A stretch of DNA of 33,838 nucleotides, taken from contig WAPT01000012.1 of NCBI GenBank assembly GCA_015520605.1, positions 1 through 33,838 of the forward strand. Reading direction: 5' to 3'. Positions 1-33,838 of the stretch are shown here, piece after piece. Position 1 is the stretch's first letter, and every line of letters starts with the position of its first letter. The translations under genes were made by a program, and so were the position numbers. The notes beneath the pieces are model-generated. The model worked only from the letters and a program-made list of their open reading frames with translations. It was not told the origin of the DNA and made no database searches. This DNA comes from Nanobdellati archaeon (lineage in GTDB: Archaea > EX4484-52 > WAPT01).

Positions 1-169
1 ATGTGTTAATTTTAGGAAGAAGATTAAACTGCTACTGCTGGATGAGGGTCTATGGTTTAAACGCGTCGTGTATTTGCTTTCCTTGTGGTGCAAGCACATG
101 TTGTTTTACTGGAATGTTGTTAAATGAGGTGATGCTTATCCGAACGGTCTCCATAGGGATATCGGTAAA

Positions 170-177
170 TTTATAAA
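170..177 (+). promoter_or_regulatory. Putative archaeal TATA box (TTTATAAA) for a leaderless DoxX-like transcript
   Basis: TTTATAAA ends 22 nt before the ATG at 200; no RBS in between. Confidence 0.5.
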
Positions 178-199
178 GAAACCCAACCTCAACAATATT

Positions 200-604
200 A
201 TGGATAAAAATTTATTAAGACCCGTATTTGGAAGCATATGGATATTTTCAGGACTATCTAAGATAATAGGATTCTCCTTCATTGTAAATTACCTCCAAAT
301 ATTCGCGGACAAATGTATGTTCGATTTTTATTCTGGATTCATAAGAAACGCTGTTATCCCGAACGCTTATCTGTTCATCTTGCTTGTCTTGATTGCTGAG
401 GTATTTACTGGACTTGCGATCTTGAGAGGTGAGATATTTGCCAAAATCGGTCTAATGTTGGCAATTTTGATGAACATTACATTTACACCGCTCATGCCTC
501 CTGCAACGTTGATCATAAATGCAGCATTCATTCTATGCGAGCTGTATATTCTTCTGAAGCTCGACTTAACCAATAACTACCTCAAAAGATGGAAAGGGTT
601 GTGA
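200..604 (+). CDS. DoxX/TQO-small-subunit-like integral membrane protein
   Basis: 134 aa, about 4 hydrophobic segments. LLR..FG.IWI.SGLSK at the N-terminus and AE...GLAIL.G mid-protein match the DoxX family pattern. Confidence 0.65.
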   Translation: MDKNLLRPVFGSIWIFSGLSKIIGFSFIVNYLQIFADKCMFDFYSGFIRNAVIPNAYLFILLVLIAEVFTGLAILRGEIFAKIGLMLAILMNITFTPLMPPATLIINAAFILCELYILLKLDLTNNYLKRWKGL

Positions 605-804
605 ACGGAGAGAGGTTATCCAAATAACGCCTATATCTTCTTAGTTAATTCATTATATTCTAATTATTTATTAGTGTTACCCTCATTTATTAGTGGCGAA
701 ATCAAGTAGAGAGGTTTTTATTTTTACCTTAAAATTTCTTTTTTGACAAATTCGGCCCCTGAATAAAAATCTTTTTATATCACGAGCTAAATAAAACAAT
801 ATTC

Positions 805-1392
805 ATGGAAGTTAGCCCAAAAGAAATAAAAGAGGCTCTCGAGAAAACATATCGTCCTCTATATTCCCTTTTCTTACCCTATCGTGTTCTTTATCTCATA
901 ACAGCTTCCAGGGATGGGGATAGCAATATAACCCTCATTTCCTTCGCAAAGTACTGGAAAGGGAAAGTAATCATACCTAACATAGCCCTTCTCAAGTCGC
1001 GAGAAAACATAAAGGAAAACAATCGGGTCGTTCTTGTAGCACCAATGCTTTACGAGTACAGAGTTAAAGGTGGGATGTTCAGAAAGATTCTCGACAGACT
1101 TTCCTACAGTATGGTGTCCTTACCCTTTTCAAAACTTGGAAGGTTGAAGGTTCGTGCTTTTCTAACGTTCTCGTTTGTTCTGAAATATCTTTTTCCACCC
1201 TCGAAGTATGTGCTGAGTCCAGCAAGAGAACCCAAGATCTACATAATAGATGGGGTGTGCGAACTGAAATCCGACGGTGAAGAATTCGAAAATATGGAAA
1301 AGCTCATAAAACTCGTAATGCCCGAAGGTTTCAAGTTGAGGGAGGTGCTGGTGATAGAACCTCACGAGATAAATGTGGAAAAGCCGTGGTGA
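805..1392 (+). CDS. Pyridoxamine 5'-phosphate oxidase-like (FMN-binding split barrel) protein with internal insertion
   Basis: YLITASRDGDSNI, KSRENIKENNRVVLV, IIDGVCELKSDGEEFE and VLVIEPHEI follow the archaeal PNPOx-like pattern (TAS.DG.PN / K..N+.ENP+V / G.A.....G..FE). TATA-like TTTTATAT at 773-780. Confidence 0.6.
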   Translation: MEVSPKEIKEALEKTYRPLYSLFLPYRVLYLITASRDGDSNITLISFAKYWKGKVIIPNIALLKSRENIKENNRVVLVAPMLYEYRVKGGMFRKILDRLSYSMVSLPFSKLGRLKVRAFLTFSFVLKYLFPPSKYVLSPAREPKIYIIDGVCELKSDGEEFENMEKLIKLVMPEGFKLREVLVIEPHEINVEKPW

Positions 1393-1394
1393 AA

Positions 1395-2444
1395 ATGGAG
1401 GTTGACATACTGAAGAAAATACTAGAGAGACGTCTGGAAGACGAAGCGAAGGGTGTGGATAGTGAGATAAACATAACAGAGAAAATGAAGCAACTGATAG
1501 AGAAAAACCGTAGCGATCTGTTTCACTCAACCATCCCGTTTAATTTCCATCTCCTTTCTTGGTGGGAAAATGGTACACACAAGACTTTGTTCATAAGAGA
1601 GGCAAAAGTTGTAGGGAGGAACAGAATTTTCATACCCACAAATGCGAAAATACGGGGTAGAGCCAGCTTTATAGTGTGTCAGTACGCGAAGATGATTGAG
1701 GATAAGGTTTCTGGCTGCGTGGAAATTGAGGCACTGCCGGTCACGCGTATGGTGGGATGGCAGTTTAAGGGGAAAGCCCTACCCCACAACCGCGGTGTAA
1801 TTCTTCTTGTTGATGAAGTTTACTGTGCCATTAGCGGGAAAAAGCTGCAAGAGACATCCGAAAGATATAAGGAGAAGTTGATAAAAAGTATCGTGAAGTT
1901 CTTCTACGAGATTTCTGGCCCGGTAGCTTTGAGAATAGCGAATCAGGCGTTAAAAGAGAGAGGTGTGGTGGTTGGGGGAGACTTTTCCATAAAAGGTGAA
2001 GTTGAGAATGTGGACTACAAAGAGTTAGTAGACATTTTGGTGGATAGTTATGCTCAAATTTTTGGAGAGAGGTTAAGTAGAAACATTCCAAAGCTACTCG
2101 AGAGCATAAGCGAAAGCCTCAGAAGTGCACCCGTTCAGAAATGGATGGCCAGACCGATAAAATCGCGCGGGGTGCATGAGAGAGAGGAAGAAGAGCTAAT
2201 AATCGATATCGTGAAGTTCTTCTACGAGATTTCTGGCCCGGTAGCTTTGAGAATAGCAAACGAGGTGCTGGAAAAAAGCGGCATGTTTATGCAAAGAGAC
2301 TTCACTATCAAATACCGTACAGAATCTCCCGTAAACTATGAAGAGATCATAAGTCGCCTAATAAAGAGATACGCTAAGATCTTTGGAGAAAGACTGGCGG
2401 GAAGGGCCCGGAGGAGAGATGATATGAAGGGAACATATCGTTAG
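1395..2444 (+). CDS. Hypothetical protein: degenerate PNPOx-like barrel plus two tandem copies of a ~70-aa helical domain
   Basis: GWQFKGKA...LLVDEVY resembles the PNPOx C-terminal strands. IVKFFYEISGPVALRIAN...YAxIFGERL occurs twice. Start moved to ATG 1395, which follows GGTGA overlapping the upstream stop. Confidence 0.55.
   Translation: MEVDILKKILERRLEDEAKGVDSEINITEKMKQLIEKNRSDLFHSTIPFNFHLLSWWENGTHKTLFIREAKVVGRNRIFIPTNAKIRGRASFIVCQYAKMIEDKVSGCVEIEALPVTRMVGWQFKGKALPHNRGVILLVDEVYCAISGKKLQETSERYKEKLIKSIVKFFYEISGPVALRIANQALKERGVVVGGDFSIKGEVENVDYKELVDILVDSYAQIFGERLSRNIPKLLESISESLRSAPVQKWMARPIKSRGVHEREEEELIIDIVKFFYEISGPVALRIANEVLEKSGMFMQRDFTIKYRTESPVNYEEIISRLIKRYAKIFGERLAGRARRRDDMKGTYR
1889..1939 (+). 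repeat. 51-bp exact direct repeat, copy 1
   Basis: TATCGTGAAGTTCTTCTACGAGATTTCTGGCCCGGTAGCTTTGAGAATAGC, identical to 2207-2257. Confidence 0.95.
2207..2257 (+). repeat. 51-bp exact direct repeat, copy 2
   Basis: Identical to 1889-1939, offset 318 bp (106 codons, in frame). Confidence 0.95.
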
Positions 2445-2569
2445 GGCTAAATATTTGACTTTATTATGTTTCCTGCATTCTGAACCAACTTTCACCAAAG
2501 ATTGGTTGTGGTGGTTATCACCACACTCATCAAAAAACTTTATATTTGCCTTCAACCAAAGTCACTATC

Positions 2570-2653
2570 ATGGATGTTGCAAGCGTGATCGTATCGATTG
2601 TTATGATGACTCTTGTAGTGATCGGTGCGGGCTTGCTCTTCATGTCCGGATGA
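2570..2653 (+). CDS. Putative 27-aa single-pass membrane microprotein (MDVASVIVSIVMMTLVVIGAGLLFMSG)
   Basis: Translated by hand; below the ORF-track size. Almost entirely hydrophobic. A-rich BRE-like run plus TTTATAT (2539-2545) ends 24 nt before the ATG. Fits the gap before the gltX promoter. Confidence 0.55.
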   Translation: MDVASVIVSIVMMTLVVIGAGLLFMSG

Positions 2654-2723
2654 AGCGAAAAGGATGTGCTATGTAACACGCTTGGCAGTTTCTTTAAAAA
2701 ATATTGCTTCTCATAACACAAAC

Positions 2724-4436
2724 ATGACCGGACTCGAAGAACTGGCATTAAAGATGGCTCTCATAAATGCTCTTCAGCATGATGGAAAAGCTTGTGAAAA
2801 ACCTGTTATCGGGATGATTCTCAGAGAGAACCCCGAATTTAAAAGAGACGTAAGGGCTGTGGTGGAAGCTGTAAGTAAAGCTGTGCAGCGCGTCAATTCC
2901 ATGAGCAGAGAGGAGATGGAGGAGTTAGCATCAGAACTCGGAGTTGTGGTGGAAGAGAAAGGAAAGAGGAAAGAAGAGGAGCCAAAATTACCACCTTTGC
3001 CAAAAGCCGAGAAAGGCAAAGTTGTAATGAGAATAGCCCCGTTTCCTTCTGGGCCGATTCACATCGGCAACGCGAGACCCTTCATACTTAATGATGAATA
3101 CGTTAAGATGTACGAAGGCAGGTTGATTCTTGTTTTTGATGACACGATAGGAGGTGGCGGAAAAGAGATAGATCCAGAAGCTTACGATCTCATTCCTGAA
3201 GGACTGGAATGGCTTGGCGTTAAGTGGCATGAAGTGGTTTACAAGTCTGATAGGCTTGAGATATATTACGAGTACGCAAGGAAGCTGATAGAAATGGGCA
3301 AGGCTTATGTCTGCTTCTGTGATGTTGACACGCTGAGGGAGAACAGGAGAAAGGGTATCGAGTGCGAGCACAGGAACCACAGTATCGAGGAGAATCTTGA
3401 GTATTTTGAAAAGATGTTATCCAACCATTATAGGGAGGGGGAGGCATCCCTCAGAATAAAGACGGATATGAAACATCCAAACCCAGCTTTTAGAGATAGA
3501 GTACTTATGAGAATAAGCGAGAAGGAACATCCCCGTGTCGGTAAAAAATACGTTGTATGGCCGCTGCTTGAGTTTTCTTGGGCTATCGACGACCACCTGC
3601 TCAACATCACCCACATCGTGAGGGGCAAGGATCTGATGATGGAAACGGAAATGGAGCGCTTCATCTGGGAGATATTCGGGTGGAATCATCCGGTGATAAT
3701 TCACACGGGACTCATGAGAATAGAGGGTATAAAGCTGAGTAAGAGCAAGTTCCAGAAGGAGGTAAGAGAGGGCAAGTTCATGGGGTGGCATGATCCGCGC
3801 ACATGGAGTATGCAGTCTTTAAGAAAAAGGGGCATAACGCCCGAGGCTGTAAGGCACTTCGTACTTTCGGTGGGGATAAGTGAAGCAGATATAACCGTGC
3901 CGGTGGACGCACTTTACAAGGAGAACCGAAGGATTATAGATCCGATAGCCAACAGGTACTTTTTCGTTCACGACCCGGTAAAAGTGTCCATAATAAATAC
4001 ATCACCCACAACGATTAGAGTCCCTCTCCATCCTGACTTTAGGGAGAGGGGTTACAGAGAGATAAGAGTTAGTAAGGAAGTCTACATATGCAGGGAAGAT
4101 GCGGAAATCCTGCGGAAGGAGGGAATGATAAGGCTTAAGGACTTCATTAACATAAGGCTCGTTGATCAGGAAGATGATACTCTGATTGTAGGAAGTATTG
4201 GTGATGGTGGTGTAGACCTCAGAAAGATTAGAAAGGTTCAGTGGGTGCCCACCGACGAAAACATAAAGTTAAAAGTAATAATGCCCGACGCGTCCGTGGT
4301 TGAGGGTCTTGCCGAGCTGAACTGTGCCGAACTCAAGAGTGATGAAGTGGTTCAGTTCGAGCGTTTCGGTTTCTGCAGGATAGAGAGCAATGATAAACTT
4401 AATAAAGAATTGCTCGCATATTATACACACAGGTGA
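2724..4436 (+). CDS. gltX: Glutamate--tRNA ligase (archaeal type)
   Basis: RIAPFPSGPIHIGN (HIGH motif), KLSKS (KMSKS motif), YVCFC Zn-site, GWHDPR, C-terminal QFERFGFCRI, archaeal N-terminal ALINA..HDGKA. Start reassigned to ATG 2724, 23 nt after TTTAAAAA (2693-2700). Confidence 0.97.
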   Translation: MTGLEELALKMALINALQHDGKACEKPVIGMILRENPEFKRDVRAVVEAVSKAVQRVNSMSREEMEELASELGVVVEEKGKRKEEEPKLPPLPKAEKGKVVMRIAPFPSGPIHIGNARPFILNDEYVKMYEGRLILVFDDTIGGGGKEIDPEAYDLIPEGLEWLGVKWHEVVYKSDRLEIYYEYARKLIEMGKAYVCFCDVDTLRENRRKGIECEHRNHSIEENLEYFEKMLSNHYREGEASLRIKTDMKHPNPAFRDRVLMRISEKEHPRVGKKYVVWPLLEFSWAIDDHLLNITHIVRGKDLMMETEMERFIWEIFGWNHPVIIHTGLMRIEGIKLSKSKFQKEVREGKFMGWHDPRTWSMQSLRKRGITPEAVRHFVLSVGISEADITVPVDALYKENRRIIDPIANRYFFVHDPVKVSIINTSPTTIRVPLHPDFRERGYREIRVSKEVYICREDAEILRKEGMIRLKDFINIRLVDQEDDTLIVGSIGDGGVDLRKIRKVQWVPTDENIKLKVIMPDASVVEGLAELNCAELKSDEVVQFERFGFCRIESNDKLNKELLAYYTHR

Positions 4437-4440
4437 AAAA

Positions 4441-5262
4441 ATGCCCGCCAAAACAAAAAGAAGTATTGATGATGAGCTCAAAGAGCTGGAAAAAGAGTTG
4501 AAGGAAATTGCTTCTAATGTTGAAAATCTCACATCCCAACATAAAAGGGAACCTGCCGCTTCTCCAGCGCCTCCAGCCGCGGAGGAAAAAACCCAAAAAA
4601 CAGAAAAGGCAGGGGGGAAAATGGGTGAAACCGGAAACTCCGCGAAACTGAGAACAATTAATGTCGAGAAAGAAAAGATCGAAATCGTTCCTTCTGAGAC
4701 TGAAGAGTATGTGGATCTTGATGATAATAAGCTGGAGGAGCTCGCTTCGAGCGGTAAAAGGACCCCCACGTCATCGGCACATTCTCAACAACCACAATTT
4801 CTGCCCCATAGTGCCTTGAATATGCAAAGCGATGGGGTAAAGGGAGAGGGGGTGGAAGTGGAAGCCCCGGAATTACCTTCCCCTATTGAGGATTTAAAAC
4901 CCGTTAGCGAGGAGATACTTCTGGATGGAGTGAATGTCGAGGGGAAGGAAACTGTGACGGATGGAAAAGGAGAAGTGCTCGCCATTCAGGAAGCTGGCAA
5001 AAGCGAGAAAATCGGTGAGAAGCTCGTCACCTCCAGATCGATTGTTGAGGTCGAAGGGCCGGTTTTCGTTAGCCTTACACGGTACAGAGAGATTGTGAGA
5101 ATGCTGAACGAGATAGGCGAGGTAACGAGAGATCTTGATGCACTTATAAGGGAGATGAAGAGTACACGTTCGAAGGGTGTGGAAGAGCTTGAGAAGTGCG
5201 TGGAGCATCTCCAGAGAATGGAGGAGAGAGTCGAGACGCTCATCAAGATCATGCGAATATGA
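4441..5262 (+). CDS. Hypothetical protein: N-terminal coiled coil, long acidic/Pro-rich linker, C-terminal coiled-coil domain
   Basis: Start at ATG 4441, 4 nt after the gltX stop, preceded by AGGTGA. Heptad pattern at both ends; C-terminal PVFVSLTRYREIV domain. Confidence 0.7.
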   Translation: MPAKTKRSIDDELKELEKELKEIASNVENLTSQHKREPAASPAPPAAEEKTQKTEKAGGKMGETGNSAKLRTINVEKEKIEIVPSETEEYVDLDDNKLEELASSGKRTPTSSAHSQQPQFLPHSALNMQSDGVKGEGVEVEAPELPSPIEDLKPVSEEILLDGVNVEGKETVTDGKGEVLAIQEAGKSEKIGEKLVTSRSIVEVEGPVFVSLTRYREIVRMLNEIGEVTRDLDALIREMKSTRSKGVEELEKCVEHLQRMEERVETLIKIMRI

Positions 5263-5439
5263 AGGATTGCACACCGACCATAACCACAGAAAACACCATT
5301 AAAACCAGACGAAAGGATCTGAATTCGGCAATCTTGCAGTCTGCTGTTGCCATCGGCACCACCAAGAGTGAGAGACTCGGTGCGGGTTACTTCGTTTTTC
5401 ATGCTTCCTGTTGCTTTTCTGTGCCGACATTAGATTTAA

Positions 5440-5462
5440 AAATATATCGAATCGATATATTT
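5440..5462. promoter_or_regulatory. Perfect palindrome AAATATATCGA-A-TCGATATATTT overlapping a TATA box; candidate PadR operator
   Basis: 11-bp arms with a 1-nt spacer. Overlaps TTTAAAAA (5435-5442) upstream of the operon that encodes PadR. Confidence 0.7.
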
Positions 5463-5515
5463 GTTGGTTTGATCGTGTGGTCAGGCGCATAAATAAGATG
5501 TTTGGGGTGGTGTGC

Positions 5516-6772
5516 ATGGAAAATGTAAGTTATGGTGGGGGTTCGGAAGGACTGCGGATGTTCAGAATTATCTGTGCTTTTCTCTTCGCTACGTGTTTTT
5601 TCCTGACGGTAACCGGCGCGACTGTGTTCGCTGAACCACACCTGAATGTAGTGGAAGTTAAGTACTTGCCATATCCTGCTGAAGCGGGCAAGGATCTGAA
5701 CCTCTGGATACTTCTTCAGAACACGGGAGATAAAAATGCGAGTGGAGTCAGCTGTCAGCTCTTGGAGGAGTTTCCGTTTTACCTGCTACCGGAAGAGAAC
5801 GCAACGTATTATGTGGGAGACTTGATACCTGGTAAGGACGCTCTAATCCAGTTCAGGCTGAGTGTTGATCCCCGGGCCAACGAAGGGTGGAAGGAACTAA
5901 AAGTGAGGTGTACCGCAAGCGACGGTGCGATCTGGGTGGAGAAAAAGTTGTCCATCTATGTGAAGGTTAACAGACCGGAACTCATAGTCACCAAACTTTC
6001 AAGCTCGCCCTCGAGACTGATCCCGGATACGCAGGAAAACGCAATAGAAGTTGGTGTTGCGAATGTTGGAGACGCACCAGCTTACGGGGTAGTTGCAAAA
6101 CTCGTTTTGCCCGATGGGTTTAAACCGTCTTACACTTACAGCGATTTGGTCGGTCTCGGAACTCTGAAGGAGGGAGAAAATAAAAAAGCGACTTTTTACG
6201 TTGATGTCGATGCCGGAGTTGCTCCGGGTGTTTACAACGCGACGCTCGTCCTAAATTATGTGGAGAGGTATGCCGGTAAAATCTATAAGAAGACTATAAA
6301 GGAGAAAATACCCATAGAAATACCCTCTTATCCGAAGGTCGTTATCACGAAATACACCACCGAGCCATCTCCTGTTCCGCAGGGTAGTGAGGGAAAGCTG
6401 AAAATCCTCGTCAGAAACGTGGGCGAGGAAAAAGCCGAGAGCGTGTCCCTGAGGGTGTTGAAGAACTCACTCGTACCGATCTCGCTGGATTCGAGGTACG
6501 ACTATGTCGGCACCCTTGAAAAAGGAGAGAACGGCACGGCGATCTTCACCTTCACCGTGGACGACAATGCCGTGCCCAAGGACTACAAACTGAGAATCGA
6601 GTTGAGGTATCTGGCGGGCAATAACGTAGTCACAAGGGACGATTACATCACGATAACTGTCGTGAGCAGAAAAGGAAGGATTTATCATAGTATTGCAGCG
6701 GTGTTGCTCGTCTGCGCATTCATCGTGGTTCTGCTCTACGGAACGAGCTCGAGAAAAAATAAGAAAAAATGA
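5516..6772 (+). CDS. COG1361-type S-layer domain / Ig-like (CARDB-like) surface protein with signal peptide and C-terminal TM anchor
   Basis: Three repeats of P..G....L.I.L.N.G...A..V ... +G.L..G......F...VD..A..G.Y.....L.Y. Hydrophobic signal segment from M at 5558; C-terminal TM plus basic tail. Start is 5516 (GGGGTGGTG RBS) or 5558. Confidence 0.8.
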   Translation: MENVSYGGGSEGLRMFRIICAFLFATCFFLTVTGATVFAEPHLNVVEVKYLPYPAEAGKDLNLWILLQNTGDKNASGVSCQLLEEFPFYLLPEENATYYVGDLIPGKDALIQFRLSVDPRANEGWKELKVRCTASDGAIWVEKKLSIYVKVNRPELIVTKLSSSPSRLIPDTQENAIEVGVANVGDAPAYGVVAKLVLPDGFKPSYTYSDLVGLGTLKEGENKKATFYVDVDAGVAPGVYNATLVLNYVERYAGKIYKKTIKEKIPIEIPSYPKVVITKYTTEPSPVPQGSEGKLKILVRNVGEEKAESVSLRVLKNSLVPISLDSRYDYVGTLEKGENGTAIFTFTVDDNAVPKDYKLRIELRYLAGNNVVTRDDYITITVVSRKGRIYHSIAAVLLVCAFIVVLLYGTSSRKNKKK

Positions 6773-6815
6773 CGCCCCTCTCGTTCATGGTTGGTGTGCC
6801 CGGAGTTGAGTCGAT

Positions 6816-7430
6816 ATGGAAGGAGATAATACTAAAAAAGCTGATAATAAAGGGGATGCGGGTGTTAGTCTCTCACGCATCATCATTCCCCGGGGATTCC
6901 TCAAGGCCCACATACTTTATGCGCTATCCATGGGGGAGGCACACGGCTACGAGATAAGGCAGAGGATATTCAAAGAAACGGGATTCTGGAGACCGTCTTT
7001 CGGTACGCTCTATCCGCTTCTCCGAAAGATGAGGGAGGAGGGCTTGATAGAAGTAAGGGAAGAGGGCCCCAGAAGGAAGGTGTATGCGCTGACAGCCAAA
7101 GGTATGGAGCTTGCGGAGAAAATAGCGAGGGTCAGAGACGAACTGAGAGATAAGGTGTATCAGATGCTGGGCCTGTCAACCGGAATGAACGCGGATGAGA
7201 TCAGGTATATTTTTGAGAGTATGAGCAAAGAGGGGATGCCCTCCAGGGAAAGGTGCGAAAGGATACTGGATTTGCTTCATTCGATCGTCAAAAACGTTAT
7301 GCTTGCGCTTTCAAGCACGGATGCCGATATAGATAATATAGAGATGGTACTCCAAGATGCGGAGGAAAAAATCAGAAGCGTGAGGAGTAAAAAAGCAGGA
7401 TCAAAGAAGATCTGTGGTGCTGAAAAATGA
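6816..7430 (+). CDS. PadR-family transcriptional regulator
   Basis: RGFLKAHILYAL...HGYEI...PSFGTLYPLL..M.EEGLI...RRKVYALTAKG. Confidence 0.9.
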   Translation: MEGDNTKKADNKGDAGVSLSRIIIPRGFLKAHILYALSMGEAHGYEIRQRIFKETGFWRPSFGTLYPLLRKMREEGLIEVREEGPRRKVYALTAKGMELAEKIARVRDELRDKVYQMLGLSTGMNADEIRYIFESMSKEGMPSRERCERILDLLHSIVKNVMLALSSTDADIDNIEMVLQDAEEKIRSVRSKKAGSKKICGAEK

Positions 7431-8443
7431 AGGGGAAAGGAAAGATGATGATAGATGCCAGAAATCTAACTAAAGTCTATCCTAATGGGATGAGAGCGGT
7501 AGACGGCGTTTCGTTCAGCGTTAAGAAGGGTGTTATCTTCGGGTTTTTAGGGCCGAATGGTGCGGGCAAGACGACAACACAAAAAATTCTGTGCACCCTC
7601 CTAAAGCCAACAAGCGGTGAGGTAACTGTTGCTGGATACGATGTTGTCAGAGAGGCTTCGAAAGTTAGAGAGGTAATAGGTGTTGTGTTTCAGGATCCTG
7701 CTCTTGATGAGAAACTTACCGGTCGGGAGAATCTCGAATATCATGCAAGACTTTATGGGATGGACGGAAAAGAAATAAAGCGCAGGATCAGAGAGCTGTC
7801 AGAGTTTTTTGAATTTGGAGATGAGCTCGACAGACTTGTGGCATCTTACTCGGGTGGGATGAGAAGAAAGCTGGAGATAGCGAGAAGCGTGATGCATGAC
7901 CCGGATGTGTTATTTCTCGATGAGCCTACGGTTGGACTTGATGCTCATACTCGAAGAAAGTTATGGAACTACATCCTGGAGATGAGAAAAAACAGAAAGC
8001 TCACGATCTTTCTGACCACGCACTACATCGAAGAGGCTGAGAGGTTGTGCGATGAGGTCGCCATAATGAACAAGGGCAGAATCGTCGCAGGGGGCACGTG
8101 CGATGAGCTCAAGAGGAAGTTCGGCAGAAAGAGCATTCTCATATCATTTCCCAGCTTGGAGGAGAAGGAAAAGGCCCTTAGACTGATCGAGAACATTTCA
8201 GGTATTAGGATTATCACCGAGCGCGATAGGGATGTGGAGGTGCAGCACCCGGATATGGATGAGATCGTGCTGATGAGGGAGATCCAGAACACTCTGCTCA
8301 ACAGAGTGGAGGTTGTTGAGATGAGGATGAAATTCCCATCGCTTGAGGATGTTTACGTGGAACTCACTGAAGATACGGATGGAGGCGGTAGCGGGCATAG
8401 TATTGGTGGGTTCGTGGTGCGGAGAATGATGCATGTCGGGTGA
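7427..8443 (+). CDS. ABC-2 type exporter ATP-binding protein (DrrA-like)
   Basis: Walker A GPNGAGKTT, signature YSGGM, Walker B LFLDEPT, H-loop LTTHY, C-terminal PSLEDVY. Confidence 0.95.
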   Translation: MKGKGKMMIDARNLTKVYPNGMRAVDGVSFSVKKGVIFGFLGPNGAGKTTTQKILCTLLKPTSGEVTVAGYDVVREASKVREVIGVVFQDPALDEKLTGRENLEYHARLYGMDGKEIKRRIRELSEFFEFGDELDRLVASYSGGMRRKLEIARSVMHDPDVLFLDEPTVGLDAHTRRKLWNYILEMRKNRKLTIFLTTHYIEEAERLCDEVAIMNKGRIVAGGTCDELKRKFGRKSILISFPSLEEKEKALRLIENISGIRIITERDRDVEVQHPDMDEIVLMREIQNTLLNRVEVVEMRMKFPSLEDVYVELTEDTDGGGSGHSIGGFVVRRMMHVG

Positions 8444-9276
8444 TAATGGTTATGGAGGGGGTATGTGAAGGCAACCGCTTCCTGAGGGAGTTGCAGGCAA
8501 TTTATGTTATGTGGATGAGACACATCAAAAGGTTCGCGAGGACAAAGGGCAGAGTTGCCGGAAGCATTTTACAACCGGCACTGTTCCTGATAGCCTTCGG
8601 AATTGGTATTGGCAGAGCAATGCCAATGAATGCTGCAGCTTCCATTAACGCTGGAAAGCACGGAAACATTACGGCAGGAATAACCTACTTCGATTTTCTG
8701 GTCTGCGGTCTTATAGGGATGAGCGTGATATTCAGCTCGGTGATGGCGGGAGTGTCCATCATCTGGGACAGGCAGTTCGGCTTTCTGAAAGAGGTCCTGA
8801 TAGCCCCGGTAAGCAGACTCTCAATAGTGTTTGGAAGAACTCTCGGGGCTGTGACGACCTCACTGATCCAAGCGGTTATTATCTATACCTTAGCACTTTT
8901 CATGGGGTTTAGGAGCAGTATTTTCTCTTTCGCTGCATCCATACCTGCGGTGCTCCTCCTCAGTCTCTTCGCCACGGCTCTCGGCATTTTTCTTTCCACG
9001 GTGATTCAGGATGTAGAGAGCTTTCAGATATGTCAAACACTCATCATTATGCCGATCGTTTTTTTGAGCACGGCCTTTATTCCCTACAGCACAGCTCCAG
9101 TATGGATTAAAGCGGTGCTGCGGCTCAATCCTGTATCCTACGGTGTGGACGGCATAAGACACCTGCTGATCGGATTCGGAGAGCTGAGCTTTGCCGTTGA
9201 TGTTGTTACTATTTTCATCGCGAGCATGGGCATGCTGTTCCTTAGCTCCTTGAGGTTCAGTAGGATGGAGGTGTGA
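8440..9276 (+). CDS. ABC-2 type exporter permease (DrrB-like)
   Basis: About 6 TM segments, DRQFGFLKEVLIAPVSR, NPVSYGVDGIR. True start may be ATG 8446 or 8452. Confidence 0.92.
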   Translation: MIMVMEGVCEGNRFLRELQAIYVMWMRHIKRFARTKGRVAGSILQPALFLIAFGIGIGRAMPMNAAASINAGKHGNITAGITYFDFLVCGLIGMSVIFSSVMAGVSIIWDRQFGFLKEVLIAPVSRLSIVFGRTLGAVTTSLIQAVIIYTLALFMGFRSSIFSFAASIPAVLLLSLFATALGIFLSTVIQDVESFQICQTLIIMPIVFLSTAFIPYSTAPVWIKAVLRLNPVSYGVDGIRHLLIGFGELSFAVDVVTIFIASMGMLFLSSLRFSRMEV

Positions 9277-10445
9277 TGGTCGTGCCCGGTAAAGGTAAAG
9301 GAAAAGGTGGGGAAACACCGACCGAGAGAGTGTTAAGAAAAGTAGCGGAATTCGAGGCGAAATACTACCCTTATATCATCGTCGTTATGATTGCAATCAC
9401 AACCATTTTTGCTCTGAGTCTTCCACTTCTCAAGATGGAAACGGACTTCACAAAGCTGATGCCACAGAATATGAAAAGCGTGAAGCTTGAATATGATGTG
9501 AGGGACGTTTTCGGAAGTACTGACACACTATTTGTTCTTGTGGAGCTCGACGATGAGTGCAAATATACCACCAATATCAAGACCATTGAGGATCCTCGGG
9601 TTGTCAATTACCTCCTCGAGCTTTCCCGCGGCCTCAAAAAGGACCCGAGCGTCAGGAGCGTGGTGTCGATAGCTATGCCATTCGAGCTTGCAGGGATGGT
9701 ACCGTACAACCAGAGCCTGATCGAAAATGTAATACACGCTTCTGGACTTAAAAACCTAATCAATCACGATAAAACGGCCACGCTCATGCTGGTCAGAATG
9801 GATATGGGCACCAGCGAGTCATCCCTTAAACGAAATGTGGAAAGAGTTCATGAACTTCTCGGAAGTGTGAAAAAACCCCCATGCGTGAAGTATGTTGTTA
9901 CCGGAAACCTCCCGATGCGGTACAGGATTCTTCAGCTGATGGTTCACGATATGATCTACACCCTGAGCGTGGCAGCCGCGATAATTTTCGTTCTGCTCGT
10001 ACTTCTCCGAAGAAGCGTAACTCAGGCTGTGCTCGTATTCCTTCCCCTTATGATGGGTGTTGTGTGGACTGGTGGTATTTTCTCCCTCACGGGATGGGAG
10101 CTGACGATCGTCACCATCGGAATAGGAGCTATGGTCCTCGGTCTGGGAGTGGAGTATGGGGTCTTCATGGTTGAGCGGTTCGAGGAGGAAATAAGGAAGG
10201 GTAAGGGTGCCAAAGAGGCACTCCTTATCGCTTTACCGTCGGTCGGGTCAAGCATAATGGGATCCGGTATTACAACCATCGCGGGATTTCTTGCTCTCCT
10301 CAGTGCGGCATTTCCGATGCTTTCGCTACTCGGTATAGCTCTTGCCACGAGTATCTCTTGTATGCTGATCATCGCAATCCTGTTCCTGCCATGTCTCCTG
10401 ATGCTCGAGAGCAGACTGACAGAGATATTCTGGAGGGAGGTATGA
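9276..10445 (+). CDS. RND/MMPL-family (HAE3-like) transporter, half-size subunit A
   Basis: 1 TM, extracytoplasmic domain (D.FGSTD), then 5 TM. GLGVEYGVFMVERFEEE and TTIAGFLAL motifs. TGATG coupling to the permease stop. Confidence 0.85.
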   Translation: MVVPGKGKGKGGETPTERVLRKVAEFEAKYYPYIIVVMIAITTIFALSLPLLKMETDFTKLMPQNMKSVKLEYDVRDVFGSTDTLFVLVELDDECKYTTNIKTIEDPRVVNYLLELSRGLKKDPSVRSVVSIAMPFELAGMVPYNQSLIENVIHASGLKNLINHDKTATLMLVRMDMGTSESSLKRNVERVHELLGSVKKPPCVKYVVTGNLPMRYRILQLMVHDMIYTLSVAAAIIFVLLVLLRRSVTQAVLVFLPLMMGVVWTGGIFSLTGWELTIVTIGIGAMVLGLGVEYGVFMVERFEEEIRKGKGAKEALLIALPSVGSSIMGSGITTIAGFLALLSAAFPMLSLLGIALATSISCMLIIAILFLPCLLMLESRLTEIFWREV

Positions 10446-10449
10446 GGTG

Positions 10450-12180
10450 ATGAGCGTGAGAAATCGCATGAAGAGAGCTCTCGAAGCGTATGCGGAATTC
10501 GTGTCAACAAAGCCGCAATTATTGCTCGCTGTTATCCTGGTGTTCACCGTGATTATGGCAGTCATGAGCACGAGAGTCCACACAAAGTCTATGAATTACC
10601 AGTCGACACTTCCCAAAAGCGTTGAAGAAATCAGAGCGATGTTCAGGATAGGGGATGAGTTCGGTAGAACGTCATCTACTATGTATATTGTCATCAGGGC
10701 CGATGGAGGCGGAGTTGATGATATACTCTCTCCAGCATCCCTGAAGTACATGGCATCCCTTGAAGAGAAGCTGAAAACCCTTCCGTTTGTGGAAAGCACA
10801 AATAGTATAGTGGATTTCGTGATGTCTCACAACAACAGCACAATACCACCAACAACGGGGGATGTGTTGAGAGTTATCGAAAACTCGAAAAAGGTGTGCC
10901 TCCCTCCCGGAATGGCGGGTGGAGGACGCGCAGGTGGAGACATCAGCTCAGCACTCAGGATCATTGCCGAGAATTCGGCATCCCTTGCTTCAGCTCAGAG
11001 AAACATAAGCACAGGCATTACAGGGATAGCTGCCGGCATCTCGGGAGTGAGCTTGACCCTGAAGAGGATCAGTGAGGGGATGAGAAACGGTCATTACAGT
11101 TTGGATGCTATGGTGAATGCGTATACTCAGCTCTACATGCTTAACTATACTGTGGCGACATCTCCAACTCTTTCTCCACAGGAAAAGCAGGCGATGTTCT
11201 CCATGATATCACAACTCGAGCGGGATCTGAACGAGATCGCGGACAGCTTTCAGAATATGGGGGAAAGACTTGATGAGCTTGCAGATGCACTGAATGGAAT
11301 GGCATTATCTTTAGATGCCATGTCGGAGGCGCTGGTATCGATGGCAAATGCGGTCAACGGCACTGCGAAAGGAAACGAGATGATTTCAAATGCCCTCGAG
11401 AATGTGTCCAGTGCGATTTTCGTCATGGAGATGAGAATGAAGGAAATTGCAGGCAATCACAACGAAGAAGCGAAAAAATGCGTGACTATAGATCCTCTCA
11501 CGGGATTTGTCAGCGATGACAGAAGCACGGCAATAATTTACCTTTCCCTTCAGGATGTGGGTGAGAACGAAAGAAAGGAAGTTGTACATGAAGTGAAAGA
11601 TATTGTGGAAAGCGTTCCGCCTCCACCGGGAATGGAAGCCGAACTTGGCGGAAGCATGGTCTATTTCACGGAGATAAGATCCAGAATCGGGGAGATCATG
11701 GGAAAAACATCATCCATATCCATGATCTCTATCCTCATTATCGTCTGTCTGCTGCTCTATTCCGTAAGGTTTGGTCTGATCTCTCTGCTTTCCATCCTTT
11801 TCGGCACAATCTGGGTTTACGGCATGTTTGGGACCATGGGGATCAGCGTCTCTCCTCAAACATCCGGCGCACTCTCGATGATAATGGGCATAGGCATAGA
11901 TTTTGGCATTCAGGTCGTCAACAGGTTCAAACAGGAGCTTAGGAAGACCACTGCCGAAAAAGCAATGAAAATCGCCGTAACAAGAACATTTTACCCCATG
12001 TTAATCACAACACTCTCGGCCCTTATAGGTTTCAGGGCCATGAGCATGGGCACGATAACCGTGCTTAAGGAGCTCGGAGTAATGATGAGCTACGGTGTTG
12101 CCATGTGCTTCGTTGCGGCAATAACCGTGGTACCGTCTTTAGCGCTGATAATGGAGAAACTGAGAATCAGAAGAAGCTAA
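10450..12180 (+). CDS. RND/MMPL-family transporter, half-size subunit B with long coiled-coil insertion
   Basis: 1+5 TM topology, GIGIDFGIQVVNRFKQE, TTLSALIGF. Long Ala/Ser/Gly-rich heptad insertion in the extracytoplasmic loop. Confidence 0.85.
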   Translation: MSVRNRMKRALEAYAEFVSTKPQLLLAVILVFTVIMAVMSTRVHTKSMNYQSTLPKSVEEIRAMFRIGDEFGRTSSTMYIVIRADGGGVDDILSPASLKYMASLEEKLKTLPFVESTNSIVDFVMSHNNSTIPPTTGDVLRVIENSKKVCLPPGMAGGGRAGGDISSALRIIAENSASLASAQRNISTGITGIAAGISGVSLTLKRISEGMRNGHYSLDAMVNAYTQLYMLNYTVATSPTLSPQEKQAMFSMISQLERDLNEIADSFQNMGERLDELADALNGMALSLDAMSEALVSMANAVNGTAKGNEMISNALENVSSAIFVMEMRMKEIAGNHNEEAKKCVTIDPLTGFVSDDRSTAIIYLSLQDVGENERKEVVHEVKDIVESVPPPPGMEAELGGSMVYFTEIRSRIGEIMGKTSSISMISILIIVCLLLYSVRFGLISLLSILFGTIWVYGMFGTMGISVSPQTSGALSMIMGIGIDFGIQVVNRFKQELRKTTAEKAMKIAVTRTFYPMLITTLSALIGFRAMSMGTITVLKELGVMMSYGVAMCFVAAITVVPSLALIMEKLRIRRS

Positions 12181-12226
12181 CAAAAGTCAGCAATCTTTAT
12201 AAAATTATTCTTTTTATTTATTATGA

Positions 12227-12254
12227 CATCGGATGAGCTGATGAGATGAGGTGA
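12227..12254 (+). promoter_or_regulatory. Candidate kink-turn-like element in the rpl7ae 5' UTR
   Basis: CATC-GGAT-GA-G...T-GA-GATG just downstream of TATA TTTATAAA (12196-12203), abutting the RBS GAGGTGA (12248-12254). Confidence 0.5.
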
Positions 12255-12259
12255 TGAGT

Positions 12260-12643
12260 ATGGCTGCGAGCTATGTGGATGTCCAGGTTCCTTCCGAGGT
12301 TGCTGAAAAGATTTACGATCTTATCGAGGAGATCGTGAAGAGCGGTGGTGTTGTCAAGAAAGGCAGTAACGAGGCAACAAAGGCCATAGAGCGGGGTTTT
12401 GCAAAATTTGTTGTGATAGCGGAGGACGTGAACCCGGAGGAAATTGTCATGCATCTGCCCCCTCTCTGCAGGGAAAAGAACGTGCCTTACGCATTTGTGC
12501 CGAGCAAGAAGGAGCTCGGTGCAGCCGCAGGCATCGATGTTAGCGCCTCGGCTGTTGCGGTTGTTGATGCGGGTAAAGCTGAAAGGAAGATGATAGAGAT
12601 CATCAAAGAAGTCGAAAAGCTTAGAGGTAAGACGGAGGAATGA
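12260..12643 (+). CDS. rpl7ae: 50S ribosomal protein L7Ae
   Basis: KKGSNEATKAIERG.AKFVVIAEDVNPEEIVMHLP.LC.EK.VPY..VPSK.ELG.AAG. Start chosen from RBS spacing. Confidence 0.97.
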   Translation: MAASYVDVQVPSEVAEKIYDLIEEIVKSGGVVKKGSNEATKAIERGFAKFVVIAEDVNPEEIVMHLPPLCREKNVPYAFVPSKKELGAAAGIDVSASAVAVVDAGKAERKMIEIIKEVEKLRGKTEE

Positions 12644-12666
12644 TAGCTTTAGCACGGTGATAACAA

Positions 12667-12861
12667 ATGGCGGTTCCCGTCGAGGTCATAGAGATCATCG
12701 ATAGAAGCGGTTCAAAGGGCGTTACTCGAGTAAGATGCAGGATCCTTGAAGGTCCGAGGAAGGACAGAGTTATAATAAGAAACGTCCTCGGGCCGGTAAG
12801 GAAGGGTGACATATTGATGATCTCCGAGCCGGAGATGGAGACTGTAGGTACCATAGAGTAG
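12667..12861 (+). CDS. rps28e: 30S ribosomal protein S28e
   Basis: [19 protein letters not shown]....[17 protein letters not shown]; canonical position after rpl7ae. Confidence 0.96.
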
Positions 12862-12952
12862 AGGATTTCGTACATCTTTAGGTTTCACTTAATTCAATCC
12901 AACTTGCCTTTAAACTTCGATACTCCTCAATCCATGAGGGGGTGATGGGAAT

Positions 12953-13174
12953 ATGGTGAAATGTTCCTTTTGTGGAAGGGAAATTCCTCCTGGAAGAGGA
13001 ACGATGTTTGTAAAAAACGACGGCACCATCTTTTACTATTGCAGCTCAAAATGTGAGAGAAACGCTCAAATGAGAAACCCGGTAAAAGTGAGGTGGACCG
13101 AAGCATATAGAAAGGCAAAGATGCTTAGACTTCATGTGAAGGAGGAAAGGTTCGGAGAAGAGAGGATGAATTAG
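12953..13174 (+). CDS. rpl24e: 50S ribosomal protein L24e
   Basis: CSFCG..IPPG.G.MFV..DG....YCSSKC..N...RNP.K..WT. Confidence 0.97.
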
Positions 13175-13206
13175 AAATATTCAATTATATGGCCTTGGTG
13201 GTAGCT

Positions 13207-13662
13207 ATGGAAACGGAGAGGACGCTGGTTCTAATAAAGCCGGACGGTGTGCAGCGTGGCCTTATAGGCAAGATAATTTCAAGGTTTGAAGATAAGGGGT
13301 TAAAGATCGTTGCTATGAAGATGCTCCACCTCACAAAAGAAAATGCTGAGGAGCATTACGCTCAGCACAAAGGTAAGCCGTTCTTTGACAGCCTGATAAA
13401 CTACATAACTTCCGCGCCAATCGTAGCCATGGTGGTTGAGGGCAAAAATGCCGTCGCCTGCATCAGGAAGGTGGTTGGAGCAACCAACCCACAGGAAGCG
13501 GAGCCCGGTACGATAAGGTTCGATTTCGCCATGGATATCGGCAGGAACATAATACATGCTTCTGACTCGCCAGATACTGCGGAGCGAGAGATAAAGCTCT
13601 TCTTCGATGAGTCGGAAATCTTTGATTATAAGAGAATTGATGAAGAGTGGGTGTATGAGTAG
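13207..13662 (+). CDS. ndk: Nucleoside diphosphate kinase
   Basis: [30 protein letters not shown] (phospho-His). Start 13207 preferred over 13189. Confidence 0.98.
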
Positions 13663-13664
13663 TC

Positions 13665-13700
13665 TTGTTTCTTTCTCTATCTTATCTTACATTTCTCTCC
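13665..13700 (+). terminator. Pyrimidine/T-rich tract after ndk, putative archaeal terminator
   Basis: TTGTTTCTTTCTCTATCTTATCTT immediately after the ndk stop, between convergent genes. Confidence 0.35.
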
Positions 13701-13742
13701 TACTCCTGCCTTATTAGTTCTATTAAATTTACTCAGAAGTTC

Positions 13743-14666
13743 CTACACAGTACTAAACTCTATTATTTTTCTTTGCTTAATTTTATCTAACACATTTCTG
13801 ATTCTATCGTTAGCTATCCTGAGATAGTCAGGATTAATCTCATATCCCACAAAGTTTCTTCTGGTGAGTATTGCTGCTACTGCTGTGGTTCCAGAACCCA
13901 TAAATGGGTCTAACACCACTTCTCCTACAAAAGTGTAGAGCTTTATACATCTATACGGTAACTCTACAGGAAATGGTGCGGGATGACCAACTCTTTTCGC
14001 GGATTCTGGTGGAAATATCCACACACTCTTTGTGAATTCTAGGAACTCCTCTCTACTCAGATCGCTCTCTCGTTCTAAAGGATTGTCTCTTCTCATTTTC
14101 TTCTTGGAAAATACTAGAATATACTCATGCACATCTCTAAGGATAGGGTTTGATGGTGATTTCCAACTCCCCCATGCTGTAGAGCCTGCGGCACCGTTCT
14201 TGTACCAAATGATCTCACCCCTCATAGCAAACCCGATATTTTCTATCAACATCTTAGCAAGATAAGCATGAAGTGGTATATATGGCTTTCTGCCTAAATT
14301 TGCTATGTTAAGACAAAACCTTCCTCCAGGAACAAGAACGCGGTACACTTCTCTAAACACTCTTTTCAAGAATTCAAGATATTCATTAAAAGACAAATCT
14401 TCATCGTATTCTTTCCCAACATTGTATGGGGGCGATGTAACAACAAGATGAACAGAATTGTCGGGTAATTCTTCCATTTTTTCAGAAGATTTTAAGAATA
14501 TTCTATTGAGATGCTTTTGCGGTATCTGGTTTTCTATATATCTCTCATCTTCATCTATATTGATGGGAAAATCCTTATATAGGTTTCTGGAGTAAAACGG
14601 AGATGAGTCATGGGAATATCTACCTGAAACTCCGAATTCAGATGTAAGTGTTTTTTTAGTTTTCAT
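13743..14666 (-). CDS. Site-specific DNA methyltransferase, beta class (likely N4-cytosine)
   Basis: Motif IV VTSPPY precedes motif I VLDPFMGSGTT; HPAPFP; TAWGSW. SPPY is typical of m4C enzymes. Start at ATG 14666 after GAGGTG. Confidence 0.92.
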   Translation of the reverse strand: MKTKKTLTSEFGVSGRYSHDSSPFYSRNLYKDFPINIDEDERYIENQIPQKHLNRIFLKSSEKMEELPDNSVHLVVTSPPYNVGKEYDEDLSFNEYLEFLKRVFREVYRVLVPGGRFCLNIANLGRKPYIPLHAYLAKMLIENIGFAMRGEIIWYKNGAAGSTAWGSWKSPSNPILRDVHEYILVFSKKKMRRDNPLERESDLSREEFLEFTKSVWIFPPESAKRVGHPAPFPVELPYRCIKLYTFVGEVVLDPFMGSGTTAVAAILTRRNFVGYEINPDYLRIANDRIRNVLDKIKQRKIIEFSTV

Positions 14667-15570
14667 TTTCGACACCTCTAAGCAGTTTTAAGAATTTTAT
14701 AGCCTTGGATTCGTATGTTTTTTCTCTATTAGCTATTTCTATGATTTTACCAAGTGTGATTTTATCTAGCATAGCGCTAAAGAAAACTCTCTCCTCTTTT
14801 AAGTGTTCAAGAATTATGTTTTCTAATTCCTTATAAGAGTCCATCCTGACAAATCCGCCATTTGGTGTGGATTTTATATTGAGAACATCGTTTTCATCAT
14901 CGGAGGGTTTAGTGTTAACGGAGATAAATCCCTGTATGATTCCGTACTGTTTTAAATGATCGACTTTCTTATAGTAATTTCTCGTGATTGGAGTGTTCCC
15001 AACAACAAAAATCGGTATTTTGGATGCGTTTAAACTTGCGACTCTTATATTAATGCTTTTACCGATAGCTTTTAGCATAGTATCGGATCTCAATAAACTT
15101 GGATTACCGGTGTGAGTATGGAAGTCTCCTATCCTCTTCAAGATCACATCACCGTCCTTTCCTATAAGTTCCCAATTCCACACGACAGACATCTTTATTT
15201 CGAATATCATCACTATATTCTCAGCTTTCTGTAACTTCCCTTCCTCTTTACAAATAACAACATCCGCAGGAGAGTTTTTTGTGAGTTCTAATTCCTCACA
15301 CACAACACCAGTTTCTACAAAACACCCTATCTTTTTGGCTATGGGTTCAATCAGTTTAGAGAACCATTTCTCGGTATATGCTCCAATGTAAGCATTCCTG
15401 CTTTGGAGTGTGGTTTTTGGTCCCTTATAAGATTTTGGATAATAGGCAACAAACTTTTCTATATTTTCCTCTACCTTTATTCTATAGAATAAGGTCTCTG
15501 GAGGCACGTAGGGTAGAAAAGATCTGAAAAATTTTTCCTCTTCTGATGGTTGCCAAAGTGCAGAGGACAT
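14656..15570 (-). CDS. Putative type II restriction endonuclease (PD-(D/E)xK)
   Basis: E...SPADVVIC...FEIK catalytic-like pattern. 3' end overlaps the MTase start; shares its AT-rich composition. Confidence 0.7.
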   Translation of the reverse strand: MSSALWQPSEEEKFFRSFLPYVPPETLFYRIKVEENIEKFVAYYPKSYKGPKTTLQSRNAYIGAYTEKWFSKLIEPIAKKIGCFVETGVVCEELELTKNSPADVVICKEEGKLQKAENIVMIFEIKMSVVWNWELIGKDGDVILKRIGDFHTHTGNPSLLRSDTMLKAIGKSINIRVASLNASKIPIFVVGNTPITRNYYKKVDHLKQYGIIQGFISVNTKPSDDENDVLNIKSTPNGGFVRMDSYKELENIILEHLKEERVFFSAMLDKITLGKIIEIANREKTYESKAIKFLKLLRGVENEN

Positions 15571-15647
15571 TTTAATCTCCTCTTCTTTCTATACTCGAAA
15601 TTTAACGTCACAAAGATTTAAGTTATAGCAGTCCTGAATCATCATTA

Positions 15648-16022
15648 TTATCTCACATACACCGTCTTAACCACAATGCCCGCTGTACCGATCACGCTTA
15701 TCTTTTTCAACATTTTCCCCGAGTTGATGTATCGTTTCACTTTCCCGTAAAAAACTCCGCGCTCAAGTCTTCTGAGCTCACACTCGTCTTCAAAAGCCGG
15801 GTAGTAATAATAGTGGTGAACAAGTAACGCTTCAGAACTTTTGCAAAATGATCTACCGCCACCACATATGTCTTCGGAAGGCAGCAGCAGCACCTCATCT
15901 CCATCATAATTCAGGGAAAGAAAGAACGGAATATCAATGTGCTCCTTACCTTTTTTTGAAAAAATATAAATGTTGAGCCACTCTCCATCGGAAGACACGA
16001 GGATGTCAACAGCCCCCCTCAT
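15648..16022 (-). CDS. Hypothetical protein (124 aa), last gene of the leftward glycogen arm
   Basis: ATG 19 nt after the GH57 stop, with AGGTG upstream. No family recognised. Confidence 0.55.
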   Translation of the reverse strand: MRGAVDILVSSDGEWLNIYIFSKKGKEHIDIPFFLSLNYDGDEVLLLPSEDICGGGRSFCKSSEALLVHHYYYYPAFEDECELRRLERGVFYGKVKRYINSGKMLKKISVIGTAGIVVKTVYVR

Positions 16023-16041
16023 GCGGCACAGACACCTGACC

Positions 16042-17388
16042 TCAATCTTTCATATTCTTAATCCCTTTCTTGATTCTTATCGGTTCCCGCACCCTGATTT
16101 TAGTTCCATCCTTGCTTCCGTTTTTAGCTGGAAGAACATTTTTCTTCACATCTTTAGCCCTTTCCATCTCCTTCCCCATTAAGTACTGCAGGTGGGTGAG
16201 AACCTTCATTATCCCTTCAAAGGCCTCATGCGGCGTGCCGTACGGACTGAAGTACTTGTGCACGTCTCCGTCACTCCAGTGCTTGGTGCAGCAATAATAA
16301 AGATGGTCGGAAGTCTGGAGGTACCTCCACAACCTCCTCGCAGCAGGGACGTCACACTCTCTCAGCTTTCTTCCTATCTTTTCAAGTTCTCTGAATGCCA
16401 CTCTCTGCATCTCATTGCCCAACCATGCTGAGAGATCGCGCTCCATATCCGCCCACGAGATTGTCTGCCATCCCGGCACGTCAATCACACCTCTGGGGGG
16501 GTACCTTTCAACGGCTTCACTTACAGTTACGAAGTCCACATGCTCGTATTTGAGCAGCTCATACGGCAGGTACTTGAGGAACTCGAAGATACCTGTATCT
16601 TCCCACTGGTGCTCTCCAAAGGTCTCGTAGTCCATGAAAAGATTTATGACCTCTCCTTGGCAAGCGGCTATCCATGCCGCGTATTTATCAGCGGTCAGAG
16701 GCCATGCCTCAAACCATCTTGCTGAGAAGCGGAAACTTACATCATCGCTCAGCCTGTAGTGTCTCAACAGAACGGGAATGTTTGTCCCGTAACTCACATA
16801 CACATGCTCGGGACTTCTCCCGTTAAGTACAAATTCTGTACCTTCTGCAAGCATAGCTTTAAAGCCCATCTCCTCAATCTTCTTTGCGATCTGGTTGTTG
16901 AATATTAATTCTGTGTTCCTGAAGGCCCTCGGTTTGTAACCTATCTCATCCTTTATCAGTTCCAAATGCATCCTGACCTGCTCCTCAAACTCATTCTCCA
17001 GTCCATTATCGATCCACAGGCTGGAAAGGCTATGATGGTACGTCTCAGCAAGGAACTCCACGCAGCCCGTGTCAGCGAGCCATCTGAAAAGATCAACGAT
17101 CTCCGGAACGTACCGCTTTGCTTGCTCGAGAAAGACCCCGGACAGGCTGTATGTCACCTTAAACTTTTTTTTCTGCCCTCTGTAATTGTCAACCAGCGAT
17201 AGTATCAGCTTTGTTGCAGGGATGTAGCACTTCTCTGCAACTTTTTTCATTATTTTTTCGTTTGTGGCGTCATCAAATACACATTTTTCAAACTCCTCAA
17301 AGCTATCTATTCCTCTCAAATTTATCTTCCACCCGGGTTTCAGTCTTCTGGGCTGGTGTACCTCAAAGTAAAAGCATACCGATACCAT
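16042..17388 (-). CDS. Glycoside hydrolase family 57, alpha-amylase-like
   Basis: FEVHQP, ETYHHS, FRNTELI (nucleophile Glu), FMDYETFGEHQW (acid/base Asp), LQTSDH. Start 17388 after GGAGGT. Confidence 0.93.
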   Translation of the reverse strand: MVSVCFYFEVHQPRRLKPGWKINLRGIDSFEEFEKCVFDDATNEKIMKKVAEKCYIPATKLILSLVDNYRGQKKKFKVTYSLSGVFLEQAKRYVPEIVDLFRWLADTGCVEFLAETYHHSLSSLWIDNGLENEFEEQVRMHLELIKDEIGYKPRAFRNTELIFNNQIAKKIEEMGFKAMLAEGTEFVLNGRSPEHVYVSYGTNIPVLLRHYRLSDDVSFRFSARWFEAWPLTADKYAAWIAACQGEVINLFMDYETFGEHQWEDTGIFEFLKYLPYELLKYEHVDFVTVSEAVERYPPRGVIDVPGWQTISWADMERDLSAWLGNEMQRVAFRELEKIGRKLRECDVPAARRLWRYLQTSDHLYYCCTKHWSDGDVHKYFSPYGTPHEAFEGIMKVLTHLQYLMGKEMERAKDVKKNVLPAKNGSKDGTKIRVREPIRIKKGIKNMKD

Positions 17389-17459
17389 AAACAATACCTC
17401 CGAGTTCTGAAGTTTCTTTTTTATCTCCTTCTCTTTCCAGCAGTCTTGGTTTTTGATCT

Positions 17460-18728
17460 TTAATCAATTCCCACGATCGGCATATCCATCCTGCCAAAAA
17501 TCTCGGGTCTTGGTTTCCATGTGACTTTCTCGTACTCCTTAAGCACTCTCTCATAGATCTTTCTGGTCAGCTTCGCAGCGTTGTCCCATGAGTACTTCTC
17601 CTTTACGGTGGAGTAAGCGTTCTCCACCATCCTCATAATCTTCTCTCTGTTGTTCTCATCCAACACATATTTAACACCCCACGCAAGCGACTCAGAGTTC
17701 TCCACCCACACTTTTATACCCGTTTTCTCGTGCTCCACTATCTCGCTCAAGCCTCCTGTGTCAGCCACCACCACCGGCGTTCTTGCTGCCATGGCTTCAA
17801 GCGCAACTATGCCAAAAGGCTCATAACGGGAGGGAACAACGATGACATCGGCAATTTTCATCAGCTTTTTGAGCGTGTCGTCATCAACATAGCCCGTGAA
17901 GAGCACCTTGCCCTCCGGGACGTTTTGCTTTGCCAACGATTCGCAGTGCTGTCTGTGGTAACCATCTCCCGTAACAACGAACTTGGCTTCAGGGTGCTTC
18001 TCAAGTATCATGGGCACAGCCCCCATCAAAATGTCCAGCCCCTTCTCCCAGACATGTCTGCCAACAAAAAGCACTATCTTCTCATGAGGCAAGGCAAACC
18101 TATTCTTGAACTCTTGTTCGTTAAACTGAAGGGAGTCAAATTCAGCTGTTTCAACACCGTTCGGCACAACATCGATCTTATCCTCGGGTGTTGCGAAGGT
18201 GCTGACAACGCTGTACTTCATAAAGTTGGAGCAGCAGATCACCCTCCAAGCTTCAAAGACCAATTTCCCTTCAAGATCATGAATAAGTACCTGTCTGTCA
18301 CCCCTTATCCCACCATACCTTCCACTCTCAAGGGCATGGATGGTGGCTATGAGCGGTACACGGTAAATGTGTTTTAGTGCAACTGCAGTCGTGGTTGAAA
18401 GCCAGTCATGAGCGTGAATGATACTGACTCTATTCTCTCGGAAAATCCCTGCAGCCTCTATCTGCAGAAGCATGTTCATCTGAAGCACCCAAGAAAAGAA
18501 GTCTTCGGCGGGAATGTTATCCGCGTTGATCCGATACACCACAACACCGTCTTTTTCTTCCTTTCCGTAATTGCCTTCAAAACCACACGTGAGAACTATG
18601 GGTTCCATTCCTGCTTTTGCCTGAGCTCTTGTAAGGTGGTAAACATGCGTACCCAGCCCACCGACCTTGAACGGCGGGAACTCCCAGCTGATATGAAGCA
18701 CGGTTATTTTTCTATCATCTCTCTCCAT
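17460..18728 (-). CDS. Glycosyltransferase family 4 (GT-B)
   Basis: WEFPP..VGGLG, HAHDW, FVGR...EKG, PSRYEPFGIVALEAMA. Confidence 0.93.
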   Translation of the reverse strand: MERDDRKITVLHISWEFPPFKVGGLGTHVYHLTRAQAKAGMEPIVLTCGFEGNYGKEEKDGVVVYRINADNIPAEDFFSWVLQMNMLLQIEAAGIFRENRVSIIHAHDWLSTTTAVALKHIYRVPLIATIHALESGRYGGIRGDRQVLIHDLEGKLVFEAWRVICCSNFMKYSVVSTFATPEDKIDVVPNGVETAEFDSLQFNEQEFKNRFALPHEKIVLFVGRHVWEKGLDILMGAVPMILEKHPEAKFVVTGDGYHRQHCESLAKQNVPEGKVLFTGYVDDDTLKKLMKIADVIVVPSRYEPFGIVALEAMAARTPVVVADTGGLSEIVEHEKTGIKVWVENSESLAWGVKYVLDENNREKIMRMVENAYSTVKEKYSWDNAAKLTRKIYERVLKEYEKVTWKPRPEIFGRMDMPIVGID

Positions 18729-19426
18729 TGTCTCACCACCCAGGTATAGTTCCTTATTATCTTCTTATCAAATTCCTTATCCTCAGGGTTAAGCACATTT
18801 ACCTTTTCCGGAGGCGTGCTGTAGTGAATGTGGAGCAAGTTCTTAAGCCAGTCCTGATTCACAAAGATGCGCTTTGATTCATAACTCGCCATCCACTCTA
18901 TTTGCTTAACCGCTTCCGTATACCCGTTGCAGACGCCCGGAGTTCTTATGTGTTCAATTGAATAATAATTCACAAGGAGGGGCTTTCTGAGCGCTGCCTG
19001 CAGGTGTATTCCTGCCGGAAAGCTCAGCCATTCATGAGCGTGGATCAAATCTATGTTGCCTTCTTCGTGAAATATGTCTGCAATTACTCTGCTGACCTCC
19101 ATGGACAGCGTGAGAGTCCATGTTAAGGGGGAGTATGCCCTTACGGGATTGGTAACGTAGTGAACCGTAAAGCCTCCGAAATCCTCCCTCTGTCCTGCTT
19201 TCCACGGATCGTACGAAATTACGTGGGTGTTCACACCCCTCGTGGCGAGGTGCTGTGCGATCTCCTTTGTGGTGTAAGATACTTCGTTGCTCATGCGCGG
19301 AAAGAAATCTGGAGTGATGAGCACGACAGTCTTGGGCTTTTTAGAGTACTCTATGTCTCTCTCATCGATACCTAACCTCTTTATTATTTTTTCGGCTATC
19401 CTCTGGCTGAGAAGCTGATCGACCAT
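18704..19426 (-). CDS. Stand-alone GT4 N-terminal domain protein (no nucleotide-sugar-binding domain)
   Basis: DLIHAHEW and TPPEKVNV are collinear with HAHDW and TPEDKIDV of the neighbouring GT4. No GR..EKG or EPFG..E. Has its own RBS (GGGTG). Confidence 0.8.
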   Translation of the reverse strand: MVDQLLSQRIAEKIIKRLGIDERDIEYSKKPKTVVLITPDFFPRMSNEVSYTTKEIAQHLATRGVNTHVISYDPWKAGQREDFGGFTVHYVTNPVRAYSPLTWTLTLSMEVSRVIADIFHEEGNIDLIHAHEWLSFPAGIHLQAALRKPLLVNYYSIEHIRTPGVCNGYTEAVKQIEWMASYESKRIFVNQDWLKNLLHIHYSTPPEKVNVLNPEDKEFDKKIIRNYTWVVRQWREMIEK

Positions 19427-19499
19427 TTCTATCGCACCCTTTCAGATCTTTAAGCGAGTTTTCCTGTCCTGCCATTTTAGATACACTGATTGGATGGAT

Positions 19500-21347
19500 T
19501 TAATCTTTCATCGACCTTTCAACGGCCAGATTGTGCGCTTTTATATAGTTCCACCCGAGCACACCCCAGTCAAAATGCCTCGAAAGCTCAGCAGCATAAT
19601 GTTTACGTCTCCCCATCCTCTCGCGGGTCATCTTAAGCAAGCTGTAAATATGTGCTGCCAGCTCTTCCTCAACCTCATCATCACTCCTTCCCCTCCTCCT
19701 CAGTACGATCACACCACTTTCATTTTTCTGGTTATCTTTGACAAGCTTCATGACCGCCCTTCCGAATCCAGAAAGGTCGGTGGTGATTGCTACAGCCCAG
19801 AGGGCGGCGGTCTCAAGTGGAGTATACCCCCACGGTTCGTAGTAAGATGGAAAGACACCCACGCTGCACCCAAGCACGACGGACTTGTAGTCCATACCCA
19901 TAAGCCTGTCGGTTATGGATAGGTACGCAGGATAGAAAATGACCTTGATTTTGTCCTCCTTCCTGTTGAGAAGTCCCTCGCGCTTGAGAGCTGTGAGTAT
20001 CGCATCCTGACCCTCATCATAACTGAGCATGAAGGGGGTTAGTGGAGCTATACTGTCGCTTCTCGACTGGAAGCAGATGGAGAGCTTTCTCAGCTGTAGC
20101 AACTCCTCCTCGGTGAATAATTCTTTCATGCGTGAAGTCATATCCTGACATCTTCTGTTCGTTATGAGATCCATTATTCTATCATCGAACTTTCTCAGGA
20201 TCTCCTCAACATAGTCCTTTATACCCCTGTAAAGAGATATGTTCTCAAGCACGTCCTGTCTCTCTTCCCTCACACCGGATGGTACGAGTATGAATGCGAA
20301 GTAGTCCGTACGGCACCCCTCCGCTTTTAGCATTCTGTTGACCTTACCCAGAGCTTTTATGAAAATATCTACTCCCTTATTCCTGAACTCGTATCTGCCG
20401 GAGATGAATATGAACCGTGTGTCCTTCGTGTTTATCTCGTAATACGGGCTGAAGTATCCCCTTACAAAATCGATAAGTTTCCGCTTATTTATAATGTGAA
20501 GGAAATTTGCATCTTCTCTTGAGGGAAAATTCCTCATATCAAGCCCGTTCGGAAGCACGAGGTCGGGTTTCCTCCCGAGAATATATAGACATTCCTCGGC
20601 CATAACATCGGAGACGGTTGTGAAGACTGTTGCCAACTCAGCGCACTTCTTTTCAGTCTGGTGCTTTGCCTCCACCCAGAACCTGTAAGCGAGGCTTTCA
20701 TCAACCCTCCCGTTCTCCTTCAGGCCCTGCTCCACCATTTCGTGGAAGTTTGGCAGGTGGTGTGCCAGAGTCCTCCCGAGCATCGTTGCATGGGTTGTGA
20801 AGACAACGGGAGCATCTATTTTTTTCATCCTGAGGTAGAGTAGTGTACCGCCGCTGAGCCATTCGTGAAGGTGAAGGGCAATATAGCATCTTTCCTTATT
20901 CCTGATGTTGCTCAGGATCTTTTCTATCAGCATGCCGCATGCATAGCTCCACATGAGGGGTTCTTCGTAATCCCAGCCTGCTCTTATGGAGTCTATGCCG
21001 TACAGCTCCCAGAACATACCCTTCACAGAATTCTTTATGTCCAGCACGGGCCGGAAGTCCACAAGGATGGTATAAGGATTGCCCGTTATCCTCCACCTTC
21101 CGAATTTGCACGGAATGCCGGCGGAATTCATTTCATCTATGGCCCTCTGCAGGAACTCATGAGGACAGTGCATTTCATCGAACTCCATCCGCGCTTTCTC
21201 CTCGTAGTATGGGCCGATAGTAATGTAGTTTTCACCGTAAACATCCTGCATGAAAGGAGCTTTTGACGCTATAACGGTGTGAATGCCACCTATCTTGTTG
21301 CACACTTCATAGGAAACTTCAAAGACAAAATCTGCCTTTTTTTCCAT
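19500..21347 (-). CDS. Glycogen synthase, GT3 (animal/fungal-type) family
   Basis: FEVSYEVCNKIGGIHTVI, HEWLSG, FTTHATMLGR, FTTVS, GRYEFRNKG, FPSYYEPWGYTPLE are GT3 hallmark motifs. Confidence 0.93.
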   Translation of the reverse strand: MEKKADFVFEVSYEVCNKIGGIHTVIASKAPFMQDVYGENYITIGPYYEEKARMEFDEMHCPHEFLQRAIDEMNSAGIPCKFGRWRITGNPYTILVDFRPVLDIKNSVKGMFWELYGIDSIRAGWDYEEPLMWSYACGMLIEKILSNIRNKERCYIALHLHEWLSGGTLLYLRMKKIDAPVVFTTHATMLGRTLAHHLPNFHEMVEQGLKENGRVDESLAYRFWVEAKHQTEKKCAELATVFTTVSDVMAEECLYILGRKPDLVLPNGLDMRNFPSREDANFLHIINKRKLIDFVRGYFSPYYEINTKDTRFIFISGRYEFRNKGVDIFIKALGKVNRMLKAEGCRTDYFAFILVPSGVREERQDVLENISLYRGIKDYVEEILRKFDDRIMDLITNRRCQDMTSRMKELFTEEELLQLRKLSICFQSRSDSIAPLTPFMLSYDEGQDAILTALKREGLLNRKEDKIKVIFYPAYLSITDRLMGMDYKSVVLGCSVGVFPSYYEPWGYTPLETAALWAVAITTDLSGFGRAVMKLVKDNQKNESGVIVLRRRGRSDDEVEEELAAHIYSLLKMTRERMGRRKHYAAELSRHFDWGVLGWNYIKAHNLAVERSMKD

Positions 21348-21360
21348 TCAAACCACGATT

Positions 21361-21398
21361 TCATTATTTCTTAGTGACACTTTTCTGTCATTATTTCT
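21361..21398. promoter_or_regulatory. Inverted plus direct repeat in the divergent glycogen promoter region
   Basis: TAGTGACA-N6-TGTCATTA (21372-21393, one mismatch). TCATTATTTCT occurs at 21361 and at 21388. Confidence 0.4.
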
Positions 21399-21480
21399 AA
21401 GGAATTTGAAATTTAACCGAGCTTTATGTGACTATTTTGCGAACATTAACTATATAAGCTTTTCAGCCACCATTTAAAAC

Positions 21481-23562
21481 ATGATGCCACATTTCGTGAT
21501 AAAAGACGAGAGAATTAATGATGTTTTCTACTCACTCTCTGGCAGAAAACTGTTTCTTTACAGGGCGGCCAACAACGGTTTCGTGAACAAGTGGTGCGGG
21601 ATATGGAAACCTCCTTTCAAATTCTACGAATATTTCGCCTTCAGGATCAACGGCGAGTGGCTTTCTCCCCAGAACGTAACCTCACTCAAGTACGCTTATT
21701 ATTTTGCAGCACATAGGTATGAACTGAAATCAAGCGGGAATGCGGATCTGAACGTTACCGAGATTCTGTTCATCCCGAAAGATAAAAGCGCTCTTGTGAC
21801 TCTTCTGAGGCTCGAGAATCTCTCGGGAGAGGAAAAAGAAGTTGAGGTCATGTTGGAAGCGGCCGTAAACATCAGGAGGAAGCAGGAGGAATTCAACCTG
21901 CGGCAGTATGAAAGCACCGTGGAGCAAAAAAGGAAATGTGTACTCGTAAAGTCCGAGGATGATCTGTATGCTTGCTTCGGTACGGATTTTGCTGAAGAGG
22001 CTCTGGAAATAGACCATAATATTATTAACTTCTACAAGGAGCACTACCCTTCTGGAGAGTTCCAAAAATGCTTCATTCCCGTGAATTATTTCGTGAGGAT
22101 GATACTGGCTCCCGGCGAGGTGTACTATTTACCATTCGCGTTTTCAGCCGGGTTTACCAAGAAAGAAGCTATCGATTCTTTTGATGAGAGCATTGCGAAA
22201 TGGCGCGATCTACTTAAGGAAAAAGTGAAACACACTTTAAATTTGCTGGAGAAGAATGTTTTCCTTACTAACGACGAGAGTTTAAACACTCTTTTCAAGA
22301 TCTCGATTTTGAATATAGATTCTTTCATCTATGAGCAGAACGATGAGAATGTTTATTTGGTATCGGGGCTTCCTTGGTTTATCGAAGCTTGGGGCAGGGA
22401 CAATATGTTCTCAGTGCTATCTTTGTTGACTCTCGGAATGGAAAAGGAAGCTGAGCGAGTGCTTCAATTTTTCGCAAGACACACAAAAAACCGTGTGCCA
22501 TGTGTCGTTGTTCCCGAGAAACATAAGATTGATGTGAGTTACCACGGCGCTGATGTCAGCCCTCTGTTCTTGCTTGTTGCAGATGAGTACGAGAAAACTT
22601 GTGGAAAACCTCTTCCAGAAGTCTCACGGGTTGAGAAAAAGGTGATGGCAGGTCTTGAGCTTGAAGACGACCTTGTTTTTCATAAAGGCAACGAGACATG
22701 GATGGATACCCTGATTCGTGGTCCGACCGCTGTAGAAATACAAGGACTATGGATGATTGCACTTAAAAAGAGAGATAAAAAGCTGTACGAGAGGGTGCGC
22801 GCAAGGTTCGTTAGACCGTTCTGGAATAATGATTTTATGTATCCCTTCGATTCCTTTGGAAGGGTTGTGGACGCATCCGTAACCCCAAACTGCCTTATTC
22901 CCGCGCTTTTTGGTGTGTATGAAAGACACGAACTTAAGGCAATCATTCGTAAAATGAAGGAAGTTCTGGAAAGCGATTTTGGAATAAGAACTCTTTCCAA
23001 GGTTGATGTTAAGTACCAGCCGGACAGCTACCACAGGGGTAGTGTGTGGGGGTTCACAACACTGCTCGGTGCAGCCGCATGTTTCAGAAGTGGAGATTAT
23101 CATCACGGAATCATCCTTATGAGAAAACTGTTGCACGATGTTAACCGTGACCACATAGGCTTTGTGGGCGAGACATGGAATGCGGAAAGTAGCCAGTTAA
23201 TTGGAGCCTCAGCACAGTTATGGAGTACTTCACTAATTCCGTTTATAATAGACCGATACCTTATAGGATTAGATGTTGATAACAACCACATCACGTTCCG
23301 CATAACTTTTCCTCCGGGAGTGAGGTTCATTAGAAGAAAAAATGCAAGAATAGCAGGTGTGGGTGTCGATCTGGTCGCGGTTAAGCTCAAAAACACATAC
23401 TGGGTTGAGCTTTCGTTCTCATCTTTACCTCCTCTAAAATGCAGGCTAGTGGTGCCTGAAAATGTGAAAATAATCAGCGTGAATGATAAGGTCTATGAAG
23501 GTAATGTTGCACTCTTCAAACCCCGAAAAAAGAACGTTATCAAATGTTTTCTCAAATGCTAA
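21481..23562 (+). CDS. Amylo-alpha-1,6-glucosidase (glycogen debranching enzyme, GDE_C/GH133-like)
   Basis: GLPWF..WGRD, TWMDT, AVEIQGLW, GIRTLS, YHRGSVW, QLWS. TATATAAG at 21451-21458. Confidence 0.88.
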   Translation: MMPHFVIKDERINDVFYSLSGRKLFLYRAANNGFVNKWCGIWKPPFKFYEYFAFRINGEWLSPQNVTSLKYAYYFAAHRYELKSSGNADLNVTEILFIPKDKSALVTLLRLENLSGEEKEVEVMLEAAVNIRRKQEEFNLRQYESTVEQKRKCVLVKSEDDLYACFGTDFAEEALEIDHNIINFYKEHYPSGEFQKCFIPVNYFVRMILAPGEVYYLPFAFSAGFTKKEAIDSFDESIAKWRDLLKEKVKHTLNLLEKNVFLTNDESLNTLFKISILNIDSFIYEQNDENVYLVSGLPWFIEAWGRDNMFSVLSLLTLGMEKEAERVLQFFARHTKNRVPCVVVPEKHKIDVSYHGADVSPLFLLVADEYEKTCGKPLPEVSRVEKKVMAGLELEDDLVFHKGNETWMDTLIRGPTAVEIQGLWMIALKKRDKKLYERVRARFVRPFWNNDFMYPFDSFGRVVDASVTPNCLIPALFGVYERHELKAIIRKMKEVLESDFGIRTLSKVDVKYQPDSYHRGSVWGFTTLLGAAACFRSGDYHHGIILMRKLLHDVNRDHIGFVGETWNAESSQLIGASAQLWSTSLIPFIIDRYLIGLDVDNNHITFRITFPPGVRFIRRKNARIAGVGVDLVAVKLKNTYWVELSFSSLPPLKCRLVVPENVKIISVNDKVYEGNVALFKPRKKNVIKCFLKC

Positions 23563-23574
23563 GGAGGTGGTGAT

Positions 23575-24672
23575 ATGAGGGTAACACTATCTGTGATAAA
23601 AGCGGATGTGGGTGGACTGGTCGGGCACTCACGCGTGCACTACACCCTTATGGAAAAAGCAAGGAAGATACTGGAAGGGAAAAAGAAAGAGGGACTAATA
23701 CTCGATTACAGAGTTATGGCATGCGGTGACGATCTGCAGCTGATCATGACACATACGAGGTTCATTGAAGACGAGGAAATACACAGAACCGCGTGGGAGA
23801 CTTTTCTCGCCGCCACAGAGGTTGCAAAACAGAAAAAGTTATACGGAGCGGGACAGGATCTCCTCAAGGACACGTTCAGCGGAAATATAAAGGGTATGGG
23901 ACCTGGATTCGCGGAGATGTGCTTTGAGGAAAGACCGTCAGAACCCGTGATCGTGTTCATGGCCGATAAGACCGAGCCGGGGGCATGGAACCTTCCGCTG
24001 TTCAGGATGTTCGCGGATCCGTTCAACACAGCAGGGCTTGTGATAGACCCGAAAATGCACGATGGCTTTGTTTTTGAGGTTCACGATGTCATAGAACACA
24101 GGAAAATAAAGTTGAGAACTCCTGAAGAAACATACGACCTGCTTGCACTGATAGGCCAGCCCGGAAGATACGTCATTAAGTCAGTATTCAGAAAGAGCGA
24201 CGGAGAGATCGCAGCCGTCACATCAACTCAGAGATTGAATATAATGGCGGGAAGGTACGTGGGCAAAGACGATCCAGTTATGATAGTCAGGTGTCAGAGC
24301 GGTTTCCCCGCTGTTGGTGAGGTGCTTGAGCCCTTTGCATTTCCGCACCTTGTTGCCGGATGGATGAGGGGAAGTCACCACGGCCCGCTGATGCCCGTCG
24401 GCTTTACAAACGCACACCCAACAAGGTTTGATGGACCACCGAGAGTTATATCTGCGGGATTCCAGCTTTGCAACGGATTGCTTGACGGTCCGATAGACAT
24501 GTTCGATGACCCAGCATTCGACAGAGCGAGAGAAATGGCAAATAGGATAGCTGACTACATAAGAAGGCACGGGCCCTTTGAGCCGCACAGGTTGAGCGCT
24601 GACGAGATGGAGTACACCACACTGCCCCATGTGCTCGAGAAGTTCAAGGACAGGTTCGAGAAACTGGAGTGA
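23575..24672 (+). CDS. fbp: Fructose-1,6-bisphosphate aldolase/phosphatase (class V)
   Basis: IKADVGG..GH, GDD, LYGAGQDLL, DKTEPGAWN, GRYVGKDDP (Tyr and Schiff-base Lys retained), GWMRGSH, MEYTT. RBS GGAGGTG. Confidence 0.98.
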   Translation: MRVTLSVIKADVGGLVGHSRVHYTLMEKARKILEGKKKEGLILDYRVMACGDDLQLIMTHTRFIEDEEIHRTAWETFLAATEVAKQKKLYGAGQDLLKDTFSGNIKGMGPGFAEMCFEERPSEPVIVFMADKTEPGAWNLPLFRMFADPFNTAGLVIDPKMHDGFVFEVHDVIEHRKIKLRTPEETYDLLALIGQPGRYVIKSVFRKSDGEIAAVTSTQRLNIMAGRYVGKDDPVMIVRCQSGFPAVGEVLEPFAFPHLVAGWMRGSHHGPLMPVGFTNAHPTRFDGPPRVISAGFQLCNGLLDGPIDMFDDPAFDRAREMANRIADYIRRHGPFEPHRLSADEMEYTTLPHVLEKFKDRFEKLE

Positions 24673-24713
24673 AAGATATAACCTCGCCTTGGCGCATCTG
24701 TCGTGATACTCCC

Positions 24714-24745
24714 ATTTTTTATTTTTTATTTTCTCACTTTTTCTT
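24714..24745 (+). terminator. Oligo-T tracts after fbp, putative terminator
   Basis: ATTTTTTATTTTTATTTTCTCACTTTTTCTT downstream of the fbp stop. Confidence 0.45.
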
Positions 24746-24790
24746 AAGACCATAATCTTTTGAAATAGAGCAGGTTGGAGGTGTGGTCGA

Positions 24791-26158
24791 ATGAAGACTT
24801 TACCCTCAATTTTCAAAGCATACGATATCAGGGGAGTTTATCCCAATGAGCTGAATGAGGAGATTGCATATAAGGTGGGAAACATCTTTGCTCAGTTTTT
24901 GAACGCGAAGGAACTCGGGGTTATAGGGGATTATCGTGTCAGCACGCCGGCTCTCAAAAAAAAGCTTGTAGAAGGTATGGTGGATGCAGGGAGCGACGTC
25001 ATAGATTTGGGGCACGGGCCAACCCCGCTCATGTATTTCAGCGTGGTTAAGCTCAACATCGATGGCGGTGTTGCCGTTACGGCAAGCCACAATCCTCCTG
25101 AATACAATGGATTCAAGCTGACCAGAGAGAAGGCAATACCAGTATATGCCGAGAATGGAATTTACGAGATCGGGAGGATGGTGGTTGATGACAGAGTAAA
25201 AAGAGCAGAAAAGAAAGGCAACATTCAGCAAAAGAACATGGTGGAGGAGTACGTGAAAGATGTGGTTTCAAGGATAAGCCTCGGGAGAACGCTGAATGTT
25301 ATAGTGGATACGGGCAACGGAGCTTGTGCGGACATTCCGGAAAAGATACTGAAGGCTCTCGGATGTAAGGTTAAGACAATTTTTAAAGAGCCGAACGGAG
25401 AGTTTCCGAACCATATAGCGGATCCGCTCAAAGTTGAGACGCTGAAATGGCTGCAGGAGGAAGTTGTGAGGGAAAATGCGGATCTGGGTATAGCGTTTGA
25501 CGGGGACGGAGACAGAGTGGGACTCGTGGATGAAAGAGGTAATGTGGTCTCGCAAGATCACATACTGATGATGCTGGTGAAGCAGGCTCTCGAGCGCAGG
25601 AAGGGTTATGTTGTGTTTGAGGTGAGAACATCCAGAGCTGTGATCAATTTTGCTGAAGAGCTTGGCGGTAAGCCGATCATAACGAGAGTGGGCCACGCGT
25701 ACATAGTTGATGAGATAATGAAACGCGATGCCGTATTTGGCGGGGAACTTTCTGGACATATCTATCTGCCTTACTGCTATTATCCGTTTGACGATGGAAT
25801 TTTTGCGGCGATGAAGCTGGTGGAGTTCGTGAGCAATATTGATGAGCCACTTTCGAAGTTTGTGGAAAAGCTGCCAGTGCCAATAACCACTCCGGAAATA
25901 CACATTAAAGTAAAGGAGGAGAACAAGTGGAAGATCATGGACGCCTTCAGAGAGGAGCTTGAGAAAAGAGCTTACAATATCAACACCCTTGATGGAGTGA
26001 GGGTGGATTTCGAAGACGGTTGGGGTATAGTAAGGCCATCAAACACCGAGCCCATGATAAAGTGCAGGTTTGAAGCCGAAAGCGAGGAGGCTCTGGAAAG
26101 AATAAAAGACAACATTATGAGCATTCTTGAAGATGTTATTAAAAAGTTTGAAGGATGA
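24791..26158 (+). CDS. Phosphomannomutase/phosphoglucomutase
   Basis: FKAYDIRG, TASHNP (phospho-Ser), FDGDGDR, GELSGH, RPSNTEP. RBS GGAGGTG. Confidence 0.96.
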   Translation: MKTLPSIFKAYDIRGVYPNELNEEIAYKVGNIFAQFLNAKELGVIGDYRVSTPALKKKLVEGMVDAGSDVIDLGHGPTPLMYFSVVKLNIDGGVAVTASHNPPEYNGFKLTREKAIPVYAENGIYEIGRMVVDDRVKRAEKKGNIQQKNMVEEYVKDVVSRISLGRTLNVIVDTGNGACADIPEKILKALGCKVKTIFKEPNGEFPNHIADPLKVETLKWLQEEVVRENADLGIAFDGDGDRVGLVDERGNVVSQDHILMMLVKQALERRKGYVVFEVRTSRAVINFAEELGGKPIITRVGHAYIVDEIMKRDAVFGGELSGHIYLPYCYYPFDDGIFAAMKLVEFVSNIDEPLSKFVEKLPVPITTPEIHIKVKEENKWKIMDAFREELEKRAYNINTLDGVRVDFEDGWGIVRPSNTEPMIKCRFEAESEEALERIKDNIMSILEDVIKKFEG

Positions 26159-26167
26159 TATATCCTT

Positions 26168-27328
26168 TCATTTCCCCATAAGTTCGTCCTTCCACCGGGT
26201 AAGGAGGGATGCAAAGACGAACGGCACAAGCAGAGTTGAGAGAGAAGAGGCGGCAACGAAAGCGCTGTAAAGTGATAGATCTATAACTCTATTCTTTAGG
26301 AGAAGCTTGGCAACCACGAGACTCGTGCTGAACCTCACACATAACCCTGTACCGACAACAAGCTTCTCTTTCAAATTCAACCTATCTGTCCCTCCCACAA
26401 TCACCGAGAGATACTTGCTAATGACCGCAACGCCAAAGATGGCAAGTGTCAGCATCGGGCAGGAGACGACCTTTCCCAGATCCATGCTGACCCCGACCAC
26501 AAAGAAAAACAGGAGCGCAAAAAACCCATAGGTAAGGGCTCTTACTTTCATTTCAATATCGCTTTTTAAGCTGGGTGTCAGGATGTTCCCGCACACGATT
26601 CCCGCGAGTATGGCCCCTACTGCTTCCACACTCCCGTACTGACCGATGCTAACATACCCGAAGAAGATGAACATACACAACCCAAGTATGAGGTATTTCA
26701 TTTCGGAACTACGTATTCTTTTCTCGATAAATTTACGTGATTTTAAAAGAACAAGGGTAATACCAATCAGAACAGTCAGAGAAACTAGGCCTTCCTCAAC
26801 GATATTCGTTATGTTGGCGCTAACAAGGAACGATGCGAGAATTATTGCAATTATTTCGAAAATATCATCGAGAGTTCCTGCACCAACCACAACTTCACCG
26901 ACTTTGGTGTTGGTGATCCCGAACTCATCCAGGATGGGAACAAGTATCTCCTCACCCACGGTGGCAAGCGCGAGAGAAATGACAAAAGCAACACTTAGAG
27001 AATAGTGAAAAAAGCATGTTAACAGTGCGGTGCCTGCCAAACTGCTTGCGAGAATGGTGAACACAGTTAAAGAGGTTATGTACCCGCCCAGCTGTTTTAT
27101 CTCAGTAAGATTTATTTCGTATCCGATTATGTAAAGAAGGAAGAGCATACCAAGCTCGGAAAGCTGTGCCAAGTAATTCATGTTCTTGGCTAAGTTGTTG
27201 TGTGTGACGGACAAGATGGCGCCGAGTAAAAAGGATCCGAAAATCCAAGGTATTCTGAATTTTTCCAGCACAACCCCTATGACAATAGTTGCGAAATACA
27301 TTACGGCCAGAAGGGTGAACAAATCCAT
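26168..27328 (-). CDS. Cation:proton antiporter (CPA2/Kef-like, no KTN domain)
   Basis: Polytopic membrane protein; LSELGMLFLLYIIGYEI, GAGTLDD, FFFVVG. Minus-strand TATA (TTTTTATAT) about 23 nt upstream of the ATG. Confidence 0.9.
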   Translation of the reverse strand: MDLFTLLAVMYFATIVIGVVLEKFRIPWIFGSFLLGAILSVTHNNLAKNMNYLAQLSELGMLFLLYIIGYEINLTEIKQLGGYITSLTVFTILASSLAGTALLTCFFHYSLSVAFVISLALATVGEEILVPILDEFGITNTKVGEVVVGAGTLDDIFEIIAIILASFLVSANITNIVEEGLVSLTVLIGITLVLLKSRKFIEKRIRSSEMKYLILGLCMFIFFGYVSIGQYGSVEAVGAILAGIVCGNILTPSLKSDIEMKVRALTYGFFALLFFFVVGVSMDLGKVVSCPMLTLAIFGVAVISKYLSVIVGGTDRLNLKEKLVVGTGLCVRFSTSLVVAKLLLKNRVIDLSLYSAFVAASSLSTLLVPFVFASLLTRWKDELMGK

Positions 27329-27539
27329 AACATAAGGTGATACATTAACTAATATAAAAATCTTTCAACATTTCACGTGCTGTTTCCTGCTTTTTCCTGC
27401 TTTAAAACATGATTTTTAACACAGGCCATGGGTGTTTGTGTCAGAAATATATCTCAAGAGTTTCACTGGCGGGAAGAAAATAATTTTTAAGTTTTCCGTG
27501 CAATCAAATTGGAAAAGCAAAATTACGGGTGATCGGGGC

Positions 27540-27713
27540 ATGAGACATCCCGTAGTGGATTCGAGTACGGGTAGGGTTTACATCGATCCAGTTAACGGTT
27601 TTTATGTCGAACACTGCAGTAGAAATCCGGAGAAGTTTCAAAATAAAGTGGAACAGTATCGGCCAGAGTTCCAAAAGGAAGGTGTGGTGGGTATAAAACA
27701 CCTTGTGTTGTAA
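27540..27713 (+). CDS. Possible small hypothetical protein (57 aa)
   Basis: ATG 27540 is preceded by GGGTGA, and further upstream by purine-rich GAAGAAAA plus TTTTTAAG (27484-27491). No family recognised. Confidence 0.35.
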   Translation: MRHPVVDSSTGRVYIDPVNGFYVEHCSRNPEKFQNKVEQYRPEFQKEGVVGIKHLVL

Positions 27714-27751
27714 ATCCTGAAGAGAACATTTCTATCTTAGATCCTGCTGTG

Positions 27752-27799
27752 AGATTCTATAGGGTTTAGATTCCATAGGGTTTTTATTCTATGGGGAAC
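27752..27799 (+). repeat. Three degenerate 16-bp tandem units
   Basis: AGATTCTATAGGGTTT / AGATTCCATAGGGTTT / TTATTCTATGGGGAAC. Confidence 0.6.
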
Positions 27800-27906
27800 G
27801 AGGGACTAAGCCGGCGGGTCAATGAACTACGTTAAACACGGCAATGCGGTCACGAGAATGAGACGTTTCCGTAAGATTTATTATCGCTTCTGTTCTACAA
27901 AGTCCT

Positions 27907-29094
27907 ATGCACAAAAAATCGACTGTTTCGTTTCCACATAAGATAACTCCAACTTTTTATGCCTCCATTTCTCACTTTCTCGTGCTTTTCGGATACAAGA
28001 TGTTCTCCCTTTATTATCCGCTTTTCCTCGAGAAAAAGGGGTTCAACCTTGCGGTTATTGGTTCGATGTACATGCTCATTTATATAAGTATGGCTGTTTT
28101 CAGCCTACTTGTGTGGCGGATCGTTCATCGCAGTCCTTGTCTGGTGAAGTACATTATTCCTATTGGCATCGTCGGATATGCGGCTTATTCCGTCGGCATG
28201 ATTACTGCAAAGACTCAGCTACACTTCTACATATGGCAGCTTGAACTCGGGTTGAGTGCGGCGTTATTCTACATAGGCGTAAGAAGCGTGATTATGGGGC
28301 ATAAAAGCAGATCCTATGATAAGGAATTTCTCTATTTTTACAGCGCTCCTTTCTACTCCAACTTTCTTGCTCCAACCGTCGGTGGTCTGATTTTGTGGGC
28401 ATTTTCATTTAGAGAAATTTTCGTAGCTTCTCTTTTCGTTTATCTCATCGCGATAACCTTCGCATATCTAAAATGGAATAAGATTTCCATCGAAAGAATA
28501 GCAAAACATAAAACCTCATGCGGAAGTATCTTTGATCCGCTGAAAAAAGAAGGAGTAAATGTGATTTTCCTTACGGTAGCATTTCTTGCTATGTTTTCAG
28601 TGGGCATTTACAGAGGGTTTTTTGTTCTTCTTCTCAAAAACGAGTTCGGTATGAATAAAAGCAATATAGTTGTGTGGATAGCGGTTACATCCTTCATCTC
28701 CATACCCATCTCGTGGAAGCTTGCCCGTTTTGTGGAAAAAAGAAGAAGTGAACATAACCTCCTCGTCGGGAACTGCATTTCATCCGTTATGGCTCTGGCT
28801 GTTGCTCTTTGCTTTACACTTCCCGCCCTTTTTTTCATTTTTCTAATTGAGTATGCCGCCAAACTTATCTCAGAGAGCGGTAAGAGTGGATTGATAACGC
28901 GATTCTTTAAACATGATGAGGAGGGCGGAGCTGTTTTCGATACTTTCCTGACGGCTTTTGGTGTGGCCTCCGGGGCGTTTATCGGAGGAATGATGGCGGG
29001 TAGTCACGGCATAAGAACAGCTTTCCTCATGGACAGCGTGGCTCTGTGTTTATCTCTCATCATTGCTGTGAGCTTTTCCCGTAAGACACGCTAA
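27907..29094 (+). CDS. Major facilitator superfamily transporter
   Basis: 395 aa, about 12 TM in two halves; PLFL...G, APTVGGLI, GAFIGG patterns. Confidence 0.85.
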   Translation: MHKKSTVSFPHKITPTFYASISHFLVLFGYKMFSLYYPLFLEKKGFNLAVIGSMYMLIYISMAVFSLLVWRIVHRSPCLVKYIIPIGIVGYAAYSVGMITAKTQLHFYIWQLELGLSAALFYIGVRSVIMGHKSRSYDKEFLYFYSAPFYSNFLAPTVGGLILWAFSFREIFVASLFVYLIAITFAYLKWNKISIERIAKHKTSCGSIFDPLKKEGVNVIFLTVAFLAMFSVGIYRGFFVLLLKNEFGMNKSNIVVWIAVTSFISIPISWKLARFVEKRRSEHNLLVGNCISSVMALAVALCFTLPALFFIFLIEYAAKLISESGKSGLITRFFKHDEEGGAVFDTFLTAFGVASGAFIGGMMAGSHGIRTAFLMDSVALCLSLIIAVSFSRKTR

Positions 29095-29101
29095 ACTAGG
29101 C

Positions 29102-30010
29102 TCATTCAAGGAAAACAACCTCTCTTATCTCGCCCTTGCTCTCTACACCCCTGACCACGCGCGCCTTCATTTCCCTATCATACATATTGCCCTTCCAGAT
29201 CTTATCTATGTGGTTCTTGAAGGCAAAAACTGCAGCCTTTGTGCCAACCGATTCGATTCCGGCAAGAACCAGCACTTTTCTCTCTGGATCGAAGGGATTG
29301 TCTGCAAGCACAACAAATCCACAATCATCATCATTATATTCGTTTCTGCTGATCTCGGATATGATTTTCGTGCCATATTTATCAAACCTGATGGGGAGGT
29401 GGGGATTTAACTCCTCCTGAATTGTGTTAACATGCATCCCGGCGATAACTATCAGGTTATCCTTTTTATCACTTTCATCCAGTTCCACATCCAAATAGGC
29501 GAGTCTGTCCTTACTTATTCCGTATCTTCCGAGGACGCTCGCCACTTCCGCAACCAGGTAATTGGATCTGCTCCCCTTATTCCACATACCGTGCGGAAAT
29601 GGTGCTCCAACCACAATCTTACACGTGATTCTACCATCCGTTATGAAGCCTTCGAGCAAAGGATGAACCGGGATAAAATCACTGAGTTTGATGTCTACTA
29701 GGGATGAATTCACGTATGGAGGGATATATGCAAGCCCCTTTTTGACCGTCTTAAAATATTTAAGCCCCGCATGGCTTTTTGATTTATCCTCAACCACCAG
29801 CCCGGCTTTTTTGAGCAGATTGAGATGATAGAATACCTTCTGCTCGTTCGTATTTAAAGTCCTCGCTATCTCTGAGAGATACAGTGATTTGTGAGCGAGC
29901 AACTCCAAAATCCTGATTCTTAACGGATGTGACACGGCTTTCAGCATCAGCTCGTCTGCCAGCAGAGTGGGATAAGCCCTTTTTCTTTTTTCATCTACAA
30001 TAAGCGTCAT
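29102..30010 (-). CDS. ArsR-type wHTH regulator fused to a C-terminal alpha/beta (S-layer-protein-like) domain
   Basis: KAVSHPLRIRILELL...EIAR.L...EQKVFYHL..LKKAGLV. C-terminal IVVGAP.PHG, NLIVIAG..VN, VLVLAG...GTKAAV. Confidence 0.8.
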   Translation of the reverse strand: MTLIVDEKRKRAYPTLLADELMLKAVSHPLRIRILELLAHKSLYLSEIARTLNTNEQKVFYHLNLLKKAGLVVEDKSKSHAGLKYFKTVKKGLAYIPPYVNSSLVDIKLSDFIPVHPLLEGFITDGRITCKIVVGAPFPHGMWNKGSRSNYLVAEVASVLGRYGISKDRLAYLDVELDESDKKDNLIVIAGMHVNTIQEELNPHLPIRFDKYGTKIISEISRNEYNDDDCGFVVLADNPFDPERKVLVLAGIESVGTKAAVFAFKNHIDKIWKGNMYDREMKARVVRGVESKGEIREVVFLE

Positions 30011-30035
30011 GCTACAAGATTAAGTAGCCCAAACC

Positions 30036-30103
30036 TTAAAAATATTTTTTAATCTTATAAATAATGAATTAAAAAAATTTTAAAATATTAACTTAAAAAT
30101 CTA
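30036..30103. repeat. 68-bp bidirectional promoter-like element, copy 1
   Basis: Back-to-back TATA-like boxes serving the ATGs at 30010 (-) and 30123 (+). End blocks match 33758-33825 at 17/18 and 26/28 nt with identical spacing. Confidence 0.6.
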
Positions 30104-30122
30104 CAGATCACGACGAAAATTC

Positions 30123-31160
30123 ATGTTGTTGAGAAAAGATACATGGGAAACTGCTTTGAAAAAAATAGGAAAGGTTGATGCGATAATCACTTCTGTGGGT
30201 ACATCAACCGGACCAGAATACAGAAAGTCCACCTTCAAAAAACTTGATAGACCCGTGGTAGAGAGAGCGAGAGATGCTGGAATGGATGTTGTTCTGGCCA
30301 CGGGCTGGCACGAGGAAAAAGCGCTGGAAGTTGCGGAAAGAGAGGGTGTGGACACAGTTCTTGCAGAAGGAGGTTTTATGGAGTATAGGAAGAAGGAAGG
30401 GCAATGGATAAAAAGAAAGAACATATCTGATGAGCAGGAAAGATTCGTGGATGAGGCTGCAGGAATTGCTTATAAGAAAATTGTTCATAAAATTGATAAT
30501 CCTGTCTTTTTTCTCCAATCAGATAAAGTGTGTCATTGTCCTTATGTGAATCCACCATGGGGTGTTGTTGAGAATGATCTCAAGCTGTTAATGGGAAAAC
30601 TGAAGATCGAACGTATGGATTCCATAAATATAGATGCGAGTAACCATGATATCGGCAGATACTTCAAACAGCTTGCTCAGCAATTGAATTTCAATCCGAT
30701 TTATATTAGACTGGACGGAAATGTGATGAAACCGGAACTCATTTCTTTAGAGGAGGCGAAGGAAATCATAAATGAAAACCCTGTAAGCTATGAGATGCTC
30801 AAAAGCATCCTAGATGAGGTGTATGAGGAGATTGGCAAGGAAGTGGAAATGAACGGAATTCCCGTGAAGATGCCCGACCTGCCCTCACATAATGACAATT
30901 CGTTTGATATTTTGCCCTGGCCAAAGGGTTTAGCGGTTCTCAATTACGTGCAGGACAAGGGTTATAAAAGAATTTTGCTGATAGAGAAAGGCAGCGGACA
31001 TGAGGATAAAATGAACAGGTTCTTTGAGGGAGCACAGGACATTTATGCGGTGGCGTTTTCTCCCAATGGTGAAGAGGTTTATGGTGCGCATGAAGTTCCT
31101 GTACTGAGAGAGAAGCTTTTTGCCACAGTGGTTGGTGCATACATAGATGCCTTGAAATAA
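30123..31160 (+). CDS. HAD-superfamily (Cof/IIB-like) fold protein lacking catalytic aspartates
   Basis: ARDAGMDVVLATG (motif II), VLAEGG, FDILP.PKG.AV (motif III Lys). Motif I reads AIITSVGTST instead of hhhDxDGT; motif IV reads EKGSGHED instead of GDxxND. Confidence 0.6.
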   Translation: MLLRKDTWETALKKIGKVDAIITSVGTSTGPEYRKSTFKKLDRPVVERARDAGMDVVLATGWHEEKALEVAEREGVDTVLAEGGFMEYRKKEGQWIKRKNISDEQERFVDEAAGIAYKKIVHKIDNPVFFLQSDKVCHCPYVNPPWGVVENDLKLLMGKLKIERMDSINIDASNHDIGRYFKQLAQQLNFNPIYIRLDGNVMKPELISLEEAKEIINENPVSYEMLKSILDEVYEEIGKEVEMNGIPVKMPDLPSHNDNSFDILPWPKGLAVLNYVQDKGYKRILLIEKGSGHEDKMNRFFEGAQDIYAVAFSPNGEEVYGAHEVPVLREKLFATVVGAYIDALK

Positions 31161-31496
31161 TAAGGATATTCCTCCCATAGATTTCATTTTTATATTTCAA
31201 AAGGGGATGGAAGTTGCGGGATTGGTGTCTCCTTTTATGAAATCTTTTTGTAATTCTTTCTAATGCATTTTAAAATTATTCTAAAATAATGTTTAAATAA
31301 TTTAGCTACTATTTAGTGTTTATAATTTATCAACTAATCTCGAGGTATGACAAAGACTGATCGTGAGTGATGTGATGATTAAAAAAATAAAAAATATTTT
31401 AGGAGAAAGAAATTAGAACGTCTATTAAAAAATGATGAGTTTTTGCTGAATTTTTTTGAGGAAATTACTGCAGTAGAAGGGCCAATTATAGCTATT

Positions 31497-32663
31497 ATGG
31501 GGATTAAGCCAGAGACTTTAAAGAAATTATATCAAGAGGTCAAAGATGCTAATATCGATGTATCTTTTGAAGAGCTTTGTGAAAAGCTGGCAAGGGGGTA
31601 TATAGACCGATATAAAAAAAGCAGATCACCAGAGGATCTTGAAAATGTATATTGGTCATTAGAACAATCTGTGCAGGAAACCGATGAATTGAAGAAAATC
31701 GAATTTGTATCGAAGAAATTAGAGAAGTATGCTGGATCGATAGATCCAGAAACTGTGGATAGTATTAGGGGCTTTGATGATTCAAAGAAAAAATTAGCTT
31801 TTTATCTATCGTATGGAGATCCCAAGTTGTTGAAAAAATTATTGAAAGAGTTGGAGCGAGAAATAGATAAAAGTTTGATGGAGCTTGAAAAAAGTAAATT
31901 CAAACCTACTTTTATAGAAAAGGAAGATAAGGTGATATATTCAGTGTATATCGCCGATAGGTTGGGAGAAAAAGAAAAGGTTCGACAAATGTTTAAGAAA
32001 TTGAAAAAGTATCCCGTTAATATAAGATTCGGAGTAGTGAGAACAGCAATAGAAAACTATACGAAAAATCCCAGAGAATATAAAGACCTAATCAGGGATT
32101 TAGAAGAAGAAGCCAAGAGCTATATAAAACAAAAGAGCGAATCTGGAAACATTTTATCTCTTTTGCATCAGTTTCCTACAAAACTGATTGTGGGTGCTCT
32201 CCCCCGAGAAAGAATAATAGTATATTTAGAGGACATAGGTAGGAAAATAAGAACTCCCCAAGCTCTTTCCACTTATTTAAATGACGAGAAACTGCAGTTG
32301 GCGGCAGAAGTAGGGCATGAAGAATTCCTTAACGAGATAGGATACAAAGTTTTAGAATTTTTGGAAAAAGGAGAAGCGGCTCCTACAAACATATATTACG
32401 GTGCTGCCGCCTTTATTTTAGCGAAAAATAACGAAGGTCTTGAAAAATTGATAAGAAAAACAATGGAACAGAGAGGGTCTGAGGGTGATATGCAGTTCAC
32501 TACTGGAACTTTAAATATCGGAAAACTTTTTACAATAAAAGAAGGGGATCCCGGATCTTTCTATGACGCATTGAATCTTGGGGAGCCACGATCAGCTTAT
32601 TTAGATAATCTTTTTATGGCCCTTAAACAATATGGGAATAAAGAAAGAGAACTTACACTCTAA
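31497..32663 (+). CDS. Hypothetical helical protein (about 388 aa)
   Basis: Long open frame in AT-rich DNA, K/E/L-rich. First ATG is 31497 (the track starts at TTG 31443). Confidence 0.7.
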   Translation: MGIKPETLKKLYQEVKDANIDVSFEELCEKLARGYIDRYKKSRSPEDLENVYWSLEQSVQETDELKKIEFVSKKLEKYAGSIDPETVDSIRGFDDSKKKLAFYLSYGDPKLLKKLLKELEREIDKSLMELEKSKFKPTFIEKEDKVIYSVYIADRLGEKEKVRQMFKKLKKYPVNIRFGVVRTAIENYTKNPREYKDLIRDLEEEAKSYIKQKSESGNILSLLHQFPTKLIVGALPRERIIVYLEDIGRKIRTPQALSTYLNDEKLQLAAEVGHEEFLNEIGYKVLEFLEKGEAAPTNIYYGAAAFILAKNNEGLEKLIRKTMEQRGSEGDMQFTTGTLNIGKLFTIKEGDPGSFYDALNLGEPRSAYLDNLFMALKQYGNKERELTL

Positions 32664-32665
32664 CT

Positions 32666-32884
32666 ATGGATGATAAAATGAAAAAAGGAGATATTCCGCG
32701 TGAGTTAGAACTTCTTAATGAATACATTCGATTATTTGAAGAACGCACAGGCTGGTTAAATGAGATTATAGAAACAATGAACAGAGATTTAATACACTCG
32801 GATTTAATAATTTCTTTTTTAGATTTAAATGAGGAGTTAGAAATACGTAGAAATCTAAATATAGTAAATAGTGCATCACATTAG
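32666..32884 (+). CDS. Small hypothetical protein (72 aa)
   Basis: ATG 2 nt after the upstream stop; amphipathic helical pattern. Confidence 0.5.
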   Translation: MDDKMKKGDIPRELELLNEYIRLFEERTGWLNEIIETMNRDLIHSDLIISFLDLNEELEIRRNLNIVNSASH

Positions 32885-32916
32885 AGGCCTGGAAAGAGCG
32901 AATATACTTGGCACCC

Positions 32917-33579
32917 ATGGATCAAATAGTTAAGCCGCTTCCAATTCTGTTTTATTCTAACAGGATGTATGAACTTTTAGAATCTAAAGTTTTTACTGAT
33001 CCGGAACATCCTGTTAGTCCTTTACTGGAGAAAATTGACAATATAATAAAAACGAAGGAGTATGAAGCACTTAATGAATTGCCTGATGGAATACGTAGTT
33101 TGTATTATACAATAAAAAGAATGAATGAAAATCCGGAAGAAATAGAATTAGAGAAACTTTCGTGCATAGAACAGATACTTCTAATGGAGATTGCTTTAAA
33201 AGCTTCTCAAAAGGGAATCAAAAAACTTAGAAATGACAAAGAAGCCGTAATGTTACTTAGTGAGGCGATTCCTTATATGGATGAAGAGTTCATTAAAGTA
33301 AAAGGAGAAATTTATAAAGCAACAATAGAAACGGCGCGTAAAGAGATATTAGGTAAAGAAGTGTTAAAGGTGTGTGGGACGGACATTAAAAAAAGATGGT
33401 GCGAAGTGGCAGAAATTTTTTATAATTCTTTAGAGCAGTACACCCAATGTGTATTGGAATTGTATAGAAGATATAAAAACTCTGATTATAAAATTATCAT
33501 CAACCTAAAATTGAGCACTATTGACCTAAACTATCGTCACCCTACACATAAAAATAATTCACCAGAGCTTGGAGAGTAA
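32917..33579 (+). CDS. Hypothetical helical protein (about 220 aa)
   Basis: Long open frame in AT-rich DNA; first ATG 32917; no family recognised. Confidence 0.65.
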   Translation: MDQIVKPLPILFYSNRMYELLESKVFTDPEHPVSPLLEKIDNIIKTKEYEALNELPDGIRSLYYTIKRMNENPEEIELEKLSCIEQILLMEIALKASQKGIKKLRNDKEAVMLLSEAIPYMDEEFIKVKGEIYKATIETARKEILGKEVLKVCGTDIKKRWCEVAEIFYNSLEQYTQCVLELYRRYKNSDYKIIINLKLSTIDLNYRHPTHKNNSPELGE

Positions 33580-33757
33580 ATCGTTTAATTTTATCTTTGA
33601 TTCCTTGGATTTTAATCTTTTCATTCTTCAAAACACCTGTCTCAAACACGGGTCTCTATTTTCTATCTCTGTTTCTTTAGAAACCTTCTTTCCACCTTAT
33701 CGTCACAATATTCGCGTTTTATGAATTTATCGGGTGACGGGGCAGCAAGTTCAAATT

Positions 33758-33825
33758 TTAAAAATAATTTTTAATAATGTATGAATTTTTTTCAAATAAT
33801 TTTAAAATATTAATTTAAAAATTTA
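33758..33825. repeat. 68-bp bidirectional promoter-like element, copy 2
   Basis: TTAAAAATAATTTTTAAT ... AATTTTAAAATATTAATTTAAAAATTTA, direct repeat of 30036-30103. Confidence 0.6.
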
Positions 33826-33838
33826 TTCTGTAATGATA

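Follow-up and report, generated by a model that had tools for sequence, protein, structure and literature searches.

The stretch of DNA analysed here (the window; 33,838 nucleotides of contig WAPT01000012.1 from a Nanobdellati archaeon) encodes a 240-residue protein, the half-GT, that consists of the N-domain of a GT4-type glycosyltransferase closed by a terminal helix. Our analysis suggests that the half-GT is probably a non-catalytic partner subunit of the full-length GT4 encoded by the adjacent gene. As judged from sequence, it belongs to a clade of paralogues of the neighbouring GT4 N-domain that lacks the donor domain and hence would be unable to catalyse alone. A natural GT-B protein reduced to the acceptor domain and the closing helix, strongly selected beside its full-length sister and present in several archaeal phyla, appears to be undescribed. 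Full-text literature searches gave no description of the half-GT, no NCBIfam model matches it at cut-off, and Pfam gives only the generic N-domain. The GT4-like TPS of S. acidocaldarius (PMC7688234) has no relation to half-GTs. Databases label the halves "glycosyltransferase", "glycogen(starch) synthase" or "hypothetical protein", and the number of active glycosyltransferases counted in these genomes is inflated as a result.

Architecture of the half-GT

The original prediction, made from the window alone, described an intact reading frame with its own ribosome-binding site and a 25-bp overlap with the start of the GT4 gene. The frame and the overlap (18704-18728) are as described, and a putative ribosome-binding site lies 8 nt before the ATG. 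The gene and its parts are as follows.

18704..19426, minus strand: half-GT gene, 240 aa; GT4-type N-domain and terminal helix, without donor domain
19337..19426, minus strand: residues 1-30, N-terminal helix (2-17) and linker; pLDDT 50-78
18785..19336, minus strand: residues 31-214, Rossmann-type GT-B N-domain
18710..18772, minus strand: residues 219-239, C-terminal helix with the invariant Y227; pLDDT 87-93
19435..19440, minus strand: Shine-Dalgarno-like AGGGTG upstream of the half-GT ATG, read directly from the sequence

The Pfam matches of the half-GT are to N-domain models only (PF13439, 8.1e-16, residues 51-212; PF13579; PF13477), and neither of the donor-domain models Glycos_transf_1 (PF00534) and PF13692 matches it. 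The C-terminal nucleotide-sugar-binding domain (Glycos_transf_1, E-x7-E region) is absent, and the protein ends 25 residues past the last strand of the N-domain. At the other end, the helix and linker of residues 1-30 are confined to a clade of proteins of ~240-285 aa, in which I14 of the helix is invariant (alignment A1), and are missing in relatives of ~200-220 aa (alignments A1 and A2).

The half-GT and the N-domain of the GT4 next to it are 23% identical (E 1e-14). A profile comparison of the two families with hhalign gives E 3.7e-45 and aligns residues 28-215 of the half with 4-191 of the GT4; the alignment stops exactly at KVNVLNP / KIDVVPNG, which bears out the collinearity that had been noticed. 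Within the alignment SWEFPPFKVGGLG lies opposite TPDFFPRMSNEVS, and TIHALESGR opposite NYYSIEHIR. The glycine-rich loop after strand 1 (GGL/GGV) is absent from the half-GT, with FKVGGLG of the GT4 opposite RMSNEVS. The loss of this loop and of the conserved His, as originally proposed, therefore holds for the half-GT of the window. Distant members of the family retain WEYPPR..G and T.HS.E.HR and keep one Gly of the loop, so that these losses are specific to a clade and not family-wide. W133, R161 and E177 on the cleft face of the N-domain are invariant throughout the family and are also present in the GT4.

Fold and terminal helix

A profile search of the PDB with the 15-sequence alignment A1 gave no match at E 0.01, and a comparison of folds was therefore required. 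The structure model used was built from 43 sequences (pLDDT 90.6) and replaced an AF2 model from 15 sequences (pLDDT 73). Its residues 32..234 superpose onto 1..409 of MshA (3c4q_B; 198 residues aligned, rmsd 2.4, Z 24.9); GlgM (Z 23.8) and sucrose-phosphate synthase (SPS; Z 23.6) score similarly, and 182 of the 187 residues of an engineered SPS construct, 6ldq_A, are aligned (Z 21.0, rmsd 2.8). The best matches run from the N-terminus through the C-terminal helix of the full-length enzymes, and helix 219-239 of the model superposes on that helix.

These superpositions give good support to the view that helix 219-239 is the structural equivalent of the GT-B terminal helix, which packs back onto the N-domain. 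The retention of this helix had been proposed on the basis of sequence likeness to the end of the GT4. The structural part of that proposal stands and the sequence part does not: a restricted hhalign comparison of the tail with the GT4 C-terminus, which places Y227 opposite the invariant Y392 of the GT4, is not significant (E 0.015), and a comparison with the whole GT4 profile picks another site (E 0.076). For this reason, the sequence of the tail is left out as evidence.

Distribution, age, and selection

Half-size orthologues are present in 35 of 41 genomes of the window's order; 34 of them are open frames of 203-286 aa without stops, and the copy in genome G031, likewise without stops, is broken into two parts that lie at the ends of contigs. 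None of the close relatives has a full-length gene here, which would have pointed to a recent deletion. Beyond the order, a wider family, with members of ~200-255 aa, is found in Bathyarchaeia and other archaea, with 592 loci confirmed in a collection of species-representative genomes. When 1.84 billion cluster representatives were searched, the top 21 matches were of 99-255 aa and the first full-length GT4 appeared at rank 22. The halves sampled for a tree (from the window's order, Bathyarchaeia, Nitrososphaerota, Conexivisphaerales, and Undinarchaeota) fall into a single clade, 43 of 43, with an SH-aLRT of 99; 24 of 25 neighbouring GT4 N-domains group in a second clade, apart from the halves, and the branching of the two is parallel. 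The great age claimed for the half-GT is thus borne out across several archaeal groups.

The claim that the gene is under selection and not decaying has likewise held up. Relative to the same-genus orthologue in genome G002, the dN/dS of the half-GT is 0.029, the lowest among six cluster genes, compared with 0.076-0.106 for the neighbouring GT3, GT4, GH57, and GDE genes. Its dN relative to genome G001 (0.094) is the minimum among five glycogen-cluster genes; the value for an aldolase/phosphatase neighbour is 0.076.

The half-GT holds only half of a GT-B fold, as would be expected of a decaying fragment or of the N-half of a split enzyme that, in the manner of Alg14/Alg13, is completed by a C-domain in trans. 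This reading is largely refuted, and we give it hardly any weight. The dN/dS value, the orthologues without stops and the single multi-phylum clade all speak against it, as does the genome of the window (90.7% complete), in which no gene for a C-domain alone was found and each of the six PF00534 matches falls within a frame of 381-615 aa. The lack of both a donor domain and such a gene supports the suggestion that the half-GT is non-catalytic on its own.

Two side observations concern the limits of the family. A protein-atlas search returned bacterial clusters of N-domain-only proteins of ~185-219 aa (Verrucomicrobiota, Bacteroidota, Bacillota; score 0.91), which are leads only. Matches of 241-317 aa were considered as further forms of the half-GT and set aside, being singletons or fragments, several of them clustered with proteins of ~390 aa.

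Gene neighbourhood and co-occurrence

The half-GT gene lies in a glycogen-type cluster with the following neighbours.

17460..18728, minus strand: full-length GT4, 422 aa (PF13439 and PF00534); predicted partner
16042..17394, minus strand: GH57 glycoside hydrolase, 450 aa (PF03065, 4.8e-83)
19500..21347, minus strand: homologue of GT3-type glycogen synthase, 615 aa (PF05693, 3.2e-135)
21481..23562, plus strand: homologue of amylo-alpha-1,6-glucosidase (GDE_C; PF06202, 8.2e-23), divergently transcribed

Neighbourhoods in the wider family were counted for the best 80 of the 592 loci, nearly all titled Bathyarchaeia or Bathyarchaeota. The GT4 gene follows directly downstream of the half on the same strand in 78 of these 80, and in 63 of the 78 the pair is preceded by GH57, so that GH57 is the third member of a conserved GH57 / half-GT / GT4 gene set. 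Within the window's order the half is followed by the GT4 in 17 of 20 loci; the other 3, from one family, have the half-GT beside ftsZ and apart from the GT4. The half stop and the GT4 start overlap by 4 bp at locus L035, as they do by 25 bp in the window. Among the 41 genomes of the order, 34 have both genes, 6 have neither, 1 has the half only, and none has the GT4 only, counts that overstate the support since related genomes are not independent samples; the sole genome with a half and no GT4 is 57% complete. At one locus, L101, half and GT4 appear as a single frame of 631 aa. It was rejected as a natural fusion, as unrelated residues replace the tail helix, which makes an indel or assembly error more likely.

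These data bear on the reading that the half-GT binds glucan or sugar on its own, as a monomer or as a homodimer through the same helices, and acts in the same pathway without being a stable GT4 subunit. The family with the gene away from the GT4 would fit it, as would the invariants W133, R161, and E177, which are common to half and GT4. Moreover, a same-helix homodimer is no less plausible than the heterodimer on steric grounds, and homodimers of this kind are known from solved GT4 structures. Against this stand the constant adjacency with its stop/start overlaps, the lack of a GT4 without a half among the 41 genomes, and a predicted heterodimer that scores far above its controls and in which the C-terminal tail of the GT4 contacts the half (see below). 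We regard a stand-alone binder as unlikely.

The best PDB sequence matches of the GT4 are the P. abyssi glycogen synthase (1e-23) and GlgM (2.3e-22), and relatives of the GT4 are fused either to DUF4912 or to GH57 together with a branching-enzyme C-domain. A PDB sequence search with the GH57 neighbour gave nothing at 1e-5, and the BE_C domain is absent from this protein in both the window and L035; for these reasons it is not termed a branching enzyme here. Excerpts of a paper on a Petrotoga GH57 enzyme (PMC6629080) report no GT4 context. No RNA sequencing run is among the listed runs, which comprise 8 DNA entries from 3 studies, one of them possibly the source. In alignment A5, whose rows are cut at the tblastn ends, all 23 of the half-associated GT4s have a C-terminal W-K-P tail and neither of the 2 others does.

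The half-GT had been framed as a gene between GT3 and GT4. This framing is not supported as it stands. In the window's genus the half-GT gene lies 73 bp downstream of GT3; across the order adjacency to GT3 varies, and in 5 Bathyarchaeia genomes with the pair no GT3 was found, which indicates that GT3 is not the general partner of the half-GT. A strong GT5 was likewise not found in the five. Glycogenin is a self-glucosylating GT8 primer of GT-A fold; the half-GT has the fold of a GT-B N-domain and no GT8 match in Pfam. That the half-GT functionally replaces glycogenin, as an adaptor or primer of the GT3 glycogen synthase encoded upstream, is for these reasons very unlikely in our view. Genomes G018 and G037 (81% and 68% complete), moreover, have GT3 and the pair was not found in them, and it is a short form without the N-terminal helix that directly adjoins GT3 in genome G005. 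What speaks for this role is the position next to GT3 in the window's genus, the additional N-terminal helix of the ~240-285 aa clade, and passages of a 2024 review that describe archaeal GT3 as uncharacterised and state that a glycogenin homologue was not found in DPANN archaea (PMC11046441).

Predicted complex of the half-GT with GT4

Modelling of the half-GT, alone and in complexes, had been proposed as a check on the original prediction. In addition to the monomer model described above, the complex with GT4 is predicted with an ipSAE of 0.89-0.90 in three runs, compared with 0.00 for the best of three controls; the pLDDT of the partner is 86 and the contacts agree between runs to at least 83%. 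Among solved complexes 116 of 157 attained this ipSAE mark, as against 2 of 215 for mismatched pairs; these counts are a rough guide here, where our own alignments were used. The predicted interface is built from homologous helices (GT4 72-96, 112-123, and 144-155; half 94-123, 137-147, and 167-175), with the GT4 tail 405-412 as a further part. On the side of the half, the predicted interface is more conserved than the rest of the protein (0.57 vs 0.49, p 0.026; in A1 0.78 vs 0.69, p 0.018); on the GT4 side it is not (0.55 vs 0.62, p 0.95).

This arrangement mirrors the N-domain dimers of solved GT4 homodimers, and the high ipSAE may therefore stem from likeness; the score alone cannot tell the heterodimer from half:half or GT4:GT4 homodimers. 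The GlgM homodimer is described as a six-helix bundle of N-domain helices (PMC11046441). Since the predicted interface is the homodimer interface of homologous enzymes, the half-GT might instead be a negative regulator or decoy that caps the dimer interface of the GT4, thereby blocking an active homodimer or titrating the enzyme. We consider this quite unlikely: a constant pair with overlaps of the translational-coupling type, its strict co-occurrence, and purifying selection stronger on the half than on its cluster neighbours fit a constitutive subunit better than a titrating inhibitor.

Proposed role

The part of a GT4 subunit, as originally suggested for the half-GT, is supported by synteny, by co-occurrence, and by the predicted heterodimer. 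In our model, a single duplication of an ancestral GT4 would have given rise to a copy that lost the whole nucleotide-sugar (C) domain and retained the N-domain together with the C-terminal helix that completes its fold. On this reading the half-GT is one of the N-domain-only paralogues of a single GT4 glucosyltransferase subfamily, which make up an old and mostly archaeal family. It is suggested to pair with the GT4 through three equivalent N-domain helices from each protein, as in a GlgM-type six-helix bundle. By pairing through equivalent helices, the half-GT would replace the second catalytic protomer, and we propose that the result is a heterodimer with one active site. The face of the half-GT that would be turned toward the missing C-domain retains the invariants HAHEW, R161, and E177. 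With no C-domain to occupy it, this face could be free for an acceptor, for the growing alpha-glucan or for a further cluster protein. Both ligand binding at this face and an alpha-1,4-glucan as the GT4 product are presumed.

In a more far-reaching scenario, the GT4 and the half would form an archaeal glucan-initiation machine. The GT4 would make the first short alpha-1,4 chains de novo while the free, conserved cleft face of the half holds the nascent primer; in DPANN archaea the pair would pass the primer to GT3, and in Bathyarchaeia it would be the whole glycogen synthase. This scenario is speculative and, on balance, improbable. If correct, it would explain what primes the GT3 glycogen synthases of prokaryotes when glycogenin is lacking. 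The 2024 review raises, as open points, the role of the GT4 genes in archaeal glycogen clusters and the way in which archaeal GT3 synthases start chains without glycogenin (PMC11046441), and the half-GT touches both questions. In addition, the family offers a natural, stable GT-B N-domain for studies of acceptor binding.

Comparison with known systems

The fold of N-domain and terminal helix is shared with GlgM (alpha-maltose-1-phosphate synthase, GT4, 6tvp) and MshA (GT4, 3c48/3c4q), with Z 23.8 and 24.9, rmsd 2.4 and 186-198 residues aligned. Three N-domain helices per chain form the GlgM homodimer, the same as in the predicted half-GT dimer (PMC11046441). GlgM and MshA, however, are complete two-domain homodimers, whereas the half-GT has no donor domain at all and its predicted partner is a paralogue. 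The construct 6ldq, in which residues 27-220 of the Thermosynechococcus sucrose-phosphate synthase are fused to 406-426, has an architecture identical to that of the half-GT; it is a laboratory construct, 12% identical to the half-GT, and has no partner role.

The mycobacterial GT4 alpha-1,4-glucosyltransferase Rv3032 adjoins a putative branching gene, Rv3031, in a manner that recalls the GT4 cluster here (PMC2674218). In one listing Rv3031 is grouped with GH57. The product of the Rv3032 cluster is a methylglucose lipopolysaccharide, and we know of no half-GT in the Rv3032/Rv3031 cluster.

Inactive paralogues that partner active enzymes are already a known kind. In the streptococcal O-GlcNAc transferase complex, the inactive GT-B paralogue GtfB partners the GT4 enzyme GtfA; GtfB retains both domains, whereas the half-GT is without the donor domain. 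Alg14 resembles an N-half and pairs with a second polypeptide, Alg13; a separate catalytic C-half completes it, and none is present in the genome of the window. STARCH SYNTHASE 5 (SS5) of Arabidopsis is, like the half-GT as read here, a non-enzymatic homologue of a glucan synthase, and Abt et al. in 2020 reportedly described it as lacking the C-terminal GT1 subdomain. SS5 works with the active machinery in the initiation of starch granules (PMC10801857, PMC11809589). SS5, a larger protein of the plant GT5 lineage, reportedly binds the coiled-coil protein MRC; its comparison with the half-GT is at the level of the GT-B fold.

Gene island and anatomy of the half-GT

The window carries a glycogen-type gene island, in which an intact 240-residue ORF, hereafter the half-GT, lies between a GT3 gene and a full-length GT4 gene.

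Genes of the glycogen-type island
16042-17394 (-): GH57
17460-18728 (-): full-length GT4
18704-19426 (-): half-GT ORF, 240 aa, matched only by N-domain glycosyltransferase models
19500-21347 (-): GT3 glycogen-synthase homologue
21481-23562 (+): GDE_C debranching-type enzyme
23575-24672 (+): putative fructose-1,6-bisphosphate aldolase/phosphatase, named from sequence alone, without a family search
24791-26158 (+): phosphoglucomutase-family gene with four PGM_PMM domains

The last two genes (23575-26158, +) come after the debranching-type gene and would connect the glucan genes with gluconeogenesis in a genome of 0.86 Mb (27 contigs, 90.7% complete). Related proteins, about 50% identical, have Candidatus Aenigmarchaeota as their source name. 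The GH57 product (16042-17394, -), which may be an amylase, a branching enzyme or another type, lacks a BE_C domain and is matched neither in NCBIfam nor, at 1e-5, by any PDB sequence. On the far side, an N6/N4 DNA methylase gene (PF01555, 3.5e-53) overlaps an upstream 304-aa ORF by 20 bp (13743-15570, -); this ORF has no Pfam match, and the two may be a restriction-modification pair adjoining the island.

The half-GT matches PF13439 (8.1e-16) and, as originally noted, is collinear with the N-domain of the adjacent GT4 (23% identity, E 1e-14 in pairwise alignment). Comparison of a profile of 43 half-GTs with one of 25 neighboring GT4s (E 3.7e-45) gives an alignment that runs from the first strand to KVNVLNP/KIDVVPNG and ends there. 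The described losses are borne out in the window's clade: GT4 FKVGGLG, the glycine loop, pairs with RMSNEVS, and the histidine-containing TIHA pairs with NYYS; distant family members retain WEYPPR..G and T.HS.E.HR. The proposed resemblance of the tail to the last GT4 helix is not significant in sequence (E 0.015 and 0.076) and is supported by predicted structure. The model built from 43 sequences (pLDDT 90.6) has an unbroken helix at residues 219-239. Its best fold matches are complete GT-B enzymes, on which about 180-200 residues superpose in a span that begins at their first residue and includes their C-terminal helix [MshA, Z 24.9, rmsd 2.4; GlgM, Z 23.8; SPS, Z 23.6; P. abyssi glycogen synthase, Z 20.9]. 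For 6ldq, a construct in which the N-domain of SPS was fused to its terminal helix, 182 of 187 residues align with the model. Together, the profile alignment and these structural comparisons uphold the description of an N-domain plus terminal helix without the donor domain.

Residues 1-30 (19337-19426, -) form an extra N-terminal helix, in which I14 is invariant in a 15-sequence alignment. This helix is limited to the clade of about 240-285 aa and is missing in relatives of about 200-220 aa. Its presence is not tied to a GT3 neighbor: in one genome of the order (G005), the gene next to GT3 encodes the short form.

Selection, age and distribution

Against the same-genus genome G002, dN/dS of the half-GT is 0.029 (Nei-Gojobori script), with values of 0.085 for GT4, 0.076 for GT3, 0.106 for GH57, 0.085 for GDE and 0.031 for the aldolase/phosphatase. 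Synonymous sites are saturated relative to the genome G001; here the half-GT has the lowest dN (0.094) among five glycogen-cluster genes, and the aldolase/phosphatase neighbor has 0.076. A survey of the order (41 genomes in 8 families, the window's own included) revealed a half-size copy in 35 genomes, which is a stop-free frame of 203-286 aa in 34 of them and, in G031, two pieces at contig ends. In none of the close relatives surveyed is the gene at this site full-length, which speaks against a recent deletion.

Beyond the order, 1.84 billion cluster representatives were searched with a profile, yielding 1182 matches at E 0.001 or better; the top 21 are all 99-255 aa long and a full-length GT4 first appears at rank 22. 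Named members come from Bathyarchaeota, Nitrososphaerota and Calditenuaceae. Scanning species-representative genomes confirmed 592 loci, the best 80 of which are nearly all from Bathyarchaeia. A quick maximum-likelihood analysis of 81 rows [43 half-GTs; the first 205 aa of 25 neighboring GT4s and of 10 other full-length GT4s from the profile search; as outgroup, three further GT4s from the window's own genome, without the fourth, which lies on contig C12] places all 43 half-GTs in a single clade (SH-aLRT 99). The neighboring GT4 N-domains form a separate clade in 24 of 25 cases (SH-aLRT 92), with internal branching that parallels that of the half-GTs. The single clade and parallel branching indicate that the half-GTs arose once, through an old duplication and truncation, and were then inherited or transferred together with GT4. 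The low dN/dS, the 35 genomes and the single clade thus support the view of an old, selected gene rather than a decaying fragment.

Linkage to GT4 and GT3

Next after the half-GT gene, a GT4 gene in the same orientation is present at 17 of the 20 loci from the order and at 78 of the best 80 of the 592 loci; the two exceptions are a contig ending 87 bp past the half-GT and a match that is itself a full-length GT4. At 63 of these 78 loci, a GH57 gene is present no more than 1.5 kb upstream. The half-GT and GT4 genes overlap by 25 bp in the window and by 4 bp at another locus (L035). Among the 41 genomes, which as relatives are non-independent samples, 34 have both, 6 neither, 1 (57% complete) the half-GT alone and none GT4 alone.

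In one family of the order, the half-GT gene lies apart from GT4 (L026, L027 and L028), and in L028 it comes after an ftsZ homologue (PF00091, 7.5e-42). GT4 is on another contig in two of these three genomes and was not found in the third, G021 (57% complete). At a Bathyarchaeota locus (L101:5992-7842, +), the half-GT and GT4 share one 631-aa open frame, in which unrelated residues replace the half-GT's tail helix; this is either a true fusion allele or an assembly indel.

Linkage to GT3 is looser than that to GT4. Its adjacency to the half-GT varies within the order, and GT3 is present without the pair in two incomplete genomes. Moreover, none of five Bathyarchaeia genomes carrying the GH57/half-GT/GT4 set has a PF05693 (GT3) match, and their best PF08323 match is the neighboring GT4 itself. 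The adjacent GT4, not GT3, is therefore the most likely partner. A split enzyme completed by a separate C-domain protein is largely excluded, as all six Glycos_transf_1 matches of the window's genome (90.7% complete) lie in frames of 381-615 aa.

Predicted half-GT:GT4 complex

With a 25-row alignment for GT4 and a 43-row alignment for the half-GT, the predicted complex reached ipSAE 0.89, 0.90 and 0.90 in three runs vs 0.00 for the best of three controls (partner pLDDT 86; contacts agreeing by at least 83% between runs). Benchmarks for the tool's mark are 116 passes among 157 solved complexes and 2 among 215 mismatched pairs, rates that are rough here because our own alignments were used. The predicted interface involves three helices per chain (GT4 72-96, 112-123 and 144-155; half-GT 94-123, 137-147 and 167-175) at positions that are homologous in the profile alignment, and the GT4 C-terminal tail (405-412) is also predicted to contact the half-GT. 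The modeled complex is a pseudo-two-fold N-domain dimer. A six-helix bundle of this kind is described for the GlgM homodimer in PMC11046441. Since similar homodimers are already solved, the high ipSAE score may stem from resemblance to them and not from binding, and it does not rank the heterodimer against homodimers. Conservation at the interface is modestly higher than elsewhere in the half-GT (0.57 vs 0.49, p 0.026) and not higher in GT4 (0.55 vs 0.62, p 0.95).

Possible role of the pair

W133, R161, E177 and Y227 are invariant in all 43 half-GTs, and the first three align with W109, R137 and E153 of GT4, which are likewise invariant. These three positions presumably sit in GT-B loops facing the interdomain cleft, and the half-GT may hold an acceptor through W133, R161 and E177. 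The clade, dN/dS, absent donor domain, gene linkage and predicted complex favor the original reading of an old, selected, non-catalytic subunit, which might act by acceptor holding, stabilization or regulation.

The best PDB sequence relatives of GT4 are P. abyssi glycogen synthase (1e-23) and GlgM (2.3e-22), while its best NCBIfam match, glgA_Coryne, scores 153 bits, under the cut-off of 302. Five full-length GT4s of the same subfamily (P0050, P0054, P0055, P0070 and P0089) carry fused extra domains, namely GH57 with a branching-enzyme C-domain, DUF4912 (with or without BE_C), or NUDIX. This variety suggests that the subfamily has been joined to different helpers in different lineages. Together, these relatives and fusions make an alpha-1,4-glucosyltransferase role for GT4 likely but unproven. 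The review PMC11046441 puts question marks on the GT4 role in archaeal glycogen clusters, treats archaeal GT3 enzymes as uncharacterized and reports no glycogenin homologue.

Comparison with known systems

No curated family for the half-GT was found in Pfam or NCBIfam, and no description in a full-text literature search lying outside most subscription journals. The half-GT is no complete GT4, since a search for the donor domain found none; an identity as an Alg14-type N-half is rejected, there being no C-domain-only gene in the window's genome, and so is one as a glycogenin. In function, the half-GT is likened to inactive paralogue subunits, such as GtfB and SS5 of plant starch initiation. Among the matches listed in a protein atlas (score 0.91) are clusters of GT4-like proteins with an N-domain only, about 185-219 aa long, whose members come from Verrucomicrobiota, Bacteroidota and Bacillota; these serve as leads. 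According to PMC11046441, Bacteroidetes, in which GT3 is present as well, have a conserved GlgA-GT5 "fragment". These bacterial proteins could represent a parallel case to the archaeal half-GT.
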